Part shown: positions 1 through 64,000 of the stretch, piece after piece
How the letters are laid out: each line of letters opens with the position of its first letter
Position numbering within the stretch: position 1 is the first letter of the stretch
Sequence record: PV593634.1
Strand: one strand, 5' to 3'
DNA: 64,000 nucleotides
Program-made: the position numbers and the translations under genes
Notes under the pieces: generated by a model
Told to the model about the DNA's origin: nothing
Databases searched by the model: none
What the model saw: the letters and a program-made list of their open reading frames with translations, nothing else

Positions 1-903
1 GTTGCCCATGTAGTCAGGCTGAACAACCGTACGAGCATCTTTGTTCATGATGTCGATCAGGCCGTTGTTCTGAATACCTTGCAGAGTTGCAGTAGGCTGT
101 TTGAACGCAGCAGGAGCAGCACGACCACCTGGGTTGTACAGCGGCATACGTTTCATTACAGCTTCGGCAATCTGACGAGCAGCCAGGGTATCGAACTCCA
201 TCAGACCAGTGAACTCAGTGTTGATTTCACGAACCTGACCAGAAGAGTTGTCAACGTCGAAGCTAAACTCGTAGTTCGCACCTTCTTTAGGCATCTGAGC
301 CAGAACCAAACATGCGTGACGCACATTACGCCAGTTACGGCTAGGTTCGAAGTAGATGGAACTCATGGAGATTTCATCCAGGAGCAGATCACCAGGGTAG
401 TTCAGGGTGATGATCTTAGGATGACGAATCACCGGGTCTTGCAGCAGGTAGCTAATCCAGGTATCCATCAGTTTGGAGAAGGATTCACCTTCCGGATCCA
501 GAGCCATGTGGCTGATAGAACCGAACTGACGAGTAGAACCAACAGGGAAGCTCAGAGTAGAACCACCTGCCCAGGTAATGTCGTGGTAATCCACAGAAGT
601 ACGAACGCTCAGACCGGACCAGTTACGAGAACGAGTTTCCATGTAAGAACGAAGCAGACCATGAAGTTCCTGACCACCAGGGAGGAAAGAGAACGCGGCC
701 GGAGTGGACAGGTTCACACAGTACGGACGCTGTGATACATACGGCTGTTCCTGAACAAAACGGAAGTTGTTCGGAGCGTAACCATATTGCCCTGCGTTAG
801 CCGCGTTAATAACCGCAGTGTTCTGCAAGTTAAAAGCACGGATAAAGTCAGAGTTACCTGGCATCAGCGTCAGGTTATCGCGATACGGGTAGTTAGTAGA
901 CAT
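1..903 (-). CDS. Tail tube protein (phiKZ gp30-like), runs off the left edge
   Basis: Not in the ORF track. My translation from ATG at 903 gives MSTNYPYRDNLTLMPGNSDFIRAFNLQNTAVINAANAGQYGYAPNNFRFVQEQPYVSQRPYCVNLSTP..., open over the first 100 codons that I read. Lies directly downstream of the sheath gene. Confidence 0.8.
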   Translation of the reverse strand, partial: MSTNYPYRDNLTLMPGNSDFIRAFNLQNTAVINAANAGQYGYAPNNFRFVQEQPYVSQRPYCVNLSTPAAFSFLPGGQELHGLLRSYMETRSRNWSGLSVRTSVDYHDITWAGGSTLSFPVGSTRQFGSISHMALDPEGESFSKLMDTWISYLLQDPVIRHPKIITLNYPGDLLLDEISMSSIYFEPSRNWRNVRHACLVLAQMPKEGANYEFSFDVDNSSGQVREINTEFTGLMEFDTLAARQIAEAVMKRMPLYNPGGRAAPAAFKQPTATLQGIQNNGLIDIMNKDARTVVQPDYMGN

Positions 904-913
904 CTTTTATTCC

Positions 914-3109
914 TTACTCAGCTGTGAGGCTATCTTCGTTGTAAGCTTCCAGGACCGAGTCCATCATGTAAACGCCTTTACCGAACCAGAGGCGTGTAAC
1001 AGCATACATAACAGATTTAGAAGTCGGAGAGTCTTCACGGAATGAAGTCTCAACTTCCCAGTTGGAGATTACAGAACCGAAGAGGTCGCGGATGCGCGCT
1101 TCAGCGTTATCTTTGACACGAGCCAGATAACCTTGACGTCCCAGCTGCGGATCACCAGAAACCTGGATCCACTGGTCTTGCAGAATCTTCTCAACGCATA
1201 CGCACTTCCAAACGTTGGTCAGATCTTTCAGCACACTGTTGATGTTGTCATAAACAGTCGGGAGTGCAGGACGGCAGAACTGAGATTCCGTGATCGGAGT
1301 AACAGTGATAGAACCGTTAATCAGGTTGTTAGCTGCCGGGTCATCTGCTTCGAACTCGATCTGAGGATCGTGAGCGATACGCAGGATACGGTTAGCATCG
1401 TGGTCTGGCATCATGGATGCGTACATCTTACCATCAGCACCACCACCGGCTACGGCGAATGCGTACATCAGGTCGATGTTCAGAGAGAAGCGTTCCCAGG
1501 TAGGTTCGTTAATATAACGAGCATCCCAAAGGTTAATAGCCGCACGGCAAGCCGCCGCTTTATAAACTTCTGATTCAGGGATCATCGTAATACGAGCATT
1601 CAACATGTTCGCAGTAGAATAGATCTCTTCCTGAGTTTTAGGACGCAGCCACTCAGTAGCGCACGGAACAACAATGATGTCTTTACGCTTAGACATGAAG
1701 TTAATCAGTACATCTTTAATGCGCTGATTATAACCAACGTCCCACATAAAGGAAGCACGGTTACGAATAACATCTTTAACAGCCAGGCTGTTCTGGTATT
1801 CGATCAAGTATGCTTCGATCAGCTGCTGGTTCATTTCCCAACACTGTTTGGTAGAAACAACAGCATCTGGGTTAGAGGTATCAACAACCCACGGACCGTC
1901 TACAGCAGGAACCCAAGAAGTCGGAGCATCTGGGTATTTACCATTTTCATCAGCAAACGGACTGATACCGCCGTTAGCTTGCAGGAAGTGGTTCAGGCTG
2001 ATACGGGTACCAGTCAGTTTATCAGCAACGTCGAAGTTACCACCAAAGATGATAGTCTTGTACGGTTTACCAACGTGGTTGACCAGGTCGAACATGTTCA
2101 TGATAGCGAATGCAGGCAGACGCTTATTCAGAACGGTCGGAGCCATTTCACCACCGGCTACGTATTCTGCATCATACAGTTCTTTAGCCACAGCGTTCAA
2201 GTTCTGAGTATACATGTGAACTGCATCGAACGGAGCATCAACAACTTCCACTGGACGGTTAACGTTGTTACCGGTGTACTGATCAACAGCACTACGCAGA
2301 GAGTAACGAACGTTGTTAGAGTCAACAGTATCGAACATAGTAAAGGTGGTATCCGGGGTACCATTTACAGTATTAGCCGGAACACGAAGACCATTGTCCA
2401 GAAGTGTACCAATGTTCAGGATGAACGGATACGCACCGTTCTGGGTAACGAAACGAGAAACTTCGTTCCAGTCAGTCATAGCGAGATGACCAATAGAAGC
2501 GTAGTTAGCGTTATAAACGTCACCGATACCACCAATGATTTCAGCCAGCGGATAGAACTTACCTGCGGTGTCCAGAGGGATGTCTGGAACAGAAGCGTCA
2601 GCTTTGGTTTCGAAGACTTTAGCTTCGCCAACTTTACCTTCTGATTTCAGAACACCTGGGCAAACCCACAGACCAGCGATGGTCGGAGTGGTGTCGTCAG
2701 GGATCGGGTTACCCGCATCATCAAGAGAGTAGCTACCATCAAGTTCACGTTTGTAGTTGGGGATATCACCTTTAAAGATTGTGACACCAACAATAGTACG
2801 AGCGTTTACTTTGTTATTGGTAAGACGTTTGAAGCGGAAAGAAGATTGCCCAGCAGCACCCAACTTGGAGATTGCATAAGTAACCGGGTTATAGAACATA
2901 CCGAACGCATCAGTGATGTCGCCGAACTTTTCATTAAAAGTCCCGACAGCCACCGTGCCAGCTTTGGTAGTTCCTTTCGGAGTTACCGCAGCGAAGTCCG
3001 GGAAGTGAGCAGGAGAAGAGATAACCGGTACACCGGCCGGGAATTGCTCCCGACTAACGATACCGTTATTTACCACTTTACCTGGAATCACTTTTGAAAA
3101 AGTATTCAT
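914..3109 (-). CDS. Tail sheath protein (phiKZ gp29-like)
   Basis: 731 aa, strong codon bias, sheath-like C-terminus (MPDHDANRILR...NLINGSITV); position between tube and the gp28/27/26-terminase block. Confidence 0.85.
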   Translation of the reverse strand: MNTFSKVIPGKVVNNGIVSREQFPAGVPVISSPAHFPDFAAVTPKGTTKAGTVAVGTFNEKFGDITDAFGMFYNPVTYAISKLGAAGQSSFRFKRLTNNKVNARTIVGVTIFKGDIPNYKRELDGSYSLDDAGNPIPDDTTPTIAGLWVCPGVLKSEGKVGEAKVFETKADASVPDIPLDTAGKFYPLAEIIGGIGDVYNANYASIGHLAMTDWNEVSRFVTQNGAYPFILNIGTLLDNGLRVPANTVNGTPDTTFTMFDTVDSNNVRYSLRSAVDQYTGNNVNRPVEVVDAPFDAVHMYTQNLNAVAKELYDAEYVAGGEMAPTVLNKRLPAFAIMNMFDLVNHVGKPYKTIIFGGNFDVADKLTGTRISLNHFLQANGGISPFADENGKYPDAPTSWVPAVDGPWVVDTSNPDAVVSTKQCWEMNQQLIEAYLIEYQNSLAVKDVIRNRASFMWDVGYNQRIKDVLINFMSKRKDIIVVPCATEWLRPKTQEEIYSTANMLNARITMIPESEVYKAAACRAAINLWDARYINEPTWERFSLNIDLMYAFAVAGGGADGKMYASMMPDHDANRILRIAHDPQIEFEADDPAANNLINGSITVTPITESQFCRPALPTVYDNINSVLKDLTNVWKCVCVEKILQDQWIQVSGDPQLGRQGYLARVKDNAEARIRDLFGSVISNWEVETSFREDSPTSKSVMYAVTRLWFGKGVYMMDSVLEAYNEDSLTAE

Positions 3110-3215
3110 AGTAAAACCTCATTAATTTTTTTGATCAAAAAAATCAATCGTATGACCCTAAATCGGGCATGACAGTTAACGTTAACACGCATAACATTAA
3201 TTCAGGACTACAGTT

Positions 3216-4094
3216 ATGATTATAAATGGTTACGAGACTACAGTTGGTAGTCGATTTAAGTTGAAAGACAAGGTGGCGGAAACGATTAATGCTCTACAGA
3301 GCACCGACCGTTTAGAGTTGGTCGATAATCGTGGTGTCTACGCTGTAGACCACAAAAACGACTTTGGACTCCCTCACTTTGTATTTCCCATCTCTCTCAT
3401 TAACTACATGAGAGAACCTGTTACTGTATTTGATCAACGTGTCTACTTTAATAAGCAGGGCCGTAACATCAACGTACCAGAATACAACGTTATGCTCCTT
3501 GCAAGTATCCTTCAACAGGACGCTCAAAAAGGAAACTTAACACTCGTTAAAGCAGTGCGTCCTTTCACTATCAAAGCTTTTGCTAACTCTGTTGGTAATG
3601 CCATCAGTCGTACAGCAACTCTTGATATTGTTCAGAAGATAACACTGCGTATTATCCTCGCTCACTATTTTGTTTGTCTGGCGGAAAATCCAGGTAACGA
3701 TTTCACCTTCGTTAGTATGAACGCGGTATCTCGTTCTCTGCGTGTTAGCCAACAGCAAGTACTTGATGTGGTTGAAGATATCGGTTACATCAACACTCTT
3801 CCTCAGCTCCTGGCGGCTATCAAAGAACACCCTGCATTGTTCGCTCTGTCTCGTTTAGACATCGGTGGTTTAATTGCAGCTGGTTCGAGCGTATTCTTCT
3901 CTACCTCTGGCTTCCGTATGTTAATGGGTGCAGCTTTGGAGATGCCTACTTTATTTACAGCAATTTGCTGGGGTGCGGCTACTCAAAAGATTTACCAGAA
4001 TACTGCGGTTGGTCAAGAGTTGAATATAAAAGAAGACCGTACGGTTAGTAGTTTCATTGCGACCTCCGAGTACTACTTCACTGGTCGTTCTTAA
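3216..4094 (+). CDS. Conserved virion protein (phiKZ gp28-like)
   Basis: 292 aa, divergent from sheath; synteny. Confidence 0.6.
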   Translation: MIINGYETTVGSRFKLKDKVAETINALQSTDRLELVDNRGVYAVDHKNDFGLPHFVFPISLINYMREPVTVFDQRVYFNKQGRNINVPEYNVMLLASILQQDAQKGNLTLVKAVRPFTIKAFANSVGNAISRTATLDIVQKITLRIILAHYFVCLAENPGNDFTFVSMNAVSRSLRVSQQQVLDVVEDIGYINTLPQLLAAIKEHPALFALSRLDIGGLIAAGSSVFFSTSGFRMLMGAALEMPTLFTAICWGAATQKIYQNTAVGQELNIKEDRTVSSFIATSEYYFTGRS

Positions 4095-4121
4095 TTGTTC
4101 CTTTATCTTGGGGTGATATAA

Positions 4122-6938
4122 ATGCCTGCGTATCAACTCTGCTACTCCCAAGAAAAGAACCCGTTGGTGGATTACTCCATAAAGAACATGTGGGGTAATC
4201 CCGACCTAGACCAGCAGTTTCAAATTAAACTTGCTCGCGTCTCTGGCAACCAGGGTTTTATTAATGACTTTGCTTACCTCGGCAAACGCCGTTACCTTCC
4301 TAGCACCTTAACCTTTTATCACGTCTTCTCTTTGGGTGGACTTGATACAGGGTTCTGGAACTTAGGAAGCCGTAACCAAAGTTGGTATCCTGTCGATACC
4401 TGGGTGAAAGCTTCTGAGTACTCCAACAAGCGTGGAGTTAAACTCGACTTCTATAAAGCCAACGGTTCAATGTTCCCAAGAACCGAAGTTTACATCATGC
4501 CTTGCTTTGATGGTGTGACTTTAGTGGCAGTTCCTCGTAATGATAACTACCCTCTCCCGATTGATAAAAACTTTTATATGCACTGTTATACGACAGACAT
4601 CAATACAAGTGTTATCTCTCCAGAGAACATGCCGAAGTACAGCTTTGGTTATGTGGGTGGTATCTATATAAAGAACGATGATCTTGAACTGTGCAAGTTG
4701 AACTACAATACGTGGTCTGCTTTCGACATGGGGATGGTTTCGTTCTATCATAACGGTGAACTTAAACCGATTGATTCGGTACACCCTAAACCGGGTGATC
4801 TGATTGAAGCATGTTACGATCCTTCAATTGAACTGATTGTCAATTACAAATATGTGGGGATGCCGGACTATTACTCGGACCTTGATCAGAAACGTAAAGT
4901 TATTCTGTTCCCAGGGTTTGATGAAACTCCTCGCATGTATCGTTATTATGACGATTGTGTCTTCTATATATTTAACCGTAAGAACAACCACGGTTATTAT
5001 TACAACAGAAACAGTATCGACGCAGTAAGACAGTTGACCCACCAAGACTACGGTATGGCTGCGGCTTATATCGAGTATCTTGCTAATCGCTTGATTGCTG
5101 AAGACACCACAGGTAATACGACGCTTGATGATATCGATATCAAGGTTGCTTATCACGCCACTCGTTGGCAGTTTAAATGTGGACCGAGTTCTAGCCGTAT
5201 TAACGATCTTTATCTGCTGGAAGATCCACAAGCCATTCTGCGTGCAATGACTGGCGCTAACTCTGCTGTTCCTGTTTGGCGTGCTCAAGAACTTGAGAAA
5301 TCGGCAACTAACAAAGTTCTGAATGCTCAGTGTTTCAAGCTTAACTCTGAACTGGTTCGTGAAGGTTTAGGTTATCATGGTTGCTCTGTAGCTATGTCCA
5401 ACTCTCCTTTATATATGCCGCATGTGACTCCTGGTCAACCTGGTTTCGATCCTATTTACGAAACACCACCTTACACCACAGGCTTGGGTTACACTATTCC
5501 TCCAACATTCGTAGAACGTTCAACCGCTTACGAATATGACATTGATGGACTGTTGCTGCGTTTAGTATTCGTGGAAAACCAAGAGTACTATCAACCTGGT
5601 CCTGATTGTTATTATGTCGAATGGGTGTTAGGTAAAGCGACTACGTGGCTGGATTACGTTGTTAGCCATACCGATGTTCCTTTACGTTGTGGTTATGGGT
5701 TCCGTGTATTCAAAGCAGGTTGGGCTATTGACCCTGATTGGCATGCTGGTCGTGTTGATGAGATCAAGATCGCTCCAACGGGTGGTGATGGTTCTAACCC
5801 TTATCCTCCGGACGGTAAAGAGATTCGCATTCTCAAGGAAGACGAGATTCCAGTTCCTCCAGATCCTAACATCCCTGACGGTGGTCGGGTAGTTGGTGAA
5901 TGGGTGGACATCACTGGCACTGATCAATATCGTATTGAGAACGGGCATGTAGTTTGGAACTTCGATACTGTTAACAACGTGGGTATGGTTGTATTTGATA
6001 CCGCTCACCTGTATAACGAATTCGACATCACACACCTTGATAACTCACTTACCTTTGCCATTACGCATAAGTGGCCAATTGGTGGCCCTGAAGTTACTAT
6101 GAAGCCTGGGCAGGTCGATGTGTGGATGAACCGTCATCCGTTGATCGAGAACATCGATTACATCATGGACTTCCCTAATGTCTACATCATCAGTAAGATG
6201 TGGTTGGTAGAAGGACCTCAGCATATCCAGTATCGTGCAACAGGCTTGTCTAAGAACGGATTGGTTAATACCTCTGAACTTGGGTTTGTCGCTGACGGCG
6301 TGATTGGGTACAACGGTCGTTATAACCTTCGTATTGATCGTCCTACAAAGACAATCATCGGTGGGCGTCTGTATTTGACTCCTAAGGTCGACCAAGCTGA
6401 AGATATCGATCACGGTCATAACTTGAACTCGTTGAATGGCTGGCCTTACGAGGTTAAACACATTTACTCTGCGAACAAGTATGTTGATTGGTACGACACA
6501 TATTGGGGTTATGATGATGCGATCGCTTTGGATAAGAAGATCTCTTCCTATCTGACTGAGTACGCTAAGTATAAGGAACCGTTCTCTCCTATCCTTCCTT
6601 TCCTGGAAGAGGATAAGTATACCTTGTACAGTCCGTTCCTCAGTAAGATCGTTAATGAACTCGTCCTTGGGTTTATGACTGCTCCAACTCCTTCTGGTAA
6701 ACCTGTCCCTTATCCAGATCAAACCGTATTGGAATTGATCAAACCTTATGAGTGGATGTTAGAGTTCGATCCGATCATTCTTGATTTTGATCTTGCTTAT
6801 TTTACAGTCCATCCGTATAACAACTGGAACAAGGTTACTGTTACTCCAGATCAACTGACATTCATCAGTGTCGTCAATAATTTGTTCCTGAAAGGGAAAG
6901 TAAAAATTGAAGGCCACTTTGAGGTGAAACATGTTTGA
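4122..6938 (+). CDS. Virion structural protein (phiKZ gp27-like)
   Basis: 938 aa, aromatic-rich; synteny. Confidence 0.6.
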   Translation: MPAYQLCYSQEKNPLVDYSIKNMWGNPDLDQQFQIKLARVSGNQGFINDFAYLGKRRYLPSTLTFYHVFSLGGLDTGFWNLGSRNQSWYPVDTWVKASEYSNKRGVKLDFYKANGSMFPRTEVYIMPCFDGVTLVAVPRNDNYPLPIDKNFYMHCYTTDINTSVISPENMPKYSFGYVGGIYIKNDDLELCKLNYNTWSAFDMGMVSFYHNGELKPIDSVHPKPGDLIEACYDPSIELIVNYKYVGMPDYYSDLDQKRKVILFPGFDETPRMYRYYDDCVFYIFNRKNNHGYYYNRNSIDAVRQLTHQDYGMAAAYIEYLANRLIAEDTTGNTTLDDIDIKVAYHATRWQFKCGPSSSRINDLYLLEDPQAILRAMTGANSAVPVWRAQELEKSATNKVLNAQCFKLNSELVREGLGYHGCSVAMSNSPLYMPHVTPGQPGFDPIYETPPYTTGLGYTIPPTFVERSTAYEYDIDGLLLRLVFVENQEYYQPGPDCYYVEWVLGKATTWLDYVVSHTDVPLRCGYGFRVFKAGWAIDPDWHAGRVDEIKIAPTGGDGSNPYPPDGKEIRILKEDEIPVPPDPNIPDGGRVVGEWVDITGTDQYRIENGHVVWNFDTVNNVGMVVFDTAHLYNEFDITHLDNSLTFAITHKWPIGGPEVTMKPGQVDVWMNRHPLIENIDYIMDFPNVYIISKMWLVEGPQHIQYRATGLSKNGLVNTSELGFVADGVIGYNGRYNLRIDRPTKTIIGGRLYLTPKVDQAEDIDHGHNLNSLNGWPYEVKHIYSANKYVDWYDTYWGYDDAIALDKKISSYLTEYAKYKEPFSPILPFLEEDKYTLYSPFLSKIVNELVLGFMTAPTPSGKPVPYPDQTVLELIKPYEWMLEFDPIILDFDLAYFTVHPYNNWNKVTVTPDQLTFISVVNNLFLKGKVKIEGHFEVKHV

Positions 6939-8673
6939 TAGTAAACCACTACCGCCCGGTAAAGGTCCTATCGTTCCAGGTAATGATCCACAGATCAGGA
7001 ACGAAGGTGACTTAAAGCGGGTATGGTATCTGGACCAAATCTATAACCCTGATATCCACCCGGTATCTGATATGCCTAAGTATATCGTTCCGCTGGAAGG
7101 GGAATTGGTTCACGATACCGCAAACCACCGTATCCTTCAGGTATCTCACGTTGACCGCTACGCTACCTGGAAAACAACATTCGTTAACTACTTCTTGTTA
7201 CCTGAGAAAGACGAATCGGATTACAACCTGTTCCCAAGTCACGAGTACGGATTCTTGCAGGGTGAGTTAGCATTGGCTATCGATTACTCTGTTCGTCCTC
7301 CAGTAGCTCGTGTGGACGCTAACGCGGTTGCTCCTGATGCAGCTTACGGTCTTATCTATTTGGGATCTATCATTGATCCTAATAAAGGTAATGTAATTTC
7401 TGCTACCTACTCGGGCCAGGACTTCATCGACAACAAGGTTCCTGTTTCTCCTGTCATTTATGACAACCTTGAGAACAAAACCATTGTTGGCGCGGATAGC
7501 TTCTCTGTTCAGTTGAATCAAGCAGCATTACCTAACGGTACTCGTTGTACTCTGGTTTACTACGATCAGGCTGGTCGTCCAATACCTCCGACCTACCCAT
7601 TGGCTGTTCAGCATTGCTCTTATCTGCGTGATCATCAGTTGGATAAACGTTACGTTAAGTCTATTGAGTTGTTGTCCCCTTGGTTCACTAACTCTACCAA
7701 ACCTAACACGATGTTTGTTCCTGTGAACTTACCACTGAGTGCTGTTGAATTCCGTGCATTGATTAACTATAGCGATGGCACTTCTGAAGAACATCCAGTT
7801 AACTCCTTCAACGGTAACAACGGATTTACTCTGATTGGTGTTGATCAGTACAAACCAACTACTCCAGGTCAAATCTCTGATGCCATCGTTCTGAGCTACG
7901 CGTTTAAAGATAACGAACAAGCGATGATCGTACAGCCAGGCGCCCCGAAACACATCTCTGTTACTTATGAGATCGTTGCGACACCAAGTCAGGGCGCTTA
8001 CAGTCCTCGTATCTATAGCTACCCGTATTGGGATCCAGCTGTGGGTTATCGTCTGAAGCACTACCTGACCGACCTTGATCGTAAGTACTGCCGTGATGTA
8101 ACTGATAAGGTTACCATTAACGAAGCAAGTCCTGCGTTTGAAGGTAAGAAGTTTGGTGAAGAACAACCGATGATCTTTAACCTGAACATGCGTGACGTTT
8201 CTGCTTCTTATGAACCGTGGGCATTTATTCAGTATACGACTATCACGTTGTACAACCCGCCGACTTCTGTTGGACGTAAATGGGCTGTTCGTCACTCTTA
8301 CTCTCGTCCTCCATTCAACAACCTGGTTATCAACTTTGTACCTCAGGTTGGTGGCGGTGCACTGGCTAAGTTTGCAGACATCACAAACCCAGACATGTTG
8401 CTGGAGAAAGGCTACTGGGCGTTCGAACCTATGTTCGATCCTCGTCAAGAAGTCAAAGCTCCGATTGCTACCCACTTCGATCTTGTTAAGGTTGATGGAA
8501 CTGCCGAGACTGGTATTCCTATCGCTAACTTTAACAACCTCCCAGTTAACGCTCTGGGACTTAACGATGGTGGTACGCTGTACATTCGTTGGACGCGTCG
8601 TGAATCAACTGGTTCCGAACTTCAACTGGGTGTATCGGCTACGGTACTCAAGCAAGTTACAAGTCTCGATTAA
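6931..8673 (+). CDS. Virion structural protein (phiKZ gp26-like)
   Basis: 580 aa, overlaps previous stop; synteny with terminase. Confidence 0.6.
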   Translation: MFDSKPLPPGKGPIVPGNDPQIRNEGDLKRVWYLDQIYNPDIHPVSDMPKYIVPLEGELVHDTANHRILQVSHVDRYATWKTTFVNYFLLPEKDESDYNLFPSHEYGFLQGELALAIDYSVRPPVARVDANAVAPDAAYGLIYLGSIIDPNKGNVISATYSGQDFIDNKVPVSPVIYDNLENKTIVGADSFSVQLNQAALPNGTRCTLVYYDQAGRPIPPTYPLAVQHCSYLRDHQLDKRYVKSIELLSPWFTNSTKPNTMFVPVNLPLSAVEFRALINYSDGTSEEHPVNSFNGNNGFTLIGVDQYKPTTPGQISDAIVLSYAFKDNEQAMIVQPGAPKHISVTYEIVATPSQGAYSPRIYSYPYWDPAVGYRLKHYLTDLDRKYCRDVTDKVTINEASPAFEGKKFGEEQPMIFNLNMRDVSASYEPWAFIQYTTITLYNPPTSVGRKWAVRHSYSRPPFNNLVINFVPQVGGGALAKFADITNPDMLLEKGYWAFEPMFDPRQEVKAPIATHFDLVKVDGTAETGIPIANFNNLPVNALGLNDGGTLYIRWTRRESTGSELQLGVSATVLKQVTSLD

Positions 8674-8679
8674 ACAAAC

Positions 8680-8705
8680 CCCTACCTTCCTTCGGGAGGG
8701 TAGGG
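8680..8705 (+). terminator. Intrinsic terminator
   Basis: CCCTACC-TTCC-TTCG-GGAG-GGTAGGG with cUUCGg loop, then TTTATGTTT, right after the stop. Confidence 0.8.
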
Positions 8706-8733
8706 TTTATGTTTGTCTATTTGATCTCAAGCA

Positions 8734-8750
8734 GATATCATTAAAGTGCT
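8734..8750 (+). promoter_or_regulatory. Phage promoter-like motif (variant)
   Basis: GATATCATTAAAGTGCT matches the repeated motif upstream of plus-strand genes. Confidence 0.5.
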
Positions 8751-8786
8751 AAGTAAACTAAATAAATTTAACCCACTAGTAAGGAT

Positions 8787-9296
8787 ATGAAAATGCAAGT
8801 TACTAAAGAAATGATCAAAGCTCTGGCCTCTCAGATTTTCATGAACCGTGAGATGATCGAAAAGTCAGATTGGTTTCTGATGGAAGAGTTCTTCATCGCC
8901 AAAGATATTGAGAGCGGTTTTAGTTCGTTTGCTTTATTCAAGGATAGTGCTAAACTCGGTAATATTCACAGCCTGGGTAGTGTTGAGCATATCCATGCGA
9001 CAATTACCACTATGTTTAACGATTATATCCGTGCTGAGGTTGAAGACGCAACCGAATACTTCCTGCGTTCTTATGGTACAAAACCGTTCATTCATAAGTT
9101 CCACGATTTGACACTGGCTCGTGGCCAAGCTGGTCGTAGCGGTCTCTACGCTAATGACACACTGACCAAAGGCGATCAGATCGTTTATCGTAAATGTATG
9201 TTGACCAAAGATCTGGATAAAGACATCCTTGAAATTGTCGTGCGTGATCAAATCCACACCCTGGTACTTGATGGTGTAATTACGATCGAAATCTAA
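8787..9296 (+). CDS. Hypothetical protein
   Basis: 169 aa, AAGGA RBS, own promoter motif and terminator. Confidence 0.7.
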   Translation: MKMQVTKEMIKALASQIFMNREMIEKSDWFLMEEFFIAKDIESGFSSFALFKDSAKLGNIHSLGSVEHIHATITTMFNDYIRAEVEDATEYFLRSYGTKPFIHKFHDLTLARGQAGRSGLYANDTLTKGDQIVYRKCMLTKDLDKDILEIVVRDQIHTLVLDGVITIEI

Positions 9297-9303
9297 ACAT
9301 AAC

Positions 9304-9332
9304 CCCTACCCCTCCTTTCGGAGTGGGTAGGG
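9304..9332. terminator. Terminator hairpin between convergent genes
   Basis: CCCTACCC...GGGTAGGG. Confidence 0.7.
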
Positions 9333-9356
9333 ATCTATGATCTTATTTATTTTCTT

Positions 9357-11681
9357 TTAGTAACGACGGAAGCCCATACGGTTTTGCTTAGAGCGTTGTT
9401 CTACCAAACGTTTACCGCGTTCTGCTTTAGCGTTCTCGATAACTTCGTCAATGGTAATTGTCTTACGCATTTCCTTAGGAATCAATTCAGACAGTTTACG
9501 GATCTCCATCTCAATACGAGCTGCCAGTGTATTGTTATCACTTGTTAGCAGTTCTTTAGTAAGTAGGTTGATACGTTCACGAATCTTAACGAACAACTGA
9601 AGCTGGTCTTTGTTGTACTTAGGAGCATCCCCATTATCACGAAGGGTTTTGATCTCAATAAGCGTTGCGCCTTGAGGGATGTTGTAACGGTCTTTATTGT
9701 AACCCATCTTAATAAACCAGTAGGTCAACAACCAAGCAATTACCAAGTCATCGTGTCCTCTTGAGCTGTGGTCAATACGACCATCCTTATCTACTTCCAA
9801 ACCAATCAGTTCATCGATCAACAGTTTGTAGCGAATACCTGCACCTGTTAGTGAAATAGCTTCGTGGATAAAACCATACATCTGACGACGAGATTCAGGA
9901 CCCGTGTGGAATCCGAACTTACCTTTATGACGAAGGTAGAACTCTTTAGTACGATGTTTAAAGCTCATCTCCATTACATCACGATATTCGTTAGCATACT
10001 TGATAGGTTTATCAAAGATATCGTTGAACAGTCGAGTGAATGGATCGATACCATACGCTGGCAGGATAATCAATAAACGTTCGATCATCATAGCAGCACG
10101 GTTTCGTTCAATGATCAACATCGAGTTACTAATCCGAATCAGGAGTTCCTTACAAACGTCCGTAACGTCATCCAGGAAGGCTAGCGCATATCGACCTGTA
10201 CCAATGACCTCACCTGACTTAAGACGTCGTATAACAAGCGTACAGGCATCTCGGTCGTTGGCGTCTGAGGTATCCATCCCGTAGAGTAGATATTCAGTTG
10301 GATCATCAATATAGACTTGCAGTTCTTCTTCTGAAATGAACCAGTCTACAAACAGGCCAGTATCTCCGATCTCTTCGTTTCGTAAGTGTTCTACTTTTGA
10401 CTCTGCTAGTTTCTCACGAGTAAAGTCATCGAACAGTTTGTTCATCCCTTCTTCAGTCCACATCATCAACAAGTCGATCTTAGCCTTAGACCAAGACAGA
10501 CCAAGTTTATCCATGGTCTCTTTAACCCAAGCATGACCAAAGCCAAGTTGAAGGTGGGTGAACATCATCCCGATTTTCGGGTGAGTGGTTTTAACAGGGG
10601 AAGCTTTCATGATACGCTGAACGAGGTGAGTCTCTGAATAACTATCAAAGAACTTCTCACGCCACTCAGTAGAGTTCATGAAGTCGTCGTGCATGTACTT
10701 ACCTTCCTCTTTTAACACGGAGTTAGGTGTAGTAGCTTTCGCTGTGAAATAAGGAATGCCTTTCTCACGCGCTTCCTTCTGTGCAGTCAGGGTCGCAGGA
10801 CCCGAACCGTTTATGATGTTCTCTATGTACTTAGTCCATGCAGGTTCATCGTACAACAGAACTTCGAAGGTTGAACCACGGCTGACGTTCTCTGCACCAT
10901 CCGCACCACCCGAAGGTACACGCACTTCAAAGGTGTTCTTCTTATCTTCACCAAAGGCTTGGTAGGTTAAGGCGTTACCAGCATCCTTATCCTTGTAAGT
11001 CATGTTGGTTAGGTATTCAGGTAAACCAGCACGGATCTTCTTCAGAGCTTCAACGAACTGCATACGGTTAGCTGCAGCAAGTGTAATCAGACCAGTACGG
11101 AAACCACGACCTAACAGATACTGCATGATAAATGCAAGTACCTGCATCCCTACAGTTTTACCAGATTGACGCGGCATCAGGATAGTAGTTGGGATATGGT
11201 TAACGCAAGACCAGATGAAAGAGATAACAGCACGGTTACCACGGAAGCGACGACCACCGATCTTGATTACTTCACGGAGAATGTACCAGATGTTTTCGTT
11301 ACATTCGTTCAGGATCATCATCCGCTGTTCATCGGTTAGATCTTCAGACCAAGGATCGAGATCTTTAATCAACGGGTTGTTGATTTGCAGAAGGAAGTAA
11401 TAGTTCTTAATTCCCATCTGTCTAAACAGTTCAGCAGTACGGAGGAAAGACTTGTTAGTCGTCTCGGTATGAACACCAGCACCATAGCGAGAGAAGTCTT
11501 TAAGGAAACGTACAGTCTTAAGAGTCCAAAGGGAATCTTCCTCATAGTGAGCTTCGATACGATGATCGTCTTCATCTAAAGGAGTGCGTTCGTTCTTGTC
11601 ATCCATCAGGAACTTAGGTAAACTGCCAGCTTTCCATCCCTGGTGTTGTAGGATCTTCTTGGCGATCTCTAAATTACTCAT
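9357..11681 (-). CDS. terL: Terminase large subunit
   Basis: 774 aa; Walker A PRQSGKT, Walker B LLYDE, nuclease GMDTSD and HDDLVIA. Confidence 0.92.
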   Translation of the reverse strand: MSNLEIAKKILQHQGWKAGSLPKFLMDDKNERTPLDEDDHRIEAHYEEDSLWTLKTVRFLKDFSRYGAGVHTETTNKSFLRTAELFRQMGIKNYYFLLQINNPLIKDLDPWSEDLTDEQRMMILNECNENIWYILREVIKIGGRRFRGNRAVISFIWSCVNHIPTTILMPRQSGKTVGMQVLAFIMQYLLGRGFRTGLITLAAANRMQFVEALKKIRAGLPEYLTNMTYKDKDAGNALTYQAFGEDKKNTFEVRVPSGGADGAENVSRGSTFEVLLYDEPAWTKYIENIINGSGPATLTAQKEAREKGIPYFTAKATTPNSVLKEEGKYMHDDFMNSTEWREKFFDSYSETHLVQRIMKASPVKTTHPKIGMMFTHLQLGFGHAWVKETMDKLGLSWSKAKIDLLMMWTEEGMNKLFDDFTREKLAESKVEHLRNEEIGDTGLFVDWFISEEELQVYIDDPTEYLLYGMDTSDANDRDACTLVIRRLKSGEVIGTGRYALAFLDDVTDVCKELLIRISNSMLIIERNRAAMMIERLLIILPAYGIDPFTRLFNDIFDKPIKYANEYRDVMEMSFKHRTKEFYLRHKGKFGFHTGPESRRQMYGFIHEAISLTGAGIRYKLLIDELIGLEVDKDGRIDHSSRGHDDLVIAWLLTYWFIKMGYNKDRYNIPQGATLIEIKTLRDNGDAPKYNKDQLQLFVKIRERINLLTKELLTSDNNTLAARIEMEIRKLSELIPKEMRKTITIDEVIENAKAERGKRLVEQRSKQNRMGFRRY

Positions 11682-11773
11682 TCGCGTAATTACCTTGTCA
11701 AATAGTTAATCGCAGCACAGAGGCTTACAGGAGGTTTAATAACAAACTATTCATTTGAATAAGGAATCGGACA

Positions 11774-11790
11774 TATATCATTAAAGTGTA
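11774..11790 (+). promoter_or_regulatory. Phage promoter-like motif (variant)
   Basis: TATATCATTAAAGTGTA. Confidence 0.55.
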
Positions 11791-11833
11791 AGTACAATAA
11801 TGTATTACATAACCTAATTTAGAGGGCTTTAAT

Positions 11834-12277
11834 ATGACTACTTTTACTAACGAGTTCAAAGACAACTTGGCAGCCATCACCGGGAACGGTACTCTAATTA
11901 AGTTGGATGTGGTTGACCCAAATGTGGAAGAACGCAGACTGGGTCTGGTCCGTGAATATGGGTACGACAAAGATCGTTTCGATGCGGCTTTGTTTATCTA
12001 TATCTGTAACGTGCTGGATGACCATGGATTAGCTAATAAATATCCAATGGGTCGTGAAGTAATTATTGCAACTACAGCTAAGTCTGTAGTGGATTGGTTC
12101 AATAGCGGTAAGCTGTTGGTGAATACCGGTTATAGCTTATCCATGTATATCGCTAGTCGCGTTGGACCGACATGGTTGGACGAAGGCAAATGTCCTTCTT
12201 CTGAGACTATTGAATTGATCGAGAAAGATATGGACCGTGTGTTCAGTGTCTGGCATGATCGCATGTTCGATTTTTAA
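11834..12277 (+). CDS. Hypothetical protein
   Basis: 147 aa with RBS, promoter motif and terminator. Confidence 0.7.
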   Translation: MTTFTNEFKDNLAAITGNGTLIKLDVVDPNVEERRLGLVREYGYDKDRFDAALFIYICNVLDDHGLANKYPMGREVIIATTAKSVVDWFNSGKLLVNTGYSLSMYIASRVGPTWLDEGKCPSSETIELIEKDMDRVFSVWHDRMFDF

Positions 12278-12285
12278 TATAAGAC

Positions 12286-12313
12286 CCTACCTACTCCAAT
12301 CGGAGTAGGTAGG
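12286..12313. terminator. Terminator hairpin between convergent genes
   Basis: Perfect 12-bp stem CCTACCTACTCC/GGAGTAGGTAGG. Confidence 0.8.
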
Positions 12314-12329
12314 TATCTTTAAGCTTTAT

Positions 12330-12935
12330 TTATTTTTGGTTAATAAATTCAAGAATTAAATCTTCAGGGGTATCCGGCTTGATGATCATCAGTTCGATGT
12401 CAGTGTTGAAAGTAAAGAGTGCCAGGGAATGTAGATACTTTTCACGCATCTCTTCCCAGTTCTTCGGATCCTTGAGCCACAGGTCCTTAGCATCAACTGC
12501 ACGCTGACAGCCTTCCAAACGCTCCAGGAACGTTTCATGATCAATATCCATAAATAGCACATGGCTAGGATTAAGATCGTGGTGGGCTGTTTTAAGCATC
12601 TCTCTGTTAGCTCGTAGTACGGCACTTGGAGGGAACTGAACGGTTGACTGGTAAACCATGGAACTTACAACATTACGATCTGAAATCAGACCAGTGTATC
12701 GGTGTTCATTAACTACTTCATTAAAGCAGTCAATACGACCAGCGATGATCATCATCATTTCATAATGCTTGGGTAAGTAGTTCGCATTATTCATACGTTT
12801 AATTTCAGCTGCGTGTTCATTTCCGGTATATGGTTCGTTAACGAACTTCCAACCTAACTGACTCGCCAGCTTTTTACCCAGGGTTGATTTACCAGAGAAA
12901 TCCAGACCTTCAAGCACGACATACTTCTGTTTCAT
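12330..12935 (-). CDS. tmk: Thymidylate (dTMP) kinase
   Basis: P-loop LEGLDFSGKST, EPY motif, SDRNVVSSMVYQ. Confidence 0.9.
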   Translation of the reverse strand: MKQKYVVLEGLDFSGKSTLGKKLASQLGWKFVNEPYTGNEHAAEIKRMNNANYLPKHYEMMMIIAGRIDCFNEVVNEHRYTGLISDRNVVSSMVYQSTVQFPPSAVLRANREMLKTAHHDLNPSHVLFMDIDHETFLERLEGCQRAVDAKDLWLKDPKNWEEMREKYLHSLALFTFNTDIELMIIKPDTPEDLILEFINQK

Positions 12936-14401
12936 TATCTATAAGCTTCCATTGTTAAGGTTCTCAAAACAATGTAGAGCATCAGGCTAGTACGAAGAGA
13001 AGTAATCTTAATCTCCGTCTTAATACCTGTCATTACCTTCACGATCTCGTCACCATTAACACGCAGCTTATGTAGCAGTGCGTTGGTGGATTTACTTGAA
13101 GTATAAGCTCCACGTATTTTGAAGAACACGTTTTTGATGTCATCTGACCGAATGTTGTTAGTTGCCAAATACTCGAACATGTGCGTGGTTACGTCATCAA
13201 CGAACTCCCGGTAGCTATCACCTTTAGGGTGAGCCCATTGAGCAGGGAAGTCTCGGAGGATCATATCCAGTTTATCAGCATCTGTACGAGGAATAGCTTT
13301 AGCAGCATAAGTTGCAAGCTCCTGTTTAAAGAAACTGTTTTTGTCTGCTAACACAACACCGATATAGTTCTTGTAACGGTTAACGTGTTTCTGAACATCT
13401 TTGATATTCAGTTCGCCATCAAGCATTGCAAGACCAGAATCAGTCTCAACCAAATCAACGGAGTCTTTAACTTCGTACAACACTTTGGTATAGTCGTTGA
13501 TTACACCTTTAAGACGTGACTCCATGTCGTTCACCATGTAAACGATTTTCTTGTCATTATCCATCTTAGCAAATGTATCGAAGTGAATGCCTTTATTGCG
13601 GTCAATGATAAACTCACCACGAGCACGGAACAAGGCGTTCCATGAACCATAACGTTTGATATCAAACTTAAGGGACAGTTTGTTATACGTCGTAATAGCC
13701 ACGTTCTGTTTTACCAGGTAACCGAAGTAATGGTTCATGATCGAGGTCATGATGCGGTAGTGGAACAACATAACCAGGTTGATCAACGCATCTTCTTTCA
13801 ACTGCGGTGGTAACTCGGCCACTTGAACACGGTGCATCAAGTAAACGATAGCCAGGTTGAATGCTGAGGAAGATACTTTAAAGTCTTTGTTGATCCATTT
13901 GGTTTTGATCAACTCGTCACGTAAACGAACTTCGTCAACATCGATAATGTCACGGAAGAAAGTAACACGATCAGATGTTTTAAATAGAATGCGGTGAGTT
14001 CCTAAATAAGGAGAACCGAAGAACTCTGTATGATCGTTATCTTTGGTGGCGAAACCGTAGACGTAACGTTTGAGTGTTTGCACCCAACGTGGTGTGATCT
14101 CCAGATCATCAACCATCTGATCAAAGATATCCTTGACAGCATTGTCACGGTTATAATTGAAGTTAGGTTGCAGAGCTTCAAAGCCCGCCATATACTCAAG
14201 GTTCTGAGTATAGGACTCAAGGCCACCAAACTGGTTAAGAGCAACTTCAGGACCAAACAAGGTCCAAGGTTGATCTCGTGACTCCATACCTGCTAGGAGT
14301 GCTCTCAGTTCGTTATCTGACAACTGTTGCTCATCGTACTCGTCTTGCGATGTAGGAACAAAACTTTGACGAATAGAGAGCGCGGCTTGGTTAAGATTCA
14401 T
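12935..14401 (-). CDS. Virion (probably head) protein with acidic propeptide
   Basis: 488 aa; N-terminus carries AGME/S, GGLE/S and AGFE/A motifs. Confidence 0.6.
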   Translation of the reverse strand: MNLNQAALSIRQSFVPTSQDEYDEQQLSDNELRALLAGMESRDQPWTLFGPEVALNQFGGLESYTQNLEYMAGFEALQPNFNYNRDNAVKDIFDQMVDDLEITPRWVQTLKRYVYGFATKDNDHTEFFGSPYLGTHRILFKTSDRVTFFRDIIDVDEVRLRDELIKTKWINKDFKVSSSAFNLAIVYLMHRVQVAELPPQLKEDALINLVMLFHYRIMTSIMNHYFGYLVKQNVAITTYNKLSLKFDIKRYGSWNALFRARGEFIIDRNKGIHFDTFAKMDNDKKIVYMVNDMESRLKGVINDYTKVLYEVKDSVDLVETDSGLAMLDGELNIKDVQKHVNRYKNYIGVVLADKNSFFKQELATYAAKAIPRTDADKLDMILRDFPAQWAHPKGDSYREFVDDVTTHMFEYLATNNIRSDDIKNVFFKIRGAYTSSKSTNALLHKLRVNGDEIVKVMTGIKTEIKITSLRTSLMLYIVLRTLTMEAYR

Positions 14402-15246
14402 TAGCGTTTCCTTGGAACGGTCATCTTGATAGAATCTGCTTTACCCTTAGGATCAGCATAAGCAAGATATTTCTTCATCTCGGTGTTAAACATATCTTTG
14501 AATTCACGGTGGGCATCCGCGTATCCTTGGATATCGTCTTGAACATCTTCAACCGTTACACCAAAGCGAGATACCGCTTCTTGCATACCACGTCTGCAAG
14601 TCTTATAGATATAAGCTTTAACACCTAACTCTACAAGCTCAGCAAACTTGTCATACATCTTGGGTGGGATTATGGAGAAGTGTTCGTCATAGGACAAAAC
14701 AACTTTAGCGATCATATTAAACATGGCTGAACCAGCATCACGAATAATGAAGGAGTTATTCCCCGTCATTGTGAAACTAGTAAATGAACGCTGTACCTGT
14801 CCATCATCTAAACCATTGATCAAGCGGTTCATACTACCGGTCATTGAACTACTGCCACAAGTTGCGTAGTTGTTGAAGTTGTAACCGTTGTTAATAGCCC
14901 GATTAATATTTCCAGGATAGACTTCTATTACCTGGATAATACGGCGACCGCCAGTCATAAAGTCTGGAACGTTAACTGCAATGATACCGCCTTGCAGGTT
15001 TTCAATATTGGCAGCGCTAAGATCAATAATCTCAGTTGTACCACCAGCGACGTTCAGCAAAGGCCCTACCATCTTCATGATGACCTTTTCACGAATACCT
15101 TGTTCAATTGTGAACTCATCATTCACAGGAGCCCAAATGGACCCATAGCCGTTATTTGGATTGTTAAAGGCTAACTTGAGTAAGTATTCCGAAATATCAG
15201 TAGGTCCGTTGATAACGTACTCAATTGAGAAATCAACTGGATTCAT
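14401..15246 (-). CDS. Conserved hypothetical, probably virion protein
   Basis: 281 aa, GAGG RBS, translationally coupled to the next gene. Confidence 0.6.
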   Translation of the reverse strand: MNPVDFSIEYVINGPTDISEYLLKLAFNNPNNGYGSIWAPVNDEFTIEQGIREKVIMKMVGPLLNVAGGTTEIIDLSAANIENLQGGIIAVNVPDFMTGGRRIIQVIEVYPGNINRAINNGYNFNNYATCGSSSMTGSMNRLINGLDDGQVQRSFTSFTMTGNNSFIIRDAGSAMFNMIAKVVLSYDEHFSIIPPKMYDKFAELVELGVKAYIYKTCRRGMQEAVSRFGVTVEDVQDDIQGYADAHREFKDMFNTEMKKYLAYADPKGKADSIKMTVPRKR

Positions 15247-15296
15247 AATAACCTCTTTTATAATGGAATTACAAAAGATCGAAGTACAGACATAAA

Positions 15297-15325
15297 CCCC
15301 TACCCCTCCGAAGAGAAGGTAGGGG
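15297..15325 (-). terminator. Intrinsic terminator
   Basis: CCCCTACC...GGTAGGGG; minus strand continues into TTTATG. Confidence 0.75.
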
Positions 15326-15333
15326 ATATGCTT

Positions 15334-15436
15334 GTCGGGTAAGGCAGGACGGTTTCAGGCATGAATGGCAGACACACCTGAATCCCCGTTTCGTCCATTT
15401 GTTTTAGTTCGCAGGACTCGTCAGCTGTTACGAACA
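15334..15436 (-). ncRNA. Type I hammerhead ribozyme
   Basis: Minus strand: CAG CUGACGA GUCC-17 nt loop-GGAC GAAA CGG-hairpin-CCG UC^ CUG. All core nucleotides and stems I-III are present. Confidence 0.88.
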
Positions 15437-16037
15437 CCTCTCTCTCACCAGGGTAGAGATTTGGTAGGTCCTCAGATATCGCATCGCTAATCACGTTAGC
15501 TAATAGGCATTTGGAGTATCAGGACTCCGCCTTGAGTTATGCTTTCGTTCTGAAGGACCAATGGATGTATCCTCACAACCTCAGACACTAGACTCGATTC
15601 ACGTAAGTGTTTAATTTTGGTCTCGGCCGTGTCGGTAGCAAGGATACTGAAGGGATGCAACGTTCCCAAGTAAGATAGATATTGTTTCGCTTCGGCCCAG
15701 GATGGAGTTCGGGTTCTACCATCATCGATAACCCGACGAGCGCCGTCGGAGAGTGCATTCAGCTTATGCTACTGGACATTCTATCAAACGCGTTGCTAAG
15801 CGCCAACGGATTCCGAAGGCACCATCCACCAGGGCTGTTTCGTACCTGACCCATGAGTCAGAATACCAGTCACCTGGATTTAGTTCCCTGGAAGCTGCGA
15901 TTCCTCCAGGGATTTAGCCCTCAACTTTACGCCGGTCTTCGCCAGCAGGCTGAGGGTCTTACGAACCCATTGTGTTGACTGGTGAATCCGAGTTAAGAGT
16001 CCTTAGTCGTTAAGACTTACTGCCCATTAACCCCGAC
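15334..16037 (-). ncRNA. Large structured non-coding RNA (about 700 nt), family not recognised
   Basis: No credible ORF; 5' and 3' ends complementary; many hairpins and long-range helices; G-U pairs favour the minus strand. Confidence 0.75.
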
Positions 16038-16064
16038 GCACACTTCCCAACAGTTTGGGTCTAA

Positions 16065-16460
16065 CTATGATCCGTAATCGAGTTTTACGAATCTACCTTT
16101 ATAGTAGCCAAAGTTTTCAGGCTTTGCATCGCTTCTATAAAAGTCAGGAGAGATTGTGGTTAAAGATGGTGACAACGCACAGAGTCTTTCTAGCTCAACG
16201 AAGTATAGTCCTCTGTTATTAACAGGGGCGCAACGTCTCATCACTATGAACAATCCAGTACGTGTTCCCATAACCGACGGACACAGATGTGAATCAGGTC
16301 TATCAGCTATTCCTCTCCATTTCCATTCAGTAATATTAGCTAGCAGTCCTTGTAGGAAATGTTCCCAACTGTAGAACGACGGTAGTTTAATAGCGTACCG
16401 TTTCGTCAATATCACTAACCTGGTGGCGCCTTTTCTGTTAACCTTGATATTGGGCAACAT
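16065..16460 (-). CDS. Minimal protein-kinase-like fold protein
   Basis: 131 aa; GATRLV, YAIK (VAIK-like), DAKPEN (DxKxxN), KLDYG (DFG-like). Confidence 0.65.
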   Translation of the reverse strand: MLPNIKVNRKGATRLVILTKRYAIKLPSFYSWEHFLQGLLANITEWKWRGIADRPDSHLCPSVMGTRTGLFIVMRRCAPVNNRGLYFVELERLCALSPSLTTISPDFYRSDAKPENFGYYKGRFVKLDYGS

Positions 16461-16680
16461 GAGGCATCAGTGCAGACCAACCGCCGACGTGTTTATCGTC
16501 AACAAAGATCTGTGGAACTTCGCGAACCATAGTGCCACAAATTTCACCGAGCTTAACAGCATCGATACCTTGCTCAACGATGTCGATGTATTCAACTTCG
16601 ATAGCAGGTTTTGTGGCACACAGGTTTTTAGCTTTAACACAGTTAGGGCAATTCGGTTTGCCGTAAATCGTTACTTTCAT
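16438..16680 (-). CDS. grx: Glutaredoxin
   Basis: 80 aa; CPNC, VPQIFVDDKHVGG. Confidence 0.9.
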   Translation of the reverse strand: MKVTIYGKPNCPNCVKAKNLCATKPAIEVEYIDIVEQGIDAVKLGEICGTMVREVPQIFVDDKHVGGWSALMPHVAQYQG

Positions 16681-16860
16681 TTCTTATACTCGCAGGTTTA
16701 TTAAATATGAATTCATATTACAGTGTAATCATCACTCGTCTTGGTTTCCGTTCAGAGTGTTTCATAGTTAGCCGTAACCTTATGATGAATCACTTAGGTT
16801 CTTATGGTTATGTCTTTCGACACCTTTACACTAACCAGTGATACTGGAATGAATAAAGTT

Positions 16861-16947
16861 TGGAGCCAAGTACTGGATTCGAACCAGTGATGTCCTTTCG
16901 GAAATGGATTTGCAATCCATCTGCTTCGACCGCTCACATAACTTGGC
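16861..16947 (-). tRNA. tRNA-Cys(GCA) with long variable arm
   Basis: Acceptor GCCAAGU/ACUUGGC, anticodon arm AUGGA-UUGCAAA-UCCAU, T arm ACUGG-UUCGAAU-CCAGU, U73, encoded CCA. Confidence 0.9.
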
Positions 16948-16951
16948 GTAA

Positions 16952-17057
16952 TCGTCTCGGCCTCAGGAGTTTAACCTGACTACTGTGAAATCGCCCAGTG
17001 GTAGAAACTAATCATCCACCATCACGACTTCACGACCTATCTACATAGATAACCGAA
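16952..17057 (-). ncRNA. tRNA-like element B
   Basis: UUCGGUU/GGCCGAG stem, UCAGG-UUAAACU-CCUGA T-like arm, 3' ACGA; interior is not a cloverleaf. Confidence 0.4.
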
Positions 17058-17060
17058 TTT

Positions 17061-17148
17061 GTTATCGGGAGCAAGATTCGAACCTGCATAGTCTTACGGA
17101 CGTATCCGCCGTCGAATTTCCTCACTAGGTTTAAAAGACTATCCCGAT
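17061..17148 (-). ncRNA. tRNA-like element A
   Basis: AUCGGGA/UCCCGAU stem, GCAGG-UUCGAAU-CUUGC T arm; D and anticodon arms replaced by a UAGUCUU/AAGACUA helix. Confidence 0.6.
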
Positions 17149-17154
17149 GTTTGT

Positions 17155-17544
17155 TTAATCAGACTGAACTTCTATAGGTTGAGCCTTTGTTCTAAGTCCG
17201 CTGGCTGTTGTTATCGAATCGTCTTGAACGAGACCGTTCTTAATGAACATAAGCTGTTTACCTATAGAAATTACTTCAGACCATCCAGCCACTTTAGCAA
17301 CCGATAGGATTTCATTGATGTGTTCTTTGGTGATTTGGCGCTTGGCCGAGATCTCCGATAAACCATTTCCAGCAAATGCATGGAGATTGGCTTTCTCAAT
17401 GAATTTATTAACTAGCTTTAACACATCACCGCTTGACATCAGGTAGATCGGATCGTTCTCGGTTCGATCTGCCGGATCCGGTAATAGCAGGACTTGGGCA
17501 TCTTGAATCTGAAGCGTTACATCTTTCATTTCTAACTTCCTCAT
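17155..17544 (-). CDS. Hypothetical protein
   Basis: 129 aa in the tRNA cluster. Confidence 0.6.
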   Translation of the reverse strand: MRKLEMKDVTLQIQDAQVLLLPDPADRTENDPIYLMSSGDVLKLVNKFIEKANLHAFAGNGLSEISAKRQITKEHINEILSVAKVAGWSEVISIGKQLMFIKNGLVQDDSITTASGLRTKAQPIEVQSD

Positions 17545-17604
17545 GGGTTGTTCGCTAAAAACCTTAAAATAGGTAAGCGAGGATCTTCATGACATTATGA
17601 AGTT

Positions 17605-17693
17605 TGGCAGAGAGTAAGGGATTCGAACCCTTGTGCCCCGAAGGACAACCTCCTTAGCAGGGAGGCGACTTAAACCAACTCATCCAACTCTCT
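17605..17693 (-). tRNA. tRNA-Ser(GCU)
   Basis: Anticodon arm CCUCC-CUGCUAA-GGAGG, long variable arm, G73, CCA. Confidence 0.95.
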
Positions 17694-17815
17694 AATAGGC
17701 TCTCTCTCCCTATTTAAGGGTCACCTACACCAACAGCGCCCGGTATTTAGCCGAGATGTAATTATGGGATTGGGATTTTCAAGCCCTCACCGGCGGTGAT
17801 TGTAGAGAGATAACG

Positions 17816-17891
17816 TGGCGCTTGTGACAGGACTCGAACCTGTGACATATGGATTAACAGTCCACCGTTCTACCGACTGAACTACACAAGC
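17816..17891 (-). tRNA. tRNA-Asn(GUU)
   Basis: 76-nt cloverleaf, anticodon arm GUGGA-CUGUUAA-UCCAU, CCA. Confidence 0.95.
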
Positions 17892-17898
17892 TTAATAC

Positions 17899-18402
17899 TT
17901 ACCGTAACACTGGGAATTGGTCTTTTACTTCTCTTATGAGTTTATTGACGTCAATTCCTTCGGGAGCGCTTAATACTATCCTGGTTCTCGCATGAACTAA
18001 TGTCTGACCTCTGTTTGCTTCAGTGCAGGCTGAAGTCAAAGTAAAGTCACCATTTGTATTAATGGTGAGCGAGCTACCGGACAGTGTTACATTCTTCTTA
18101 CCGTTGATTACGGTAATGGTTTCACCAGACTCATTAACGATGTAAGCTTCTTCATTACGATCGACGTATCGAGTACGTGGACCATCTTCACCGTTGGCTT
18201 TAGGGCAATCGATTAAGATCGCAGCTATTGGACCACTGTTAAGGATGTCAAGTGTATAAGCACCAGCGATTGGTTCTAAGGTCTCACGCTGTGAGATATA
18301 GACTGGCTGATGCTGTTGGAATATTTGATCTCCAATAGATGGAGTCGTTACCTGTTCCTGTAAAGGAATGTCGTACTTGGTGATCTTCTTAAGATATAAC
18401 AT
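17899..18402 (-). CDS. Hypothetical protein
   Basis: 167 aa, GAGG RBS. Confidence 0.65.
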   Translation of the reverse strand: MLYLKKITKYDIPLQEQVTTPSIGDQIFQQHQPVYISQRETLEPIAGAYTLDILNSGPIAAILIDCPKANGEDGPRTRYVDRNEEAYIVNESGETITVINGKKNVTLSGSSLTINTNGDFTLTSACTEANRGQTLVHARTRIVLSAPEGIDVNKLIREVKDQFPVLR

Positions 18403-18414
18403 TTTGTATTGCCT

Positions 18415-19080
18415 CGTAGTGATAGTGTTGGTGTGAGGTATTATAAAGTCTGCCCCTCACTAAGATTCCGCTTAGTGTTTAACCGGCTGGCCGCCGGGGT
18501 CATTTGTCTCACTAGAGTTACTTGGAAGCTATTACAACCAAGACTTATCATGGGGTCCTCGCACTCCCCACTCCCTTCTCACGTCTTGCCCTCGACCAAC
18601 GAGGTGGAATCGGTACCACCCTTCTTAAAGAACTATCTTAATAACTCTTTAAGAAAGAAGGTTTGATGCTCGTCCGATATCTAAATCAGCGCTGGTCCTT
18701 TCGGAGGGCGACGAGCTTCAAGGTTCTGCTTGCACTTCATAGTCACTTGGTGTCTACTTGTAACAATGTACTTAGATCCGCCTAACTAATGGTGCTTGAC
18801 ACTACAGCGATGTTAACGCTTTATATAAGCCGAAGTTAATCGGTGATTGTTGAGTATCGTGGAGGGACTCGGTTCCTAATTGTGGTCCTGCTTTGGATTC
18901 GCTCTTTGGGATCAGCTGGAACATGTAAATTTCCTAAGAGAGTCCGACTTCGCTGCAACGCGTCCCTCGGCGGGAGATTGTTTTCCCAACATGTCGGGGA
19001 TGGTAGTACATTGTCAATCCGCAGATTGCCAATCAGACATGTCGAGAAATTGGTGATGTTTAACAGAGTATGGAGGCTCG
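18415..19080 (-). ncRNA. Second large structured non-coding RNA (about 600-660 nt; ends approximate)
   Basis: No credible ORF; 11-bp long-range helix, GAAA tetraloop and at least eight local hairpins. Confidence 0.6.
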
Positions 19081-19084
19081 GTTA

Positions 19085-19360
19085 TTAAATTACTTCATAC
19101 CAATCTTTACCGAACAGATCGGAAATAGAAGGAACCCAGGTGTTGACACGTTCGCCATTCACGATTACCAGGAAACGTTCCAGATAAAGGCGATCAAGGC
19201 CAGAGTCTTCAGAAGGGTTAACACTCGATGCGATTACAGAACCGTGAACTTGTATATACAAGTTCTTACCGTTCCAACCAGCACGAGCATATTTCTTGCC
19301 AGCTTCCAATCCAACCAGTACGACTGAAAATGGAATCAGCTTTTGTTCTTGTTGTGACAT
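19085..19360 (-). CDS. DUF2829 / Tad2-like nucleotide-signal sponge
   Basis: 91 aa; ARAGWNGKNLYI and WVPSISDLFGKDW match the DUF2829 pattern. Confidence 0.75.
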   Translation of the reverse strand: MSQQEQKLIPFSVVLVGLEAGKKYARAGWNGKNLYIQVHGSVIASSVNPSEDSGLDRLYLERFLVIVNGERVNTWVPSISDLFGKDWYEVI

Positions 19361-19773
19361 ACTATATCCCTTTTGATATATACTTAATTAAAAATCTATA
19401 TTAAAAGAGCCAGGGACGTCATATCCCTGGTTGCTAATATAGCAGTAAGAATGCGTCATAAGTTTGTTGAGAAGATGGCTTTGCAGGAGACCACTTCCAT
19501 ATATCTATTCCGAAAAACAAACATATGGAAGTAGGGTCTAACGACCCTAGACAATCCCAAGAAGATTTCCTTACCTTCCCTATAAACACTAGACAATGCT
19601 TATAGGGAAAGCAAATGCGCACCAGGAAAAGTTGTGCGCACTCACCCAACCCACTAAGAAGATTCCAAGCCGCGGAGCACAGGACCCTTCTTTATGAACA
19701 CTCAGGAAGAACTCATAAAGAAAGGTGGGAAGTGGCAGTCTTCCCAACCTTGATACATATAAGGAGGTTTTTT

Positions 19774-19890
19774 ATGAACAATGGCAACAGTTTAAATAGC
19801 AATACCTATCAACCGATGACGAAACACGATGGCAGACGAGTTTCTGTAAATACACTCTTTGGAATGCGCTTAAAGAAACGAAGACATTAA
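19774..19890 (+). CDS. Small basic protein (38 aa)
   Basis: AAGGAGG six bases upstream of ATG; MNNGNSLNSNTYQPMTKHDGRRVSVNTLFGMRLKKRRH. Confidence 0.5.
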   Translation: MNNGNSLNSNTYQPMTKHDGRRVSVNTLFGMRLKKRRH

Positions 19891-20028
19891 TTTCACATAA
19901 TATCTTCGACCAGTGTAATTAATCACTGTAAAGGTTTGAGTATATGAGCAATGCAATTTGAACAAGATGATTTGAGCAGGTGATCATTTCGTTACATAAT
20001 ATATACCAGTTCCATTAATTAATAAACC

Positions 20029-20045
20029 GATATTATCTACGTGTA
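20029..20045 (+). promoter_or_regulatory. Phage promoter-like motif
   Basis: GATATTATCTACGTGTA, identical to 31032-31048, at the head of the accessory gene run. Confidence 0.7.
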
Positions 20046-20086
20046 AGCAATTCGACTTATTTAAATTAACTTTAGAGGTTACTAGA

Positions 20087-20701
20087 ATGCAAACCATTAA
20101 TCAGACTCAAGTAGAATCAATCCGCACAATTATCAGCGGGCAGTTGCGTGAGAAGTTCAGTCTGGACCAAATCGTCATTACCAAGGTAGATGATGATCTT
20201 CTCTATCAAGGTCATGAATTCGAATCAGATGTATACGCTCTGGAATTCATTATCAATGGCCAAAACCGCTACACAACCTTCTTCGGCTACCGGAATGGTA
20301 AGATCGGGTTCACTCGTTGTAAAGAAGGCATTCTGCGTCGTCTGGCTGGTTTGATCCGTCCGCACGATTTCGGACTGGGAGCAACTGATGACTATTATCG
20401 TCGTGATGATGTCATTGGTAAATTCCTGGAGTATGTAATAAACCAGAAAGTAGAGATGGAGATCCAAGATAAATTGGATAACCTCTACAAAGGTACGATT
20501 CGTTGTTCTGATTACACATTCGGCTACTATGTAACTCGTCGTCACAAAACAACCATGAGTTATGATGCCGATGTAGAGATCCTGGTTCGTGGTGAATCGG
20601 ATCCAACCTATCGTCGTTATGAAGCAAACGTCATTAACGGCCGTATGGTTAGTCTTCGCAATTCCGACGGAGTGGAAGTTCCACTGAAGTCATTGTTCTA
20701 A
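20087..20701 (+). CDS. Hypothetical early protein
   Basis: 204 aa, GAGG RBS. Confidence 0.75.
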   Translation: MQTINQTQVESIRTIISGQLREKFSLDQIVITKVDDDLLYQGHEFESDVYALEFIINGQNRYTTFFGYRNGKIGFTRCKEGILRRLAGLIRPHDFGLGATDDYYRRDDVIGKFLEYVINQKVEMEIQDKLDNLYKGTIRCSDYTFGYYVTRRHKTTMSYDADVEILVRGESDPTYRRYEANVINGRMVSLRNSDGVEVPLKSLF

Positions 20702-20756
20702 TACCAAGCTCCAAATCGTATTGAATTCAACCCATAACTGAAAGAGAGATATTATC

Positions 20757-21086
20757 ATGGCTAAGAAACCAAAAGCTAACCCGAACAAACCTGCTAAGCG
20801 TCCTATCGTAAACATCCAGTACTTCAACGTTTATAACGAAGTACTGAAATTCGAAGAAGTACTGGACATTGATATCGATCGCATCAATGAAGTTGTTATC
20901 GATGTAATGACCGATGCAGCAATGGAAGGTAAATTGGGCGATGTCCCAACTACTGAACAGATCGAATCTCTGGTTAGCAAGATCGTCGATATCTTGAAAG
21001 ACGAACCAGAGGCAGAATCGGAAGAAGGTGTTGATTATGAACTGGAACAATTCCAGGTTGATCCAATGGTCGGCATCCGTCGTTAA
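20757..21086 (+). CDS. Hypothetical acidic protein
   Basis: 109 aa, strong codon bias. Confidence 0.75.
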   Translation: MAKKPKANPNKPAKRPIVNIQYFNVYNEVLKFEEVLDIDIDRINEVVIDVMTDAAMEGKLGDVPTTEQIESLVSKIVDILKDEPEAESEEGVDYELEQFQVDPMVGIRR

Positions 21087-21132
21087 TTAAATCAATAACT
21101 CCTGAGCTTAGGCTTGGGGGTTAGGGGGTAAT

Positions 21133-21522
21133 ATGAATAAGCAAGAACAAATGCGGTTATTTAAATCTGAATTGGAAACAATTCTGGGTCAGTTGAGTTT
21201 CTCCTATAACTGCTCTGCGTATGAGATCCGTCAGTTCGGTGAAGAGTTCTACAGCCGCGTAGTTGAACTGGGTCAGGATAAATACAAACTAACTGTTCAT
21301 CATGCTGGTAAAGGTGATGCTTGGTTCGAGACTCTGGTTGTTAAGAAGATGTCTCAGGTAACTGAAACGTTCCGTGAGGAATTCTTCCGTGTCACTCCAG
21401 TTTCTAATGGCGAGGAATGGGAATTCGTTCGTCCATTCTATTCCCGTGTCATGAGAGGCTCTCCAGAGGGCTGTACATCGTTGATCCTTCGTCTGGTTGG
21501 AGTTGGAGATGGTACTATCTAA
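21133..21522 (+). CDS. Hypothetical protein
   Basis: 129 aa. Confidence 0.7.
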   Translation: MNKQEQMRLFKSELETILGQLSFSYNCSAYEIRQFGEEFYSRVVELGQDKYKLTVHHAGKGDAWFETLVVKKMSQVTETFREEFFRVTPVSNGEEWEFVRPFYSRVMRGSPEGCTSLILRLVGVGDGTI

Positions 21523-21931
21523 ACACGCTGTAGATCGTCTACAAGAAGCTTGTAATGCGGTTTGCCGTATCAAGGTGACTATGGGTTATAGTAATTCCCG
21601 TATCAAACCAGAGCGTGGCAGAGAAGCAGTTCAGTGCATTCGCAAAGTAGCAAGGTTATGTCCCGACATAACCACAATCAGATATGAACAGAATAAGAAA
21701 CCGAAGTTCATCGATATCACTTGGAAACCTAGAGGAGAGGGATATTACTTCTATCCTGAAATGATCCTTAAAGATCCAGCGATAATCAAATCCTACATGC
21801 TTAAGATATGGGTGGATTCCAAAGGAACTGCACACATTGATTCAGCTATTGGCTATTCGTGTACTATATCCGCTATTACTCCGTTAGAGTTATTAGAGTG
21901 GATAGTTGAATTTGTGGAAGAATTAAATTGA
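21509..21931 (+). CDS. Hypothetical protein
   Basis: ATG at 21509 after GGAG; begins MVLSKHAVDRLQE. Confidence 0.65.
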   Translation: MVLSKHAVDRLQEACNAVCRIKVTMGYSNSRIKPERGREAVQCIRKVARLCPDITTIRYEQNKKPKFIDITWKPRGEGYYFYPEMILKDPAIIKSYMLKIWVDSKGTAHIDSAIGYSCTISAITPLELLEWIVEFVEELN

Positions 21932-22038
21932 TTCTTTACTCTTAATCTTATTAATTGGTTAGGGGTAGGGGGTTAAAATCCGGAAGGATAATTCTTATAA
22001 ATTAAGTATTACGAAGTAATCATCCTACAGAGGTAGTT

Positions 22039-22647
22039 ATGAATATGTTCCCTATTGCAGTTGGTATTTTAGTAGTTATGGGTTTCTTTGCTTACAAGTT
22101 ATACGTTTACGTTAGTAAGAAAGAAGAATTAGAATTACAGAAATCTATTATTAAGATCATTAATAATAAGATCAGTAAAAGAAATGATCCTTTCTTCATT
22201 ACCACAAAGATGGTACGTGAGTGGATTCTTCATGAAGCGATCGTTAAAGAAGTACAGGTTAAAATAATCAGCCATAACTGTTTCGATGAGATTCAGATAT
22301 CTGGTCATTACGCAACAAGCTCGTTCTATCATGTTCCGTTCTATAGTCCATCTCGGAAGATGTCCGATACTAACGAGATCGATGTAAGCGAACGCAATGA
22401 TGCAAGTGAGATGGTACGCCTGGCTCAGGCTTATGCCGTTATCTATGCTGCTCATTACCAAATGGATATTGGGCACGATCTGACCAGGGATGACCTGGAA
22501 CACATCAAACTCGAAGTGAACAATATCTACGGTGATGTTGTAGATACTCGCGTGTTCAACGTTGGTCAGGCTCATGGCATTATGCGCATTACTGACCGTG
22601 ATGATTATTCTGTTTGTGTAGAACAACTCTTTCCATCTACCAAGTAA
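22039..22647 (+). CDS. Membrane-anchored hypothetical protein
   Basis: N-terminal hydrophobic helix. Confidence 0.7.
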   Translation: MNMFPIAVGILVVMGFFAYKLYVYVSKKEELELQKSIIKIINNKISKRNDPFFITTKMVREWILHEAIVKEVQVKIISHNCFDEIQISGHYATSSFYHVPFYSPSRKMSDTNEIDVSERNDASEMVRLAQAYAVIYAAHYQMDIGHDLTRDDLEHIKLEVNNIYGDVVDTRVFNVGQAHGIMRITDRDDYSVCVEQLFPSTK

Positions 22648-22656
22648 GGGACTGTC

Positions 22657-23031
22657 ATGTCTATTAACGAAATGTTGCCATATGTCTTAATCGTTATTCT
22701 TTCTCTGTGTTTGTTGAAGATCTATCGTAAAGCTCAACAACGTCGGGCTAAAGGGGAATTCGCTCTGGAAGAGATCACTCAAGCTCGTAAGTACTTTGTG
22801 GTATCTTTGCAACACTGTATCGATAATGGTATCGAGATCACTGCTAAACAAATCCGTCTGATCATCAAAGAGACCAACGACTACCATCCTGATGTATCAA
22901 TTGATTTCGATTTGGTAGCGGGAAGCTTTGAGATTGAACTTAAGACACATGGGTTGAAACGTACTATCTACGGATACACTTATCCGCCTAAGTACGAACT
23001 CGAAAACAACATGCGTTACGTTATTAACTAA
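22657..23031 (+). CDS. Membrane-anchored hypothetical protein
   Basis: N-terminal hydrophobic helix. Confidence 0.7.
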   Translation: MSINEMLPYVLIVILSLCLLKIYRKAQQRRAKGEFALEEITQARKYFVVSLQHCIDNGIEITAKQIRLIIKETNDYHPDVSIDFDLVAGSFEIELKTHGLKRTIYGYTYPPKYELENNMRYVIN

Positions 23032-23107
23032 TCTTCTGAAATAATACGCCATTGTCCATCCTGGGCAATATGCAATATTTTAATCATAAACTAAAGGTAT
23101 AAAGTCA

Positions 23108-23806
23108 ATGTCTAAATATAAAGTAGCTACCGCCGTTAAGTTCAACATCGCTATCACCACCATGCTGGCCCATGTCGAAGCCCTTAACGACCGTATTGCT
23201 CTGAAACTTGAGACAATCGGTGTTGGTGAGTATTTCGATGTTTACACCGACGGGGTTACTATTCAGGTTCGTAAAACTGAAAAGGGTGGCGAAATTGGGT
23301 TTGGCGATGGTTCATGGTTAGGTGGATTGGAATTCTCCACCAAGCTGGGTACCAAAGCTAAGCCACTGAACAAACGTGTTCTTAACGATATCCAGGTTTG
23401 GTTCCATCGTGAATATGCCGCTTCTCTGGAGAAGTTCAAAGAAGATCTGGATTATCACGCAGCTGATGTTACTGTACGTCGCGCCATTGATACCATTGGG
23501 ATTATCGATCGCCTGACTGCTAAATCGTACGAATGTGCTGAAATCGCTCGTGCTTCCATGTTGAACGAATTGGTCAATATTGAAGTGACTTGTTCTCGTA
23601 CTCTGTTCAACAAGGTAAACGTTACGGTTTCTGTACAGTCTAAAGCGGACTATTCCAAAGTTCCTACCAACCGTCTGCCTCTGTTAGCGGTTCTGGTTCC
23701 GGTAGCTTCTGGTGTACTGAAACAGTTCACATGTTATTACAAACATGAACCTGTTAACCAGTACGTTCAGGACATCGTTAAAGAATATTTCGACTGGCGT
23801 TTATAA
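23108..23806 (+). CDS. Hypothetical protein
   Basis: 232 aa, strong codon bias. Confidence 0.75.
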   Translation: MSKYKVATAVKFNIAITTMLAHVEALNDRIALKLETIGVGEYFDVYTDGVTIQVRKTEKGGEIGFGDGSWLGGLEFSTKLGTKAKPLNKRVLNDIQVWFHREYAASLEKFKEDLDYHAADVTVRRAIDTIGIIDRLTAKSYECAEIARASMLNELVNIEVTCSRTLFNKVNVTVSVQSKADYSKVPTNRLPLLAVLVPVASGVLKQFTCYYKHEPVNQYVQDIVKEYFDWRL

Positions 23807-23881
23807 CGAATATGGGAATGGGGTTCATGCCTCATTCCCAGTTTGTTTAGTCATTTGAATTTTGTGACTAATGGAGGTCAT

Positions 23882-24274
23882 ATGTTTGATTTAAAAATCA
23901 TCGGTGGGGTGATCGTCATTATCGCTGTTATGTTGTTTATAGCAAGTATATGGCTTAGCTCAATACTGTTACGTGAAGCTGACGAAATCAAAGCTGCCGC
24001 TGGAGCTGTAGGCGGTGCCTTTGATATGGTAAGCATTGAAGTCCAAAAGAAGTTAGAGAATAACAACGTACTATCGTATATCGATCTTCTTGGCATAGTT
24101 TCCAGAGTCAGTACGTTAGTCCCTGGTGTAAAAATCGGCATGGATGAAGATTGGAAACGTAAACGAGTTAGTATCGTAATAGAGAGTGGGGCAGTCAAAG
24201 CGACGTACACCATTCTTGCTACTATCATCGAACGTCCTCCATCTCGTAAAATAACTATGGTAAATGGTGGGTAA
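23882..24274 (+). CDS. Membrane-anchored hypothetical protein
   Basis: GGAGG RBS before ATG 23882; long hydrophobic N-terminus. Confidence 0.7.
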   Translation: MFDLKIIGGVIVIIAVMLFIASIWLSSILLREADEIKAAAGAVGGAFDMVSIEVQKKLENNNVLSYIDLLGIVSRVSTLVPGVKIGMDEDWKRKRVSIVIESGAVKATYTILATIIERPPSRKITMVNGG

Positions 24275-24279
24275 CTAAA

Positions 24280-24594
24280 ATGAATCTGTTTGTAGGTATT
24301 ATTCTGGCATTAGCCTGTGTTGTTATCTTCCATCAACGTAAAGCTAATGCCATCTACAAAGCAGATTGGTTAAAGGTTCTGGATACGAAGGCACTGGTAA
24401 TGAGAGAGTTGAGAAAACACTTTGATTCCAGTCCTTCTATTCCTCTGTACACATTAACCCAGATCTGTGTAAGGCATCACATGGATTCTGGGGTTAATGT
24501 GATCCTTAAACCTAAATCTGAAACGTACCAGATTATCTTTGCTAGAGGTAAAGCTGAAGATAGTTTTACTTTAACCAAATCTGTAGTTTCTTAA
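24280..24594 (+). CDS. Membrane-anchored hypothetical protein
   Basis: N-terminal hydrophobic helix. Confidence 0.7.
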   Translation: MNLFVGIILALACVVIFHQRKANAIYKADWLKVLDTKALVMRELRKHFDSSPSIPLYTLTQICVRHHMDSGVNVILKPKSETYQIIFARGKAEDSFTLTKSVVS

Positions 24595-24814
24595 TCCATT
24601 TCTATCTTATGCAGTTCTACTCTATTTTCTTCTCTTACTTTCTACTTTGGTAGTGAGTAAGGGGGAGAAAGAGGGGGATTGTCCTTTCCTGGCGGGAGGC
24701 CAATCTTCTATACTTATTAGGTTTTTATACTATAAGTATATTAAGAAAGAAAATAGTAAGAAACGATAGTGAACTTTTTAAATTAAAATTTCCCAAAATT
24801 CAATTGAGGTTAAT

Positions 24815-25300
24815 ATGCTATTCATTACTGACATATATGGGGAATATCACACCAAGGAAGATAGAGATCGAATAGAAAGGTTAATAACGGAACGTAATAA
24901 GGTCGTCGGGTACGATTACATCCTATCTGAGGAAATTGGTTCCAACGTGGCATTAACCAAACAGGAAATGGAAAAAGGGATCAACAATAGAACCTGGGGA
25001 ATTTCTCCTAGAACTTATAAGTTAGGTATTAAGTTAGGAATTCCTGTTATCGGTATTGATGACTGGGAAGAAAGTATTTACAAGAAGACTTTAGCAGAAC
25101 AATTTCTTCTTAGAGAAAAACGAATGGTGGATGTTATTGACGAGTACAGTCGTTTGGGTAATTGCGCTGTAATAGTTGGTGACACTCACTTAAGATCGAT
25201 AGATACTAAAGAACTGGGTAAATCTAGCAAACTCCATTTGGAATTTTCTAATCACCCTGGATTTACAATTTATAGATCCCCTTTATCTGAAATCAAATAA
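24815..25300 (+). CDS. Putative EreA/ChaN/TIKI-fold protein
   Basis: Motifs GEYH, LSEE, PVIGID, REKRM and VIVGDTHL in the expected order. Confidence 0.55.
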   Translation: MLFITDIYGEYHTKEDRDRIERLITERNKVVGYDYILSEEIGSNVALTKQEMEKGINNRTWGISPRTYKLGIKLGIPVIGIDDWEESIYKKTLAEQFLLREKRMVDVIDEYSRLGNCAVIVGDTHLRSIDTKELGKSSKLHLEFSNHPGFTIYRSPLSEIK

Positions 25301-25346
25301 ATAGCTCAGTTATCCTTAAGTGGGTAACTGGGTAGGAGATATATGT

Positions 25347-25901
25347 ATGTCTAACTATAATGTTTACGATGCTCTTGTACAACGTGGTATTGGTGAAGTG
25401 GGTATGGAAGTATTAAAACTGGTTAAGGATTACAACAATGGGGTAATCGAGATCAAAACCTGTTTGGGTACTTTTGTGTATGACGGTACGGGTCGTAACC
25501 GTATTCTTAATTTCAATGGTGAAACTATTCTTTATGATCTGGAAGAAATCATATTACCTCAAGATAGCGTCACCGAACAAGCATGGAAGTTCAAGTCCAG
25601 AATGACATCCACATCTATCTACGACAAGCTGCGTAACTCTATTAATGCAGGTCGTCCTAATGTAGGTCCAGAAGTGGTGGAAGTGGACTATGAAGATATA
25701 CAGTCTTTGTTGGGTATACTTAAAGCTGTAATACCCGGTACTCTTCCTTTGGCTTACACTCGTGTTCGTAACGTTATCCGTACTCAGATGAAAGATAAAA
25801 CTGAAGAGATAATCGGTAGGGAGATGGATCCACTTGAAAAGATCCGTGAAGTGGAACGTATCGAAGCTTTAATCCGTAAATGTGATAATGGGAGTCTGTA
25901 A
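25347..25901 (+). CDS. Hypothetical protein
   Basis: AGGAG RBS; start approximate. Confidence 0.7.
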   Translation: MSNYNVYDALVQRGIGEVGMEVLKLVKDYNNGVIEIKTCLGTFVYDGTGRNRILNFNGETILYDLEEIILPQDSVTEQAWKFKSRMTSTSIYDKLRNSINAGRPNVGPEVVEVDYEDIQSLLGILKAVIPGTLPLAYTRVRNVIRTQMKDKTEEIIGREMDPLEKIREVERIEALIRKCDNGSL

Positions 25902-26281
25902 TGAAAACAGAAACTATTGAGAAAGTCAAAGCACTCGTTAAAGAAGTCCTGCTTGAGATCAAAGAGAACAAGTACGACCAAATGTTCCACGAGCTACTGT
26001 TCCATTGCCGCTATACTCGTGCTAGTGCCGCGTATCTTCCATCTGTCACAACGTTTACCATTGGCGAAGTTAAGTACTCACTTTACCCTTACACCCGTAT
26101 TGACTGTTATGCTATTAAGATCACAACAGTAGTTGACAACGTTGATTACGAATTGGGTAAAATCGTTTATACCGGCAATGACTACCGTTTAGATAATACC
26201 CTGGAAAGAAGTACAACCAACTATACTGATTTGCTGGCTGATAATTCTGCTAAGATCGGTATTCTAATCAATTTCATTTAA
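25901..26281 (+). CDS. Hypothetical protein
   Basis: 126 aa, coupled start/stop. Confidence 0.7.
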   Translation: MKTETIEKVKALVKEVLLEIKENKYDQMFHELLFHCRYTRASAAYLPSVTTFTIGEVKYSLYPYTRIDCYAIKITTVVDNVDYELGKIVYTGNDYRLDNTLERSTTNYTDLLADNSAKIGILINFI

Positions 26282-26292
26282 GGAGAAACAAA

Positions 26293-27171
26293 ATGATCGT
26301 CGGCAAAATGTTAAAAGAGAAGTATGGTTTTGACAGCGCAGCAGTTGTCGAAATGTTCTGTGAACAGTATGGTTACAGCAGGAAGTTCGTTGAAGATCTG
26401 CTTAATGATAAATGGACCGATCTGTTGCTTTGTCACGAAATGGATATTCTCGATTTCACAAAGATTGATGAGTCCTTGTTCAGATCCTGGACTGACGAGT
26501 ATTCGTTCAGCAACACATGTGCTCCTATGGGTAAAGCATACGACAACCCGATGGCTAAACTACCCGAAATCAATCTCGGTTCATTCGAACCTAAGCTGTT
26601 CGTTAGACATACGGCATTTGGTAGCCAGGTTCGTGCTGGATTCTTCCCCAATCCTGACGAGGTAGAGTTTAAACCGGAAGCTGGTGATCTTACCCCTAGA
26701 GCACTGGATATGTTAAAAGCTATTGGTATGGCTCCTATCACGGTTGATCTGGATGGTAATGATGGTGGTCTTTCTAAGAAGTTGGCCGATATCAAAGCTG
26801 AGTGGGGTAGTGAGCCAGTTGTTCACAATTCTAATATGCCAGTTCCTAGAGCTAAACATACTCATGAACTGGATGAAGAAGATGTGAATCTCATCTATCC
26901 TCAACGTACTGTTAATCTGCTCGGTGGTATTGATCTTCAACCCATCCCTCTGTTAGAAACTATTCCGAAACTTAGCGATCTAGTTTCACCCGACTGGGAG
27001 AACATCGCAGAACGTCCTGAAATGATCCCTGATCCAGGTCCAGACAACATCATCGTACCTCTCGAGTTATTCGAAAGTATGGCCGATGCTTGTTCCGATG
27101 GTGGGTTCTCAGTTCCCGCTACCAGAGCCTATGACCTTTTAGAGAAACATGAGGAGAAGTATGGTGAGTAA
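26293..27171 (+). CDS. Hypothetical protein
   Basis: 292 aa, AAGGAG RBS. Confidence 0.75.
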   Translation: MIVGKMLKEKYGFDSAAVVEMFCEQYGYSRKFVEDLLNDKWTDLLLCHEMDILDFTKIDESLFRSWTDEYSFSNTCAPMGKAYDNPMAKLPEINLGSFEPKLFVRHTAFGSQVRAGFFPNPDEVEFKPEAGDLTPRALDMLKAIGMAPITVDLDGNDGGLSKKLADIKAEWGSEPVVHNSNMPVPRAKHTHELDEEDVNLIYPQRTVNLLGGIDLQPIPLLETIPKLSDLVSPDWENIAERPEMIPDPGPDNIIVPLELFESMADACSDGGFSVPATRAYDLLEKHEEKYGE

Positions 27172-27502
27172 TGCATCCAAAGCTTTTAAAGAAGTAACCA
27201 GTCTGATTCGTCAGTCTCGTGAAAAGGCTTTACATCAACACTTCGATAAAGTCTTCGAAGGTGAGAAGTCTAACATCTTCGTTAGTCAAAACTTTCAGTA
27301 CGGTATTGTCTTTGGTCGTTATCATGATCTGGAGACAAAAGAAGTTACCGGTTCCGTTTCTGTTAACGGTAAAGTTGTTCTGAGTATCACTTACTTGCTG
27401 GATGGATTCTCTCCGTACATGAAGTATGAAGATATGTTCGTTGATGCCGTAGTCAACTTAATCTATCGTGAAGAAAGGAAGTTCCTAAATGAGCGGGGAT
27501 AA
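27161..27502 (+). CDS. Hypothetical protein
   Basis: GAGGAG RBS before ATG 27161. Confidence 0.7.
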   Translation: MVSNASKAFKEVTSLIRQSREKALHQHFDKVFEGEKSNIFVSQNFQYGIVFGRYHDLETKEVTGSVSVNGKVVLSITYLLDGFSPYMKYEDMFVDAVVNLIYREERKFLNERG

Positions 27503-28055
27503 AATCGCAACGAGTGATAAACTCAAAAGCACAATAGGTCGATTGCAGGAAGGTCCACAGGAAGTGGACTTACTGTTCTCTCATAAATCGCTAATGGCTA
27601 GGCACCCTGATTTCGATGAAGAAGGAAACCGTGTGGCTAAACAAACCGAGAAAGAGATCAAAGATAAAGTAGCTAAACACTTTACTAATGAACTCCTTCG
27701 CAAAATCTATACAGACTTGACCGATGAACAAGGTGACGCTCTCCGTCGTAGTCTGTCCACCAAACTGAACGGATTCAATAACGGTCCGGCAAAGGACAAA
27801 TACAACATCAAGGATTGGATGTTCCCGTTGTTCCAGGATCTTAAAGAAATAGCTGAGTCTAAAACTATTCTCTTTGTGGAACAGGTTGGTCGGGACTTTA
27901 ACGGTTGGAAGATTAAATTCAAATATTCACCTTCCATCGGCGAATTCGTCGAGATAACTAATGCAGAACAACGTATGTGTTTTACTCGAGACCATCTAAT
28001 CAAGAACTCCCCGTTTATGGTATACCAACAATTCAAGGCAGCATGTAATGTCTAA
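27489..28055 (+). CDS. Hypothetical protein
   Basis: 188 aa. Confidence 0.7.
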   Translation: MSGDKIATSDKLKSTIGRLQEGPQEVDLLFSHKSLMARHPDFDEEGNRVAKQTEKEIKDKVAKHFTNELLRKIYTDLTDEQGDALRRSLSTKLNGFNNGPAKDKYNIKDWMFPLFQDLKEIAESKTILFVEQVGRDFNGWKIKFKYSPSIGEFVEITNAEQRMCFTRDHLIKNSPFMVYQQFKAACNV

Positions 28056-28299
28056 ACACACTACAACTTTTAGTGATAACTTTTTACAGGAAGTAATTAA
28101 CCAGCAACGTCAACGTAATGGGCTGGTTGTTGAAAACTTTATCCAGGAACTTAATCCGTTAGAGAAGCCAAAGGTTATGATCTCTTTACCTCTTGAGTTG
28201 GTAGAAGACGTACTTTGTCATATCTCAGCGGGTCACGATCATTGTGACGAATCTCTCGAACTCGATCGTTTAGTCGAAGAGTTTAAAGAAACACTATAA
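28048..28299 (+). CDS. Hypothetical protein
   Basis: 83 aa. Confidence 0.65.
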   Translation: MSKHTTTFSDNFLQEVINQQRQRNGLVVENFIQELNPLEKPKVMISLPLELVEDVLCHISAGHDHCDESLELDRLVEEFKETL

Positions 28300-28343
28300 C
28301 CAGAATGGGGTAGCTAACCTACCCCTTCTAAGAGGATAAAGCA

Positions 28344-28937
28344 ATGCGCAAAATGACCATACTGTACATCAGTACCATAGTCCATCAGTTAATGACAGAA
28401 ATTGTCCCACTGATCGATTCTGATAAACGTTCTTATGACACCGACATCAACGGTTTCAAATTCCATGTTGGGTTCGCCGATGTGGTTGACGATACCGATA
28501 TCAGTCAAGTCCGTATTACCATCTTCCTTAACGGTTCCAAGTTGCTAATCGTGACTTGTAACTCCAAGATGACTGAGCAGTTTAAACCTTCCCTGAAATC
28601 AGCTATCCATTATAACCTGGTTTCTAAGATGTTCCGTTCTAAACTTCAAGACCTGGGCGATGTGTTAGTTAAAAAACTCGAAACCTCACGCCAGGAAACC
28701 ATTGATATTGCATTCGGTCACTGGGTTAAACTGGAAATCGATCCTCGTGCTCGTTCCGGTATGCGAATGTCATACGGGGATGGTGAAGGGACTTTGATGT
28801 CTACCCCGGTAGATGATCCAGGTCAATCAGTTCAATATGTCATTAGTTCTCTACGTGGTCGTTCAGAAACCATACCTTACGTAGTGGATCAAAACAAAGC
28901 CATCGAAATTGATCTCGAAAACTTTAAATGGAGTTAA
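28344..28937 (+). CDS. Hypothetical protein
   Basis: 197 aa, GAGG RBS. Confidence 0.7.
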   Translation: MRKMTILYISTIVHQLMTEIVPLIDSDKRSYDTDINGFKFHVGFADVVDDTDISQVRITIFLNGSKLLIVTCNSKMTEQFKPSLKSAIHYNLVSKMFRSKLQDLGDVLVKKLETSRQETIDIAFGHWVKLEIDPRARSGMRMSYGDGEGTLMSTPVDDPGQSVQYVISSLRGRSETIPYVVDQNKAIEIDLENFKWS

Positions 28938-28938
28938 C

Positions 28939-29301
28939 ATGTTAACCAAGAAAGATTATCAAGACGAACTTTGTAAGTTCACAGGTGATGCATTGAAGAA
29001 CCTGGTTAAACAAAATACTCCAGAGTTCCAGACCGAATACCGCTATCGTGACGGTGGTCCCGATAACCCAGGTGGCACTCGTGTTACCTTTGAACGCCAA
29101 GGCCCGCTTGAGATCGTAATCATTCCTTTCTACGGTAAGGAAGTTAAACTGCGTTTCAAGTTTGGTCACGAACGTGGTAAGGTTCCTCAAGATGTCTTGG
29201 ATATGTTTGAGAAGAACATCGAAGAGAACGTCAAGAAGATCGCCATTATGTTTGATCACGTTGTTAACGAAGTTTACGAACAGGAGAAGTTGAAATCATG
29301 A
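28939..29301 (+). CDS. Hypothetical protein
   Basis: GGAG RBS before ATG 28939. Confidence 0.7.
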   Translation: MLTKKDYQDELCKFTGDALKNLVKQNTPEFQTEYRYRDGGPDNPGGTRVTFERQGPLEIVIIPFYGKEVKLRFKFGHERGKVPQDVLDMFEKNIEENVKKIAIMFDHVVNEVYEQEKLKS

Positions 29302-29672
29302 TTGGTATTGAACTGGTTAGCTTTGATCGTGAGCACTTGGACCAAGAAGATCTTGATTCAGGCCACCTGGAGTTCCTGGAAGCATTTGGTCGAGCTAATG
29401 ACGAGATCACCTTTGAAGGTGTCACCGGTCTTGACGTAGTCGTCCGTGAATTCCTGGGTATCGATAAAGACTGGGAGAAAGATGGAGAAGACGTTGAGTG
29501 GGATTACTTCCTGCTGAACAAAGATCAATGCATTGAGCTGATGAAGAAGATCTCTCAAGCCAGCCTTAAGTTGATCGGTTCCCGTGAGTACTTTGTTGAT
29601 ATGATCAGTGGTCTGGTTAACAAGTTTGACTGGGAAAATGAAGTACTGGCTATTACTATCGGAGACGAGTAA
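29298..29672 (+). CDS. Hypothetical acidic protein
   Basis: 124 aa, ATGA overlap. Confidence 0.7.
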   Translation: MIGIELVSFDREHLDQEDLDSGHLEFLEAFGRANDEITFEGVTGLDVVVREFLGIDKDWEKDGEDVEWDYFLLNKDQCIELMKKISQASLKLIGSREYFVDMISGLVNKFDWENEVLAITIGDE

Positions 29673-30217
29673 TGGATCCACGTGATGCATTCACCGGAGG
29701 GAAGATTGTTCCCTCTGAGTTGTTAGAAGAAATGATTGGTGTTATCATCGATCTCTATCCAGGACATCCATGCATCCCTAAAGCTCAACGCATCCTGGAT
29801 ACCAAAATGTCTGATTTTTATGCTCGGAAAACTCACATGGATGCCAAACTTAACTTGATGAATCACATCAATAAGGTTGACGTTAACTTAGGTAGCATTG
29901 CTGGTAAACCGGTAGAGCTTCCAGGTACTATCGAACTGTATGGTTCTACTCCTAAGGAAGAACTGATCGATGGTCGTTCTGGTGCTGAGAAATGGCACGA
30001 TTGCATCAAAGCTAAATTACAACGTAGCGATGATGTACTAAACCGAGCTATCAAGTACTATGATCTCTCTAGTGATCAGTTATACTCCAAACTTAACGGC
30101 CCGGCTACGGTACCAAACCCAACCTTTACACTCCAGGGTCTTTACTGGGTATTCGAATCCACTCCTGGTTATTGGGAAGATGTTTGGGAAAACTGCTTTG
30201 GATGTAAGATATGTTAG
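29672..30217 (+). CDS. Hypothetical protein
   Basis: 181 aa. Confidence 0.7.
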   Translation: MDPRDAFTGGKIVPSELLEEMIGVIIDLYPGHPCIPKAQRILDTKMSDFYARKTHMDAKLNLMNHINKVDVNLGSIAGKPVELPGTIELYGSTPKEELIDGRSGAEKWHDCIKAKLQRSDDVLNRAIKYYDLSSDQLYSKLNGPATVPNPTFTLQGLYWVFESTPGYWEDVWENCFGCKIC

Positions 30218-30645
30218 TCGTCGACCATAACAATATCGACGAGTTCATGTTTCACTTAACTGGATCTACCCACAAAGGTCCCTTCTGGAAAAGCTGGATA
30301 AAGACTAAGTGGTGGGTGAAAGATAAGTTGAATGGTCTGAAGTACGATCCTGCTATTAAGTTCGTACTTTATGATCTTCAGAACAACCTTTATATCAAAC
30401 ATGGTAAACGTAAACCTGTCCGTCTACGTTTCCTGAATGACAAAGGTGAACTCAAAAGTGGTTGGTTCATTGTAACAAATAAGTACGGTGACTTCTATAT
30501 TAAGGAAGCTTGGTTCAAATCGGTAAGAGATGCTGAACCTAATAAAGGTCCTATGGTATTTAAGAAACCAAGACGATCTGTACGACACATTACCATTAAA
30601 GGTTGGGTGTCTACTTATATATTTCCATATCACAAAACAATCTAA
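30211..30645 (+). CDS. Hypothetical basic, Trp-rich protein
   Basis: 144 aa. Confidence 0.7.
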   Translation: MLVVDHNNIDEFMFHLTGSTHKGPFWKSWIKTKWWVKDKLNGLKYDPAIKFVLYDLQNNLYIKHGKRKPVRLRFLNDKGELKSGWFIVTNKYGDFYIKEAWFKSVRDAEPNKGPMVFKKPRRSVRHITIKGWVSTYIFPYHKTI

Positions 30646-30653
30646 GAGGAACA

Positions 30654-30965
30654 ATGATGGAATTAGAAGCCGGTAAAGAAATCCTGAAGGCTAATATCGT
30701 TAAAGGTATGCTGGAAGCTTATCCTTCCAATAAACCCATCAAAGATGAAGTTGAGTACGAAATTGAACTCGGTCTACTACGTTTCAAAACCCGCGACGCT
30801 TCCCCTGATAGCGTGACCATCGTTTACCTGAACGGCAAACGTCTTTACAAGATCTTGGTCGACTGTCGTCAGACCCGCCACCCTGAAGATTTTGGACAAT
30901 ACCTGTTAGCTAAGCTGGATCGTGAATCCTTCTCAGAACAGGTTTCTAAACTTCTGGCAGCATAA
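30654..30965 (+). CDS. Hypothetical protein
   Basis: GAGGA RBS before ATG 30654. Confidence 0.7.
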   Translation: MMELEAGKEILKANIVKGMLEAYPSNKPIKDEVEYEIELGLLRFKTRDASPDSVTIVYLNGKRLYKILVDCRQTRHPEDFGQYLLAKLDRESFSEQVSKLLAA

Positions 30966-30971
30966 GTTTAA

Positions 30972-31000
30972 CTCTACCCTGGGCCATGCCCAGGGTAGAG
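30972..31000 (+). terminator. Intrinsic terminator
   Basis: Perfect 13-bp stem CTCTACCCTGGGC/GCCCAGGGTAGAG plus T-tract. Confidence 0.85.
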
Positions 31001-31031
31001 GTTATTTTTACTTTGTATTATTTTTCAGCCA

Positions 31032-31048
31032 GATATTATCTACGTGTA
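31032..31048 (+). promoter_or_regulatory. Phage promoter-like motif
   Basis: GATATTATCTACGTGTA just after a terminator. Confidence 0.7.
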
Positions 31049-31079
31049 TAAACAAACATTAATTTAGAGGATACTTGTA

Positions 31080-31664
31080 ATGGCCATTATTAATCAGCTT
31101 GCAGCGGAAGCACTGGTAGAGATCATTGAAACAAACATCAATAAGTGTATCGAGAACAATTGCCTCCCGGTTGGATATACCATGGACGAGGTAACCGAGA
31201 TCACCGTTTATGGTGATTATAATCCACATAGTAAAATCACTGCAATCAAAGTGATGATGTTGGGTAACAGCGTATTGACGATGTCCCATAAGTTCGATGG
31301 CAAATACAAGATGCCTAAAGAGACAAAAGAACTCTTAGCTTCCAACATTATCAAGAACACTTTAATGCATGCTTGCGAAGAAGAGTTCTTCTATGACAAC
31401 CTGTCCAACTTACTCTGCGGGTTAACTGCCGAGAAAACATTAGTGCATCCTATCGGTCTGGAAATCAAATACAGTTCCGAAGATGACTCTCAGGTATTTA
31501 TGGCGACTTACAATGGTAAGATTCTGTTTGCTCGAGAAGAAGCAATCAATGTCGATCAAGGTATCGGTCATAATCTCCTTACCACAGACGAAGACTTTGT
31601 TGCCATTATCAACAAACTCATTAACCACGTAATCGAATCCACCGACTTTGAATTTAACATTTAA
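31080..31664 (+). CDS. Hypothetical early protein
   Basis: 194 aa. Confidence 0.75.
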   Translation: MAIINQLAAEALVEIIETNINKCIENNCLPVGYTMDEVTEITVYGDYNPHSKITAIKVMMLGNSVLTMSHKFDGKYKMPKETKELLASNIIKNTLMHACEEEFFYDNLSNLLCGLTAEKTLVHPIGLEIKYSSEDDSQVFMATYNGKILFAREEAINVDQGIGHNLLTTDEDFVAIINKLINHVIESTDFEFNI

Positions 31665-31678
31665 TAAGGAACATTGAA

Positions 31679-32314
31679 ATGATCGTATCTAAATCAAACC
31701 TGAACATGCTTGTAGACAACCTGATTGCTCAAGTTGTTATCCGCGGTATTGAAAAGGGATGGCCTCTGGGTGGTTACAAAGTTGAATGCTTCCAGTACGA
31801 TGAAGCCTACCTCTTTGATGTTCTGGTTGGTCATCCAAATGACCGTGGTGTCGATCTGTGCATCTCACACAAAGGTAAAACTATCGGCATGGTTAAGATC
31901 AAAGACACCATTATGTTTGGTCGTTCTAGTTTGGCTACCGATCTGGCTAAATGGCGAGATCAAACCAAAGAGTATCTGATCAACCAACTGGGTAAATATC
32001 TGGCAGAGAAGTTCGTTGATGAGAACCCAACCGTCGGTGCATTCTTTAAAGACGTGATGGACGGTATCGAAGGTGGTACTATTCACATTGCTGGTATCAA
32101 GTTCAACGCTATGCTCCGTGGTAACTCTGGTTGGTTCGTAGTTAAACAAGGCGGCAACACCCTGATTCATATCGAACGTACTAACGCACTCGGTATGACT
32201 ACAGCGCAGGGTTGGCAGGCTATGAACGGTAATACCATTATCTCTGAGTTCCGTCGCACTCTGGTTACGTTGATTGCCAATACTGACGACTTTAAGTTCT
32301 CGGTTCAGATGTAA
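31679..32314 (+). CDS. Hypothetical early protein
   Basis: 211 aa. Confidence 0.75.
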   Translation: MIVSKSNLNMLVDNLIAQVVIRGIEKGWPLGGYKVECFQYDEAYLFDVLVGHPNDRGVDLCISHKGKTIGMVKIKDTIMFGRSSLATDLAKWRDQTKEYLINQLGKYLAEKFVDENPTVGAFFKDVMDGIEGGTIHIAGIKFNAMLRGNSGWFVVKQGGNTLIHIERTNALGMTTAQGWQAMNGNTIISEFRRTLVTLIANTDDFKFSVQM

Positions 32315-32634
32315 TGGCGATACCAAAGAAACATCTACCACGAGTCGCTAAGTTTACAGAGTTAGTTCTGGGCTTAGTGGTTCGTGAAGAAACCCCAAGA
32401 GTGTTCTACCGTAAAGGAGCACTCGACGCCAACTATCAGATATCTCTTTATTCGACTGGTCTGTTACCACAAGGTAATGACGACACTATCGAGATCTCTG
32501 GCAAAGTAAACGATAAAGAAATCGGGAAGTTCTATATCAAAGGTTCTGATATTGCTTCCCATACTGTTGACAAACAACTCGTGAAAGATGTCACAGATGC
32601 TTTCGCTAAACTACGTATTAAGGAAATGAAATGA
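32314..32634 (+). CDS. Hypothetical early protein
   Basis: 106 aa. Confidence 0.7.
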   Translation: MAIPKKHLPRVAKFTELVLGLVVREETPRVFYRKGALDANYQISLYSTGLLPQGNDDTIEISGKVNDKEIGKFYIKGSDIASHTVDKQLVKDVTDAFAKLRIKEMK

Positions 32635-33290
32635 GCATGCACTTTACCCTAGCTGGGTTAGATCGTATTTCTGAACAATTCCCGGCCATGATAGAAACGG
32701 TTGTAGCGGCTGCACTCAAACGTGGCCGTGCTAATCCAGAATGTGAAATCCGTCATATTGCCTTAGATAACGGAGAAAGTCGAGAACTCTTTGCCTGGGT
32801 TATCCAGAACCAACCTACCGGCTCCGAACACGCCTGTGTGGTGTCACTGAACACGTCGACTGGCCCATGGAATATTTATCTGGACGAAGAGGACTTTAAC
32901 GAAGGTTTCGTATTACCGCCTTCCTTCTTAGAAGGGTCGTCCCGCTCTTTATCAGTTACGATCGCCGAGGGCATGGCGTATCGCTGGTATGGACACAACC
33001 TATCTGATAAGGTACGTCGTCTATGTGAAGAAGGTGAATTCACTGAAGCGTTCGCTGAAATTCACGATGGTATTTCTGGTGGATACGATGCAAATGGTTA
33101 TACGATTACCGTATATTCTCCTGAACATAAACTTCAGGTAAATGACATTCATTATTGCATCTGTCCAGATTTGGAAAAGAATCGTGAAGCATTCTATCGT
33201 TATTTGGAACGCGCAGCTGTATTAGCCTTAATTGGCAATTACAATCAGAACCTGGTAGAGAAATGGTCTGCCCCTCTTTTATTCAGCTAA
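32631..33290 (+). CDS. Hypothetical early protein
   Basis: 219 aa. Confidence 0.7.
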   Translation: MSMHFTLAGLDRISEQFPAMIETVVAAALKRGRANPECEIRHIALDNGESRELFAWVIQNQPTGSEHACVVSLNTSTGPWNIYLDEEDFNEGFVLPPSFLEGSSRSLSVTIAEGMAYRWYGHNLSDKVRRLCEEGEFTEAFAEIHDGISGGYDANGYTITVYSPEHKLQVNDIHYCICPDLEKNREAFYRYLERAAVLALIGNYNQNLVEKWSAPLLFS

Positions 33291-33301
33291 GGAATACGAA
33301 C

Positions 33302-34000
33302 ATGACTTATCAAATTCAATACACTCCGGCTCAGATCAAAGCTCTGGCTCCTAAGTTCCGCGAAATGCTGATTGCTATCTGTAATAAACTGCTGTCCTTC
33401 AAAGAAGATCCCCATAGCGTAAAAGAAGATATGTTCTGGGATCTCGATGGTAACAAGTTCCGCATCCATTTGTCTTCCAACCCACTGAACACAGTTCTGA
33501 GTGGGGGTAAGGGAAACCGTTTCACCGAAGGTGTTGTTCGCGCTTGCGTGATGATATCTGGTGGTCCATATGTTCTTCATCTGGATGCAGAAGACTTCGA
33601 CAAACCTGTTGAAGAAGTTATGAACGATAAGCTGTTGGATGACCTGACCGAATCTTTGATTACCCAGATCACCTACACCATGGCTCAACGTTGGATGGCC
33701 TCTAACAATATCGTTAACAAAATGAAAGCGATGGTTGAAGCTAAAGACTACTCCGCTATTGAAAGCTTTACAGGTCTGGATATATCTGTTCTCCATGATG
33801 AAGAACAATTCCAGGTTTTCATGTGGTATAACAACAAACAGGTTTATTCCAAATCTGAGTTCAACCCAATGAAAGGTAAGGAAAGTAACTATTACCTGAT
33901 CGCTTGTACCAAAGCGGTTCTTGAAGCCATCACAATGGCCATGGTTGAAGATCACGGTTTCAAAGAAGCCTGGACTCACCACATCGTTTTATCCGCTTAA
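33302..34000 (+). CDS. Hypothetical early protein
   Basis: AAGGAA RBS before ATG 33302. Confidence 0.75.
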   Translation: MTYQIQYTPAQIKALAPKFREMLIAICNKLLSFKEDPHSVKEDMFWDLDGNKFRIHLSSNPLNTVLSGGKGNRFTEGVVRACVMISGGPYVLHLDAEDFDKPVEEVMNDKLLDDLTESLITQITYTMAQRWMASNNIVNKMKAMVEAKDYSAIESFTGLDISVLHDEEQFQVFMWYNNKQVYSKSEFNPMKGKESNYYLIACTKAVLEAITMAMVEDHGFKEAWTHHIVLSA

Positions 34001-34029
34001 TTAACCCATTTACTAGAAAGGAATAAATC

Positions 34030-34338
34030 ATGAAATTCGAAAACGCTAAAGTAGTTCGCCTGGTAGAACGTCACGCAGCTGAGTTCGCTAACGAAGGTGC
34101 TAAACTAGGCGCAACCAAATCCATTATCTTTGATGGCGTTGAAGTAACCACTAAGTTGAACGGTTTTAACAGTTCCCGTAAAGGTATCATTATCGAAACT
34201 ACCATCGGTAATGTTAAGCTGGGTTGTTCTACTCTGAAACTGAAACCTCGCGGTTTTTCACACGTAACAAATGTGAACTACAACTGGTTGTACAACCAAG
34301 CGGTTCAAATGGTTAAGGATCCGCGCGTAATCGGATAA
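34030..34338 (+). CDS. Hypothetical protein
   Basis: 102 aa. Confidence 0.75.
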   Translation: MKFENAKVVRLVERHAAEFANEGAKLGATKSIIFDGVEVTTKLNGFNSSRKGIIIETTIGNVKLGCSTLKLKPRGFSHVTNVNYNWLYNQAVQMVKDPRVIG

Positions 34339-34346
34339 GGTGACTT

Positions 34347-34805
34347 ATGCAACGCTATCTAATCAGTATCGATAAACGCTCTCTCATAGTGGTAGATACG
34401 GTCGGTGAAGGTACGTTGCGTATTAACTTCAAACCACCAAGTAAGCCAAAGGTCAATCCCGCTTTAGAAGCCTGGAATGATTTAGAAATGGCTTTGAATT
34501 CCGGCAAGCTCACATTGGGCTTGTTCGGATATTCTACCATTACCGAACGACGCGGTTTTAAATTAGAAGGGGAAGTCGTCTTATCAAGATCACACCTTCA
34601 TGACTGTGAGATCCGTAATGGTAACTTACACATGGTCTCCTTTAAACAGAAGACTTTGGTATCAGAATCCACACTAAGTTTCATGGGTTCTAACCGGTTT
34701 GGGTTAATAGCTTTCAAAGACTGTTACTTTAAACAAACACCCCCAGAAGGTTTCTTCAGAAGAAATACTTCATACTTCAAAAACAAACTTGTAGAAGGAA
34801 ATTAA
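34347..34805 (+). CDS. Hypothetical protein, possible short beta-helix
   Basis: 152 aa with five-residue hydrophobic periodicity. Confidence 0.6.
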   Translation: MQRYLISIDKRSLIVVDTVGEGTLRINFKPPSKPKVNPALEAWNDLEMALNSGKLTLGLFGYSTITERRGFKLEGEVVLSRSHLHDCEIRNGNLHMVSFKQKTLVSESTLSFMGSNRFGLIAFKDCYFKQTPPEGFFRRNTSYFKNKLVEGN

Positions 34806-34806
34806 T

Positions 34807-35319
34807 ATGAACATGTTCGAACAGAAACTCGATACCAACAAACGTACTTTCACTCTGACCGACAAATCCAATGGTTCTACCCTGGTATTCCGTCAGGACC
34901 TATCTCAGGAATATCGTGATGCAGTTGACTTTGACGATACTGATCGTCTGGTTGAGTTCGTTAACGATCTCATCGAAGATTTTAACAAAGGTGTTATCCA
35001 CCTGCGCTTCTGTGGCGAGAACTTGATCACTTGGGACGACGACAAGTTCCCATGTCTGCAAGGTAGTGTGCAGTTGGAAAACTGCACTATCGATAACCCA
35101 CGCCTTCACAATGCTGTACTGAAGAACGTGAAGATCCCAAATGCTGGTAATACCAATATCTCTTACTCGAACATCTTCGGGCTAGAACATAACTTTGCTG
35201 GAGATATCTACATCTGTTACTGCATTGTTAACGATAGCTATCCAGCAGTACGCGAAGGTATTGTGCTCGGTAAGAACGAATTCCTGATGGGAAAAGCTGT
35301 CGATGGAACTATGTGGTAA
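34807..35319 (+). CDS. Hypothetical protein, possible short beta-helix
   Basis: 170 aa; LENCTIDNPRLHNAVLKNVKI. Confidence 0.6.
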   Translation: MNMFEQKLDTNKRTFTLTDKSNGSTLVFRQDLSQEYRDAVDFDDTDRLVEFVNDLIEDFNKGVIHLRFCGENLITWDDDKFPCLQGSVQLENCTIDNPRLHNAVLKNVKIPNAGNTNISYSNIFGLEHNFAGDIYICYCIVNDSYPAVREGIVLGKNEFLMGKAVDGTMW

Positions 35320-35339
35320 GCTGTAAGTAATTTCAAGTA

Positions 35340-35356
35340 TACATCATTAAAGTGTA
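35340..35356 (+). promoter_or_regulatory. Phage promoter-like motif (variant)
   Basis: TACATCATTAAAGTGTA. Confidence 0.5.
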
Positions 35357-35386
35357 AACTCATTTAACTATAGAAGGAAACATCCC

Positions 35387-37432
35387 ATGTCTACTAAAAC
35401 TCTGAAAAACCTCCTCATCACCATGATCGGTATCGAGAAGTTCACCTTCCCTCAACACCTTACCAATGGCGTGATGAATGGAGAAGACATCATCTCCAAA
35501 CTGGGTATCGTGGAAACTCAATACTTCCCAGTTAATATCCCTCACGATGAAGCTGTTATGCAGTTTACCTACGCAACCCAACAGGGTTATGGTAGCAACA
35601 TCCTGGATATGGCCAAAGAGCTGATCCATCGCCATAAGTGGGATGAAGCTGCTTTGATCGGTATGATCTATCAATGCTTCATTACAGAAGGTCTTATGGA
35701 TAAGCCAGAAATGCAACCATTCCTGAAAGGCACACCTAAACTGCAACGTGGTTCTGATGGGAAAGCTCGTGCTAAAACCTTCGAAGATATCAAACGCCAC
35801 TTCGCTTCATTCCGTAGCATGAAGAACAAACCGCTGACTCGCCTGGCTCGTAAACGTGCGATTATCAGTCTGATGCAGTTGGCTCGTTGGGATCAGGAAG
35901 AATTACTGAAGTCAATGTTCCCTGAACATACAGTAAAAATGCTCGGTCTATTGGTTGATGGCTGGGTGCGCTTTGTGGATATGTTAGGTGAAATACAGAA
36001 AGATATCACCGACAAACAAAACTTTATCAATAACGGTACTAAGGAAATGCACGTCGCTATGAAAGAAATGCATAACAAACCAGCTCAGGCACAGCATGAA
36101 GTTAAGCCAATCCACTTCCTGGGCCGTGACCACTATCAAGCTGAAGTAATGCCGGTCCCTACAACTGGCCCACAGGCGGCTGGATTTGTATGGGCTCTTT
36201 ATGACGCCCCTTATGGAAATGACGAAGATCGTAAACGCGCATACCAGCGTGTAATGTCTTATATTCATCGTCTATCTGCTAATCATCAGCAGCATGTCCT
36301 GGCGTCTATGAACATTAAAGAGAAAGATCCGCGTCAAGCCGGTCTGCTCGTAACCAAACTACTGCAGGAGCGTATCATGGGTGTTAAAGAAGAAACCAAA
36401 GTTAAGGTGAGCAAAGCAGTTGATGTTCAGGAAGCTCGTCTGTGGGTTGAGTTCAGTAAGGAATTCTCGGGTTATCCATTCGCCAAAGAAAATACTATCC
36501 TGAAGAACCCAGAAGAAGCTGTTGCTAAGTTCTTCCAATTCTTCCAAGAAGGCGTAACAAATCCAAAACAGATCCTTGTTAACATCAAGATGGTTTGCGG
36601 GTTCTTTGAACAGGCGACTTATGAAGCTAAAGTAGCGGTACTGACTCGCGTATTCCGTATCGACTATAGTTCTATTACACCAGACCAATTAGGTCGTGCA
36701 ATTATCAAGCTCACTAACGAATGGCTGTACAAAGGTTATATTCATAAAGTAGACGCTAAGCGCAATACTTTCTGCCCACAACAATTACAAGGAATCAATA
36801 TGAACGCACAACCTACAGTAACCATCATTGACGGTGATCACCCGGATATCGCTGACCAGCTGGAACGTATGTTTGTTAATGGTGGTATGAATGTATCCCG
36901 CCCTCAAGCATCACCAATGGCTATGGGTCCTACTACCAATATGTACCCTGGTAATTCAGCGAGCATGTTCGCTAACATCCCGGATACCTCTTACGAACGT
37001 AAACAGTTTGAAGAAAAGATCCTTAATTTAGTCAACGCCCAGATGTCATTGATGGTCCCATTCGAATCAGTAGAACACGAGAACATCACCCGTGAAACTC
37101 TGATCAAGAAAGCTATGGAACAGTACAAACCTAAACTGGGTGTCAAAGATCTACCTTCCCAGATAGTTTACCAGTTCCAAGGTCTGGATGTCAACGGTAA
37201 AGGTTTCATCACGACCAAATTACGTTACTGCCCATCAAAGACCAATGCTGTTTTCGAGTATCGTCATATATCCGGTAACCATGGTGGAACTATCGCCCAT
37301 ATTCAATGTACACCGGAACTCGCCTTATCGATTTTCGAAGAACTGAAACAAGCGTGGAAAAACGGTGATCACGATATGAAATCTATCGTTCATAAAACAG
37401 CTAAATTAGCTGGTTGTAAAATTATCTGCTAA
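35387..37432 (+). CDS. Large hypothetical protein
   Basis: 681 aa; no motif recognised. Confidence 0.8.
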   Translation: MSTKTLKNLLITMIGIEKFTFPQHLTNGVMNGEDIISKLGIVETQYFPVNIPHDEAVMQFTYATQQGYGSNILDMAKELIHRHKWDEAALIGMIYQCFITEGLMDKPEMQPFLKGTPKLQRGSDGKARAKTFEDIKRHFASFRSMKNKPLTRLARKRAIISLMQLARWDQEELLKSMFPEHTVKMLGLLVDGWVRFVDMLGEIQKDITDKQNFINNGTKEMHVAMKEMHNKPAQAQHEVKPIHFLGRDHYQAEVMPVPTTGPQAAGFVWALYDAPYGNDEDRKRAYQRVMSYIHRLSANHQQHVLASMNIKEKDPRQAGLLVTKLLQERIMGVKEETKVKVSKAVDVQEARLWVEFSKEFSGYPFAKENTILKNPEEAVAKFFQFFQEGVTNPKQILVNIKMVCGFFEQATYEAKVAVLTRVFRIDYSSITPDQLGRAIIKLTNEWLYKGYIHKVDAKRNTFCPQQLQGINMNAQPTVTIIDGDHPDIADQLERMFVNGGMNVSRPQASPMAMGPTTNMYPGNSASMFANIPDTSYERKQFEEKILNLVNAQMSLMVPFESVEHENITRETLIKKAMEQYKPKLGVKDLPSQIVYQFQGLDVNGKGFITTKLRYCPSKTNAVFEYRHISGNHGGTIAHIQCTPELALSIFEELKQAWKNGDHDMKSIVHKTAKLAGCKIIC

Positions 37433-37439
37433 GTAACAT

Positions 37440-37465
37440 CCCTCCTACCTTAACGGGTAGGAGGG
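37440..37465 (+). terminator. Intrinsic terminator
   Basis: CCCTCCTACC/GGTAGGAGGG plus T-tract. Confidence 0.85.
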
Positions 37466-37515
37466 TTTATTTTATATTCAATTTTCTTTTTGCTCAGGAC
37501 ATTTATTTTCAGACA

Positions 37516-37532
37516 AATATTATCTGCATGTA
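37516..37532 (+). promoter_or_regulatory. Phage promoter-like motif
   Basis: AATATTATCTGCATGTA. Confidence 0.6.
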
Positions 37533-37549
37533 TATCTAAGGAGATTAAA

Positions 37550-37996
37550 ATGACCAAGACTGAAGTGGCGATTCACCATCAGTTGATCGGTTTAGCAAGG
37601 AACATCCTGGCATCCCGGTTAAAGAAAGAACCAGATCTTTACAATACCTCGACTTCCTATCATAACCCACAATTCCCAGATATCCATATGTCGGTTATGT
37701 ACTTACCGATTGATAATGATAAAGGAACCGTCCACGATTATTACGCTATTGGCGTGAAGACATCTCCCAACCAGATTCCGGTTGACTTAATGGATATCTA
37801 TTTTACTGATGATGGTATCTATATGCGATTTCAAGGTGTCGAAGTCAAATCCGGGTGTCATATAACCGGACAAGTTCTTAAAGCAGAGTTACAGGTGAAC
37901 TGGCTTGGTGTGGCCGTAAGGAGTAATTATCCGTTACGACTATTGCTTCAAGAGTTCGAGGATAAACTAAATGCAAACAAGAAAGATAGTAAGTAG
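37550..37996 (+). CDS. Hypothetical protein
   Basis: AAGGAG RBS before ATG 37550. Confidence 0.7.
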   Translation: MTKTEVAIHHQLIGLARNILASRLKKEPDLYNTSTSYHNPQFPDIHMSVMYLPIDNDKGTVHDYYAIGVKTSPNQIPVDLMDIYFTDDGIYMRFQGVEVKSGCHITGQVLKAELQVNWLGVAVRSNYPLRLLLQEFEDKLNANKKDSK

Positions 37997-38345
37997 CATA
38001 CTTGAGGACGCCCTATTCCAAAGAGAAGCTAAACCGTATAAGAACGTGTACTTTATCAAACCACTTAACCCAGGGGACCGAAAACAGTTCTTCTGTAGTT
38101 TCCGTTTTAAAACCTCTAAAGGTGAAGTGTTGTTGTGCCGAGTTGAAATCAACTTGGAATACGAGAACAATACCGTATACGGTATTAGTTTGCTGAAACC
38201 GAGAGAACGTGAATCTATCACCTTCTTCCGTAAACGTCAACGTATCGTTGGCAAATCTATTCTTGAAATCATTCAGTCCGTTGTAGTCCCAGTACTCACG
38301 GATAAAATAAATAAAGTGGAGAGTATGTATGAACAAAGCATCTGA
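37971..38345 (+). CDS. Hypothetical protein
   Basis: 124 aa. Confidence 0.65.
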   Translation: MQTRKIVSSILEDALFQREAKPYKNVYFIKPLNPGDRKQFFCSFRFKTSKGEVLLCRVEINLEYENNTVYGISLLKPRERESITFFRKRQRIVGKSILEIIQSVVVPVLTDKINKVESMYEQSI

Positions 38346-38727
38346 AGCAGTAAAACAATTCGCTAAAATGAAAGTTACCCAGATCGCTACATCTCTGATC
38401 GGTAAACAGATCCCTAATCTTTACAAGATCGAAGACCAATTAGGTTTCGGCATTCGTATTAGTGAGGGTGAATTAAACTTCGGCTTGTATGTAACCGCAG
38501 CTCCCGTAGAAGAAGCAGGTCCAGGTAACTTCCTGTTCACACTGGGTGCGATGTTCTATCAGCCAGCGGTAGTTCGCCAGGGTTATCAATTTGAACCTGT
38601 TCCTCTGGGACGTATGGTTGAAATGCAATATCCGCTATATGCGGAAGACGAGCAGGAACTTACAGATGGCATCATGCAGATTCTGATTGATGAATCTGAG
38701 AATATCATTTGTCAGTTACTGGAATAA
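38329..38727 (+). CDS. Hypothetical protein
   Basis: 132 aa. Confidence 0.7.
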   Translation: MNKASEAVKQFAKMKVTQIATSLIGKQIPNLYKIEDQLGFGIRISEGELNFGLYVTAAPVEEAGPGNFLFTLGAMFYQPAVVRQGYQFEPVPLGRMVEMQYPLYAEDEQELTDGIMQILIDESENIICQLLE

Positions 38728-38844
38728 CTCCTAGAAGCCTCTAGGAAAGCTTTAATAAGGTTTAACTGACGTTTGTATTATGTAGAGAAGTAAAGCTCTT
38801 AGAAATCATTCTACGAGTTCAATCCCAAACAAAGGAAATAAGAA

Positions 38845-39795
38845 ATGAGCAAAGATTTTAACCTGTACTCTTGCGGTGGCGCTGGTGTTGGTGTTCTGAA
38901 TACTTATTTGACAGAAGGACGTGGTTCACGCTTCATCGATCAAATCGTTGCTATGGATACTTCCGAAGCCAACCCGGTAACTGATGGACTGTATCCATTA
39001 GAACTGGTTTCTGGTGTAGAAGGTTCTGGTGGCAACCGTAAGGCGCATGCCGATAAGTATGCTGACTTCGTTAAGCAAGTATTCGCTAAATACGCGCCAA
39101 ACAAAATTAACATCCTGACCTACTCACTGTCTGGTGGTACTGGTGCTTCTATGGGTCCGTATGCGTTACGCTACCTGCTCCAGAAGAAACTCCCAACCAT
39201 CGTTCTGTGTATCGGTGACCGTTCTACCGTTAATGAAGAGAAGAACACCGTTGAAGCATTGGGCTCAATGTACAACCAGTGCAAACTCGGCGTACCAGTT
39301 ATCTTTATTTACCTGGAAAACGGTATCGATGTATCCCAGGGTCAGATCAACAAACGTGCTGCATCGGAAATCGATAACGCCATCATGATGTTCAACCTGG
39401 AAAACGAACGTATTGACTATGCTGACGTGAAGAACTTCTTCTTCTTTACCGATGTTACTCAAGCCGATCCGATTATGTCTCAGCTGACCTTCCTGACTGA
39501 GAACGAACTGGGGAAATACGATCGTAAGCCAGTGGCAGCAATCAGTCTGTACAACAACATTGACGAAATCAAAGTACCGTTCGAAAACATGTTGTATCGC
39601 AAGTCTGGTCTGTTCGGTGAATCTTTCTCCGGCATGATTAACCCGGTACACGCAGTTCTGGATCACGGCTCAACTTTGGATAGCTTGAAAGAGCTGATCG
39701 CTAAGCGTGAAACCAAGAACAACGAACTGGCTGGTCAATTCCGTAATAAAGAAGCCGATCTGTTCGGTGCATCTGACGACGACGGAATGATCTAA
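38845..39795 (+). CDS. phuZ: PhuZ phage tubulin
   Basis: CGGAG loop, GSGGNR, tubulin/FtsZ signature SLSGGTGASMG, acidic tail; 316 aa. Confidence 0.92.
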   Translation: MSKDFNLYSCGGAGVGVLNTYLTEGRGSRFIDQIVAMDTSEANPVTDGLYPLELVSGVEGSGGNRKAHADKYADFVKQVFAKYAPNKINILTYSLSGGTGASMGPYALRYLLQKKLPTIVLCIGDRSTVNEEKNTVEALGSMYNQCKLGVPVIFIYLENGIDVSQGQINKRAASEIDNAIMMFNLENERIDYADVKNFFFFTDVTQADPIMSQLTFLTENELGKYDRKPVAAISLYNNIDEIKVPFENMLYRKSGLFGESFSGMINPVHAVLDHGSTLDSLKELIAKRETKNNELAGQFRNKEADLFGASDDDGMI

Positions 39796-39834
39796 CTAAT
39801 GGAGGCCCTGGGGTAGCTCAGGGCTTTTTAGCTT

Positions 39835-40125
39835 ATGAAAATAATGTTCAATCTGGCAGGACAACGTAGTGCATTAAACACGGTATCGGAAAACGATATT
39901 GGAACAGCCCACGCTATTCTGAGTATGATCTGTTCCGATTATGGTCTACCGGTTGATCCAGGTTTCTTTGATCCAGGTGCTTCTATCAGCCATCAGGTTG
40001 TATATGAAACTATTAAGGATCACGCAGACGAGAAACTGTTATGTGTTCCCACTCCTGACATTGCCGTATTAACCGATCTGGGTAATCTGCAATTTCAACT
40101 AACTTTACATAATCGAGAGACGTAA
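39835..40125 (+). CDS. Hypothetical protein
   Basis: 96 aa. Confidence 0.6.
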   Translation: MKIMFNLAGQRSALNTVSENDIGTAHAILSMICSDYGLPVDPGFFDPGASISHQVVYETIKDHADEKLLCVPTPDIAVLTDLGNLQFQLTLHNRET

Positions 40126-40604
40126 TGTTTAATATCGATAGACAGTCACTTAACGCAGCTATCGCTATATCTTTAGAACCCAATCTTCACAATGTGGAGG
40201 ATAAACGTTCTGTTCACATCCAGTACTTTCATATCGTAATAAATTGCGCTGTCGCTTGCATGAACTCTAAGTTCCGAAACATCGATGACGCAATTGAAGA
40301 ACAGTATGACCGATTCCCAGATGACCGCAACATGATACACCTGGGTGAAGTTATCCGTCAATTAGTAGTCGATATGAAGATGCAGTTTATACAAGCAGGT
40401 TTTGATTCCCGTCTTAAGTATAAACTCATCACCAGGAAAGTTCATTCCTACACGCTGTACGCCATCGGAATGGATATCGAAGAAACGGTTCGTTCTTTCA
40501 ATGATTCTCTCCCAACTGAGGAAGAAATCCTGCAAGAAGAACTTCCAAACGCAGTGACTGAGGAGCCAAGTCTTGACCAGCTCAACGCAGCATATAACTG
40601 GTGA
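40125..40604 (+). CDS. Conserved hypothetical protein
   Basis: 159 aa between phuZ and DNA polymerase. Confidence 0.65.
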   Translation: MFNIDRQSLNAAIAISLEPNLHNVEDKRSVHIQYFHIVINCAVACMNSKFRNIDDAIEEQYDRFPDDRNMIHLGEVIRQLVVDMKMQFIQAGFDSRLKYKLITRKVHSYTLYAIGMDIEETVRSFNDSLPTEEEILQEELPNAVTEEPSLDQLNAAYNW

Positions 40605-41145
40605 GTTATTAGCGCTAGGACGTTTCGATAAAGATATCGAGGCTTACCTTGATACTAAGAAACATTTGTCAGCTTCTACTATAGAAGAAAAGGATGTACC
40701 TGCGATTGTCGAAGCGTTACGCATCTGGTTAGTTAAGAATGTGGGTTGCTTTAATATCATTGGTGATTATCATCGGCCCATCAGTCTGACACTGCACTAT
40801 GACCACGATGCCTTAACCGAGGAGTTTGATGAACTGTTATTAAGCTTCCGTGATTGGTTACAATTGACATTCGGGATCGATACCAAGGTTGAACATAACT
40901 TGCTACGTTATATGCGCAGCGATACGTTTATGATGATCGATGGAGAAATCCCGGTTGATTTAATACCCCCTCCTCTGTTCGAGGAAGAGGTCGATCATGA
41001 AGTTAATGAAATGATTGGATTTATCGAAGAGTTTGAACAACTGCTCGAAGATAAGGTCGGCCATAACTTTAATATTAAACAGTTCATGGAATATATCCTA
41101 CCTACAACACAACGTGCCGATGTAGTTAAGATGTTCCAAGTCTAA
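40573..41145 (+). CDS. Conserved hypothetical protein
   Basis: TTG start after AGGAG; start uncertain. Confidence 0.6.
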   Translation: MTSSTQHITGELLALGRFDKDIEAYLDTKKHLSASTIEEKDVPAIVEALRIWLVKNVGCFNIIGDYHRPISLTLHYDHDALTEEFDELLLSFRDWLQLTFGIDTKVEHNLLRYMRSDTFMMIDGEIPVDLIPPPLFEEEVDHEVNEMIGFIEEFEQLLEDKVGHNFNIKQFMEYILPTTQRADVVKMFQV

Positions 41146-41149
41146 GGAG

Positions 41150-41464
41150 ATGAGAGTGAGTAGAGTAACGTCCATCCCCATCTACCCACTCCTCCGTGTT
41201 ATTAAACGGTATGGGTTAGATAAACGTACTGTATTTAAAATCGTATTGGGTTTCCTCTCGCATAGACGGGAGGAGATCCTTAATGCACAACTGTCCAAAT
41301 GCTCTAGTTCATTTGACATTAGTTTAAAAATTGAATTGAGACCCATTCTATACGAATTAATTAGTGAGCTTGACCATTCGGATAATGTGAAAGAATACTT
41401 TATCCTTAACGGTCGTTTCTATATAAAGGACATAAATGATGAACACGATTCAAGCAAATGGTGA
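41150..41464 (+). CDS. Conserved hypothetical protein
   Basis: 104 aa. Confidence 0.6.
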   Translation: MRVSRVTSIPIYPLLRVIKRYGLDKRTVFKIVLGFLSHRREEILNAQLSKCSSSFDISLKIELRPILYELISELDHSDNVKEYFILNGRFYIKDINDEHDSSKW

Positions 41465-41762
41465 ACAACCTTTAGCACTGTACAGTCACAACTTAACTCA
41501 CCCTGGCGTCCCATTAATGATGCTGATCAGTTCAGTCGCATTACTATTATCTGCCCGTGGTGTTAAACACGAACTTCCCATCGATCCGACTTTCACATCG
41601 GAATCTATGGTCTGCGGTACAAAAGAAGTAGATGATCGTTTCATGTCCGATTATCTACAATTTAACATGATGGTCGATGGATTGGTGAGACAATATAACG
41701 TTGTCCAAGTTAAAGCCCGATCCAACGGCTCAACTTTAATGATGACCATAAGTTGCTACTAA
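41436..41762 (+). CDS. Conserved hypothetical protein
   Basis: 108 aa. Confidence 0.6.
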   Translation: MMNTIQANGEQPLALYSHNLTHPGVPLMMLISSVALLLSARGVKHELPIDPTFTSESMVCGTKEVDDRFMSDYLQFNMMVDGLVRQYNVVQVKARSNGSTLMMTISCY

Positions 41763-41771
41763 GGCGGCACT

Positions 41772-42401
41772 ATGCATGTGAACTTGAATTGCTTCGACTA
41801 CAACGAGCTGATTGCCGGTATCGTCGAGCACTATGGTTTATCTGATTCCGAAATCACGGATGAAGGTATTACCAAAATCTTTGAGGATTTATCCGAACGT
41901 TTTGCCCAACGTCGTATTCGCGTATTGGATGAGACTGAGATCAAGATGGTCGAAGATTTCCTGAAGATGGCTGTTAGTTATAAAGAGTTCGGCCAAGATA
42001 GCGATGGTCCGGGTTATCTCGAATACATCGCAGAAAGCTTAAAGGAATCTCTGGAACGTCTTCATGTTGAATTGGTACAGGGTGTTGATGACCTTTATAA
42101 CGACTTTATTGAACGTTATGTTTTAGGTCACCCAGACTTTGACTTTGAAGACGATGTTGAATCCGCTTCCACTTTGTTTATAGAGTATCTGGAAGCAGCT
42201 GTTGAAGACTATATGGATATGACTGGTCGTCGTGATTTCACAGCAGGAGAGTTGTTTATCCTGGGTCAAATCGAGAACTATACCAAGCCGTGTGAAATTG
42301 TTGTGGATATCACGGTCGTTCCATTGCCAGGTAAAATCGTTAAGTATCGGGATTCTTTGATAACGTTCCCGCTTATCTTAATTGAGGTTACTGAACAATG
42401 A
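41772..42401 (+). CDS. Conserved hypothetical acidic protein
   Basis: 209 aa. Confidence 0.65.
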   Translation: MHVNLNCFDYNELIAGIVEHYGLSDSEITDEGITKIFEDLSERFAQRRIRVLDETEIKMVEDFLKMAVSYKEFGQDSDGPGYLEYIAESLKESLERLHVELVQGVDDLYNDFIERYVLGHPDFDFEDDVESASTLFIEYLEAAVEDYMDMTGRRDFTAGELFILGQIENYTKPCEIVVDITVVPLPGKIVKYRDSLITFPLILIEVTEQ

Positions 42402-42820
42402 GCGATCTGAATCTACTCAAGAAAGGTGACATCGTTAACTTCGATATGATTCGTCCAGGTATCTTTGGTGCGCAGTATAAAGCTGCGCTCATCACCGGTA
42501 TCATCGATTACGAAACAGCTCGGATTATCGATCCAGACATCTATAACAAACACCAGGCATTCTACCCGTTCTTTAAAGATTCGGTAGATAACGTAAATGA
42601 TCCGTCCATCTATAACTACATGGCACTTCAGCTTGATCCAACCAAAGCTGGTCGTACAGTAATTGGGTTTCCATGGATCGACAAGGACTCGTTGAAAACG
42701 ATCCAGTCACGTTATGCCCAAGTTATTATTCAGAACTTCCAGGAATACCAACGTCCAACGTTAATCGATTTCTTAGAAGGACTGAACGTTACTTATGTAT
42801 TAACTGTAACAGACCAATAA
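42398..42820 (+). CDS. Conserved hypothetical protein
   Basis: 140 aa, directly upstream of DNA polymerase. Confidence 0.65.
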   Translation: MSDLNLLKKGDIVNFDMIRPGIFGAQYKAALITGIIDYETARIIDPDIYNKHQAFYPFFKDSVDNVNDPSIYNYMALQLDPTKAGRTVIGFPWIDKDSLKTIQSRYAQVIIQNFQEYQRPTLIDFLEGLNVTYVLTVTDQ

Positions 42821-42910
42821 CTTTAACTCATTACTGAGCTTACCATAAGGTAGGCTCGGTAATTACTTTACCCAATACTTATTTTTTTATCTCAAGATGA
42901 GGGAATCGAA

Positions 42911-44983
42911 ATGTCATCTGCGGGACCATTCCTCTCAGAAGAATATTCAAGCGATCGCAATATCACCAAACATGCGATGGACCAATATGCGATGGTTATT
43001 GCTCGCACTAAAGGTTTAAATGAAGAAGAAGTTCGTGCTAACTTAGTTGAGTACTTTAAGGCTAACCAGGAAAAGTTCCGTTCACGTCGTGCTAAAGTTA
43101 TTATCAAGAACAAACATGAAGACCGTGAACTGAAAGTTATCCCTTTAAGTGGTGTATTCAAACACGTTCAGGCAAACAACTATCACTTCTCTCCTTCTAT
43201 GGTTGCTTACACCAACTCAGATAAAGAAGAGTGTGTAAACTCAATCGGTACACGTTTATTCATTGATAACCGTAAACATTATAAAGATCTTCGTCAGTCT
43301 GTTCCTAAGGGTAGTGAGTTGTATGGCAAATACCACGAACTCCAAAACGCCTTTAAGATCTTTAACAACGCACAGTCTGGAGCTATGTCTTCAGAAGGTA
43401 CACCGATCAACAACAAAACAGGTCATACGTCTCTGACATCTACTTGTCGTTGTTTGACCTCTACAGCTAACCTGATCAACGAACAGTTCATCGCTGGTAA
43501 CCGTTTCTATAACACACCAGAGAACACGTTACAGGCGATGGTAGCGAGACTGAAGGTTACGGACTATAAAGCTTTAGAATGTGTTATGGAGAAATATAAA
43601 CTTCATTACGCTACAGTCGAAGACGTCATGAATCAGGTAGCGCATTGTTCTCGTCGTTATTGGGAATCTGACAAACATACTCGCATCATCCGTGAGTTTG
43701 TTGAAGGTATCTCAGGACTGGAACGTTCAGCTATCCTTTATACTCTCGACCTGGTACAACTGTTCCAGCATAACAAAGAACAAGTCTCTACTTTCTTTGA
43801 CCGTTGGGTTGAAATGAATCCAGTCGCTGAAGGCAAAGAAGAGAAAGATTACCTGAAACCTGATAATGGTGATAAGTATGTTCTGTGTATTTCCAAGCTG
43901 CCTGCTAAATCTCCTAAGGTTGCTATCAACGCACTGAACGAACTGCATGATAAAGTTGAGCGTGATTACTCTGACTTCATTAATGTCTTCTTCCATTCAT
44001 CTATTCCTCCATCAGGTCTGTTCGATGTTGTATCCGCTGTACGTGATTGTGTACTGACTTCCGATACTGACTCCTCCATTTATACGGTGGATGAAATGAT
44101 CGAAGCATATACTGATGACCGTGATAAAGGCGTTAAACTTAACGCTGTATTGACTTACTTCATTCGCATGATTTCTGTTGACCAACACCAACAGCTGTCC
44201 GCTAACCTGAACGTAACGAAGAAGAACCTTCGTATGCTGGGTATGAAGAACGAATACTACTTTGGTGCTTACGTGACCACTCTGATGTCAAAACACTATT
44301 ATGCAAGCCAGCTTATGGTTGAAGGGGTTATGAACCCAGAGATGGATATGGAAATCAAAGGTGTTCACCTTAAGTCATCTAAGATCGCCAGTAACATTAA
44401 AGACTTCGCACAGAAGTTAATGACTGATACCGTAATCGCTATTGAGAAGAAGCAAACTCTGAATGCTGCCGAAACCTTAAAAGAGATTGGGGATCTGGAA
44501 CGCACAATTGTTGAAGATATTACAGCTGGTGATTGGAAGTGGTTATCCCGTCAGGGTGTTAAAGCCGCAGCGGCTTATTCCAAACCAATGGCTTCTGTAT
44601 ACTTCTACCATGAACTGTGGGAAAACGTATTTGCTGATAAATACGGCCCAGCTCCTGAGCTTCCGTATGTCGGTGTTAAAATGTCAGTGGACTTAGGTTC
44701 TAAATCCAAGGTCAAAGAGTATCTTGAAAAGATCGAAGATAAAGAACTGTTAGAACGTTTCGAGAAGTTTATGGAGAAAGCTGGTCGTACCGATTTAGGT
44801 AACTTGGTTGTTCCGATGGAACGTCTTCAGTTTATGAATGACATCCCTGTAGAAATCAAACAAGCGATCGATTACCGTACCATCATTAAGCAGAACCTGA
44901 AGTGTGTTTATGAAGTATTAAACTCCACAGGTCTGTACTTTATGAACAACTCAATCACTCGTTTAGTATCAGACGAACACTAA
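42911..44983 (+). CDS. DNA polymerase, divergent family B polymerase part (phiKZ gp50-like)
   Basis: KIFNNAQSG (motif B-like), SDTDSSIY (motif C-like), KNEY, KHYY, EIKG; synteny with chimallin. Confidence 0.85.
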   Translation: MSSAGPFLSEEYSSDRNITKHAMDQYAMVIARTKGLNEEEVRANLVEYFKANQEKFRSRRAKVIIKNKHEDRELKVIPLSGVFKHVQANNYHFSPSMVAYTNSDKEECVNSIGTRLFIDNRKHYKDLRQSVPKGSELYGKYHELQNAFKIFNNAQSGAMSSEGTPINNKTGHTSLTSTCRCLTSTANLINEQFIAGNRFYNTPENTLQAMVARLKVTDYKALECVMEKYKLHYATVEDVMNQVAHCSRRYWESDKHTRIIREFVEGISGLERSAILYTLDLVQLFQHNKEQVSTFFDRWVEMNPVAEGKEEKDYLKPDNGDKYVLCISKLPAKSPKVAINALNELHDKVERDYSDFINVFFHSSIPPSGLFDVVSAVRDCVLTSDTDSSIYTVDEMIEAYTDDRDKGVKLNAVLTYFIRMISVDQHQQLSANLNVTKKNLRMLGMKNEYYFGAYVTTLMSKHYYASQLMVEGVMNPEMDMEIKGVHLKSSKIASNIKDFAQKLMTDTVIAIEKKQTLNAAETLKEIGDLERTIVEDITAGDWKWLSRQGVKAAAAYSKPMASVYFYHELWENVFADKYGPAPELPYVGVKMSVDLGSKSKVKEYLEKIEDKELLERFEKFMEKAGRTDLGNLVVPMERLQFMNDIPVEIKQAIDYRTIIKQNLKCVYEVLNSTGLYFMNNSITRLVSDEH

Positions 44984-45004
44984 TAATCATATGTAAACAT
45001 ATTG

Positions 45005-45033
45005 AACCCTACCTCGCTGATGCGGGTAGGGTT
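45005..45033. terminator. Terminator hairpin between convergent genes
   Basis: AACCCTACC/GGTAGGGTT. Confidence 0.7.
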
Positions 45034-45049
45034 CGTGACGAATATATGT

Positions 45050-46141
45050 TTACCGTAGTCTACTGACTTTTTCATGCAACATGCTGAAGTGACCTTTCCA
45101 CACATCTGACTGTATCTGGTTTTCTTGTGTTCCTACAGGCTGTAAGTAATAAGCATTAAGTTCCGCTTTCAACTTACCATCAACAGTTCCCATTAAGTTG
45201 TTATACTTAAGGTAGTGCTGAACCATACCCAGAGATGCCATAGACCACACCCAAGACATCTGAACAAAGAAGGTTGACTTACCCACAACTGGGAAGATCA
45301 TCTTGTTCTGATCGACTGAGATGTTCACAACGTTGTTTACTTGCATGAAGTTACTAAACGACTTCATAGGCTGAGACATCAAGTAACGGTTCTTCCAATC
45401 AGTATACTGTTCTAACTGTTGGAAGTATGGTTCTACAGCAAACGACCCTTTAACCAGATTGAACTTCTTAGCTTCACCATTTAAGTAGTTAAAGTTAACC
45501 AACTCGTTATGGTACAGATAAAGGTTCATTAAAGGATAAGCTGCTAAATAACCATGTGGACTGTTACCCCAATCCGTTCCCCGTTTTAACCAACGATAGA
45601 AACCGATAATCAATGCGTAGGGATCAACCTGAACAACTGTATATAAAGGAGAGGGATTCTTGTGCTCCTTCGTATCGATCAAGTCCATGATGTTCCAGCG
45701 CTGTTTATAGTCGTTGGTATAGATGGGGAATAAAGGAACGAGTTCATTTATTTCTTTAGTGAAGTAACCATCTATTTGCTGACGAGAAGGTTTGTCAAAA
45801 GGAACCACGATAAGTGTATTGTGATTCGACTCAGGATACAAACTGAGTAAATGGTTCTTCCCTCTATTATAGAGCGATGTGAAGTCAACGGAACTAGCAC
45901 GCTGGTTCAAGTGCATATCGATTACATTAATTAAGTAATCAGGTTCCCATTCTTCGTTCACGTTAAACAAAAGCAAAAATTGTACTAGTGGATTTTCGTT
46001 AGGTAAGACCCTGTTGCCTAGGTTGATGTACTTCTCAAAGTTATCATCATTCCTTGCCATGATGCGTCTTAAGTTACCTAGCGTTCCCCACTCAGCTACA
46101 GAGTAGTTTAAACCATTAGGAGAAAGCTTAAAGTAAGACAT
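45050..46141 (-). CDS. Conserved protein (phiKZ gp52-like position)
   Basis: 363 aa, antisense between polymerase and chimallin. Confidence 0.6.
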   Translation of the reverse strand: MSYFKLSPNGLNYSVAEWGTLGNLRRIMARNDDNFEKYINLGNRVLPNENPLVQFLLLFNVNEEWEPDYLINVIDMHLNQRASSVDFTSLYNRGKNHLLSLYPESNHNTLIVVPFDKPSRQQIDGYFTKEINELVPLFPIYTNDYKQRWNIMDLIDTKEHKNPSPLYTVVQVDPYALIIGFYRWLKRGTDWGNSPHGYLAAYPLMNLYLYHNELVNFNYLNGEAKKFNLVKGSFAVEPYFQQLEQYTDWKNRYLMSQPMKSFSNFMQVNNVVNISVDQNKMIFPVVGKSTFFVQMSWVWSMASLGMVQHYLKYNNLMGTVDGKLKAELNAYYLQPVGTQENQIQSDVWKGHFSMLHEKVSRLR

Positions 46142-46313
46142 TATAAAAAGCCCTTAATAGATTCTGCATTAATTAATTACAGAACTATTCCATTATATGT
46201 AAAAATAACTTTCAAGGGTTTCCTTGAAAGCTAGACGCAAGTCGAATGTCTGTTTCCGTTTATACATACGATTTAAAGATCTAAATTTTATACTGCCTAT
46301 AATTTTTCAAGTC

Positions 46314-46330
46314 TATATTATTTAGGTGTA
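46314..46330 (+). promoter_or_regulatory. Phage promoter-like motif upstream of chimallin
   Basis: TATATTATTTAGGTGTA. Confidence 0.55.
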
Positions 46331-46414
46331 TAAGGAAACAGATTATTAAATCTCTCTCCCACCATTGTACATTAACGTTAATCTATAACCTAATTTAATA
46401 TAAGGAATACTATT

Positions 46415-48328
46415 ATGTCTCTCGCTAACAACGAAGCTGGTCAGAACAACAACTCTTTCGATTCTAACAACAAAGGTAATAAAGACATGTCTCAAGAAAA
46501 CTCCCTGTTCGCTCTGCTGGGTCAAGCTAACCTGATCTCTTCCACTTCCTCTATCACCGAAGTCCGTGATGTGAGCAAGGCTCTGGAAGATACGATCGAG
46601 CACCTGCAGAAGAACACTGCTTCCCAGGCGCAGAAACTGTCCCTGCCGCAGCTGGTTCAGAACATCACTTCTGACATCAGTCCGCAACTGCCAGGTATCA
46701 CTCTGTCTACCCTGATCGGCGGCACTCGTTACATCATGCCTATCCTGTTCTTCAAACAGGGTATCACTGAGCAGACCGAAGTTATTCAGCTGGCTGGTGA
46801 AAACATGCCTCGTGGTATCGCTAAACACGCTGCAAGCTTCATGACCCCGGAACTGATGGAAAAGGTTAAGCAGGCTGGTTCTTACCACCAGAACACCACC
46901 CTGTCTAAAGTGATCATCATTGCTCCGACCGTTATCGATCTGGAAGATTACCTGAAGAACGCTTCTCGCATTGAAGATGTACCGAACTCAGTTCGTGACT
47001 ACATTCTGAAAGAATGGTCTAACGCTCTGTACAACTACGTCATCATCGAAGTAACTCGTCAGGGTGCTAAGTTCCCGTCTCCGTTCAAAGACGGTCAGGT
47101 ATTCGGTAAGGACAACGCGGCTGTTGCTCGTATCGAAGCTGTAAACAAAGCAACCGTAGATGGTAAATCTGCTCCGTACAACCTGGCAGTTAAACTGGCT
47201 ACCACCAACAAGAACAACACTCAGAACGTAAACAGCAATAACACCAAGTCTATTGCTACTACTCACCTGACTGTTTCTCTGGAAACGATGAACCCGCAGC
47301 AGTTTGCTCAGGCTCGTCAAGCTCATCCAGGTGCGATTGTTGGACCTCTGGTTCCGGTTGTATCTACTGGTCCTACTATTCCGGGCGAAACCCTGAACGG
47401 TAACAACAGCATGATCCCTGCGCTTCTGGGTCTGTACGCATCTATCGGTGCAAACAACATTCAGTACCTGTCTGAATCTTTCCGTGGTAAAGAAGTAGGT
47501 AACCGTGGTAACCTGTCCAACTTCAACAACTACATGACTCAGATGCTGGGCGCTGCTTATTCTCAGTCTGTACTGACTGATAAGAACATCACCAACGCGG
47601 CAGTTGTGAACAACTGGTTGAACACCTATGTGGCTCCTCGCGCAGTATACGTTCTGGATCTGGCATGCTTCACTGAAGACGTTTCTAACAGCGACTTCTG
47701 GTGGAACATTGTATCTCAGCCTTCTGGTTCTATCTACCACAAAGCTCTGATCAACATGCTGGACGTTCTGACCAACAACGGCTTCAGCGCTGTTCTGGCA
47801 GAGAACGCAGCTAAACCTCAGCGTAATCAGAAAACTGATTGGGTTCTGGGTGATGCTATCCTGGCTCCGACTCCGGTACTGCTGCCTTCTGGTATTGCAC
47901 GTGCTAAAGACGGTAAGTGGTTCAGCCTGGGTGAAGTTGATGCGATGTTCCTGCGTCAGGATCACTACTACGGTAACAACGAAGTTGCAGTAAACGAATA
48001 CCAGGGCCTGGTAGGTGGACAGACTCAGGGCGATATGAAGATGCGTCAGTACAACATCTACACTCGTCTGAACCAACTGTTCGATACCAACGTAAACATC
48101 ACTGGCTGGAAACGTCGTTTCATCTGGTCTGATGCGTTCTTCAACACCCTGGCTCGTGCAATGGCATCTGCTGGTACTCTGACCATGTCCTCTGCGTCTA
48201 TGGCTTCTATGTGGACCATGCAGCACAGCAATGACTACCTGAACTACACCATGTCCGCAGTTATTCAGCAAGGTCTGAACAACGCTGGTATGGGCGGCTT
48301 CACTGGTGCATACTCTCACCAGTACTAA
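46415..48328 (+). CDS. chmA: Chimallin, major phage nucleus shell protein (phiKZ gp54-like)
   Basis: 637 aa, extreme high-expression codon bias, immediately upstream of the nvRNAP beta-prime N-terminal gene. Confidence 0.85.
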   Translation: MSLANNEAGQNNNSFDSNNKGNKDMSQENSLFALLGQANLISSTSSITEVRDVSKALEDTIEHLQKNTASQAQKLSLPQLVQNITSDISPQLPGITLSTLIGGTRYIMPILFFKQGITEQTEVIQLAGENMPRGIAKHAASFMTPELMEKVKQAGSYHQNTTLSKVIIIAPTVIDLEDYLKNASRIEDVPNSVRDYILKEWSNALYNYVIIEVTRQGAKFPSPFKDGQVFGKDNAAVARIEAVNKATVDGKSAPYNLAVKLATTNKNNTQNVNSNNTKSIATTHLTVSLETMNPQQFAQARQAHPGAIVGPLVPVVSTGPTIPGETLNGNNSMIPALLGLYASIGANNIQYLSESFRGKEVGNRGNLSNFNNYMTQMLGAAYSQSVLTDKNITNAAVVNNWLNTYVAPRAVYVLDLACFTEDVSNSDFWWNIVSQPSGSIYHKALINMLDVLTNNGFSAVLAENAAKPQRNQKTDWVLGDAILAPTPVLLPSGIARAKDGKWFSLGEVDAMFLRQDHYYGNNEVAVNEYQGLVGGQTQGDMKMRQYNIYTRLNQLFDTNVNITGWKRRFIWSDAFFNTLARAMASAGTLTMSSASMASMWTMQHSNDYLNYTMSAVIQQGLNNAGMGGFTGAYSHQY

Positions 48329-48364
48329 GTCCAGATCGTAGTAAAGATAGTTATTTGAAATAAA

Positions 48365-48394
48365 CAGAAGGGTGGGTGAAAGCCCGCCCTTCTG
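48365..48394 (+). terminator. Terminator hairpin
   Basis: CAGAAGGGTGGG/CCCGCCCTTCTG. Confidence 0.7.
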
Positions 48395-48421
48395 TATCTT
48401 CACTTAAGGAGTTTATTTTTT

Positions 48422-50011
48422 ATGTCAAGTATGGCAGAGATACTTAACAGATTCGCCGATGAAAACATGATACCAAGTAAGCTGTTTGATGCAATGATTG
48501 CAGCTGGCGGGGTAACTCCACAAAGAGACGATCCAACTTTCTATACACCGATATATCCAGATTTCGTAGACTTCAATAAGAAGCACGATCAATCGGTAAG
48601 TACACCAATCTATCTGAACGACTTCGACTTTAATATAGAAGAAGACCGTCAGGCGGTTGTTGATCTACTTCGTACCGAATACGAAGGAAACAGTTTTGAT
48701 ACAGTAGCATCTTGCGGCTGTAAGAAATATCGCAGTAACATCTATGTGGGTTCTGGGTTCGTATGTGAAGACTGTGGGCATGAAGTAACCAAACCACTGA
48801 CCAGTAACATCGAAACTAAGGTGTGGCTGAAACTCCCGGCAAGAGTATCTGGCTTCATTAGTCCTGCAATGTACGCTGTGTTCTTAAGTAAGCTGAATAC
48901 CAAATCTCCGAAAGTAAACCTGGTGGACTATTGGGTTAACCCTGAGATTCGTAATGAGAAACGATTCAAGGATCCAACAAACAACGCATTTAAGATTGCC
49001 TGTAAGTTGGAAGCATTCCGTGAAACGTTGAATATCGAATTCGGTTATAACAGCTTTGTTGAAAACATCGATTTGATTATCCGTTCTGCAATTGAGAACG
49101 ATGTGGGTAAAGTACTGGATCTGACTGAATCCGATCGTAGTTACTTTGCCGAATTCTGGGAGCGTTATCGTAACCGTGTCGTATTCAACTATCTGCCATT
49201 GCCTAACAAAATCACTACGGTCGTTGAATCTGACCAACGTGACCGTTATGTAAACAAAGAGCAAACCGATCTAGATAAGATCTACTTTACTCTGGCGGAT
49301 ACGTATCCTGAGTTCGATGTGCGGGTTACTGAAAACGAAGATCTGATGGGTAAGAACCTGAAAGGTCTGGTGGATGCATTAGCCGAAGTTCAGAAGAACA
49401 TTCTGTTCGGTAAGAAAGGGATGATCCGATATCACGCAGGTGCTGGTAAACTTCCATTTACTGGTCGTTCCATCATTACCGGCGAGTCTGGGGTATGTCG
49501 TTCTGATACCATTATCCTTCCGTGGTTGTATGGTTTGACCTGTCTCGATAAACACCTAACTTCCTGGCTATATCGTAAAGGTTATACTCCTAAGAAAATC
49601 AAAGAAATCATTCGTACCGCAGCTCATACTAAGTTGCCGATTATCGAAGAGTTCTATACCTGGATCGAAACCAACCGTTACGCAATGGTAACAGCTGGCC
49701 GAAACCCATCAATCCAATATCTGTCTGCTCGTGGATTCTTCTGTAAGTTCAACCGTGATATTGATGATAAATCCATCCGTATCCCAATTACTACAGTAAA
49801 AGAATTTGGTGCCGACTTCGATGGAGACCAAATGTATGTTATCTTCATCCCGGACATGCTTTCTAAAGTAGAAGCATATTCTAGCTGGGGACACCATCAA
49901 ATGTTAGACCCGAACAAACCGTTCCGTGTCTCTCGTTTTGGTACCCACACTAAAACTAACCTGTTGAACGTAAACTCTCTGTTTATAGATGTCCCTATTG
50001 AGGAGGACTAA
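48422..50011 (+). CDS. Non-virion RNA polymerase beta-prime subunit, N-terminal part (phiKZ gp55-like)
   Basis: Zn finger CGC...CEDC, GRNPSI, catalytic ADFDGDQ. Confidence 0.9.
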   Translation: MSSMAEILNRFADENMIPSKLFDAMIAAGGVTPQRDDPTFYTPIYPDFVDFNKKHDQSVSTPIYLNDFDFNIEEDRQAVVDLLRTEYEGNSFDTVASCGCKKYRSNIYVGSGFVCEDCGHEVTKPLTSNIETKVWLKLPARVSGFISPAMYAVFLSKLNTKSPKVNLVDYWVNPEIRNEKRFKDPTNNAFKIACKLEAFRETLNIEFGYNSFVENIDLIIRSAIENDVGKVLDLTESDRSYFAEFWERYRNRVVFNYLPLPNKITTVVESDQRDRYVNKEQTDLDKIYFTLADTYPEFDVRVTENEDLMGKNLKGLVDALAEVQKNILFGKKGMIRYHAGAGKLPFTGRSIITGESGVCRSDTIILPWLYGLTCLDKHLTSWLYRKGYTPKKIKEIIRTAAHTKLPIIEEFYTWIETNRYAMVTAGRNPSIQYLSARGFFCKFNRDIDDKSIRIPITTVKEFGADFDGDQMYVIFIPDMLSKVEAYSSWGHHQMLDPNKPFRVSRFGTHTKTNLLNVNSLFIDVPIEED

Positions 50012-50694
50012 TGCTTAATGCAACGAGCGCATTTACCCGAGCGGTGAGTGGGTCGATGACCGATGCAAGTGCAGGATCCTACAATCGTTTCATGAACAAC
50101 TTCTATGAGAAATATGAGAACCTATCCGGCTGGCTAGGTGATACATTAACATCCGTTAAGGATGCTCATAAGAACTTTATGGATTCTCGAATGTGGGAGT
50201 TCTCTAACCGCGTTAATGGTAAAGATGGTCAGTATGTGGGTCGCTTTGAAATCGGTTATCTGAGTGAGGTTAAATACCAACAGCAGGCAACTGGTTTTAT
50301 GCGAGATTACATTATGGCTAACCCGTTATTGATGGAGTTGTATAATCAAGAACGAGTAAGTGGTTATGATGGTGATTTCAGTGCACTGTGTTCGGGCATG
50401 GGTACTGAGAACTATTATTATAACAAAGCGAACGATGGCATGTTGAACTTCGATAAAGAAGCGAATACATTAACCCGTACTAACTTTACCAGTTCCCGAG
50501 ACAGCATGACTCATTTGACATTCAAAGAGCGTGTTGATATCCATCGTACTTGGCAAGCGACCAACTTGCACATTGCGGCTAATCTGTTCGATCCTACTAA
50601 CATCATGGGTGGAGATATTCTATCCATCGAAGAAGTAGAGAAACGAAATGCAGAAATAGCAGCGAAAGCAGAAGCGGAAGCAAATCAAGAATAA
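50011..50694 (+). CDS. Conserved hypothetical protein
   Basis: 227 aa, coupled to the RNAP gene. Confidence 0.7.
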   Translation: MLNATSAFTRAVSGSMTDASAGSYNRFMNNFYEKYENLSGWLGDTLTSVKDAHKNFMDSRMWEFSNRVNGKDGQYVGRFEIGYLSEVKYQQQATGFMRDYIMANPLLMELYNQERVSGYDGDFSALCSGMGTENYYYNKANDGMLNFDKEANTLTRTNFTSSRDSMTHLTFKERVDIHRTWQATNLHIAANLFDPTNIMGGDILSIEEVEKRNAEIAAKAEAEANQE

Positions 50695-50767
50695 CTGAAC
50701 AGGCAATGGGGTGGAAACACCCCGTTGTCTATATCTCTGTAACTCTTATTATTTTTTGTTTAAAACT

Positions 50768-51226
50768 ATGATTAAGCCTACTGTTGTAATAGATATAGAA
50801 AGAATGGACAAAGCTTTGAAGTCTGAAACAGTTCACATACCTCATGGTTTATCCAGGGATCAAATCCGTAACCTTTTATCATCACACGCTCTAGGAGAAG
50901 ACATGCAAGTTTTTAAAGATGACCACCTTACTGTTAAACGTCCAGCCGATAACATTAACTACTATAAAGTTCATAATGCCCGCGGTGAACGTATTGGTAA
51001 GATTCTATTCCAAGAAGGAATGATCAGCCCTGAAGGTCTCAATGGTTTGACTAACGAATCTGTGATTGCGATTGTACTAGATCGTTTACAAGCACAGAAC
51101 CAAGGTAAGTTCAAATCCATCCATAACGATAAAGCTATCGAATGTCTGCAAGCTTCATTATCAGCTCTGCAAGCTCGTGTAGCCGATCGTGAGAAACGTG
51201 GTGTGTCTAACACACATGAGGCTTAA
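50768..51226 (+). CDS. Probable cyclic-nucleotide sponge (Acb4-like) with N-terminal extension
   Basis: FQEG...[16 protein letters not shown]...F...NDKAI..L...[10 protein letters not shown] pattern; family name from memory, unverified. Confidence 0.5.
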
Positions 51227-51229
51227 TAA

Positions 51230-51700
51230 ATGTCAGGAATGGGCTATGCAGAAGTAATGTTGGATATTAATTCGGGTTTACGGATTAGTAAGTTCATCAA
51301 CAAGCTCGAGGAGCAGTTAGGTGAAACTATTGATGCGATCCCGATTAACAAACTCCACGCAACTCTGATGTACGATTCTAGTAATCCAAAAATCTACCCA
51401 ACTATATCCAATGCTGCTTATAAGGCGGAAGTTATTGGTATTGATCTGCTGGGTGAGCTTGGATCTAAGTGGGGAGCTGCAGTCCTGTTGCTTAAGTGTC
51501 CTGAACTTATCAAACGGTTCAAACAGCTTAAGGATATGGGATTCAACCACTCGTACGACGATCTGTTGTTACACGTCTCTTTAAGTTATGGGGAAGCAAC
51601 TTCCAAGTTGTGGCCTCTACTTCAAGAAGCTGAGAGAAAAGGTGAACTACCAAGTTCCGTGGTATTGTGCAAAGAAACCTGGTCAGTGTGTGACGACTAA
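51230..51700 (+). CDS. acb1: Acb1-like 2H phosphoesterase (T4 gp57B family)
   Basis: LHATLMY and HSYDDLLLHVSLSY give the two HxT/S motifs; 156 aa. Confidence 0.75.
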   Translation: MSGMGYAEVMLDINSGLRISKFINKLEEQLGETIDAIPINKLHATLMYDSSNPKIYPTISNAAYKAEVIGIDLLGELGSKWGAAVLLLKCPELIKRFKQLKDMGFNHSYDDLLLHVSLSYGEATSKLWPLLQEAERKGELPSSVVLCKETWSVCDD

Positions 51701-51778
51701 TGTGTGGGGTTAAATCAGGGTGCGGATTCTATCCGCTTTTGTTAACTAGCCTATGTTGCTTAGACATAGAGGTCCCTT

Positions 51779-51934
51779 ATGTTTAATAACCCTAACGATA
51801 TAGTTGTGGCGATCTCCGCTTTCTTTACAGGTTTGGTTGCTCTGGTGTTTTTACCAGCGTGCCTTAACGGTATTACAAATGCTGTTAAAGATCTGTTGAA
51901 AGCTGACAACGTGACTATACGTAACAAACACTAA
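51779..51934 (+). CDS. Small membrane protein (51 aa)
   Basis: Below the ORF-track cutoff; GAGG RBS; IVVAISAFFTGLVALVFLPACL helix. Confidence 0.55.
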   Translation: MFNNPNDIVVAISAFFTGLVALVFLPACLNGITNAVKDLLKADNVTIRNKH

Positions 51935-51940
51935 GCTAAA

Positions 51941-51968
51941 CAGGATCTCCCTTAATTGGGAGATCCTG
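51941..51968 (+). terminator. Terminator hairpin
   Basis: CAGGATCTCCC/GGGAGATCCTG. Confidence 0.75.
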
Positions 51969-52020
51969 AACTATGCTATTCCTTTTATCTTTTGACCAAA
52001 CTTACTACTAGGAGTCCGAA

Positions 52021-52431
52021 ATGGCCAAAGGTGTTGTAGGTACGATGGATACGGTTGGATTCATTACAGAGCCAACGGTGAAGATCGACCGACTAATTGC
52101 ATATTGGTTTGCTAACCGAATAGACCAATGCATGATTATCCGTAAAGTTCACAGCTACCAATATGTGGTTGCTAAACATCAGGGTGATCAAAAATCTGAA
52201 GAACGTCTTATTCAGGATATAGAAAATAACCTGCGAGAGTATCTACTGGAGTGTTTCGACTCAGCATCTGTAACTGCCTGGGCTAAACGCGAAAACGAAG
52301 GTGACAAGATGTTTACGCTTGTTATCTCTGGTGTGGTATTCCAAGACGGAATCCAATACGAAATAAACAAATCTGTGCTCATTAACGGTAGTACATACAA
52401 ATTGATCGAAATCGGTCGAGGTGGAAAATAA
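52021..52431 (+). CDS. Conserved hypothetical protein
   Basis: 136 aa. Confidence 0.7.
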   Translation: MAKGVVGTMDTVGFITEPTVKIDRLIAYWFANRIDQCMIIRKVHSYQYVVAKHQGDQKSEERLIQDIENNLREYLLECFDSASVTAWAKRENEGDKMFTLVISGVVFQDGIQYEINKSVLINGSTYKLIEIGRGGK

Positions 52432-53213
52432 TGGCTAGTAAAGAAACATTCGAAGGTATTGACAAGACTAAACACGGTAAACTGATTAACTTTATGTCCA
52501 ACAGTTATCGTTATGCTGAAGTGGGCGGGAAACAAGTTATTCAAACCGCTGATGGTGAGTTTGTTGAATACACCCTAATGGAAGAAGAGTTCTTCGTAGA
52601 CAACTGGCTGATGCAATTTGCTATCGGTAACGTTGCGGATAAAAACTACTTCAACCACGAAGCCTGGTCTAAACTGTCCGATGGTTTCACCAAAGGTGTT
52701 ATCGTCATTAATGCCGAACAACAGCCTGTGTGTTTGATCCGTAAGTTTATCGATATGGACCTAAACGAAACCCAAGAACAGTATATGTCTTTGGAATCTC
52801 GTAAAGCTTCCGTTGCAAAATACGTTCCTAATGAAATGGAAGCGGATCAGATCGTTCAAGGTTATGCTGATGCTGTAGAACTGATTACCGGTCAGAATCC
52901 TGACTACGATACACTTACCGCAATGATCCCATGGTCTTACTACCTGAGCCACGGCATCAACCCGACTGCTGCCAAGAACGTCATGTATATCAAAGATGTC
53001 TTTAACTGCCCAGAAGAAGATATCGACGAAGTTCAACGTCTGATGTATAAAAATGAATCCGCTGAAGTACTGACTGCTAAAGAAAAAGCATTCATTAGCA
53101 GACTTACTCAGGATACATTTATTTTCAACGACGGCTCTAATAAGGTAGAAGATAATAATTCTGCAAATCAAGTAGTTGCAGAACCTGAAGAATTCGACCC
53201 GTTTGCCGATTAA
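52431..53213 (+). CDS. Conserved hypothetical protein
   Basis: 260 aa, acidic tip EEFDPFAD. Confidence 0.7.
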   Translation: MASKETFEGIDKTKHGKLINFMSNSYRYAEVGGKQVIQTADGEFVEYTLMEEEFFVDNWLMQFAIGNVADKNYFNHEAWSKLSDGFTKGVIVINAEQQPVCLIRKFIDMDLNETQEQYMSLESRKASVAKYVPNEMEADQIVQGYADAVELITGQNPDYDTLTAMIPWSYYLSHGINPTAAKNVMYIKDVFNCPEEDIDEVQRLMYKNESAEVLTAKEKAFISRLTQDTFIFNDGSNKVEDNNSANQVVAEPEEFDPFAD

Positions 53214-53239
53214 TAGGCTAGTGGGTGTTTAGGAGAGTT

Positions 53240-54379
53240 ATGAAAAAGAAATTCTTCGGTGTTCAAACCACCGACCAACACTGTCTGCACCCACATACGC
53301 CGACACGTCATATCCTGGCTAACCTGGATAACTTCTATTATAAACACCTCAACTTGGACGAGGTGGATTTCAACGTACTGACCGGTGATTTCTTTCACGA
53401 CTTAGCATCTGCTAACGACCCGAATATGTTGCTGTGTCAACGTTGGATCAAAAAGCATTTACAGATATGTCATGACAAGAAAGTTCATGTTCGTATTCTG
53501 GAAGGTACGTCCTCACATGACTGGGGACAACCTGAACTGTTTGATATCCTGAAACCTAAGGATACACCGTACATTAAGTACATCAATACTTTATCCATTG
53601 AGTATATTCCAGAACTCGATATCAACGTTATGTATGTGCCGGATAACTTTGGTCATACCTCTACTGAGATTATTTACGAGCAAGCTTTGAAGTTGTTGGC
53701 TTCCCATAACTTAAAGCAAGTTGACTTTATTCTGTTGCATGGTGGTTTCGATTATCAGTTACCTCCAATTGCTAACAAGAACGGATCTTTGTACGATTCG
53801 ATCAAATGGTCGGCTTTGGCTAAGCACGCTATATTCAGTGGACACATTCACAAACCAAGTCAGAAACTAAACATTCACTGTGCTGGTAGTTTCGATCGTA
53901 CAGCGTTTGGTGAGATGCATCCAAAAGGTGCATATCAATTCTGGTGGGGTAAGGACGAGTTCAAGGCTGAGTTCTGGGAGAACAAGAATGCCCTGATTTA
54001 TGACAAGATCCTTATTAACCGTGAGATGACTAGCAAGCAAATTCAAAAGGAACTGAATACTTATTTAGCTAAGAACCCACCTAAGAACACTCACATCCGT
54101 TTAGTTGGTGGTTTGGCTGCTACTACCGCAAGCATAATCAATGACTACAAGGAACAGTACCCAATGTACTTCTTCGACGTAGATAACGTTAAAGAAGATA
54201 ACATTGAGATTGACGATACCTTATATACACCTGAAATGTATAAAGGTGTTGCGTTAACGGAAACTAACCTCGTGGATAGTTTGTTTAACTTTATGCAACC
54301 CACTCTTTTACAACTGGACGATACTATCGATCAGGATATGTTAAGGGAGTTACTCTTAGAGGTAATGGTAGATGGTTGA
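53240..54379 (+). CDS. SbcD/Mre11-like metallophosphoesterase nuclease
   Basis: TDQHC, LTGDFF, EGTSSHD, LHG, SGHIH motifs. Confidence 0.9.
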   Translation: MKKKFFGVQTTDQHCLHPHTPTRHILANLDNFYYKHLNLDEVDFNVLTGDFFHDLASANDPNMLLCQRWIKKHLQICHDKKVHVRILEGTSSHDWGQPELFDILKPKDTPYIKYINTLSIEYIPELDINVMYVPDNFGHTSTEIIYEQALKLLASHNLKQVDFILLHGGFDYQLPPIANKNGSLYDSIKWSALAKHAIFSGHIHKPSQKLNIHCAGSFDRTAFGEMHPKGAYQFWWGKDEFKAEFWENKNALIYDKILINREMTSKQIQKELNTYLAKNPPKNTHIRLVGGLAATTASIINDYKEQYPMYFFDVDNVKEDNIEIDDTLYTPEMYKGVALTETNLVDSLFNFMQPTLLQLDDTIDQDMLRELLLEVMVDG

Positions 54380-55166
54380 AAGAACTAAAGGGACTCTTCC
54401 TATAAGCGTCGGTACGGCGCTTGCTATTGAGATCCTACCGAGTACACCGATGCACCGTTATGGCGCTCTCCTGCTTAACCTCAGGACGATTATTCGTAAT
54501 GCTCGGCAAGCTTATGACGACTATACTCCAACTGTTAAGGAATTAACACAAGCTGTCAAGGAAGACATCATTGGTATAGCGGAAGCAATTGTGGCAATGA
54601 AGATAAAGACGGTTTTAGAATTAAAGTTTTACTACCCTAGCTATCTATCGTTACCAAGAATTTTTCCCTTAGCAAAACTCAAAGATGTTGAGAAAGATGG
54701 AAATGCCAACCAAAAGGCTATTTACGCACTGGACAAATCAGTAGCTGACAATATCCTTAAAGAGTTCGGTACAGCGATTAACAAAACGGATTCAATCATT
54801 CCTAGCTTTACTCAGGACGCTCTGATCATAACACACCACCCGGTTGATCTAGCAACGACTGATTCTTATGCTCGCTTACATCTTCTTGAATCTCATACGG
54901 CTGCAATAAAGAACTACACACTGTTCTATACTAAGCTAACAGGTTCAGATAAATTCAACAACATCCCATTTAACAAAATGACGATTCAGATCTTCGGTGA
55001 CAAGTCAACGAACTTCTATTCACAATCGTTAGGTGTTAAGAATGAAGTTAAACAGCTTGCTGATATAGCTCGTTGGTCGACTGCTTCTACACCGTCATTA
55101 GTCGCACGATCTATCCGGTCTCTGAACGATTCTCCAGAGAAACAAATTCTTCTTAAAATGCTTTAA
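54372..55166 (+). CDS. Conserved protein (phiKZ gp66-like position)
   Basis: 264 aa; synteny only. Confidence 0.6.
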   Translation: MVERTKGTLPISVGTALAIEILPSTPMHRYGALLLNLRTIIRNARQAYDDYTPTVKELTQAVKEDIIGIAEAIVAMKIKTVLELKFYYPSYLSLPRIFPLAKLKDVEKDGNANQKAIYALDKSVADNILKEFGTAINKTDSIIPSFTQDALIITHHPVDLATTDSYARLHLLESHTAAIKNYTLFYTKLTGSDKFNNIPFNKMTIQIFGDKSTNFYSQSLGVKNEVKQLADIARWSTASTPSLVARSIRSLNDSPEKQILLKML

Positions 55167-55189
55167 TAACAAACATAAGGAATTACATC

Positions 55190-55936
55190 ATGTCTCAGCA
55201 ACAATTCGCTCGTCGCCCTCAGACCATGTTCAACGATTACCGTTACCCGATGCCTAAATCAGACGCTCCGGTAGAAGGCGCTAAGTACCCAGCTCGTTGG
55301 ACTTGGGAACTGTCTGCAACTGGTTCTTCTGTATTCTTCAAAGTAAACGACGGTGTGTTCGGTAAAGACGATCGTAACGCTAAGTCTAAAGAAGTTGAAC
55401 TGTCTGCTTTCGACCGTGGTGCTCTGTTTAACCTGATGGAAGAAGCTTGCAACAACCCTAACTTCACCAAGTCTCAGTACGTTGTTCGTAAAGTCACTTT
55501 CGGTAACCAGGGTCGTCTGAACGATCATCCATCCGTACTGGCAACCTTCACCATCATGCGTGATAAAGAAGGTATTATCCGTGTGGGTTACACCAAAGGT
55601 ACTTACAAGGTAATGTTCCCATTCATCTCCCCGTTCGATTCTATCATCCTGATCTCTACCGATGGTGGTGAACCTCGTGAAGATCGTGGCCTGATGTCTC
55701 GCATGTTTACCAAAGCGTTTATCAAGTTCTCTCGTAAGTTCCTGGACGAAGCTGAATTCTCCAACTACAAACCGAAAGAGAAGAAAGACGGTGGTAACGG
55801 TGGTGGTCAGCGTCAGGGTGGCGGCAACTCCTGGGGCGGTAACGGTGGTAATAGCTGGGGTGGCGGAAACAACGGCGGTGGACAACGTCAACAACAGTCT
55901 GCACCAGTAACCGACTTCGAAGATATTGATTTCTAA
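55190..55936 (+). CDS. chmC: ChmC-like nucleus-associated nucleic-acid-binding protein (phiKZ gp67-like)
   Basis: Two genes upstream of PicA; folded domain plus Gly/Asn/Trp-rich tail and acidic end DFEDIDF. Confidence 0.65.
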   Translation: MSQQQFARRPQTMFNDYRYPMPKSDAPVEGAKYPARWTWELSATGSSVFFKVNDGVFGKDDRNAKSKEVELSAFDRGALFNLMEEACNNPNFTKSQYVVRKVTFGNQGRLNDHPSVLATFTIMRDKEGIIRVGYTKGTYKVMFPFISPFDSIILISTDGGEPREDRGLMSRMFTKAFIKFSRKFLDEAEFSNYKPKEKKDGGNGGGQRQGGGNSWGGNGGNSWGGGNNGGGQRQQQSAPVTDFEDIDF

Positions 55937-55944
55937 TTAACACA

Positions 55945-55970
55945 GGGAGTATGCCAGAAGGCATACTCCC
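55945..55970 (+). terminator. Terminator hairpin
   Basis: GGGAGTATGCC/GGCATACTCCC. Confidence 0.75.
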
Positions 55971-56053
55971 CATTATGTTTGTTTGTTGGAATTATTTAAG
56001 AACTAGCATATCTATTAGCTGTGAATTTAAGTTGGACTAAATAATTATAAACC

Positions 56054-56070
56054 GATATTATTAGAGTGTA
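56054..56070 (+). promoter_or_regulatory. Phage promoter-like motif
   Basis: GATATTATTAGAGTGTA. Confidence 0.6.
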
Positions 56071-56102
56071 TGAACATAAACAATTTAAACAAGAGGTGAA
56101 GT

Positions 56103-57737
56103 ATGCGCTTTGATATACGCATGTCTGGTAAAAAGAACATCGATGGTATCGAAGTTAAACACCGCGATGAAGTGATTGTATTCCGTGGGGTTCAGAAAGT
56201 TAATGGTGGTGATGCCGACCAAGAACTGTTTGAATTCTTGAACGAATTCTTCCAGGGTTGTCAGGAACAGCAATTGGATAAACTCTGGGGTTTGATGATC
56301 CAGGGTAAGAAGATTCTGGAACCAGGTTATTTCGATGACGTAGATTCCGCTGACTTAGCCGAACTGCGTAAGAATAACGGCGACTATTTATATGTAACCG
56401 ACAAGCTGTTGAATGTGGTTAATGAAATCTATAAAGTCATTAGCCCTCATGAAATCGCTTATGCAGCACATGTAACTAATCGTTGTGAAGCACCGAAAGA
56501 TCTGATGGCAATGAGTTCCCTGGGTGATTATCCAGAAGAAACCACCATCGATAACATCAAGTACGCCGAACTGGTTAAGTTGGCGTTTGCTGCACAGCTC
56601 GTATTCCCGATCATGAACCAACTGCTGGACCACGTATCTGGTATGGCGGGTAAGGATTATAAAGATGCGATAGCTGGCCAGTATGTCATGGCTAAAGTGC
56701 AAGCTCTGACCAATATGGACGGCTGGCGTATTCTGGATACCTATGTTCGAGCATCATGCCTCCGTCAGGAAGCACGACGCAATAGTGTAAGCGTAGTCAG
56801 TGAAGTTAAATATATCGATTATATCGTATATAAAGGTTTGTTCAACAAACTGTGTCTGACATTCCTGCCAAGCAAGATCAACGGTAAGAACCTTTCTAAA
56901 GAACTGAACAGTTTAGTAGAAGGTGAAATCCGTGGTGGTTCTGACGTTAAGTTCAAAACGTTTAAAGATCCGAAACCAGGTAGTGATGATCAATCCATTC
57001 CAGAATCTTTCCGTATCGCACAGGCTGTCAACGGAACAGATGAAATGGCACAAGCTGAATACTTCACATTCGATCTGTATATCGAGAAGCAGGAACAAGA
57101 TGAATGGGGTCATCCTAAAGTTGTTCTTGAGAAAAAGACCAAAGACTTCTTCAAACATCAGTGTCGCGGATTCAGTATTAAGAATCAGAAACTGGCTGAA
57201 CGTTTATTCAATACGTTACCTCGTGTATGGCATTTCCGTTTAACACCGATCCATACCAAGTTACTTCAACTTGCCTTTATTAAGGATATCAACTATTACC
57301 TGATTCCGGTATTGAACTATGATCAGTTAATGGCGGCTATTTGTTTAGCTCAAGTTAAACTGTTCGAAATGGGATTCGAACATCTGGCCGTTCTGTGTTC
57401 AGTTATTCGTAACCCGGCTTATCCAACATCGTTCTTGGATGATGACTTTAAGTTATCCACTAAGGACCGTGAGATGTTAACAGAAATGTGTGACGTATAT
57501 ATAGGTCAATCGACCTCTAGTACTGAAAACATTCTGGTCAAATCTGTATCCGATTTCTTAGACGAACTGAGTACTTCTGGTTGGGATTCCACAATAGAAC
57601 CAGGTCTGCTCGGTAATGAGAAATTTGTAAACCTTATGTCGTCTGGTCAGATGTATCAAGTGGACTTGGTGCCTGAAATCAAACGTGAACTTTTAGAACT
57701 GATTAAATTAACTAACACCGTAGAGGAAGCTGAATAA
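56103..57737 (+). CDS. Non-virion RNAP specificity subunit (phiKZ gp68-like)
   Basis: 544 aa; size and synteny. Confidence 0.7.
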   Translation: MRFDIRMSGKKNIDGIEVKHRDEVIVFRGVQKVNGGDADQELFEFLNEFFQGCQEQQLDKLWGLMIQGKKILEPGYFDDVDSADLAELRKNNGDYLYVTDKLLNVVNEIYKVISPHEIAYAAHVTNRCEAPKDLMAMSSLGDYPEETTIDNIKYAELVKLAFAAQLVFPIMNQLLDHVSGMAGKDYKDAIAGQYVMAKVQALTNMDGWRILDTYVRASCLRQEARRNSVSVVSEVKYIDYIVYKGLFNKLCLTFLPSKINGKNLSKELNSLVEGEIRGGSDVKFKTFKDPKPGSDDQSIPESFRIAQAVNGTDEMAQAEYFTFDLYIEKQEQDEWGHPKVVLEKKTKDFFKHQCRGFSIKNQKLAERLFNTLPRVWHFRLTPIHTKLLQLAFIKDINYYLIPVLNYDQLMAAICLAQVKLFEMGFEHLAVLCSVIRNPAYPTSFLDDDFKLSTKDREMLTEMCDVYIGQSTSSTENILVKSVSDFLDELSTSGWDSTIEPGLLGNEKFVNLMSSGQMYQVDLVPEIKRELLELIKLTNTVEEAE

Positions 57738-59284
57738 TGAATACCCAAATGAACCTGGTACGTGCTCGTGTTGGTCTGACTAACTACTATCACCAGCAGG
57801 TTATCCGTAACACCGTTATGGATCTGGACAGTACTATCGTTGATCAGCTGACAGAAGAAAACCTGATGGGTGGTGTTAAAGGTACAACGTTAAATATGGC
57901 AGCCGTTTATTCCGCTGGCCTTAACGCTCAAGCCTCTGACTTCGCAAACATCCAGGGTAACTGGAACGAATCCAAAGGTCTGATGATGTTGGACTTCATC
58001 ACTGCCGATTCCCCAGTTGCGATTGAGTATACTCACGTTATCGGTTATATCACGAACAACGGTGCAACTCAAGGTCTGACAGCTGATGCAGTATTCACAC
58101 CGGTGATGAGCTGGAAATCTCATGCTACCACAACCGCGTCTCTGGATATCAACAACCCGACTACTACGCGTAACCAAATCGGTGGTCGTACCGATTACCT
58201 GATGAACGATGGTAGTCAGGCTTCCGGTATGGTATCAATGCGTCCTAGCGATATCATCGACTTCTCCATGGAACGTGCTAATGCTGATGCATTGCGTGAA
58301 CAAATGGAAGACGAAGGTCTGCCAGGTATGACTCCTACCGTAACCGTAGCGGGTACTGATATCGATCGCATGGGTGTGGTATCATCCAAACGTAATAACC
58401 TGAACCCAAGTTCCTATGCTAAGGACATTCTGTCAGCTGGTACTGGTTTCCAACGGAACAACCAATTAAGTAGCAACATGGTAGATGCCATGGGTCAGAA
58501 CGATAACCAGTTTGATGGGATCTATGATCAATTGGTTACCATCGGTTATCAAGCATCTAACAAAGAACCACAGTTACTGCGTGATGACTTCTTCGCAACA
58601 ATGCGTGATGTTACAGGTCAGGCTCAACTGCGCGGGTTCACTGGTTATTCTATCGGTGAACTGGCAATGGCGTTTGAGAACCTGGAAGAAGTTATGGACT
58701 TAACGTTCATGGATTCCTCCCAGGTAATGGTATCTGACTTTACGATGAACACTGAGAGCATGGGTACTTCGCAGATTGAAGAATACACTTCTCAGGAAAT
58801 CACCATGAACATCATGGACCTGATGATCAAGTACGGTCTGTCCGAAATCAGCTTCCGTGGTTCTAACTGTGACCACTTCGGCGGTGATGGTAATCTGTCT
58901 AACGTAGTTATTCTTCCGTTCAACCCAATGTCTCTGTCTAACGACGATTTCGATATGGGTAATAAAGTAGAAGCTTTCGTTACAGAACTGACCAACCAGA
59001 TCTTTGCCAAACTTAACGGCCTGCGTCCAGGTGAATTGACTCCAATTCGTTTCGACGTTACCGCTGAACTGTTCGGTACTTGTATCGTTAACATGGTTCG
59101 TGTAACTGCACAGAACCAAGGTGATGGATTCAACATGCAAGAAGGTGGTGTGCAAGAAGGTATGTCTACCCGTGTTTATCCGACTTACGCTCTTAACAAC
59201 TTCAGCCCGGTAATGGGATCCAAGGTTACTGCTCAGCAAGCTGGCTCTAACTTCTTCTCTAACCTGCAAAACTACTTCTCTTAA
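57737..59284 (+). CDS. picA: PicA/Imp1 nuclear import factor (phiKZ gp69-like)
   Basis: 515 aa directly after the gp68-like gene; synteny. Confidence 0.7.
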   Translation: MNTQMNLVRARVGLTNYYHQQVIRNTVMDLDSTIVDQLTEENLMGGVKGTTLNMAAVYSAGLNAQASDFANIQGNWNESKGLMMLDFITADSPVAIEYTHVIGYITNNGATQGLTADAVFTPVMSWKSHATTTASLDINNPTTTRNQIGGRTDYLMNDGSQASGMVSMRPSDIIDFSMERANADALREQMEDEGLPGMTPTVTVAGTDIDRMGVVSSKRNNLNPSSYAKDILSAGTGFQRNNQLSSNMVDAMGQNDNQFDGIYDQLVTIGYQASNKEPQLLRDDFFATMRDVTGQAQLRGFTGYSIGELAMAFENLEEVMDLTFMDSSQVMVSDFTMNTESMGTSQIEEYTSQEITMNIMDLMIKYGLSEISFRGSNCDHFGGDGNLSNVVILPFNPMSLSNDDFDMGNKVEAFVTELTNQIFAKLNGLRPGELTPIRFDVTAELFGTCIVNMVRVTAQNQGDGFNMQEGGVQEGMSTRVYPTYALNNFSPVMGSKVTAQQAGSNFFSNLQNYFS

Positions 59285-59301
59285 GACAAGGATTATAAAT
59301 A

Positions 59302-60795
59302 ATGAACAAGTTAAACAAACTGTACGAAGCTATGCTGAAATCCTGGGGCTGCCTAATTACTGAAGACGCAGCTATCAATCTGAATTTCGGTGGAAACGTC
59401 GTGCCGGTTAAAGTTGATGATAAACAACTGTATCTGGCGACTTCCGAAAACCTTAACGGTATCACCGTGGGTAAAGTGTTCTTCCATCCGGCATGTGAAT
59501 CCATCATGTCCAAAGAAACCGAAGTCTTTAAAGTGGTTCGTAAACTGACCTCTGCTAAGATCTTCGCGATGTTCCAGCCAATGGTTGAAGTTATCTTTAA
59601 CGTAGCTGGTAAGAAGTCTGGTAAAACTCTGAACGGCAAAATGCTGGAAGCTCTGGAGCCATTTAAAGTGGCAACCAAAGCGGTTAAACAAGAAGTCATC
59701 GATATCCTGAAAACCATGTCCATCGCAATGGAAGATACAGGTATCGATACCCGACTGATTAACTTCAGTATGATCAAAGGTGGTAAAACTGAGAACGACG
59801 AAGCGATCTATTATAGTGCAACTCCGTCATTCCCGTTCTATACCGAACTGTGTCGTACCATCGGGCAGAACGAACATGTGAAACTATCTGACCGTGTCAG
59901 CTTCAATAACCTGAATGTTTCTATGCAATCTCTGCGTACAGCTCAGGCTCTGTTCGAACTGATCATTCCAGCATGTGTGGATCCAAGCCGTAAGAAGTAT
60001 TCTGCAACGATTTCCGATGCAGCACGTCTGGTAGCTTATCTGCATTCGTATGGTCTGGTGGCTTCTGACATGAACAGCCTGATCGGTAAGTTCCGTAAAG
60101 AGTTCGACTCTATCGGCATTTATGGTATTGATCTGGATTGGTTATCTGAGTTGGATGAAATCGGTGAAATCCGTAAACTGATTCCATCTCTGGATTATAA
60201 CAACTACAACATCACCAGTACCGCAGAACAACCTGCTGCCAATGGTGTACGTGTTTCAAGTTATAACCCACTGACCAGCGTTCTGAATACCAGCAGTAAC
60301 AATTCCCAACCACAACCAGGTTCTCAGGTTGCAGGTACTTCCGGTCCTAAAGTTCCAGATGCTCAACCTGGTGAAACTTATATCGGTTCTGAATACAATC
60401 CGGTTAACGGCGTGTATGAATTTAAGTATCAGCAGCAGAACGGTTATATCCGCGTCAAGTCTCTGTCTGAAGAAGGTCGATTCATTTCTGAATTCTTCCA
60501 GAACCCAGCACAGCAAACTGGAATGCCAGGTATGGCTATGATGCCAGGCATGGGTATGCCGGGAATGATGCCAGGTATGATGCCTGGAATGGGCATGCCG
60601 ATGGGTTCAGGTATTCCGATGTTAGGTATGCCTCAGCAACCAGGTATGGGTGGATTTGTACGTGACCCGTATACCGGTGCATTCGTAGCGGCTGGCGCTC
60701 AGCCGATGCAACAACCAACTTCCATGCCGGGAATGATGCCAGGTAATACTGGTCTCGATATCGGTTTCGGAACTGGTAACATTAACCAGTACTAA
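59302..60795 (+). CDS. Conserved protein (phiKZ gp70-like) with Met/Pro/Gly low-complexity tail
   Basis: 497 aa; synteny; MPGM repeats. Confidence 0.65.
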   Translation: MNKLNKLYEAMLKSWGCLITEDAAINLNFGGNVVPVKVDDKQLYLATSENLNGITVGKVFFHPACESIMSKETEVFKVVRKLTSAKIFAMFQPMVEVIFNVAGKKSGKTLNGKMLEALEPFKVATKAVKQEVIDILKTMSIAMEDTGIDTRLINFSMIKGGKTENDEAIYYSATPSFPFYTELCRTIGQNEHVKLSDRVSFNNLNVSMQSLRTAQALFELIIPACVDPSRKKYSATISDAARLVAYLHSYGLVASDMNSLIGKFRKEFDSIGIYGIDLDWLSELDEIGEIRKLIPSLDYNNYNITSTAEQPAANGVRVSSYNPLTSVLNTSSNNSQPQPGSQVAGTSGPKVPDAQPGETYIGSEYNPVNGVYEFKYQQQNGYIRVKSLSEEGRFISEFFQNPAQQTGMPGMAMMPGMGMPGMMPGMMPGMGMPMGSGIPMLGMPQQPGMGGFVRDPYTGAFVAAGAQPMQQPTSMPGMMPGNTGLDIGFGTGNINQY

Positions 60796-60818
60796 TCTGA
60801 AGACATATATGTAAATAA

Positions 60819-60846
60819 CTACCACCTACTCAATAGTAGGTGGTAG
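60819..60846. terminator. Terminator hairpin between convergent genes
   Basis: CTACCACCTACT/AGTAGGTGGTAG. Confidence 0.8.
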
Positions 60847-60870
60847 CTTTCATATACAGTTCTTCATTTT

Positions 60871-61236
60871 TTATTCACGACGGACGCGATTAACCTGAAT
60901 GATGAGTTCAATCTGTTCCATTGTTACGGTATAAAGACCTTTCAAGTGTGAGAAGTCTTTAGTCGGATCTTCGATCCCGTTAAGGAAAGAAATGGTCCAG
61001 ATAAGTTCTTCAGGTATAGTGGAGATCTCACCACCTAACTGTCGTAAGAACTTGTGGAAATTATAACGGTAAGCGAACTTGATAGCATCTCCAACAAAAG
61101 GAGAGAAAGTCGCTTGATTTAACAGCACCTCTTTACAACTACGAATGACTGTTTTGTATTCGTCAGTGAAGAAGAATGCTTGACCTTGAGGAATGTATAT
61201 AGGCATCGATAACGTTTCCAATAAAAATTGAGCCAA
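60871..61236 (-). CDS. Conserved hypothetical protein
   Basis: 121 aa antisense gene. Confidence 0.6.
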   Translation of the reverse strand: MAQFLLETLSMPIYIPQGQAFFFTDEYKTVIRSCKEVLLNQATFSPFVGDAIKFAYRYNFHKFLRQLGGEISTIPEELIWTISFLNGIEDPTKDFSHLKGLYTVTMEQIELIIQVNRVRRE

Positions 61237-61249
61237 AGATAATCAGGCA

Positions 61250-61266
61250 GATATTATCTATATGTA
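61250..61266 (+). promoter_or_regulatory. Phage promoter-like motif
   Basis: GATATTATCTATATGTA. Confidence 0.65.
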
Positions 61267-61286
61267 ACCAATTAGAGGTAATTGAT

Positions 61287-63401
61287 ATGAGCAAGCTGAC
61301 TAGATATAATCAGATAGATTCTCGTACTGCTGGCCTAGCCATTGGTATGAACACCAACCGTACTGTAAACTCTGCTTCACGTTTATATATGCTTGGTAAG
61401 AACCAGGGTAAGGCAGCTACCATTTGGGGATCCACTAACCGTAAATACAGTTCTGGTGACGAGCAGGAGTATGCAAAACCAGCTCGTAAAGTCCAGGCAT
61501 TATCGGACATTGAAGTTGAACAGGTTTTATTCGTTCGTGATATCCAGAATTCCAAAGAGCCTAGTATGTGGGGAACCTACTACGTTATCGTTAAGGATCT
61601 GGAAACAGGCATGTACGATTTGATCGAGATGCCTAAGTTCAACACTCAAAATATGGAGCTTGGCTTCGAGTATCATTATAACAAGGACTTGATGCGCAAA
61701 CTGGAGAAAGGCGCCAGATTCCGTAAGGGCGATGTATTTGCTACATCTGCTCGTATTACCGAATCAAACGAATGGTGTCCAGGTGTTGAAACTAAAGTAG
61801 CTGCGATGTCTCACTGCTACACCGAAGAGGATGCGGTTTACATCTTTGAACACTATGCCAAGAAAATTGGTGTAACGTTTAAACGTAGCCACGACCATCA
61901 GTGGAATGAAGAAGAATTCATTATGCTAAATCTCTACGGTACACTTGATCAACATCAAGGATTCCCACTTCCAGGTCAGAAGGTTCGAGAAGATGGTATC
62001 GTCATGGGCTTCCGTCGTAAAGATGTGGATGCTGCAATGTGCGGTTTAACTAAACATGCACTGATGATTCCAGATTCCACTTATGATGTTCTGTTCCATA
62101 GTTCTCCTAATTGCATCGTAGCCGATGTTAAAGTAGAGACCGAACGTTATAAGAACTTGTCCAATAACAAACGTGCTGAGAAACGTAGTCAACCTCACAC
62201 TCTGATTCTGGAGAAGTTGGAAGAAGAACAAAACGCCTTTGCTAACTCCATCGTAAGTTGGTATAAAGGTAAGCAACGTCAGTATATCGACAAGAAGCCA
62301 CCGCTGTCTCGTGAATTGTGGAACTTCATTTGCTTTAACGGAATGGGATCCATTACTCGTGATTTCACATCTCCGAGTAGTAACGGTAAGTTCAGTAAGA
62401 TCAAACGTAAGATGGGTAACATCCAGTTGAAAGATTGGCGTATCCAGATCGATCTGCGTGAGGATGTGGAAGGTCAGGTTCGATTCAAGAACACGGGTAT
62501 GGATGGTAACAAATCCGTAATCATGAAGATCCTTCCAAGCAAATGTGCTCCGGTAGATGAACACGGTGTGATGGCAGATATGGTAGTGGGTAACACTCCT
62601 GGCTATCGCCGTCAGATTTTCAACTCCTTTATGGAATTGGATATCAACTTCGTGAACATTCACATTTATCCAGAGATCAAGAAAGCTTATGAGTCTAAGG
62701 ACTTCCAGAAAGCTTGGACACTGGCTCGTGATTTCTACGAAACAGTTTCTCCTGATCAGGGTCGTATGGTCGATTTGTTTAATGCTGAAGAAAGAATGCA
62801 GCACTTACATTGGATCATGAAAGATGAGAACGAATTCTCAGCGTTGGGTAACAACACTGGTGAAATCCAAGGTGTTAAGATCATCGAACGACTGGCGGAT
62901 AAATATCCTCATATTCAACCAACCCCGGTAACTTACGAAAACGAGTTTGGTGAAACCATTACGACTCGTCATCCAATCGTAATTAGTTCCGTCTATTACA
63001 TCATGCTGGATAAGTTCGGTGACGATATCAGTTGTCAGTCTACACCGAAACTAAACATCTTTGGTCTACCAACGTCTCTGTCTAAACATGAACGTGCTCG
63101 TGACTTCTATCGCGCAACGCTCAACCGAAACGTAGGTGAAACCGAAGGTCGTCTATTCATTAACCAAAAAGGTGGTGCAGCAGCAGTTCGTATTCTTGCT
63201 CTTGCAAACAGTGCGGAGTTGTTAGAAGAATCGGTTAAGCGCTTAATCCGTGCTGAGAACCCATTCCTCATTCCGCGTTTGGTATTACCTGGTGAAGAAT
63301 CTAAGAACCACTCTCTCCAAGTAATCGACAATATGTTATCTGACTTTGGCTTAGGATTTAGGAAAGAAAATGAAGAAGATAAAATTACGCGAGTTCGCTA
63401 A
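61287..63401 (+). CDS. Non-virion RNA polymerase beta subunit part (phiKZ gp71-73-like)
   Basis: SASRLYM, YTEEDA, KNTGMDGNKSVI, YYIMLDK, NVGETE: degenerate beta-subunit motifs. Confidence 0.88.
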   Translation: MSKLTRYNQIDSRTAGLAIGMNTNRTVNSASRLYMLGKNQGKAATIWGSTNRKYSSGDEQEYAKPARKVQALSDIEVEQVLFVRDIQNSKEPSMWGTYYVIVKDLETGMYDLIEMPKFNTQNMELGFEYHYNKDLMRKLEKGARFRKGDVFATSARITESNEWCPGVETKVAAMSHCYTEEDAVYIFEHYAKKIGVTFKRSHDHQWNEEEFIMLNLYGTLDQHQGFPLPGQKVREDGIVMGFRRKDVDAAMCGLTKHALMIPDSTYDVLFHSSPNCIVADVKVETERYKNLSNNKRAEKRSQPHTLILEKLEEEQNAFANSIVSWYKGKQRQYIDKKPPLSRELWNFICFNGMGSITRDFTSPSSNGKFSKIKRKMGNIQLKDWRIQIDLREDVEGQVRFKNTGMDGNKSVIMKILPSKCAPVDEHGVMADMVVGNTPGYRRQIFNSFMELDINFVNIHIYPEIKKAYESKDFQKAWTLARDFYETVSPDQGRMVDLFNAEERMQHLHWIMKDENEFSALGNNTGEIQGVKIIERLADKYPHIQPTPVTYENEFGETITTRHPIVISSVYYIMLDKFGDDISCQSTPKLNIFGLPTSLSKHERARDFYRATLNRNVGETEGRLFINQKGGAAAVRILALANSAELLEESVKRLIRAENPFLIPRLVLPGEESKNHSLQVIDNMLSDFGLGFRKENEEDKITRVR

Positions 63402-64000
63402 CCTCTCTTGCTTGTCCATGCTCCAGTTCACTGAACGTCGAGTGAAAACAGAAGTAGTAGATGATAAAGGCGACACAGTAATTACCGATACATGGATGTT
63501 GGCTCTTTCCTGGTTTAGTTTGGTAGTCCATCGTTATTATAACGAAGAACCTTATCACATCGACGAACTTGCTTTGTTAAATGCCAAAGATGGTTGTCAG
63601 GCATTTATCGATGATGATACGTTGAAGGTTCCAATCGATAACTTCTTAGAACGTCTGATGCCAAAGTATGACGATCCGGTGTTCTATGATTTTATCAAAC
63701 AGCTGATCTTCACATGGCATAACCAGGTTCACAACTATCTCTGTATTAAATCCGAGACAGGTGTGGTATCTGCACGTGCTATGGATGTTGTTCATTGTTA
63801 TCGACATCCTCCAGTAGCTGATCTGAAGAAACGTGTGGCTGAAGGTAAAACCAACTTGGCTGATGCGGCTAAGGAATTCGAAACGATCATGATGACAGAT
63901 CCTGCTTTTGATAAGTCGGTATTCGGTCTATTGTATCGTACTCGTTCGGTTAACCCAACACAGTCGTTCCAGCTGGTGATTGCTCGTGGTGACGTATTCG
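63370..64000 (+). CDS. Non-virion RNA polymerase beta-prime C-terminal part (phiKZ gp74-like), runs off the right edge
   Basis: Not in the ORF track. ATG 63370 starts MKKIKLREFANLSCLSMLQFTERRVKTEVVDDKG...; synteny. Confidence 0.7.
   Translation, partial: MKKIKLREFANLSCLSMLQFTERRVKTEVVDDKGDTVITDTWMLALSWFSLVVHRYYNEEPYHIDELALLNAKDGCQAFIDDDTLKVPIDNFLERLMPKYDDPVFYDFIKQLIFTWHNQVHNYLCIKSETGVVSARAMDVVHCYRHPPVADLKKRVAEGKTNLADAAKEFETIMMTDPAFDKSVFGLLYRTRSVNPTQSFQLVIARGDVF

Follow-up and report, generated by a model that had tools for sequence, protein, structure and literature searches.

The window analysed here (64,000 nucleotides of record PV593634.1, Shewanella phage SXP01) contains at 15297-19890 a 4594-nt island across which the record annotates two genes and no RNA. 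Coding sequence accounts for 1786 of the 4594 nt, so that ~61% is non-coding, and every element is on the minus strand; the first-pass annotation had thus been right in claiming a largely non-coding, one-stranded stretch, and every element it had listed was recovered at or near its proposed place. A divergent promoter region flanks the island on one side, late structural genes on the other. The features of the locus are the following.

20003-19992, minus: TATATTATGTAA motif, candidate promoter-like, an invariant block in six phages (alignment A3)
19908-19400, minus: RNA 3, conserved hairpin array (~500 nt), preceding the Tad2-like gene
19360-19085, minus: Tad2-like (DUF2829) gene, 91 aa (PF11195, E = 7.1e-15)
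19084-18830, minus: RNA 2a, beginning UAUACUCUGUUAA, with a hairpin of conserved loop GAUUACAUGUUCCAGC, ending CACAAUYUGG
18829-18658, minus: RNA 2b, spacer or divergent module, part of the RNA 2 fold (z = -4.2)
18657-18440, minus: RNA 2c, ~170-nt motif, two T-arm-like hairpins, invariant GUAACUCU..GAGAC..GUUAAAC..GCGGAAUC
18402-17899, minus: ORF167, matched by pEt-SU and Survivor only (tblastn, weak)
17891-17816, minus: tRNA-Asn(GUU), CCA encoded (ARAGORN and Rfam, 75.9 bits)
17815-17694, minus: Asn-Ser spacer ('multi-hairpin element'), partly kept in Yubaba and Klebsiella phage KpYy
17693-17605, minus: tRNA-Ser(GCU), CCA encoded (ARAGORN and Rfam)
17544-17155, minus: ORF129, an ORF of SXP01 only
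17148-17063, minus: tRNA-like 1, 7-bp acceptor stem, canonical T arm (GGUUCGAAUC)
17062-16948, minus: tRNA-like 2, cloverleaf with T arm (loop UUAAACU) and long extra arm
16947-16861, minus: tRNA-Cys(GCA), U73, CCA encoded (ARAGORN and Rfam)
16862-16704, minus: ~160-nt conserved module ('structured leader'), 84% identical in L050
16680-16438, minus: glutaredoxin gene, 80 aa (PF00462, E = 1.5e-10)
16460-16065, minus: 131-aa ORF of kinase-like fold (phrog_4301, E = 1e-33)
16063-15348, minus: RNA 1, ~710-nt ornate RNA, from conserved GUUGGGAAGUGU to the predicted hammerhead cleavage site
15438-15334, minus: type I hammerhead, invariant core and covarying stems
15424-15418 and 15392-15389, minus: hammerhead core, CUGACGA and GAAA
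15435-15431 with 15411-15407, minus: hammerhead pseudoknot, loop II with the 5' flank of stem I
15347-15292, minus: 3' trailer, 22 nt, then terminator hairpin 15325-15297 and a U tract

An Rfam search recognised tRNA as the only family among the island elements, none of which matched any other, unrelated ones included, and a literature search did not find the island RNAs described, in agreement with the earlier opinion that this was not a described system. The check for co-occurrence within the Chimalliviridae showed the island to be syntenic across the members of one subclade, with its RNA modules occurring together, though shuffled in order and presence from phage to phage. Islands of the SXP01 type are found in the Chimalliviridae genus Petsuvirus and, by synteny, also in Nimduovirus, Branisovskavirus and Meadowvirus, for which the records used give no family. 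Conserved blocks are 85-100% identical where the phage proteins are only 45-65% identical. Comparison of the sequences supports the non-coding modules as conserved, strand-specific predicted RNA structures.

Homologues of RNA 1 occur in at least 13 further phages or contigs. The 8-sequence alignment of this RNA (A6) contains 116 pairs, 52 of them compensatory, with 92.6% paired as compared to ~40% when the partners are slid, and the fold gives z = -6.4 against shuffles. Its body of ~600 nt has 22 covarying helices and includes a near-invariant 170-nt core; many of the pairs are G-U, for which the opposite strand would give C-A, the GC content is 50-53% against ~42% in the flanks, and no conserved ORF was found within RNA 1 among the homologues. 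In OBP and AH04 the near-invariant 170-nt central domain is replaced; RNA 1, too, is thus modular, and it may lack a single common function. It always lies directly upstream of the DUF7484 structural gene, and its 5' end adjoins a tRNA-Met in N1M2 and Yubaba. RNA 1 is a new class of large phage RNA, closest in kind to GOLLD (RF01998) and ROOL (RF03087), the large phage-associated RNAs found beside tRNAs (PMC5737381). Common to all three are a size of 600-800 nt, numerous junctions, a phage or prophage origin and a place adjoining tRNA genes, with which they are probably co-transcribed. Unlike GOLLD and ROOL, whose models do not match it even at E <= 10, RNA 1 belongs to jumbo phages of Gammaproteobacteria (as opposed to Firmicutes, rumen or lake sources), has a predicted self-cleaving 3' end built in, and carries a central domain interchangeable between phages.

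The last ~90 nt of RNA 1 are the hammerhead, whose assignment from sequence is convincing and upholds the claim of a ribozyme made earlier. Its core is unchanged in 14 of 14 sequences, covariation is seen in four of four pairs of stem I (only 3-4 bp long) and in three of five pairs of the pseudoknot, and no shuffle reached either its 96% pairing or its covariation score. In AH04, L050 and four jumbo UViGs, the model built on it finds copies on which it was not trained, with scores of 55-78 bits. The low score against Rfam (16.5 bits; gathering score, 34) is explained by a loop II of 17 nt and the ~45-nt elaboration of stem III. Cleavage is predicted after GUC, between C15348 and 15347, ahead of the conserved terminator, and RNA 1 probably cuts its own 3' end in this way. 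The ribozyme belongs to a well-described class and is not itself a new one: it has the core nucleotides of the type I form with a stem I/stem II pseudoknot (RF00163), namely C3 U4 G5 A6 N7 G8 A9, G12 A13 A14, A15.1-U16.1 and C17, and three stems round the core with stem I open. It is distinguished from RF00163 by a loop II (17-21 nt in ribozymes of the SXP01 type) whose pairing partner is the strand on the 5' side of a very short stem I, by the ~45-nt hairpin with conserved CUCCAG loop on stem III, by its fusion to a structured RNA of ~600 nt, of which it forms the 3' end, and by its score below the Rfam gathering threshold. Stabilisation by a pseudoknot is established for hammerheads of all types, as is their occurrence in the intergenic regions of phages (Perreault et al. 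2011, PMC3088659); the SXP01 ribozyme shares with these both the pseudoknot as tertiary clamp and the location. HDV-like theta ribozymes are likewise self-cleaving, lie in phage tRNA regions and make an RNA end, but they represent another ribozyme class and abut tRNAs, whereas the SXP01 hammerhead finishes a large non-tRNA RNA (PMC10879173). The trailer sequence CCCCUAC...GGGGUAGGGGUUUAUG is common to all relatives, all of which also keep the terminator hairpin 15325-15297 followed by UUUAU; N1M2, Yubaba, Kc263, OBP, AH04 and the UViGs have an extra conserved module of ~270 nt at the trailer site.

What had been called large RNA 2 is folded as claimed (z = -4.2) but proves composite, with at least three modules (2a, 2b and 2c) of differing phylogenetic distribution. 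RNA 2a is found in SXP01, L050, N1M2, Yubaba, Kc263, OBP and AH04, its hairpin stem covarying as CACUAG/CUAGUG, CACUGG/CCAGUG and UCUCUU/AAGAGA. RNA 2c occurs in nine distinct phages, 75-kb Pseudomonas phages among them, with 26 of 39 pairs compensatory, and often stands immediately 5' of a tRNA. For RNA 2b, nhmmer gave no match in any locus. RNA 3, an element additional to those listed by the first-pass annotation, has homologues in N1M2, Yubaba, Kc263, OBP, L050 and L065 and 110 pairs in RNAalifold, 40 of them compensatory; it contains three terminator-like hairpins and ends in one (19430-19410) followed by a U tract.

The tRNA-Cys, with homologues in AH04 and L050, is indeed atypical in its long variable arm of 12-13 nt, and both tRNA-like RNAs hold up on comparison. 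tRNA-like 1 (fold z = -2.6) has a long composite arm and a 4-nt loop in the anticodon-loop position, has neither anticodon loop nor CCA, scores 28.3 bits against the Rfam tRNA model (gathering score, 29), and recurs unannotated, 86-93% identical, in N1M2, Moabite, 2050HW, Kodama, ParM-25 and L058. tRNA-like 2 (z = -3.1) shows an 18-bp 'anticodon' arm of invariant tip and, across six phages, compensatory change in 19 of 36 pairs. The tRNA cluster of phage T4 encodes stable RNAs (species 1 and 2, rnaC/rnaD) that are small, have tRNA-like features and are matured by host tRNA-processing enzymes. The SXP01 RNAs resemble these as small tRNA-like RNAs among phage tRNA genes; they differ in being conserved across many chimalliviruses and in the long invariant arm that in one of them replaces the anticodon arm. 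The 'multi-hairpin element' and the 'structured leader' do have homologues in other phages, that of the leader sitting elsewhere in L050, before tRNA-like 2, but neither shows a thermodynamic signal of folding, with z = -1.3 (not significant) for the former and z = -0.7 for the latter.

The constant protein passengers of the island are the Tad2-like and glutaredoxin genes only, both present in all related loci extending that far upstream, the Tad2-like gene always at the same position; PV593634.1 labels the glutaredoxin 'virion structural protein'. Of the small proteins suggested as partners of the RNAs, these two are co-conserved with them, but the kinase-like ORF, ORF167 and ORF129 are not. 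ORF167 and ORF129 gave no match in Pfam searches, nor did ORF129 in tblastn of the related loci. The description as signalling-counter genes is backed by the one Tad2-like domain and no other, as no further defence-related domain was found round the island. The mini-kinase appears, from its model, to be a genuine protein-kinase-like fold: the 131-aa ORF has no Pfam match, yet its AF2 model (pLDDT 84) has as best matches listed by Foldseek only kinases or APH-type phosphotransferases. With enzymes of this fold (eukaryotic-like Ser/Thr kinases, APH phosphotransferases and Rio kinases) it shares a predicted N-lobe beta-sheet and alphaC helix, the YAIK lysine, a D-x-K-P-E-N catalytic loop (here D-A-K-P-E-N, beside a G-loop) and a DFG-like DYG. 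In contrast to those enzymes, its family measures only 120-131 aa and the C-terminus comes right after DYG, so that activation segment and helical C-lobe are missing; activity of the modelled protein without a partner is doubtful.

Based on this collective evidence, the region is probably best understood as a tRNA/ncRNA island that consists of modular, independently foldable RNA genes and belongs to a subclade of the jumbo phages that form a nucleus. We consider it rather unlikely that the long non-coding stretches are instead cis-acting UTRs, with RNA 3 as attenuator or leader of the Tad2-like gene and RNA 1 as a structured 3' UTR or insulator whose hammerhead severs early/middle read-through from the late structural genes (DUF7484 onward). 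The RNA 3 terminator 40 nt ahead of the Tad2-like start codon, the three terminator-like hairpins of that RNA and the invariable place of RNA 1 directly before DUF7484 would all suit such a role, and hammerheads processing polycistronic phage transcripts have been discussed (PMC3088659). Severing has been proposed for other hammerheads of phage operons. An insulator would, however, need ribozyme and terminator only, not the large body of RNA 1 with its covarying helices and near-invariant core, and modules that change position between phages, or recur as RNA 2c does in unrelated phages and differing gene contexts, fit free-standing genes better.

Phage tRNAs can counter anticodon nucleases, and the RNAs could accordingly be viewed as anti-defence decoys, the tRNA mimics and extra tRNAs absorbing or replacing targets of host tRNA-cleaving nucleases while RNA 1, or some other module, acts as a sponge for a host protein or a defence signal. 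The constant linkage to an anti-Thoeris-type Tad2-like gene and the mimics' acceptor stem and T arm without anticodon loop speak in favour; still, a decoy of an anticodon nuclease is expected to retain that loop, the Tad2-like domain is alone in its defence connection, and E. coli genomes and plasmids, searched on both strands, offered no similarity to a host RNA, which leaves this explanation less probable than cis-acting UTRs. Least credible by far is evolutionary debris, that is, decayed tRNA genes, pseudogenes and mobile element scars kept by linkage alone. Patchy, shuffled modules and the missing structural signal in RNA 2b, the Asn-Ser spacer and the 'leader' would agree with decay, but compensatory substitutions in dozens of helices, blocks far better conserved than the proteins and a ribozyme core intact in every copy would not.

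With an island of RNA genes as the preferred reading, its expression may involve one or several transcription units. In Erwinia phage AH04 the conserved TATATTATGTAA motif, which shows no enrichment elsewhere in the window, immediately precedes RNA 1, suggesting that RNA 1 is able to form its own unit; together with the terminator 19430-19400 that separates RNA 3 from the Tad2-like gene, this means there may be several. On the minus strand between 19400 and 15325, the non-coding stretches contain no terminator-like site, the sole match being a weak hairpin inside ORF167, which is compatible with transcription of everything from the Tad2-like gene through RNA 1 as one long RNA.

For such a single precursor, and for any function of the RNAs, we infer the following scenario. 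Transcription would run rightward to leftward, possibly as one long RNA starting at the Tad2-like gene, and host RNase P together with RNase E/Z-type enzymes would cut at the three tRNAs and also at the two tRNA-shaped RNAs, in which acceptor stem and T arm are retained. Where a tRNA-Met abuts RNA 1, as in N1M2 and Yubaba, this processing would define the 5' end of RNA 1. The hammerhead would cut after C15348 and detach the terminator or, in other phages, an additional RNA module, its short stem I allowing release of the 3' product. RNA 1, if so cleaved, would bear a 2',3'-cyclic phosphate end, which is expected to be resistant to both 3' exonucleases and poly(A) tagging. The mature products would act in trans as stable RNAs. 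The weakest step is their function, for which the analogy to GOLLD and ROOL, lacking a match in sequence or structure, is drawn from context alone; our best guess is that of a structural or scaffold RNA similar to these, linked to the tRNA and translation programme of the phage.

In the island at 15297-19890 of Shewanella phage SXP01, the RNA structures are conserved and strand-specific. Its record (PV593634.1, 269,939 bp, of which nt 1-64000 form the window) annotates only two genes and no RNA between 15.3 and 19.9 kb; coding sequence occupies 1786 of the 4594 nt, and 61% of the island is therefore non-coding. The elements discussed are as follows.

15325-15297, minus strand: terminator hairpin, followed by UUUAU
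15438-15334, minus strand: hammerhead
16063-15348, minus strand: RNA 1, about 710 nt
16065-16460, minus strand: kinase-like ORF of 131 aa (mini-kinase)
16438-16680, minus strand: glutaredoxin gene
16704-16862, minus strand: 160-nt stretch before the glutaredoxin gene ("leader")
16861-16947, minus strand: tRNA-Cys(GCA)
17062-16948, minus strand: tRNA-like 2
17148-17063, minus strand: tRNA-like 1
17694-17815, minus strand: spacer between tRNA-Asn and tRNA-Ser
18657-18440, minus strand: RNA 2c, a motif of about 170 nt with long invariant strings and two T-arm-like hairpins
19084 to about 18830, minus strand: RNA 2a, beginning directly after the stop codon of the Tad2-like gene and ending CACAAUYUGG
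19908-19400, minus strand: RNA 3, a hairpin array
L002:5200-5480, L003:5442-5722, L005:5535-5845, L007:6248-6512, L048:5736-5929, and in L058, L064 and L072 (related loci): module of about 270 nt at the 3' side of RNA 1

Judged by sequence and pairing, the 3' end of RNA 1 is an intact pseudoknotted hammerhead, predicted to cleave after C15348; the terminator hairpin and its UUUAU begin 22 nt further on and are kept in all relatives. The hammerhead core (CUGA(N)GA, GAAA, ACGG/CCGU, GUC) is invariant in 14 of 14 sequences, and in an alignment of eight homologues it runs in the order CUGA-N-GA, stem II (GUCY...RGAC), GAA, A15.1-C-G-G ... C-C-G-U16.1 and C17, the last being the cleavage-site residue. 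Stem I has 3-4 bp, each pair covarying (CAG/CUG, CUAU/AUAG, CACC/GGUG, ACAU/AUGU), and is open towards the flanks, which makes the hammerhead type I. Across the 14 sequences, compensatory change affects 4/4 pairs of stem I and 2/5 of stem II; the proximal four pairs of stem III never vary and are thus uninformative either way, and the distal part covaries by eye and in RNAalifold. The pseudoknot, of 5 bp, joins the nucleotides immediately 5' of stem I to the beginning of loop II, which is 17-21 nt long. It is 98.6% paired across the 14 sequences, two of its positions each occurring with four pair types, and is found in the combinations GUUCG/CGAAC, UGUCG/CGACA, CAUCG/CGAUG, CGUCG/CGACG and ACUCG/CGAGU. 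Taken together, the four helices are 96.5% paired in eight sequences, with compensatory change in 8 of 18 pairs; for 14 sequences the pairing is 96%, and no shuffle matched either the covariation score or the percentage.

The covariance model built from the eight homologues (model R1) excluded the pseudoknot, which consequently lies outside the search model. It detects copies on which it was not trained at 55-78 bits in Erwinia phage AH04, in L050 (a contig in a Salmonella assembly) and in four jumbo-phage UViGs. The Rfam model Hammerhead_1 gives 16.5 bits (E = 5.4), below its gathering score of 34, because loop II and stem III both carry large insertions. The pseudoknot is of the stem I/stem II type described by Perreault et al. 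(PMC3088659), which is present in about 40% of hammerheads and required for fast cleavage, and the SXP01 hammerhead is understood as a further member of an already known class. Model R1 finds no second copy in the window; at the 5' end of RNA 1, neither this model nor Rfam returns a hammerhead or other ribozyme that would permit circularisation. Salmonella phage SA002 combines RNA 2c with a candidate hammerhead (L008:5709-5788; 20.5 bits with model R1) that has a GUA cleavage site and a stem III insertion of about 90 nt.

Between a conserved GUYGGGAAGUGU, located about 10 nt 3' of the preceding gene, and the cleavage site, homologues of RNA 1 all align along their whole length of 680-790 nt. 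RNAalifold assigns 22 helices and 116 pairs. With the structure derived from the same alignment that is scored, 92.6% of cells are paired, against about 40% after sliding the partners, and 52 of the 116 pairs are compensatory, compared with 12-20 slid and 23 shuffled. Numerous conserved G-U pairs fix the strand. The fold of the SXP01 RNA is 6.4 sd better than that of shuffles, GC content over RNA 1 is 50-53% versus about 42% in the flanks, and no conserved ORF exists in it on either strand. A central domain of about 170 nt (about 15800-15640) retains 83-100% identity among the Shewanella, Klebsiella, Serratia, Pantoea, Kosakonia and Edwardsiella phages, and is swapped for unrelated hairpins in OBP and AH04. 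The module of about 270 nt, recognisable by the landmarks GUGCCUUAACCGUGAGC ... CAAACGGUCCGC ... GAAGUUGUUGACAUCAA-GUAGACAGCC, lies between cleavage site and terminator in most relatives (N1M2, Yubaba, Kc263, OBP, AH04, the metagenomic locus L039 and the UViGs), and is absent from SXP01, Survivor and pEt-SU; in the phages that have it, the ribozyme divides two RNAs, given the predicted cleavage. In all loci tRNAs lie 0-1 kb from RNA 1, and in N1M2 and Yubaba a tRNA-Met adjoins its 5' end. A host mimic or antisense RNA was considered, and searching PLSDB plasmids and every complete E. coli genome by blastn returned zero matches. Scanning metagenomes with an invariant 17-mer yielded 28 loci, 27 of them by chance and only L039 a true homologue.

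By its length of about 710 nt, its 22 helices, its phage-borne nature and its tRNA-adjacent position, RNA 1 is reminiscent of GOLLD and ROOL, large phage-borne RNAs adjoining tRNAs (PMC5737381). Models of these two RNAs give no match at E <= 10 over 15000-20200, and nine related loci, searched at E <= 1 or E <= 0.1, give none either; GOLLD and ROOL are best regarded as the nearest analogues by context, with homology to neither. That RNA 1 represents a new functional class comparable to them, as a self-assembling RNA particle, a large ribozyme or a riboregulator used by nucleus-forming phages together with their tRNAs and tRNA mimics, strikes us as an improbable idea.

The gene order of the locus that carries RNA 1 recurs in N1M2 (Klebsiella), Yubaba and Sureiya (Serratia), Survivor (Pantoea), Kc263 (Kosakonia), pEt-SU (Edwardsiella), OBP (Pseudomonas), AH04 (Erwinia), L050 and several jumbo-phage UViGs: a divergent gene of 204 aa, a gap of about 0.7 kb, the Tad2-like gene, a gap and tRNAs, followed by glutaredoxin, a gap of 0.75-1.1 kb, a DUF7484 virion gene, thymidylate kinase and terminase. 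Chimalliviridae includes the genus Petsuvirus, which contains pEt-SU and, according to these records, OBP and Yubaba as well; the placement of SXP01 in that family by the first-pass annotation is therefore reasonable. L050, a jumbo-phage-sized contig of 267,347 bp in an assembly of Salmonella enterica serovar Saintpaul (GCA_007314255.1, AAHPQS010000007.1), is the closest relative of SXP01 over the island, with DNA identity of 75-89% and 84% identity in the kinase-like protein. Across its 193 features on about 270 kb, PV593634.1 leaves all three tRNAs, ORF167, ORF129 and the kinase-like ORF unannotated, names the glutaredoxin a "putative virion structural protein" and the Tad2-like gene a "hypothetical protein".

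Individual elements are distributed among phages in modular fashion. The large RNA 2 of the first-pass annotation is itself a composite of parts 2a, 2b and 2c. RNA 2a, with a covarying hairpin and the conserved loop GAUUACAUGUUCCAGC, is common to SXP01, L050, N1M2, Yubaba, Kc263, OBP and AH04. RNA 2c (26 of 39 pairs compensatory) is present in nine different phages, among them Holyagarpour and Ebordelon, Pseudomonas phages of 75 kb, and the Klebsiella FBKp24 group, and lies immediately 5' of a tRNA in OBP, SA002 and the related loci L013 and L017; RNA 2b, between the two, had no detectable homologue in related loci. Unannotated gaps of about 700 nt hold RNA 2c in the otherwise unrelated Holyagarpour (L009:2534-3224) and FBKp24 (L010:2653-3401, after an array of eight tRNAs), and these gaps may contain additional unrecorded RNAs. 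For RNA 3, 110 pairs are predicted, of which 40 are compensatory, and its 3' end is a terminator-like hairpin located 40 nt upstream of the Tad2-like start codon.

ARAGORN and Rfam concur on tRNA-Asn(GUU), tRNA-Ser(GCU) and tRNA-Cys(GCA), all on the minus strand. The variable loop is short in ordinary tRNA-Cys; that of SXP01 has a class-II-like long variable arm, together with U73 and an encoded CCA. The long-armed form is kept in several phages, as at L048:3006-3091 (AH04) and L050:5647-5733, and blastn matches of the SXP01 gene include a "tRNA-Cys" of Xanthomonas phage XacN1 and of Vibrio phages. The two tRNA mimics both lack a 7-nt anticodon loop, and ARAGORN calls neither; CCA is encoded in the true tRNAs and in neither SXP01 mimic. 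In tRNA-like 1, a 7-bp acceptor stem (AUCGGGA/UCCCGAU) and a canonical T arm (GCAGG-UUCGAAU-CUUGC) are combined with a 23-nt "D" insertion and a 4-nt loop at the anticodon-loop position; its Rfam tRNA score is 28.3 against a gathering score of 29, and unannotated copies of 86-93% identity exist in N1M2, Moabite, 2050HW, Kodama, Totoro, ParM-25 and the UViG relative L058. ARAGORN also reports a tRNA-Cys with the odd anticodon ACA at L058:800-879, which may be another tRNA-like element. tRNA-like 2 folds as a four-arm cloverleaf with a 7-bp acceptor stem, a 5-bp T arm with loop UUAAACU and an "anticodon" arm of 18 bp with an invariant tip (6-9 nt by one count, 30 nt by another); 19 of its 36 pairs are compensatory among six phages, and the Rfam tRNA model gives zero match.

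The list of structured RNAs proposed in the first-pass annotation thus largely stands as conserved, strand-specific structures, with two weak entries: the Asn-Ser spacer, which has sequence homologues in Yubaba and KpYy, and the glutaredoxin "leader", with a homologue at another position in L050, have fold z-scores of -1.3 and -0.7. Searched with Rfam at gathering and E-value thresholds, the window and nine related loci hold nothing beyond tRNAs and chance matches. The contrary outcome, that all elements would belong to unrelated known families, did not arise: RNA 1, RNA 2a, RNA 2c and both tRNA mimics have no match in Rfam 15.

Small proteins encoded next to these RNAs had been proposed as their partners; only two are constant in the island, the Tad2-like protein (PF11195, DUF2829; E = 7e-15, 55.7 bits against a cut-off of 25) and glutaredoxin (PF00462, E = 1.5e-10). 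The domain match of the Tad2-like protein is silent on binding of Thoeris signalling molecules, and no other anti-defence domain was found nearby. The kinase-like ORF, ORF167 and ORF129 are not constant and are poor candidates for obligate RNA partners, the first because, among the related phages, only SXP01 and L050 have it; ORF167 and ORF129 (167 and 129 aa) could be assigned to no family. The mini-kinase belongs to phrog_4301, has no Pfam match and, compared by sequence with PDB chains, gives only a chance match to MurB and none to a kinase. Its AlphaFold2 model (pLDDT 84) extends from the N-lobe through DFG, and the best Foldseek matches listed, among them Cph001, Lpg2603, APH(2''), MPS1, Rio2 and PknE, are kinases or phosphotransferases only, all weak (E = 3e-4 to 1e-2, TM 0.44-0.58). 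The family comprises proteins of 120-131 aa with G-x-T-R, YA(I/F)K and a terminal DYG; K25 and D128-Y-G are invariant in 7/7 homologues, a D-A-K-P-E-N loop is present in 5/7, and each ends 1-3 residues past DYG, so that a complete C-lobe is absent. From the structural model and the position of the stop, the protein seems to resemble the N-lobe and catalytic loop of a kinase, devoid of the C-lobe. Elsewhere it is found in one unrelated phage lineage (L051 and L052, metagenome contigs of 179 and 83 kb), where RNA 1 is not nearby and a PTS_2-RNA gene (Tpt1/KptA-like RNA 2'-phosphotransferase) lies about 5 kb downstream.

On whether the elements are cut from one 4-kb precursor, as first proposed, the sequence points in two directions. 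In favour, the minus strand between 19400 and 15325 offers a single weak terminator-like hairpin, inside ORF167, and none in an intergenic position. Against it, AH04 suggests that RNA 1 can have its own transcription start. Six phages conserve the motif TATATTATGTAA upstream of the island (window 19992-20003), and in AH04 (L048:4895-4907) GTATATTATGTAA, equal to the motif at 20003-19992, adjoins the 5' end of RNA 1. From this conservation and the AH04 position, a phage RNA polymerase may use TATATTATGTAA as a promoter. As a recurrent promoter it was rejected, since its 9 matches in the window (<=2 mismatches) compare with 9.2 expected and it is thus not enriched; a second copy lies at 19893-19904 within a conserved hairpin. 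A sigma-70 promoter scan, whose reach does not extend to promoters of phage RNA polymerases, gave nothing above chance. RNase P and the 3' tRNA-processing enzymes would be expected to cleave the transcript at each tRNA and each mimic, because acceptor/T-arm helices are what these enzymes recognise. After hammerhead cleavage, RNA 1 would end in a 2',3'-cyclic phosphate and the trailer would start with a 5'-OH, and the short stem I would favour product release. Base-pairing between modules has no signal, as the island contains 7 perfect complementary 10-mers compared with 11 in shuffles.

Lastly, ornate conserved bacterial and phage RNAs above 500 nt are to our knowledge few (rRNA, group II introns, GOLLD, ROOL, OLE and HEARO), and each such class has shown or promises unusual biochemistry. 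RNA 1 joins them as a new class, one with self-cleavage, here predicted, built into its 3' end, and is accompanied by at least four more unrecorded structured motifs (RNA 2a, RNA 2c, tRNA-like 1 and tRNA-like 2). We found no description of these RNAs in the literature, and a 2025 review of nucleus-forming phages mentions no non-coding RNAs. Compared with the known large ornate phage RNAs and the stable RNAs of phage tRNA clusters, what is new is that a ribozyme is integrated and that the modules are packed so densely. All the motifs sit in one locus of the nucleus-forming jumbo phages, an intensely studied group, and public annotations of such genomes overlook even tRNAs. The predicted cleavage site and exact module boundaries offer testable objects, and relatives can be cultured on Serratia, Klebsiella aerogenes and Pseudomonas fluorescens. 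Should RNA 1 belong to a functional class of the kind considered here, it might help to protect, deliver or re-tool components of translation, or weaken a host defence based on RNA or nucleotides; the cyclic-phosphate end made by its hammerhead would be required for function, and the whole island would amount to an "RNA toolkit" with modules traded between phage lineages.

Follow-up and report, generated by a model that had tools for sequence, protein, structure and literature searches.

We found that the minus strand of Shewanella phage SXP01 carries a type I hammerhead ribozyme at positions 15435–15345 of the 64,000-nt stretch of its genome analysed here (the window). Comparison with relatives confirms the ribozyme as an evolutionarily conserved element, and its self-cleavage is predicted. 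We consider it likely that the hammerhead is active in cis, forms the last domain of a large phage RNA and matures the 3′ end of that RNA. The roles of bacterial and phage hammerheads are mostly unknown, and the context described here suggests a concrete job, namely the setting of a 3′ end and, in relatives of SXP01, the splitting of two RNAs.

The ribozyme lies in an 818-nt gap (15247–16064) that matches SXP01 (PV593634.1) with 100% identity and in which the GenBank record annotates no feature. SXP01 is a jumbo phage with a genome of 269.9 kb; we take it and its relatives to belong to the phiKZ-related, nucleus-forming group, an assumption based on phages OBP and EL and on protein similarity. 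The genes around the gap are all on the minus strand. Upstream are tRNA-Asn, tRNA-Ser and tRNA-Cys (17891–16861, identified with Rfam), a glutaredoxin of 80 aa (16441–16680; Pfam E = 1.5e-10) and an unannotated ORF of 131 aa (16065–16460), and downstream is a gene for a DUF7484 virion protein (14401–15246), followed by further structural genes. The GenBank features of SXP01 lack the three tRNA genes (Cys, Ser and Asn) and the 131-aa ORF, and the 80-aa glutaredoxin is labelled there as a 'putative virion structural protein'.

The hammerhead has the type I topology, with an open stem I, stems II and III capped by loops, and a complete catalytic core. Stem I pairs CAG (15427–15425) with CUG (15347–15345), and all three of its pairs covary, the variants among relatives being CAG/CUG, UAU/AUA, CAU/AUG and (A)CC/GG(U). 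An extension of stem I (GUAA/UUAC) is possible by sequence and, unlike the loop II pseudoknot described below, is not conserved. The core segment C3–A9, CUGACGA, occupies 15424–15418; CUGA-N-GA is invariant in 13 of 13 sequences, and N7 (C, U or A) is the sole variable position of the core. Stem II is formed by GUCC (15417–15414) and GGAC (15396–15393), three of its pairs being invariant and the fourth covarying between CG and UA. Within it (15393–15417) is a 17-nt loop, in which the pseudoknot strand GCGAAC is followed by an A-rich linker (UAAAACAAAU in SXP01) that is conserved in all members of the family. The residues G12, A13 and A14 together with A15.1 are the GAAA at 15392–15389, where GACGAAACGGG is invariant in all members. 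In hammerhead numbering, the G10.1–C11.1 pair that closes stem II is G15417–C15393, the A15.1–U16.1 pair is A15389–U15349, and C17 is C15348. The structural features that define the type I class are all present: the core, the A15.1–U16.1 pair, an H17 that is not G, the stem II closing pair and the three-helix junction. A preliminary description of this DNA had called the element a complete type I hammerhead, and every part that it named is found on the minus strand where it was placed, with an invariant core and a covarying stem I.

The sequence CCGUC at the cleavage site is invariant in all members, its GUC being 15350–15348 in SXP01. The predicted scissile bond is between 15348 and 15347, that is, 3′ of C17 and 5′ of C1.1; hammerhead numbering thus leads to the same position that the preliminary description had derived from the GUC triplet. 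The minimum-free-energy fold of the single sequence does not recover the hammerhead (z-score = −0.9), which is expected because the fold is pseudoknotted, and we do not count it as support. The GUC of stem II, the CGGG/CCG of stem III and loop III are more conserved than catalysis alone needs, and this excess of conservation outside the core hints at an additional role.

The loop II strand GCGAAC (15412–15407) is complementary, with one G–U pair, to the tail GUUCGU (15435–15430) just 5′ of stem I. This pseudoknot had been predicted from the single sequence and is upheld by covariation, four of its six pairs showing double changes and 97% of cells being paired (11–12 phages), whereas sliding the partner by 1–3 columns as a control left 17–64% paired. 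The variants include GUUCG/CGAAC, UGUCG/CGACA, CAUCG/CGAUG, CGUCG/CGACG and CCCG/CGGG. Directly 5′ of the tail there is a small hairpin (15442–15458, minus strand; helix 20 of the consensus structure described below), in which three of four pairs show double changes. In the proposed mechanism, the 6-bp pairing of loop II with the 5′ tail would stabilise the hammerhead.

The pseudoknot brace is not a new feature, as pseudoknots of this general kind occur in ~40% of hammerheads, and stem I–stem II pseudoknots were found experimentally to be needed for fast cleavage in other hammerheads (PMC3088659). The SXP01 ribozyme resembles the pseudoknotted type I hammerheads (Perreault et al. 2011, PMC3088659; RF00163) in its core, three-way junction and open stem I, in the tail beside stem I that pairs with loop II over ~6 bp, and in its phage intergenic setting. 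It also shares a 6-bp pseudoknot brace, and an A-rich strand available for groove lining, with the pistol-like pseudoknot hammerhead of solved structure (PMC11300833). The pistol-like form has a pseudoknot in place of helix II, made with the loop of an additional hairpin carried on helix I, whereas all members of the SXP01 family have a canonical stem II of 3–4 bp (4 bp in SXP01), and their loop II pairs with a single-stranded 5′ tail. We considered assignment to the pistol-like class and rejected it, since stem II is kept and the partner is not a hairpin loop.

Stem III (15349–15388; U16.1 at 15349) is a helix in three parts that ends in a conserved loop. Its base helix, CGG/CCG (15388–15386 with 15352–15350), is invariant and is followed by an internal loop, GGA/A, and by a 10-bp extension, UUCAGGUGUG/CAUGCCUGAA (15382–15373 with 15363–15354), closed by the loop UCUGCCAUU (15372–15364). 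The extension of CGG/CCG by UUCAGG/CCUGAA noted earlier is therefore present and in fact runs on as part of this longer helix. The two outer segments of stem III covary, with double changes at six of six and three of four pairs, and the loop of the relatives has the conserved form (A/U)(C/U)UCCA(G/A). Relative to the pseudoknotted type I hammerheads (PMC3088659; RF00163), the SXP01 family is set apart by this stem III of ~40 nt, with three covarying segments and a conserved terminal loop, by its score below the Rfam gathering threshold, and by its place in every case at the 3′ end of a single, specific large structured RNA. The unusual points are the length and three-part make-up of stem III with its conserved loop, the low Rfam score and, most of all, this unvarying link with a large unclassified RNA.

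That the loop of stem III is conserved while its stem covaries freely would fit a form of conditional cleavage, in which loop III or the tail pairs with the large RNA, with another copy or with a factor and so provides a folding checkpoint or switch. An 8-nt complementarity exists between loop III of SXP01 (UCUGCCAU) and AUGGUAGA (~15721–15714, minus strand), which is part of the best-conserved hairpin in the central domain of the large RNA. In the AH04-like group, a UGGAGU ~90 nt upstream matches the loop ACUCCA. However, a search for a partner of the loop across the members gave no single site complementary in all of them, and the candidate sites are already paired in the consensus structure. 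Relatives with the loop CUCCA can pair at the site equivalent to AUGGUAGA only with a bulge, and some are unable to pair there. Since there is no universal and unpaired partner, the complementarity is at chance level for some members, and we regard conditional cleavage as quite improbable.

At gathering thresholds, Rfam reports only the three tRNAs in the whole window. A search with the Rfam hammerhead models, proposed earlier as a check, fell short of the threshold: Hammerhead_1 (RF00163) matches the core and stem II of the SXP01 site but scores 16.5 bits (E = 1.1), below its gathering score of 34. The type I model of Rfam registers in two members only, both sub-threshold, the best being locus L010 at 23.7 bits. 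In the Rfam alignment, the core, stem II and GAAAC match perfectly, and the 4-bp stem III of the model is forced onto the start of the ~40-nt stem III. The low score thus results from an insertion of ~36 nt in stem III and not from a defect of the core.

A covariance model built from 12 relatives with SXP01 left out (R2) scored 68 bits (E = 1.1e-16) at 15343–15438 (minus strand) in the 64-kb window, the runner-up reaching 13 bits, and the hammerhead family model gives 74–102 bits on every member. In alignments with the tail and loop II in register, pairing holds in 96.7–97.1% of cells, and 8 of 17 pairs have changed on both sides. None of 500 shuffles comes as high, although such shuffle controls overstate significance for a family of few and related members. 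The low Rfam score could be taken to mean that the fold is a non-cleaving structural domain of the large RNA, or a motif that arose by chance. Against this, every catalytic nucleotide is invariant in the 13 sequences, even though the flanking protein has diverged to 74% identity, while N7 and all stem I pairs vary freely. Such fixation of the catalytic nucleotides, with N7 and stem I free to change, is the signature of selection on catalysis. A chance motif is excluded by the leave-one-out score, and we consider a non-cleaving or accidental fold very unlikely.

The hammerhead and the large RNA occur together in 13 sequences, from eight isolated phages, four uncultivated viral genomes of 261–271 kb and one short metagenome contig; 12 of the 13, those that can be placed, are jumbo phages (OBP/pEt-SU/N1M2-like). 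The isolated relatives include N1M2, Sureiya, pEt-SU, Kc263, Survivor, OBP and AH04. Matches to the gap at the DNA level came from Klebsiella phage N1M2, Serratia phages Sureiya and Yubaba, Edwardsiella phage pEt-SU, Kosakonia phage Kc263 and Pantoea phage Survivor, each at the same site, with the tRNA/glutaredoxin cluster on one side and the DUF7484 gene on the other. A search with the DUF7484 protein added Pseudomonas phage OBP, Erwinia phage AH04 and three uncultivated viral genomes of 264–271 kb, and a scan with the hammerhead pattern added a viral genome of 261 kb (L020) and a metagenome contig (L038). The position of the ribozyme is constant, after the large RNA and before the DUF7484 virion protein gene. 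In the syntenic gaps of six more distant phages (Aeromonas phages pAEv1810, PS1, D6, CF8 and ZPAH34, and Pseudomonas phage EL), we detected no hammerhead of this family, no large RNA and no other Rfam ribozyme.

Upstream of the ribozyme, the body of the large RNA covers ~620 nt (15437–16058, minus strand), its 5′ end being approximate only, and shows covariation and no conserved ORF. This region aligns end to end with five relatives and more loosely with others. The fold predicted by RNAalifold has 122 pairs in 20 helices, and among these are long-range helices by which the central and 3′ domains are closed. In the consensus structure the 5′ domain spans 16051–15974, the central domain is closed by a long-range helix (15832–15822 with 15568–15558), and the 3′ domain spans 15555–15470, all on the minus strand. 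Pairing holds in 93% of the cells of the alignment, and double changes are seen at 48 pairs, compared with 21±3 in shuffles and 8–14 in slid controls, a comparison that favours the structure somewhat because the structure was derived from the same alignment. Conservation is highest in GUAGCAUAAGCUGAAUGCA and in a hairpin with the loop UAGAACCCGAA. A tRNA closely precedes the large RNA in N1M2, Sureiya and the metagenome contig L038, ending ~10–20 nt before it. We regard the ~620-nt body as a candidate new large structured RNA.

Several other identities for the gap were considered. A protein-coding gap was rejected, as the longest stop-free stretches vary in strand, frame and place between phages. 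Two annotated 'hypothetical proteins' overlie the large RNA or the hammerhead in relatives, at 2264–2776 of locus L001 (N1M2_252) and at 2924–3115 of locus L004 (QYN80068.1, phage Kc263); one of them is on the opposite strand, both are without a conserved counterpart in other phages, and they are probably spurious. Besides tRNA and the weak Hammerhead_1 match, Rfam 15 found no family in the SXP01 gap (E ≤ 10) or in 18 related loci (E ≤ 1); introns of group I or II, RNase P, tmRNA, GOLLD, ROOL and further ribozymes were all missing. A resemblance to RNase P or a group I intron, seen by eye, was dropped, there being no model support and the predicted pairings being different. A scan for a motif of the 5′ domain returned 52 viral stretches; the RNA profile matched none of 50 new loci, and these were set aside as chance matches. 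Our search of the literature found no description of the large RNA, or of a hammerhead, in these phages.

The preliminary description had also called the hammerhead the 3′ module of a much larger RNA directly before a terminator. The first part of this claim stands: the ribozyme is the last module of the 818-nt gap, which is free of ORFs and begins with the conserved multi-domain RNA. The second part holds for SXP01, in which a terminator-like hairpin and U-run begin 22 nt after the predicted cut, but not for most relatives, in which a module of ~250 nt intervenes. The hairpin of SXP01, CCCCUACCUUCUC-UUCG-GAGGGGUAGGGG (15325–15297, minus strand; −24.4 kcal/mol, z = −3.4), is followed by UUUAUGU to 15294 and is conserved in sequence in all aligned relatives. 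An intrinsic terminator has a GC-rich hairpin with a U-run directly behind it; here (15325–15294) the hairpin is strong, the U-run is short and a simple terminator scan gave no call. The sequence of the hairpin and of the following GGGGUUUAUGU(C/U)UG (15285–15325, minus strand) is kept from genus to genus, as is seldom the case for an ordinary terminator. A TATG motif is part of the late promoters used by phiKZ-type phage polymerases, and this stretch may double as a promoter of the virion genes.

The intervening module (module 2) is a conserved structured RNA of ~250 nt with covarying helices. In nine relatives it lies between the cleavage site and the hairpin and starts exactly at the cleavage site of the hammerhead, as in loci L001 (2989–3232), L002 (2943–3188), L004 (3030–3311), L012 (3173–3410) and L013 (3083–3343). 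Module 2 is absent from the whole SXP01 window and likewise from pEt-SU and Survivor. The SXP01 segment 15344–15335 (GCCUUACCCG) may be a remnant of the first hairpin loop of module 2 (GCCUUAACCG). The DUF7484 protein of SXP01 is closest to those of the module-bearing N1M2 and Sureiya (91% identity) and farther from those of pEt-SU and Survivor (74–76%), which suggests that module 2 was probably lost twice, with the ribozyme and the hairpin kept each time. Such retention would tie the value of the ribozyme to the RNA upstream of it.

These observations lead us to the following model. Transcription of the minus strand would yield the large RNA at the same time as the tRNA/glutaredoxin cluster or shortly afterwards, and the folded ribozyme would cut between C15348 and C15347. 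By the type I topology and established hammerhead chemistry, the 5′ product of ~710 nt (~16058 to 15348) should retain nearly the whole ribozyme and end in a 2′,3′-cyclic phosphate right after stem III. The 3′ fragment would carry a 5′-OH and, held by only three base pairs, would dissociate; it would comprise 22 nt and the terminator hairpin in SXP01, and the ~250-nt structured RNA and the terminator in most relatives. The ribozyme would thus act as an RNA-processing device that makes a precise, protein-independent 3′ end from which the terminator has been removed. In relatives with module 2, cleavage would split two non-coding RNAs of one transcript, and in N1M2, Sureiya and L038 the 5′ end could come from tRNA processing and the 3′ end from the ribozyme. 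The new 3′ end may shield the RNA from 3′ exonucleases or tailing, or may give it the exact terminus that its folding or assembly requires. In SXP01, a 3′ end is already supplied by the terminator 22 nt downstream, and the benefit of a second end-forming device in this phage is thus something we infer.

Cleavage could instead serve the genes downstream. On read-through of the hairpin into the virion genes (14401–15246 and beyond), it would free the mRNA of the bulky RNA and leave a 5′-OH end with altered stability or translation. The ribozyme, the terminator and the virion genes share a strand, with ~50 nt from the terminator to the start codon, and hammerheads that flank genes in polycistronic bacterial and prophage transcripts have been documented (PMC3088659). 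Yet the strong, sequence-conserved terminator-like hairpin separates the ribozyme from the gene in every member, and in nine relatives the 250-nt structured RNA would stay on the mRNA, so that such insulation would be incomplete. We therefore consider this role unlikely and prefer the maturation of the large RNA.

In its size of several hundred nucleotides, its multiple domains, its phage origin and its place beside a tRNA island, the upstream RNA resembles GOLLD and ROOL, and the large RNA of N1M2 and Sureiya directly follows a tRNA-Met, as in GOLLD env-38 (PMC12286853). It differs from GOLLD and ROOL in having no Rfam match at E ≤ 10, in its sequence and predicted structure, and in its hosts, which are jumbo phages of Gammaproteobacteria. 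Our search of the literature found no description of GOLLD or ROOL with a self-cleaving ribozyme. Another parallel is offered by the theta ribozymes, minimal HDV-like ribozymes located beside phage tRNAs (PMC10879173): in both cases a tailed phage would use a small self-cleaving ribozyme to define where a non-coding RNA ends inside a longer transcript. Those ribozymes cut at their own 5′ edge, free the 3′ end of the upstream tRNA and do not stay attached, whereas the hammerhead belongs to a different class and, being of type I, would remain on the upstream RNA.

A bolder version of the maturation model, which we hold to be plausible though a little short of probable, is that the hammerhead is the obligatory maturation domain of an undescribed class of ornate RNAs of ~700 nt, made by tRNA processing at the 5′ end and by self-cleavage at the 3′ end. 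The product would be stable, would carry a cyclic phosphate at its 3′ end and would be a counterpart of the GOLLD and ROOL RNAs of smaller phages, with loop III as part of a higher-order fold or assembly. The ribozyme in any case flags a covariation-supported RNA of ~700 nt that is absent from Rfam 15 and lies near a jumbo-phage tRNA island, the kind of neighbourhood shared with GOLLD and ROOL, whose functions are likewise unsolved. With an end set by a ribozyme, the mature RNA would also be straightforward to predict, to make and to investigate by cryo-EM, Northern blot or phage genetics.

The scan with the hammerhead pattern gave 7 viral, 14 metagenome and 4 genome loci in total. Among these, only L020, L038 and L039 newly carry the large RNA, L039 apparently duplicating L011; the others are previously found family members, unrelated hammerheads or weak matches. 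One locus is an unrelated, high-GC viral contig of 17.5 kb (L021, IMGVR_UViG_3300045136_000538), in which four hammerhead-like matches (19–29 bits with model R1) lie on one strand within 3.3 kb (8868–12206). Multi-hammerhead arrangements have been described in prophages, and the pattern on this contig resembles them.

Follow-up and report, generated by a model that had tools for sequence, protein, structure and literature searches.

A candidate large, multi-domain non-coding RNA with a predicted 3' hammerhead ribozyme in phiKZ/OBP-like jumbo phages

What is encoded in the ORF-free gap at positions 15247-16064 of the DNA analyzed here, a 64,000-nt stretch (the window) of record PV593634.1 that derives from, and matches at 100%, the phiKZ/OBP-like jumbo phage Shewanella phage SXP01? 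A reading made from the letters alone (the sequence-only reading) had placed a multi-domain RNA of about 700 nt and of unrecognized class at 15334-16037, and had named Rfam searches, folding against shuffled controls and covariation among homologues as ways of checking it. Bacteria and phages have few large non-coding RNAs with intricate folds, and, to our knowledge, each class of large ornate RNA whose function has been solved carries out sophisticated biochemistry. Only rRNAs, GOLLD and group II introns surpass ROOL in size and complexity (PMC5737381).

Locus, strand and homologues

The structured RNA of ca. 700 nt is encoded on the minus strand of the gap, with its approximate 5' end at 16059/16048 and its 3' end at 15348. 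Neither a promoter nor a processing site was found that would mark the 5' end. The neighboring genes and tRNAs are on the minus strand throughout. The upstream gene (131 aa) ends in a stop codon and was matched over its full length by phrog_4301 (E = 1e-33); the downstream gene encodes a complete DUF7484 virion protein (profile positions 1-269 of 270). The tRNA-cluster setting that had been noted was borne out by tRNA-Cys, tRNA-Ser and tRNA-Asn, located 0.8-1.9 kb upstream.

The minus strand folded at -280.5 kcal/mol, compared to -237.2 +/- 8.9 kcal/mol for shuffled sequences (z = -4.9; 0 of 20 shuffles as good), and z was -2.8 for the plus strand. An RNA on the plus strand was rejected because of this weaker folding and of the shared minus-strand orientation of all genes and tRNAs. 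With the minus strand read as RNA, all of the helices that the sequence-only reading had listed were found in their places. Its size and multi-domain character were likewise upheld; the interval, however, contains the predicted cleavage site, and the terminal helix therefore spans the cut.

Thirteen homologues (nine isolates plus uncultured contigs) were found in the same syntenic place, all of them within the OBP/N1M2/pEt-SU/Kc263/AH04 clade. In N1M2, Sureiya, Yubaba, Kc263, pEt-SU, Survivor, OBP, AH04 and five uncultured contigs, the RNA lies between the DUF7484 virion gene and either glutaredoxin or tRNA-Met; tRNA-Met is located ca. 20 nt upstream of the RNA in N1M2, Sureiya and locus L162. 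Phages whose hosts belong to different genera share about 73% DNA identity along 450 nt, though the region is non-coding. In two relatives, a “hypothetical protein” CDS is annotated over the RNA: N1M2_252, on the opposite strand, and QYN80068.1 in Kc263.

Searches with nhmmer and covariance models returned no large RNA or hammerhead from the Aeromonas phages, EL, RisingSun, phiKp_32, phiKT1019 or FishSpeaker. As an IMG/VR probe, the 14-mer GGTAGAACCCGAAC matched more than 120 unrelated loci, and the 18-mer GTAGCATAAGCTGAATGC matched pEt-SU itself and nothing else. Hammerhead-pattern scans of viral, metagenome and genome collections yielded 28 loci, among which the family members were L144, L162 and loci already known; the remainder were set aside as unrelated hammerheads or chance matches. 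The scaffold pattern GTAAGACC...AAATCCA...TGGTGGG gave two further loci, both of which were discarded as chance matches in coding DNA.

Conserved architecture of the RNA

Four domains are supported by comparative analysis, with 88-95% of cells paired versus 23-52% in slid controls, which correct for phylogeny and come out clearly lower; the observed covariation score was reached by 0 of 500 shuffles, a control that ignores kinship. The family comprises 13 sequences of about 10 distinct lineages from one phage clade, and the covariation, strong in all four domains, is partly shared descent because the family is small and limited to that clade. The features are collected in Table 1.

Table 1. 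Features of the RNA and its flanks in the window; A1 and A2 are the alignments of the hammerhead and the 5' domain.
Feature	Position	Strand	Basis or remark
5' leader hairpin CCCAA-ACUG-UUGGG	16046-16059	-	directly after stop codon of 131-aa gene
5' motif GGGAAGUGU and terminal-helix 5' strand (GUGUGC-GUCGGG)	16031-16048	-	pairs with 15326-15347 in MFE structure
Hairpin Pa (GUUAA...UUAAC), interior variable	15992-16031	-	covariation
Single-stranded motif GUAAGACC	15955-15962	-	invariant, identical in 13/13 sequences
Hairpin CCCUCAGC/GUUGAGGG	15918-15956	-	A2 helix 1, 7/9 pairs compensatory
Hairpin CCCUGGA/UCCAGGG	15886-15911	-	A2 helix 2, 5/5 pairs compensatory
Helix CCAGG:CCUGG around hairpin UCUGAC/GUCAGG	15829-15877	-	A2 helices 3 and 4
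Hairpin UCUGAC/GUCAGG	15845-15862	-	covaries in homologues
Central domain	15649-15831	-	closed by long-range GGAUG (15823-15827 region):CAUCC (15651-15655 region)
Hairpin CCGACG/CGUCGG	15733-15749	-	covaries in homologues
3' domain	15467-15559	-	10-bp helix GGUCCUUCAGA:UCUGAGGACC, internal loop ACGAAAG / GCGAUA, two hairpins
Hairpin GGAGU/ACUCC	15513-15528	-	3' domain; covaries
Hairpin GCUAA/UUAGC	15486-15500	-	3' domain; covaries
Hairpin UCUCU/AGAGA	15441-15459	-	just 5' of ribozyme; covaries
Type I hammerhead ribozyme	15334-15440	-	sequence and covariation
Predicted self-cleavage site	between C15348 (position 17 of GUC triplet) and C15347	-	hammerhead consensus on alignment A1
Post-cleavage segment	15326-15347	-	stem I 3' strand CUG, then terminal-helix 3' strand CCCGAC-AA-GCAUAU
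Terminator-like G+C-rich hairpin CCCCUACC...GGGGUAGGGG, then UUUAUGU	15290-15325	-	sequence kept in most relatives

At the 5' end, the motif GGGAAGUGU is kept in 8 of the 13 homologues, and a small hairpin like the leader hairpin precedes it in N1M2, pEt-SU and Survivor. Hairpin Pa recurs with altered pairs (UCCAA:UUGGA in N1M2, CUUAAC:GUUAAG in OBP), as do its inner stems (CGGUC:GACCG in AH04, GCCC:GGGC in L144). The 5' domain is 88.7% paired, and 19 of its 27 pairs show compensatory changes; its helices 3 and 4 are 96% and 92% paired, with 4/8 and 3/5 compensatory pairs, respectively.

The central domain is 94.9% paired (alignment A4), with a covariation of 0.391 versus 0.206 in shuffles (0/500). 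The helix that closes it is formed in each of the 13 homologues (12 completely, Survivor with one terminal mismatch) and occurs in the compensatory variants GGAUG:CAUCC, GGGCG:UGCCC, GGGCG:CGCCC and GGGCA:UGCCC. The interior holds hairpin C1, the long-range helices C2 (GCAACG:CGUUGC), C3 (GAUAGA:UCUAUC) and C4 (GUCCAG:CUGGGC), as well as three hairpins; a conserved 13-nt loop, UAGAACCCGAACU, is carried by one of these three. Among the curated helices, C4 and the hairpins covary. This hyper-conserved domain is replaced by a different one in OBP and in loci L129 and L130.

For the 3' domain (alignment A3), 88.5% pairing and a covariation of 0.651 versus 0.287 in shuffles (0/500) were obtained; its 10-bp helix, with compensatory changes in 7 of 10 pairs, closes the conserved internal loop. 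The hairpin just 5' of the ribozyme has the counterparts CCCU:AGGG in N1M2, CCCA:UGGG in Kc263 and CUACU:AGUAG in pEt-SU. All seven local hairpins of the sequence-only reading thus have counterparts in the homologues, with pairing kept by compensatory changes.

Its long-range helices fared less well, and the conserved long-range helices are different ones. The helix of 15982-15993 with 15592-15602 forms 11 bp in SXP01 (borderline against shuffles, p ~0.05) but has no aligned equivalent in the relatives; CAGUCA/UGACUG is likewise confined to SXP01, and its place is taken by GUGAACGG in the relatives. On visual inspection, the terminal helix (16031-16048 with 15326-15347) is seen again in SXP01, Kc263, pEt-SU, N1M2/Sureiya and OBP, but it was not significant in a duplex-energy shuffle test.

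The hammerhead ribozyme and the 3' end

A built-in hammerhead had been proposed for this RNA, and the alignment identifies it as type I. From 5' to 3', it consists of the pseudoknot 5' strand GUUCG, stem I (CAG), the core CUGACGA, stem II (GUCC/GGAC, with CGAAC in its loop), GAAA, a long stem III and GUC. The core elements CUGANGA and GAAA are invariant in 13/13 sequences; CCGUC is invariant, and the A15.1-U16.1 pair and C17 are found in 13/13. Stem I, which is open, comprises 3-4 pairs and shows compensatory changes; stem II is loop-closed, 94% paired and covarying; in the core of stem III, also loop-closed, pairing is complete (100%) but the sequence does not vary. Loop II and the 5' extension of stem I are joined by a 5-bp pseudoknot, which is 98.5% paired, with compensatory changes in 3 of 5 pairs, and no partner consistent across the family was found for a kissing interaction of the stem III UCCA loop. 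Pseudoknots between stems I and II are a documented tertiary contact of hammerheads (PMC3088659). Overall, 87.5% of the hammerhead alignment is paired versus 23-49% in slid controls.

The Rfam model Hammerhead_1 scored 16.5 bits (E = 4.2) against a gathering threshold of 34 bits, the shortfall being due to the long insertions in loop II (15-22 nt) and in stem III (with its conserved UCCA loop), both of which are unusually large. A family model (R1) scored 83.9 bits on SXP01, as expected because this sequence was part of the model's training set, and gave one other, weak match (10.6 bits) in the 64-kb window.

The events proposed at this locus start with transcription of the minus strand, in which the RNA would be the last part of a unit that also holds tRNA, glutaredoxin and small genes. 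Once transcribed, the 3' hammerhead should fold, with its 3-4-bp stem I reinforced by the pseudoknot, and would cut after GUC, between 15348 and 15347. Cleavage of long transcripts by hammerheads has precedent in phages (PMC3088659). The predicted cut would free the ~700-nt RNA (16059/16048 to 15348) with a 2',3'-cyclic phosphate end and separate it from a downstream piece, which in SXP01 would be only a 22-nt tail and the terminator-like hairpin. In most relatives, a second RNA, pseudoknotted and ~250 nt long, separates the cleavage site from this hairpin, and the transcription unit is therefore longer there; SXP01 has no such RNA. In those phages, the cut would leave this second RNA with a 5'-OH at its start. 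The terminal helix and stem I may keep the downstream piece bound, in which case the mature RNA could consist of two pieces with a nick between them.

Interpretation and relation to known systems

In the OBP/N1M2/pEt-SU clade of phiKZ-like jumbo phages, the locus is probably the gene for an undescribed large, multi-domain, self-processed, trans-acting non-coding RNA. The core of the sequence-only reading (an RNA of ~700 nt, multi-domain, of unrecognized class, with a hammerhead, and neither GOLLD nor ROOL) is supported. The RNA is a candidate for a new class because it combines a conserved intricate fold with its own 3' hammerhead and matches no known family. Three elements make up a conserved scaffold of the body: the region of GUAAGACC and UAAAUCC, the closing helix UGGUGGGUG:CACCC, and the internal loop ACGAAAG/GCGAUA. 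Peripheral domains are swappable; the central domain is replaced in some members. During infection, the body would act in trans as a structural or catalytic RNA, as has been proposed for GOLLD and ROOL, and might be engaged in a tRNA-related process. A more specific version, in which a functionally new type of large phage RNA would depend on its own ribozyme for activity, can be put forward only tentatively: cleavage of a closed 0.75-1 kb precursor would convert it to a nicked two-piece assembly or an RNA-only multimer, bearing a 2',3'-cyclic phosphate end, that acts on the phage or host tRNA pool. Such an RNA could be a decoy or scaffold against tRNA-targeting defenses, or a ligation-competent ribozyme, and would imply a modular operon (ribozyme plus ornate RNA plus second RNA) unknown elsewhere.

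The element is always immediately 5' of the DUF7484 gene and on the same strand, a placement that would also suit a cis-acting leader or processing element of a late virion operon. The hammerhead would then cut read-through transcripts, as was proposed for gene-flanking phage hammerheads that process polycistronic transcripts (PMC3088659), so that the mRNA for DUF7484, the 488-aa virion protein and thymidylate kinase would acquire a nuclease-resistant 5'-OH. The hairpin upstream of the DUF7484 gene would be an attenuator rather than a terminator; it is kept in sequence together with UUUAUGU and received no call in a simple terminator scan because its U-run is short. This explanation is nevertheless unlikely, since some 700 nt of covarying, partly hyper-conserved structure far exceed what the placement of a ribozyme needs. 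Moreover, what follows the predicted cut is a strong hairpin, preceded in most relatives by the ~250-nt RNA, rather than an mRNA start, and the 3' module is found without any hammerhead in Aeromonas phages.

Alternatively, the large body could be the sensor of an allosteric ribozyme, with alternative long-range pairings that control hammerhead cutting. ACCCYUU, beside the closing helix, is a possible partner for the strand 5' of CCAGUC (15 bp in OBP, 10 bp in Kc263, 8 bp in N1M2), in competition with the universally conserved GGGUG:CACCC helix; the SXP01 MFE structure pairs the 3' strand of stem I elsewhere, and G-to-A and C-to-U changes in SXP01 are compatible with both pairings. However, 10 of the 13 sequences lack the alternative pairing or show it only at an insignificant level, no ligand-binding motif was recognized, and the hammerhead has a self-contained tertiary pseudoknot of its own; this mode of action is accordingly regarded as quite improbable.

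Size, ornate fold, phage origin and tRNA neighborhood are all reminiscent of GOLLD and ROOL (PMC5737381), as the sequence-only reading had remarked while failing to match either. It is nonetheless very improbable that the RNA belongs, as a divergent form, to a known class (GOLLD, ROOL, OLE, group I/II intron, RNase P RNA or tmRNA). Gathering and permissive Rfam 15 scans of the window and 15 related loci returned tRNAs, the sub-threshold Hammerhead_1 and chance-level matches, and none to these classes (E <= 10 in the window region, E <= 1 in the related loci). The GOLLD model had no match at E <= 10 in 14500-18500 or at E <= 1 in 8 homologous loci, the ROOL model had no cmscan match in the window and homologous loci, and ARAGORN found no tmRNA. 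Group I and II introns were also rejected on the grounds that the flanks are not exons of one gene, the upstream gene ending in a stop codon and the downstream protein being complete. Suspected resemblances to the RNase P P4-like “AGAACCCG”, the group I “GUAGAC...” and Drum RNA were dropped, as they were unsupported by the scans. Literature searches did not find a description of this RNA.

A mis-annotated protein-coding region, pseudogene or chance fold, for which the CDSs annotated in relatives might speak, has a negligible probability, given that no conserved ORF was found in 15247-16064 (the longest sense-strand stop-free stretches are 49-94 codons across the 13 homologues, none common to them), that indels are not multiples of three, that substitutions within helices are compensatory and that no shuffle attained the covariation score.

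If the preferred reading, a self-processed trans-acting RNA, is true, this would be a further class of such size (~700 nt, or ~1 kb with the downstream module), the first large ornate RNA in phiKZ/OBP-like jumbo phages and, as far as the searches show, the first with a built-in hammerhead. The annotation would be corrected as well: the CDSs over the RNA in relatives are spurious, and the RNA gene is absent from all records. Cultured host-phage pairs (Shewanella/SXP01, Klebsiella aerogenes/N1M2, Pseudomonas fluorescens/OBP, Serratia/Sureiya and Edwardsiella/pEt-SU) open the RNA to direct tests, and the swappable central domain and optional 3' module provide a natural “deletion series” for function.

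Among known systems, the tRNA cluster of phage T4 encodes stable non-tRNA RNAs, species 1 and 2 (RNA C and D). These have no known function and, as is proposed for the present RNA, are co-transcribed with phage tRNAs and freed by processing, but they are ca. 120-140 nt long, are released by host RNases and are not known to carry a ribozyme. Theta (minimal HDV-like) ribozymes (PMC10879173) are also small self-cleaving ribozymes in a phage tRNA neighborhood that define RNA ends; they are of another ribozyme class, however, and process the tRNAs themselves, whereas here the predicted ribozyme lies at the end of a 700-nt RNA. The phage-transcript hammerheads of Perreault et al. 2011 share the core, three stems, GUC site, pseudoknot contact and phage location, and their cleavage is thought to split long transcripts into units (PMC3088659). 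Those hammerheads flank protein genes; here, one hammerhead with unusually large loop II and stem III, and hence a sub-threshold Rfam score, forms the 3' terminus of a large conserved non-coding RNA.

GOLLD and ROOL are large RNAs of hundreds of nucleotides with many multistem junctions and pseudoknots; they are phage- or prophage-encoded (often in prophages), frequently adjoin tRNA genes with which they are possibly co-transcribed, and are both of unknown function (PMC5737381). They are reported to assemble into RNA-only complexes (10.1101/2024.12.08.627333). The new RNA matches neither of their Rfam models in sequence or structure, and it occurs in virulent phiKZ-like jumbo phages of Gammaproteobacteria rather than in Lactobacillales, rumen or lake organisms. 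It also differs from them in its integrated, predicted self-cleaving ribozyme and in the second RNA that follows in most members.

Genomic setting and distribution

The window was identical to Shewanella phage SXP01 (PV593634.1, 269.9 kb), with the same coordinates. The protein encoded by the flanking DUF7484 gene had relatives in 211 phage records; OBP and EL, members of the phiKZ-like jumbo phage group, are among them, and SXP01 is therefore a phiKZ-like jumbo phage. Every gene surrounding the large RNA (a ~700-nt structured RNA ending in a hammerhead) was carried on the minus strand (see table), and the 5' limit of the RNA-containing gap was set by the stop codon of a 131-aa gene. This ORF, which tblastn matched to 85 phage records (among them 121Q-like Escherichia phages and Erwinia Y3), is judged on sequence comparison to be a real gene. 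The neighboring CDS encodes a glutaredoxin, as in the relatives, although its annotation reads “putative virion structural protein.” A tRNA-like sequence scored 28.3 bits, slightly below the Rfam tRNA threshold of 29, and was not called by ARAGORN; its D-arm region carries 23 inserted nt, and its anticodon loop is shortened.

Coordinates of features in the SXP01 window and in related loci
Feature	Sequence	Position	Strand	Remark
DUF7484 virion protein gene, 281 aa	SXP01	14401-15246	-	Pfam E = 1e-89
Gap between DUF7484 and 131-aa genes	SXP01	15247-16064		818 nt; houses large RNA
Terminator-like hairpin	SXP01	15290-15325	-
Hammerhead	SXP01	15334-15440	-
11-bp helix	SXP01	15982-15993 with 15592-15602
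Alternative-pairing sites	SXP01	15982-15995 with 15649-15658
131-aa gene	SXP01	16065-16460	-	phrog_4301, E = 1e-33; absent from GenBank annotation
Glutaredoxin gene	SXP01	16438-16680	-	Pfam PF00462, E = 1.5e-10
tRNA-Cys	SXP01	16861-16947	-
tRNA-like sequence	SXP01	17063-17148	-
tRNA-Ser	SXP01	17605-17693	-
tRNA-Asn	SXP01	17816-17891	-
Second hammerhead-model match	SXP01	56486-56560	+	10.6 bits, E = 0.2
~250-nt module	N1M2 (L002)	2707-2968	-
~250-nt module	Kc263 (L004)	3110-3410	-
~250-nt module	OBP (L128)	3673-3924	+
~250-nt module	Viral contig L131	3590-3858	+
~250-nt module	Aeromonas phage PS1 (L134)	2133-2287	+
~250-nt module	Aeromonas phage, L133	1081-1240	+
CDS N1M2_252	N1M2 (L002)	3177-3689	+
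CDS QYN80068.1	Kc263 (L004)	3324-3515	-
Hammerhead-like matches	L145 (IMGVR_UViG_3300045136_000538)	8866-12215	+

Homologues were sought using blastn, nhmmer, and pattern scans. The large RNA was found in Klebsiella phage N1M2, Serratia phages Sureiya and Yubaba, Kosakonia phage Kc263, Edwardsiella phage pEt-SU, Pantoea phage Survivor, Pseudomonas phage OBP, Erwinia phage AH04, and five uncultured viral contigs (L129, L130, L131, L144, and L162). The loci are syntenic, with glutaredoxin or tRNA-Met upstream and DUF7484 downstream; in N1M2, Sureiya, and L162, the 3' end of tRNA-Met lies ~20 nt upstream of the RNA. The carriers were exactly those phages with the DUF7484 proteins most similar to that of SXP01 (74-91% identity). 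Neither Aeromonas phages (64-73% identity) nor EL, RisingSun, phiKp_32, phiKT1019, or FishSpeaker yielded the large RNA, and IMG/VR scans with the scaffold motif returned no additional members. The family is therefore small (13 sequences, ~10 distinct) and confined to one clade. Two “hypothetical protein” CDSs, N1M2_252 and QYN80068.1, are annotated across the structured RNA and are unlikely to be genuine.

Folding and covariation

The minus strand folded at -280.5 kcal/mol, and dinucleotide shuffles averaged -237.2 +/- 8.9 (z = -4.9), a comparison that the sequence-only reading had proposed; the plus strand gave z = -2.8. For covariation, four blocks were aligned and pairs were counted, with slid partners and shuffles as controls. 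In the 5' domain (13 sequences, 27 pairs), 88.7% of cells were paired, versus 35-51% with partners slid; compensatory changes occurred in 19 of the 27 pairs, and covariation was 0.458 versus 0.237 in shuffles (none of 500 reaching the observed value). The 3' domain gave 0.651 versus 0.287 (0/500). There, a 10-bp helix closes a conserved internal loop, ACGAAAG/GCGAUA; this helix is GGUCCUUCAGA:UCUGAGGACC in SXP01 and, among others, GAGUUACCCGA:UCGGGUAGCUC and GAGGAUCUUGA:UCAAGAUCCUC elsewhere (compensatory in 7/10 pairs). The central domain was aligned using only the 10 sequences possessing it, with 94.9% of cells paired and covariation of 0.391 versus 0.206 (0/500).

The long-range closing helix of the central domain paired in 13/13 sequences in a curated table, with one terminal mismatch in Survivor. 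It is usually GGGUG:CACCC or GGGUG:UACCC, with compensatory changes giving GGAUG:CAUCC in SXP01 and GGGCG:UGCCC, GGGCG:CGCCC, or GGGCA:UGCCC elsewhere. Nested within it are C2 (GCAACG:CGUUGC; variants GCAGCG:CGCUGU and GUAGCG:UGCUAC), C3 (GAUAGA:UCUAUC; variant CUAAAG:CUUUAG), C4 (GUCCAG:CUGGGC; variants GUCCUG:CAGGGC, GUUCCC:GGGAAC, and CCCCUA:UGGGGG), and three hairpins, one bearing a near-invariant 13-nt loop, UAGAACCCGAACU. In OBP, L129, and L130, unrelated hairpins replace this hyper-conserved domain and the closing helix is retained. An extra domain is present in Kc263, L162, OBP, and the L129 group and is reduced in SXP01. The family is modular.

All helices listed in the sequence-only reading were present at their positions when read as minus-strand RNA, and its seven local hairpins all matched covarying hairpins in the aligned blocks. 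Of its long-range pairings, the 11-bp helix ACUCGGAUUCAC:GUGAAUCGAGU is real in SXP01 but has no aligned counterpart elsewhere and was borderline against shuffles (p about 0.05); CAGUCA:UGACUG is present, but in SXP01 only. The terminal helix, in which the 5' AGUGU... pairs with the sequence immediately preceding the terminator-like hairpin, recurs by eye in relatives but was not significant in the duplex test. Examples are GUGUGC-GUCGGG:CCCGAC-aa-GCAUAU (SXP01), AGUGU-a-GAUCU:AGAUC-GUACU (pEt-SU), and GUGUA-UGUC:GACA-ccu-UACAU (Kc263); it was also seen in N1M2 and OBP, even in phages with 250 nt more intervening. Alternatively, the 5' strand of the 11-bp helix (AAGGGGU..., 5' of CCAGUC) can pair with ACCCYUU, adjoining the closing helix (15 bp in OBP, 10 bp in Kc263, and 8 bp in N1M2), a pairing confined to those lineages. 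This pairing and the universally conserved closing helix (GGGUG:CACCC) are competitors, and both can accommodate the G-to-A and C-to-U changes of SXP01. Overall, the large-RNA finding is real, and the initial interpretation is supported, a main limit being how small and clade-restricted the family is.

The hammerhead and the region downstream

The Rfam Hammerhead_1 match was weak (16.5 bits, E = 4.2). The built-in hammerhead of the sequence-only reading was nonetheless borne out: CUGANGA, GAAA, the A15.1-U16.1 pair, and the GUC site were retained in 13/13 sequences. Stem I (CAG:CUG, UAU:AUA, CAU:AUG, ACC:GGU) and stem II (GUCC:GGAC, GUCU:AGAC) covary, as does a 5-bp pseudoknot between loop II and a 5' extension of stem I (98.5% paired, three compensatory positions; GUUCG:CGAAC in SXP01, and UGUCG:CGACA, CAUCG:CGAUG, and CCCG:CGGG). 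About 40% of natural hammerheads are stabilized by such pseudoknots, and the proposed role of phage hammerheads is to cut long transcripts (PMC3088659). The comparative evidence is strong, and the 3' end is predicted to be a new, atypically expanded type I hammerhead. The cut is predicted between C15348 and C15347, which places it ~701-712 nt away from the 5' motif or the leader hairpin. R1, a model built from this family, scored the SXP01 copy at 83.9 bits, as expected because SXP01 was used in its construction; elsewhere in the 64-kb window, its single match was weak and looks like chance. In an unrelated high-GC viral contig, L145, four hammerhead-like matches lay within 3.4 kb, a multi-hammerhead arrangement as described for prophages.

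In SXP01, pEt-SU, and Survivor, ~22 nt separate the predicted cleavage site from a downstream G+C-rich hairpin. In nine other complete-sequence members, a conserved ~250-nt module, absent from the SXP01 window and without an Rfam match, lies between the site and this hairpin; its start, including the conserved loop, is visible in the truncated contig L162. A hairpin opens the module, and its 13-nt loop, GCCYUAACNGUGA, pseudoknots with a downstream AAACN'GU (N:N' being C:G, U:A, or A:U by lineage). Aeromonas phages PS1 and pAEv1810 carry it at the equivalent place without the large RNA or hammerhead, an arrangement that points to two distinct RNAs, which the ribozyme would cut apart.

The terminator-like hairpin reads CCCCUACC...GGGGUAGGGG, then UUUAUGU (UUUUUGA in OBP). 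Its sequence itself, not pairing alone, is conserved in most relatives, even PS1; in the uncultured contigs L129, L130, and L144, another hairpin, CUCUACUCUCC...GGAGAGUAGAG, takes its place. The hairpin may serve for more than termination, e.g. through overlap with a promoter or regulatory site of the DUF7484 operon.

Possible mechanism and comparison with known RNAs

The large RNA would be co-transcribed with the unit upstream of it, which comprises tRNA, glutaredoxin, and small genes. Hammerhead cleavage would then yield a ~700-nt RNA ending in a 2',3'-cyclic phosphate, and the downstream piece would start with a 5'-OH; the terminal helix may hold the two pieces together. Neither 3' exonucleases nor poly(A) polymerase would act well on a cyclic-phosphate end. 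A trans-acting role is probable for the body, by analogy with what has been proposed for GOLLD and ROOL. One rival reading is a cis-acting element that processes virion-operon transcripts. Another is an allosteric ribozyme. As to the third, a divergent known family, membership in GOLLD, ROOL, OLE, group I/II introns, RNase P RNA, and tmRNA was rejected for want of any match in the Rfam scans of the window and related loci, and the original assignment to an unrecognized class stands. Against the fourth, mis-annotated coding sequence, no conserved ORF was found across the homologues.

Literature searches turned up no description of this RNA. It shares size, ornateness, phage origin, and tRNA neighborhood with GOLLD and ROOL (PMC5737381). 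It was rated a large ornate phage RNA, with the integrated ribozyme, modular body, and partner RNA as the new elements.

Follow-up and report, generated by a model that had tools for sequence, protein, structure and literature searches.

With a probability of roughly 85%, the ORF-free gap at positions 18403-19084 of the analysed window holds two or more structured non-coding RNA modules that are inherited independently of each other, and no Rfam family includes either of the two described here. The window comprises 64,000 nt of the genome of the Shewanella jumbo phage SXP01 (PV593634.1, 269,939 bp), and all coordinates given here refer to it. We call the two modules R1 and module A; the gap is a mosaic of several RNA elements and not a single unit. 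The original prediction of a structured non-coding RNA on the minus strand was borne out by covariation and by the absence of a conserved reading frame, while its single giant RNA of 600-660 nt dissolved, since the two modules occur apart in most carriers.

Genomic setting

The gap and its neighbours are arranged as follows:

19085-19360, minus strand: 91-aa CDS, Tad2-like (Thoeris anti-defence 2, DUF2829), upstream of the gap
18403-19084 (682 nt), minus strand: ORF-free gap between the Tad2-like CDS and the 167-aa ORF
17899-18402, minus strand: unannotated 167-aa ORF, downstream of the gap
17816-17891, minus strand: tRNA-Asn (ARAGORN), downstream of the 167-aa ORF
17605-17693, minus strand: tRNA-Ser (ARAGORN), after tRNA-Asn
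16861-16947: tRNA-Cys (ARAGORN), beyond tRNA-Ser

The 91-aa CDS scores 55.7 bits with Pfam PF11195 (cut-off 25; E=7e-15) and its syntenic counterpart in pEt-SU carries a DUF2829 annotation; the 167-aa ORF has a single weak relative, at the syntenic place in the same phage. Between these two genes the ORF lists contain no minus-strand ORF of more than 40 aa. The gene order, in which a small DUF2829 gene is followed by a non-coding gap, tRNA-Asn/Ser, glutaredoxin, another non-coding gap and a virion protein, is kept in OBP, Yubaba, N1M2, pEt-SU, Kc263, Survivor and three IMG/VR contigs, where the first non-coding gap ranges from ~160 to ~890 nt. This accessory slot is occupied in the relatives by varying mixes of R1, module A, small ORFs and HNH endonucleases.

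Known RNA families gave no hit. A cmscan of positions 14500-20500 against Rfam 15, a check proposed along with the original prediction, returned zero matches in the gap at E<=10, GOLLD and ROOL included, and none to ribozyme, riboswitch, group I/II intron or RNase P RNA models. Across the whole window only tRNAs reach the gathering threshold, and ARAGORN calls no tRNA or tmRNA inside 18403-19084. The nearest match of the ribozyme class is Hammerhead_1 at 15372-15430 (E=6.3), outside the gap. No terminator-like site was found on the minus strand within the gap.

Every helix named in the original prediction can be read on the minus strand at the positions given for it, and the folding energy of the full gap is lower than that of shuffled sequences on this strand (z = -4.2, 20 shuffles only), with z = -1.5 on the plus strand. 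The individual modules are unremarkable (z from -0.9 to -1.8). Because this folding-energy signal is weak, the real signal beyond chance lies in the comparative evidence, and the covariance models match the minus strand only.

R1, a covarying RNA of about 200 nt

The 3' part of the gap is occupied by R1 and a preceding hairpin:

18622-18655, minus strand: P0, 10-bp hairpin UUCUUAAAGA/UCUUUAAGAA, directly 5' of R1
18429-18639, minus strand: R1, ~200-nt structured RNA, model match of 199.6 bits
18603-18620, minus strand: Pa, R1 helix
18594-18597 with 18498-18501, minus strand: PL, 4-bp long-range helix, GGUC with GACC
18551-18570, minus strand: Pc, R1 helix
18521-18542, minus strand: Pd, R1 helix
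18508-18517, minus strand: Pe, R1 helix
18483-18497, minus strand: Pf, R1 helix
18458-18477, minus strand: Pg, R1 helix
18453-18458, minus strand: GAGGGG, conserved 3' tail of R1

By BLAST, the 3' third of the gap shares 71-86% identity with non-coding stretches of a number of phage groups, namely OBP, the Salmonella jumbo phage SA002, the FBKp24 group of Klebsiella jumbo phages, the 75-kb Pseudomonas phages Holyagarpour and Ebordelon, and Pseudomonas phage D6. A MAFFT alignment of 11 sequences yielded a structure of seven helices, with double changes in 25 of 38 pairs and 92.3% of cells paired, as against 73% pairing in shuffles and 32-46% with the partners slid. The covariance model recovered 45 matches (E 1e-34 to 1e-63, approximate owing to a shortened calibration), 37 of them distinct. 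The SXP01 copy belongs to the seed alignment and its own match of 199.6 bits follows by construction; the real test of the model is provided by the 26 distinct members outside the seed. When all 37 were aligned, 93.3% of cells paired and 30 of 38 pairs were double-changed, in an alignment that is fitted to the model and hence leans towards the structure. None of 500 shuffles matched the observed covariation values. The homolog search proposed along with the original prediction delivered covariation for both modules, with 9 of 21 double-changed pairs in prophage copies of module A.

Much of the helix list proposed earlier for this part of the gap reappears in R1: GGUGG/CCACC is Pa (18616-18620 with 18603-18607), UGGGG/CCCCA is Pc, CUUGG/CCAAG is Pd and CACUAAG/CUUAGUG is Pg, all of them covarying in homologs. 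The hairpin UUCUUAAAGA/UCUUUAAGAA has a counterpart of differing sequence at the same position in the R1 homologs that were read. The proposed CCUCG/CGAGG stem gave way to PL, as its loop GGUC covaries instead with the distant GACC, where all four pairs are double-changed; AACC/GGUU and GACC/GGUC take this place in other phages.

Outside the helices, R1 retains near-invariant unpaired tracts (UCG, GAGG, GGAG, UGAU, GUC, AAUA, GUAACUCU, GAGACA, GUUAAA and a CGGAAU loop). Pa and Pc resemble tRNA T arms: their stems have 5-6 bp, and the loop is a 7-nt UUCRAnn sequence in many members. A strict test finds this loop in 9 of 37 members for Pa and 17 of 37 for Pc; by eye, with register shifts of one base allowed, it is seen in the majority of members in both hairpins. 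The corresponding loops of SXP01 itself, UACCGAUU and AGUGCGAGGA, are both degenerate. No consistent partner for the 3' GAGGGG was found by eye, and the one that RNAalifold proposes clashes with the covarying Pa.

A missed small protein gene is scarcely credible as an explanation of either module. It would account for the 'hypothetical proteins' of 39 aa (SA002, over R1) and 55 aa (SPN3UB, over module A) in existing records, and R1 is frequently open on its antisense strand (median stop-free run of 61 codons). The spacing of R1 landmarks modulo 3, however, is distributed over all three frame classes (18/12/7) by indels between the landmarks, leaving no reading frame conserved on the sense or the antisense strand. 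Substitutions cluster in compensating pairs, and sense ORFs in the gap do not exceed 40 aa. This frame analysis ruled out coding potential of R1.

Distribution and neighbourhood of R1

R1 is carried by jumbo phages, the 75-kb Pseudomonas phages and contigs from IMG/VR and metagenomes that have a G+C content of 36-61%. The model was run on loci from one pattern scan per public collection, and since homologs were gathered via exact sequence patterns, the observed range and context are possibly biased. Among 185,579 species genomes of bacteria and archaea there were 24 pattern matches, all of which failed the model. The SA002 record annotates a 39-aa 'hypothetical protein' over R1.

In contig L016, the last base of tRNA-Leu is 1196 and the first of tRNA-Ser is 1398, and the intervening 201 nt consist of R1 and a short P0. 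R1 also abuts a tRNA in OBP, D6, L025, L040 and L081, and the distance from its conserved 3' tail to the 5' end of the following tRNA is ~8-13 nt, by reading, in OBP, L016, L025 and L040. Phages of the FBKp24 group carry it after a long tRNA array and ahead of an annotated terminator, and in SXP01 the 167-aa ORF lies between R1 and the first tRNA. A tRNA occurs within ~600 nt of R1 in 12 of the 35 loci scanned; about two thirds have none in the sequence examined, many of these contigs being short. All-against-all BLAST of the flanking ORFs revealed no protein family recurring beside R1 across lineages. The L016 spacer and the tRNA contexts show a stand-alone unit of ~200 nt, found preferentially in phage tRNA arrays.

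Alternatively, the modules could be of no use to the phage, either as degenerate tRNA genes or as cargo or scars of the homing endonucleases that are common in tRNA clusters. The T-arm-like hairpins suggest a tRNA descent, presence is patchy among close relatives, and genes for HNH endonucleases occur within the slot or close to it in L132, N1M2, D6, Holyagarpour and Centimanus. Decaying or selfish sequence is nevertheless an improbable source of these modules: unpaired tracts that hardly vary and numerous compensatory changes, seen in phages from Shewanella, Pseudomonas, Salmonella and Klebsiella as well as in environmental contigs of 36-61% G+C, indicate that the fold has long been under purifying selection, and tRNA detectors do not score R1.

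Module A, common to jumbo phages and lambdoid prophages

The 5' part of the gap contains the second module:

~18842-18970, minus strand: module A, ~100-130 nt, with SL1, SL2 and the segment GCAGGACCACAAU; match to model R2
18967-18970 with 18944-18947, minus strand: SL1, CCGA with UCGG, 19-nt loop GGGACGCGUUGCAGCGAAG
18902-18940, minus strand: SL2, CUCUUAGG with CCCAAAGAG, closing the near-invariant loop AAAUUUACAUGUUCCAGCUGAU
18883-18891, minus strand: GCAGGACCA, candidate pseudoknot partner of the SL2 loop bases UGUUCCAGC (18915-18923)

Both stem-loops are maintained by compensatory change. The SL1 stem of jumbo phages reads CCGA/UCGG, CCUG/CAGG, CCUA/UAGG, CCGG/CCGG or CUAG/CUAG with pairing kept, further variants are CAUGC/GCAUG, CCAGC/GCUGG and CUGGG/CCCAG, and 3 of 5 SL1 pairs are double-changed in prophages. 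SL2 closes its near-invariant 20-nt loop with stems as different as CACUGG/CCAGUG, CACUAG/CUAGUG, AUCUCUCCCG/CGGGAAGAGAU, GCGG/CCGC, AAGG/CCUU and AUAUACAG/CUGUAUAU. Across 12 prophage copies, 9 of 21 pairs are double-changed, with covariation in SL1, SL2 and SL3; in 500 shuffles the observed values were never equalled on four of five measures, and twice for further pair types. The helix GGACUC/GAGUCC of the original prediction clashes with two covarying stems, SL1 (CCGA/UCGG) and SL2, and was dropped.

The SL2 loop bases UGUUCCAGC probably pair with the downstream GCAGGACCA as a pseudoknot, judging from the alignment. All seven pairs are standard in 19 sequences; five never vary, one changes from CG to UA in three sequences (a single evolutionary event) and another is G-U once. 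In the 5' part of the gap, the near-invariant tracts GCGUUGCAGCGA, UUACAUGUUCCAGC and GCAGGACCACAAU are shared with OBP, Yubaba and N1M2.

Model R2 was built from prophage copies only, and a seed without any jumbo-phage sequence makes its matches in jumbo phages an independent test. It finds the SXP01 copy at 18842-18967 with 27.2 bits (E=1.5e-6, a rough value, given the shortened calibration), and this copy has both the SL2 closing UACAUGUUCCAG and the downstream AGGACCACAAU, which with the R2 match define module A. R2 also matches OBP, Yubaba, N1M2, L059, L130, L131 and Kc263; no match came up in T4 or in the remaining R1-bearing loci that were searched. A weak R2 match at 38290-38407 of the window lacks the module A motifs and was rejected as noise. 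Neither R1 nor module A models match anything in the other non-coding gap ~3 kb away, in agreement with the earlier view that the two gaps are unrelated.

An IMG/VR pattern scan (ACATGTTCCAGC, a gap of 15-45 bases, AGGACCACAAT) returned 55 contigs, most of them prophage-like and 35-55 kb long. The type found most often shares 98-99% identity with the interval from the Q antiterminator to holin of the Salmonella phages SEN34, SPN3UB and FSL SP-016. Module A lies between Q and holin in SEN34 and SPN3UB, with a terminator-like hairpin on either side, and in some prophage contigs (e.g. L156) a tRNA comes next. Rfam assigns no family over module A in the prophage loci, and megablast against complete E. 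coli genomes gave no match. The SPN3UB record annotates a 55-aa 'hypothetical protein' over module A.

Two modules instead of one giant RNA

The remaining parts of the gap lie between or around the two modules:

18806-18843, minus strand: small predicted hairpins CCGA-UUAAC-UUCGG and AGCG-UUAACAU-CGCU, 3' of module A
18668-18716, minus strand: hairpin GCUCGUC/GACGAGC with inner UCC-GAAA-GGA, then conserved GCUGAUUUAGAUAUCG; spacer, OBP-like clade only
19005-19015 with 18762-18772, minus strand: claimed long-range helix, GACAAUGUACU with AGUACAUUGUU, enclosing module A

All four combinations of the modules are found in nature. Module A and R1 share the slot in SXP01, OBP and L059/L132; module A is there by itself in L130, L131, Yubaba, N1M2 and Kc263; and pEt-SU and Survivor have neither. 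Run with filters off, the 37-sequence model found no diverged R1 in Yubaba, N1M2, pEt-SU, Kc263 or Survivor. More than 30 phages or contigs, that is all carriers besides SXP01, OBP and L059/L132, possess R1 without module A, and ~50 lambdoid prophage contigs possess module A without R1. Even where both are present, a conserved 74-aa gene (PHROG 5444) separates them in OBP and the sister phage L059/L132, and L132 has an additional 171-aa ORF between the modules and an HNH endonuclease gene after R1. Because the modules occur and move separately, a single giant RNA is not an evolutionary unit.

The space between the modules in SXP01 (18656-18841) is filled by clade-specific hairpins. The GCUCGUC/GACGAGC hairpin, also part of the original prediction, is present in the minimum free energy (MFE) fold and has loose analogues, together with the conserved 3' tract, in OBP, Yubaba and N1M2; it stands as a clade-specific element of the OBP-like phages. 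The two predicted hairpins at 18806-18843 have counterparts in Yubaba and N1M2 only, by alignment and BLAST.

One RNA of ~600-660 nt with all helices in a single fold, comparable to GOLLD or ROOL, is accordingly a very improbable reading of the gap. What speaks for it is that the gap is contiguous, ORF-free and without an internal terminator-like site, that the full-gap fold reaches z = -4.2 (20 shuffles), and that further conserved tracts between the modules are common to the OBP-like clade. GOLLD and ROOL are orphan, highly structured RNAs of phages and prophages, often located by tRNA genes, of whose transcripts they may form part (PMC5737381); R1 and module A share the phage or prophage context and the frequent proximity to tRNAs, a likeness that is not diagnostic. 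On the other hand, GOLLD and ROOL are single units of 580-800 nt, as opposed to separable RNAs of ~100-130 and ~200 nt here, and neither matches in 14500-20500 at E<=10, nor does any other Rfam model in the gap. The modules are separate in most carriers, protein genes lie between them in OBP and L059/L132, and R1 with its short P0 fills the 201-nt tRNA-tRNA spacer of L016. The long-range helix that would hold the giant fold together was claimed to be of 11 bp; it consists of 10 Watson-Crick pairs and one G-U and is unsupported. At least one perfect 10-bp stem arises by chance in 13.6% of shuffled gap sequences, the helix is not used in the MFE fold of the gap, and RNAduplex found no counterpart in relatives, a result that is uninformative or negative.

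Possible function

Our preferred explanation, which we hold slightly more probable than its competitors taken together, is that these are modular structured RNAs made with the tRNAs, stable, and acting in trans on a host component. On the minus strand, the modules would form a single transcription unit with the tRNAs, a co-transcription suggested by the absence of terminator-like sites in the gap; in SXP01, module A and R1 are possibly co-transcribed. The nucleases of tRNA maturation might then cut the modules out, and where R1 and a tRNA abut, the RNase P cut at the 5' end of the following tRNA would generate the 3' end of R1. Stable RNAs of ~130-200 nt would accumulate and act in trans on a host component conserved across gamma-proteobacteria.

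The alternative of cis-acting leaders, serving as processing or stability signals of a tRNA or late transcript or as RNA antiterminators, appears unlikely to us. It would fit the position of the modules upstream of highly expressed units (tRNA clusters in jumbo phages, the lysis/late operon after Q in lambdoid phages), and the diversity of downstream genes is what a general transcript-level device would show. OBP-like jumbo phages, however, rely on RNA polymerases of their own, and the late genes of lambdoid phages depend on that of the host, so that sequence conservation of one polymerase-binding element in both groups seems unlikely; trans action is favoured because module A is common to phages using different polymerases. 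In addition, R1 lies downstream of the tRNA array and before an annotated terminator in the FBKp24 group, and between two tRNAs, like a separate gene, in L016. That R1 is found on either side of tRNA arrays is easier to reconcile with a gene than with a leader.

That the trans action involves a tRNA-related mechanism is doubtful, though possible. R1 could be a mimic, a decoy or a binder of tRNA, and it is the T-arm-like hairpins and the tRNA neighbourhood alone that suggest such a target. Going further, R1 could represent an unrecognised tRNA-centred class of phage RNA countering tRNA-targeting host defence or stress, and module A a second new, pseudoknotted RNA swapped between lambdoid and jumbo phages, a scenario we regard as distinctly unlikely and put forward as speculation. 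The two T-loop hairpins of R1 would then mimic tRNA or clamp the tRNA elbow, and R1 would be deployed beside tRNA arrays and anti-defence genes, the Tad2-like gene in SXP01. If true, the exchange of module A between temperate lambdoid and lytic jumbo phages implies a target common to both lifestyles.

Comparison with other phage RNAs

The closest analogy in genomic logic, though not in homology, is with T4 rnaC and rnaD (species 1 and 2), each a 'small, stable RNA' of the T4 annotation, located where the tRNA cluster of that phage ends and accompanied by a homing endonuclease gene. They measure 119 and 139 nt, as opposed to ~200 nt for R1, and were rejected as homologs, given that R1 (filters off) and R2 produce only noise on T4 69000-74000. 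Among tRNA-like RNAs (the tRNA-like domain of tmRNA, Y RNA/YrlA, skipping-rope), the likeness lies in the two T-arm-like hairpins of R1 and its tRNA neighbourhood; ARAGORN and the Rfam models of the tRNA clan, tmRNA, Y RNA and skipping-rope nevertheless find no match, and neither an acceptor-like stem nor a 3' CCA is seen in R1. Prophage module A, with two stem-loops in the Q-to-lysis interval, resembles, in position only, the lambda 6S/pR' leader and HK022 put, an antiterminator RNA acting in cis on the host RNA polymerase, while module A is also found in jumbo phages, far from any Q gene. We found no description of R1 or module A in the literature, searched by topic and by sequence words, where catalogues of unnamed candidate phage RNAs may contain them; a preprint on tRNA mimics deals with other families.

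Significance

Phage tRNA clusters are increasingly seen as cassettes for counter-defence and translation tuning, and non-tRNA RNAs within them have been known since T4 rnaC and rnaD. On comparative grounds, R1 and module A are two new families of small-to-medium phage RNAs. Both families are supported by covariation and come from a few isolates amenable to laboratory culture (OBP, SXP01, SA002, D6, FBKp24, Holyagarpour, SEN34, SPN3UB), which makes genetics feasible. Annotations can be corrected as well, given that short CDSs have been placed over the RNAs in SA002 and SPN3UB while real small genes of the slot are unannotated in OBP and SXP01. Module A spans lambdoid prophages of Salmonella and jumbo phages of Pseudomonas, Shewanella, Serratia and Klebsiella, which is unusual for an RNA gene, and this distribution points to a conserved host target.

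Protein genes adjoining the RNAs

The immediate upstream neighbour of the RNAs is a gene carrying a Tad2-like domain (Thoeris anti-defence 2, DUF2829; Pfam PF11195, E=7e-15); its product is listed as hypothetical in record PV593634.1.

19085-19360 (-): Tad2-like CDS, 91 aa
17899-18402 (-): 167-aa ORF between R1, the ~200-nt structured RNA, and tRNA-Asn

The syntenic N1M2_258 (80 aa) is labelled “methionine--tRNA ligase” in the N1M2 annotation, which looks wrong given its length. The 167-aa ORF is absent from the GenBank annotation and matched nothing in Pfam or PHROG; its sole relative, located at the syntenic position in pEt-SU, is a weak one with 40% identity across 60 aa. A conserved 74-aa ORF (PHROG 5444), with N-termini MNLYLVERTD... 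and MKLYLIERTD..., lies between R1 and module A (two stem-loops and a probable pseudoknot) in phage OBP, whose record leaves it unannotated, and on contig L132. In SA002 a relative is found ~1.4 kb downstream of R1.

OBP (L002) 4290-4514 and L132 3276-3500: 74-aa ORF
SA002 (L003) 2552-2671: ACSA002_2056, annotated over R1
SPN3UB (L188) 3054-3221: SPN3UB_0065, annotated over module A

The latter two, short “hypothetical protein” CDSs, are probably spurious calls on RNA genes.

Genes and tRNA-like sequences of the tRNA clusters

Three R1-bearing lineages of jumbo phages, otherwise distant from one another, share a small protein family (95-129 aa) encoded within their tRNA clusters; the window copy of this family had no Pfam match. 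Homing-endonuclease genes of the HNH type adjoin RNAs and tRNAs in the accessory slot, the variable interval between the Tad2-like gene and the phage tRNA cluster, of L132 and N1M2, much as segB sits in the tRNA cluster of T4.

17155-17544 (-): small protein family member
L011 1073-1432, L012 686-1027, L013 1263-1622 and L025 6008-6295: further members
L132 4635-5108 and N1M2 (L006) 2914-3501: HNH homing-endonuclease genes
17063-17148 (-): candidate fourth tRNA or tRNA-like gene

This last candidate scored 28.3 bits with the Rfam tRNA model, slightly below the gathering score of 29, and was not called by ARAGORN. Directly 3' of R1 in SA002 (~2660-2740), a tRNA-like start (GCCAUGUAGCUCAGUG...) and a T-arm-like GCAGGUUAAAAUCCUGC, likewise without an ARAGORN call, may represent a degenerate tRNA.

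A second ORF-free gap and the range of R1

Sequence conservation in relatives also marks a second large ORF-free gap, presumably the “first large RNA” of the original prediction.

15247-16064 (-): ORF-free gap

It shares 73-83% identity with Yubaba, Sureiya, pEt-SU, Kc263, Survivor and N1M2, where the counterparts are unannotated except for a “hypothetical protein” called over that stretch in N1M2. Neither of our covariance models, R1 or R2 (the latter built from prophage copies of module A), matched it.

Strong R1 copies were found on two very long metagenome contigs, Ga0308157_10000028 (L045; 677,834 bp, 175 bits) and Ga0247725_1000001 (L088; 1,539,155 bp, 166 bits). Each may belong to a megaphage or to a cellular genome; the latter would extend the range of R1 beyond viruses.
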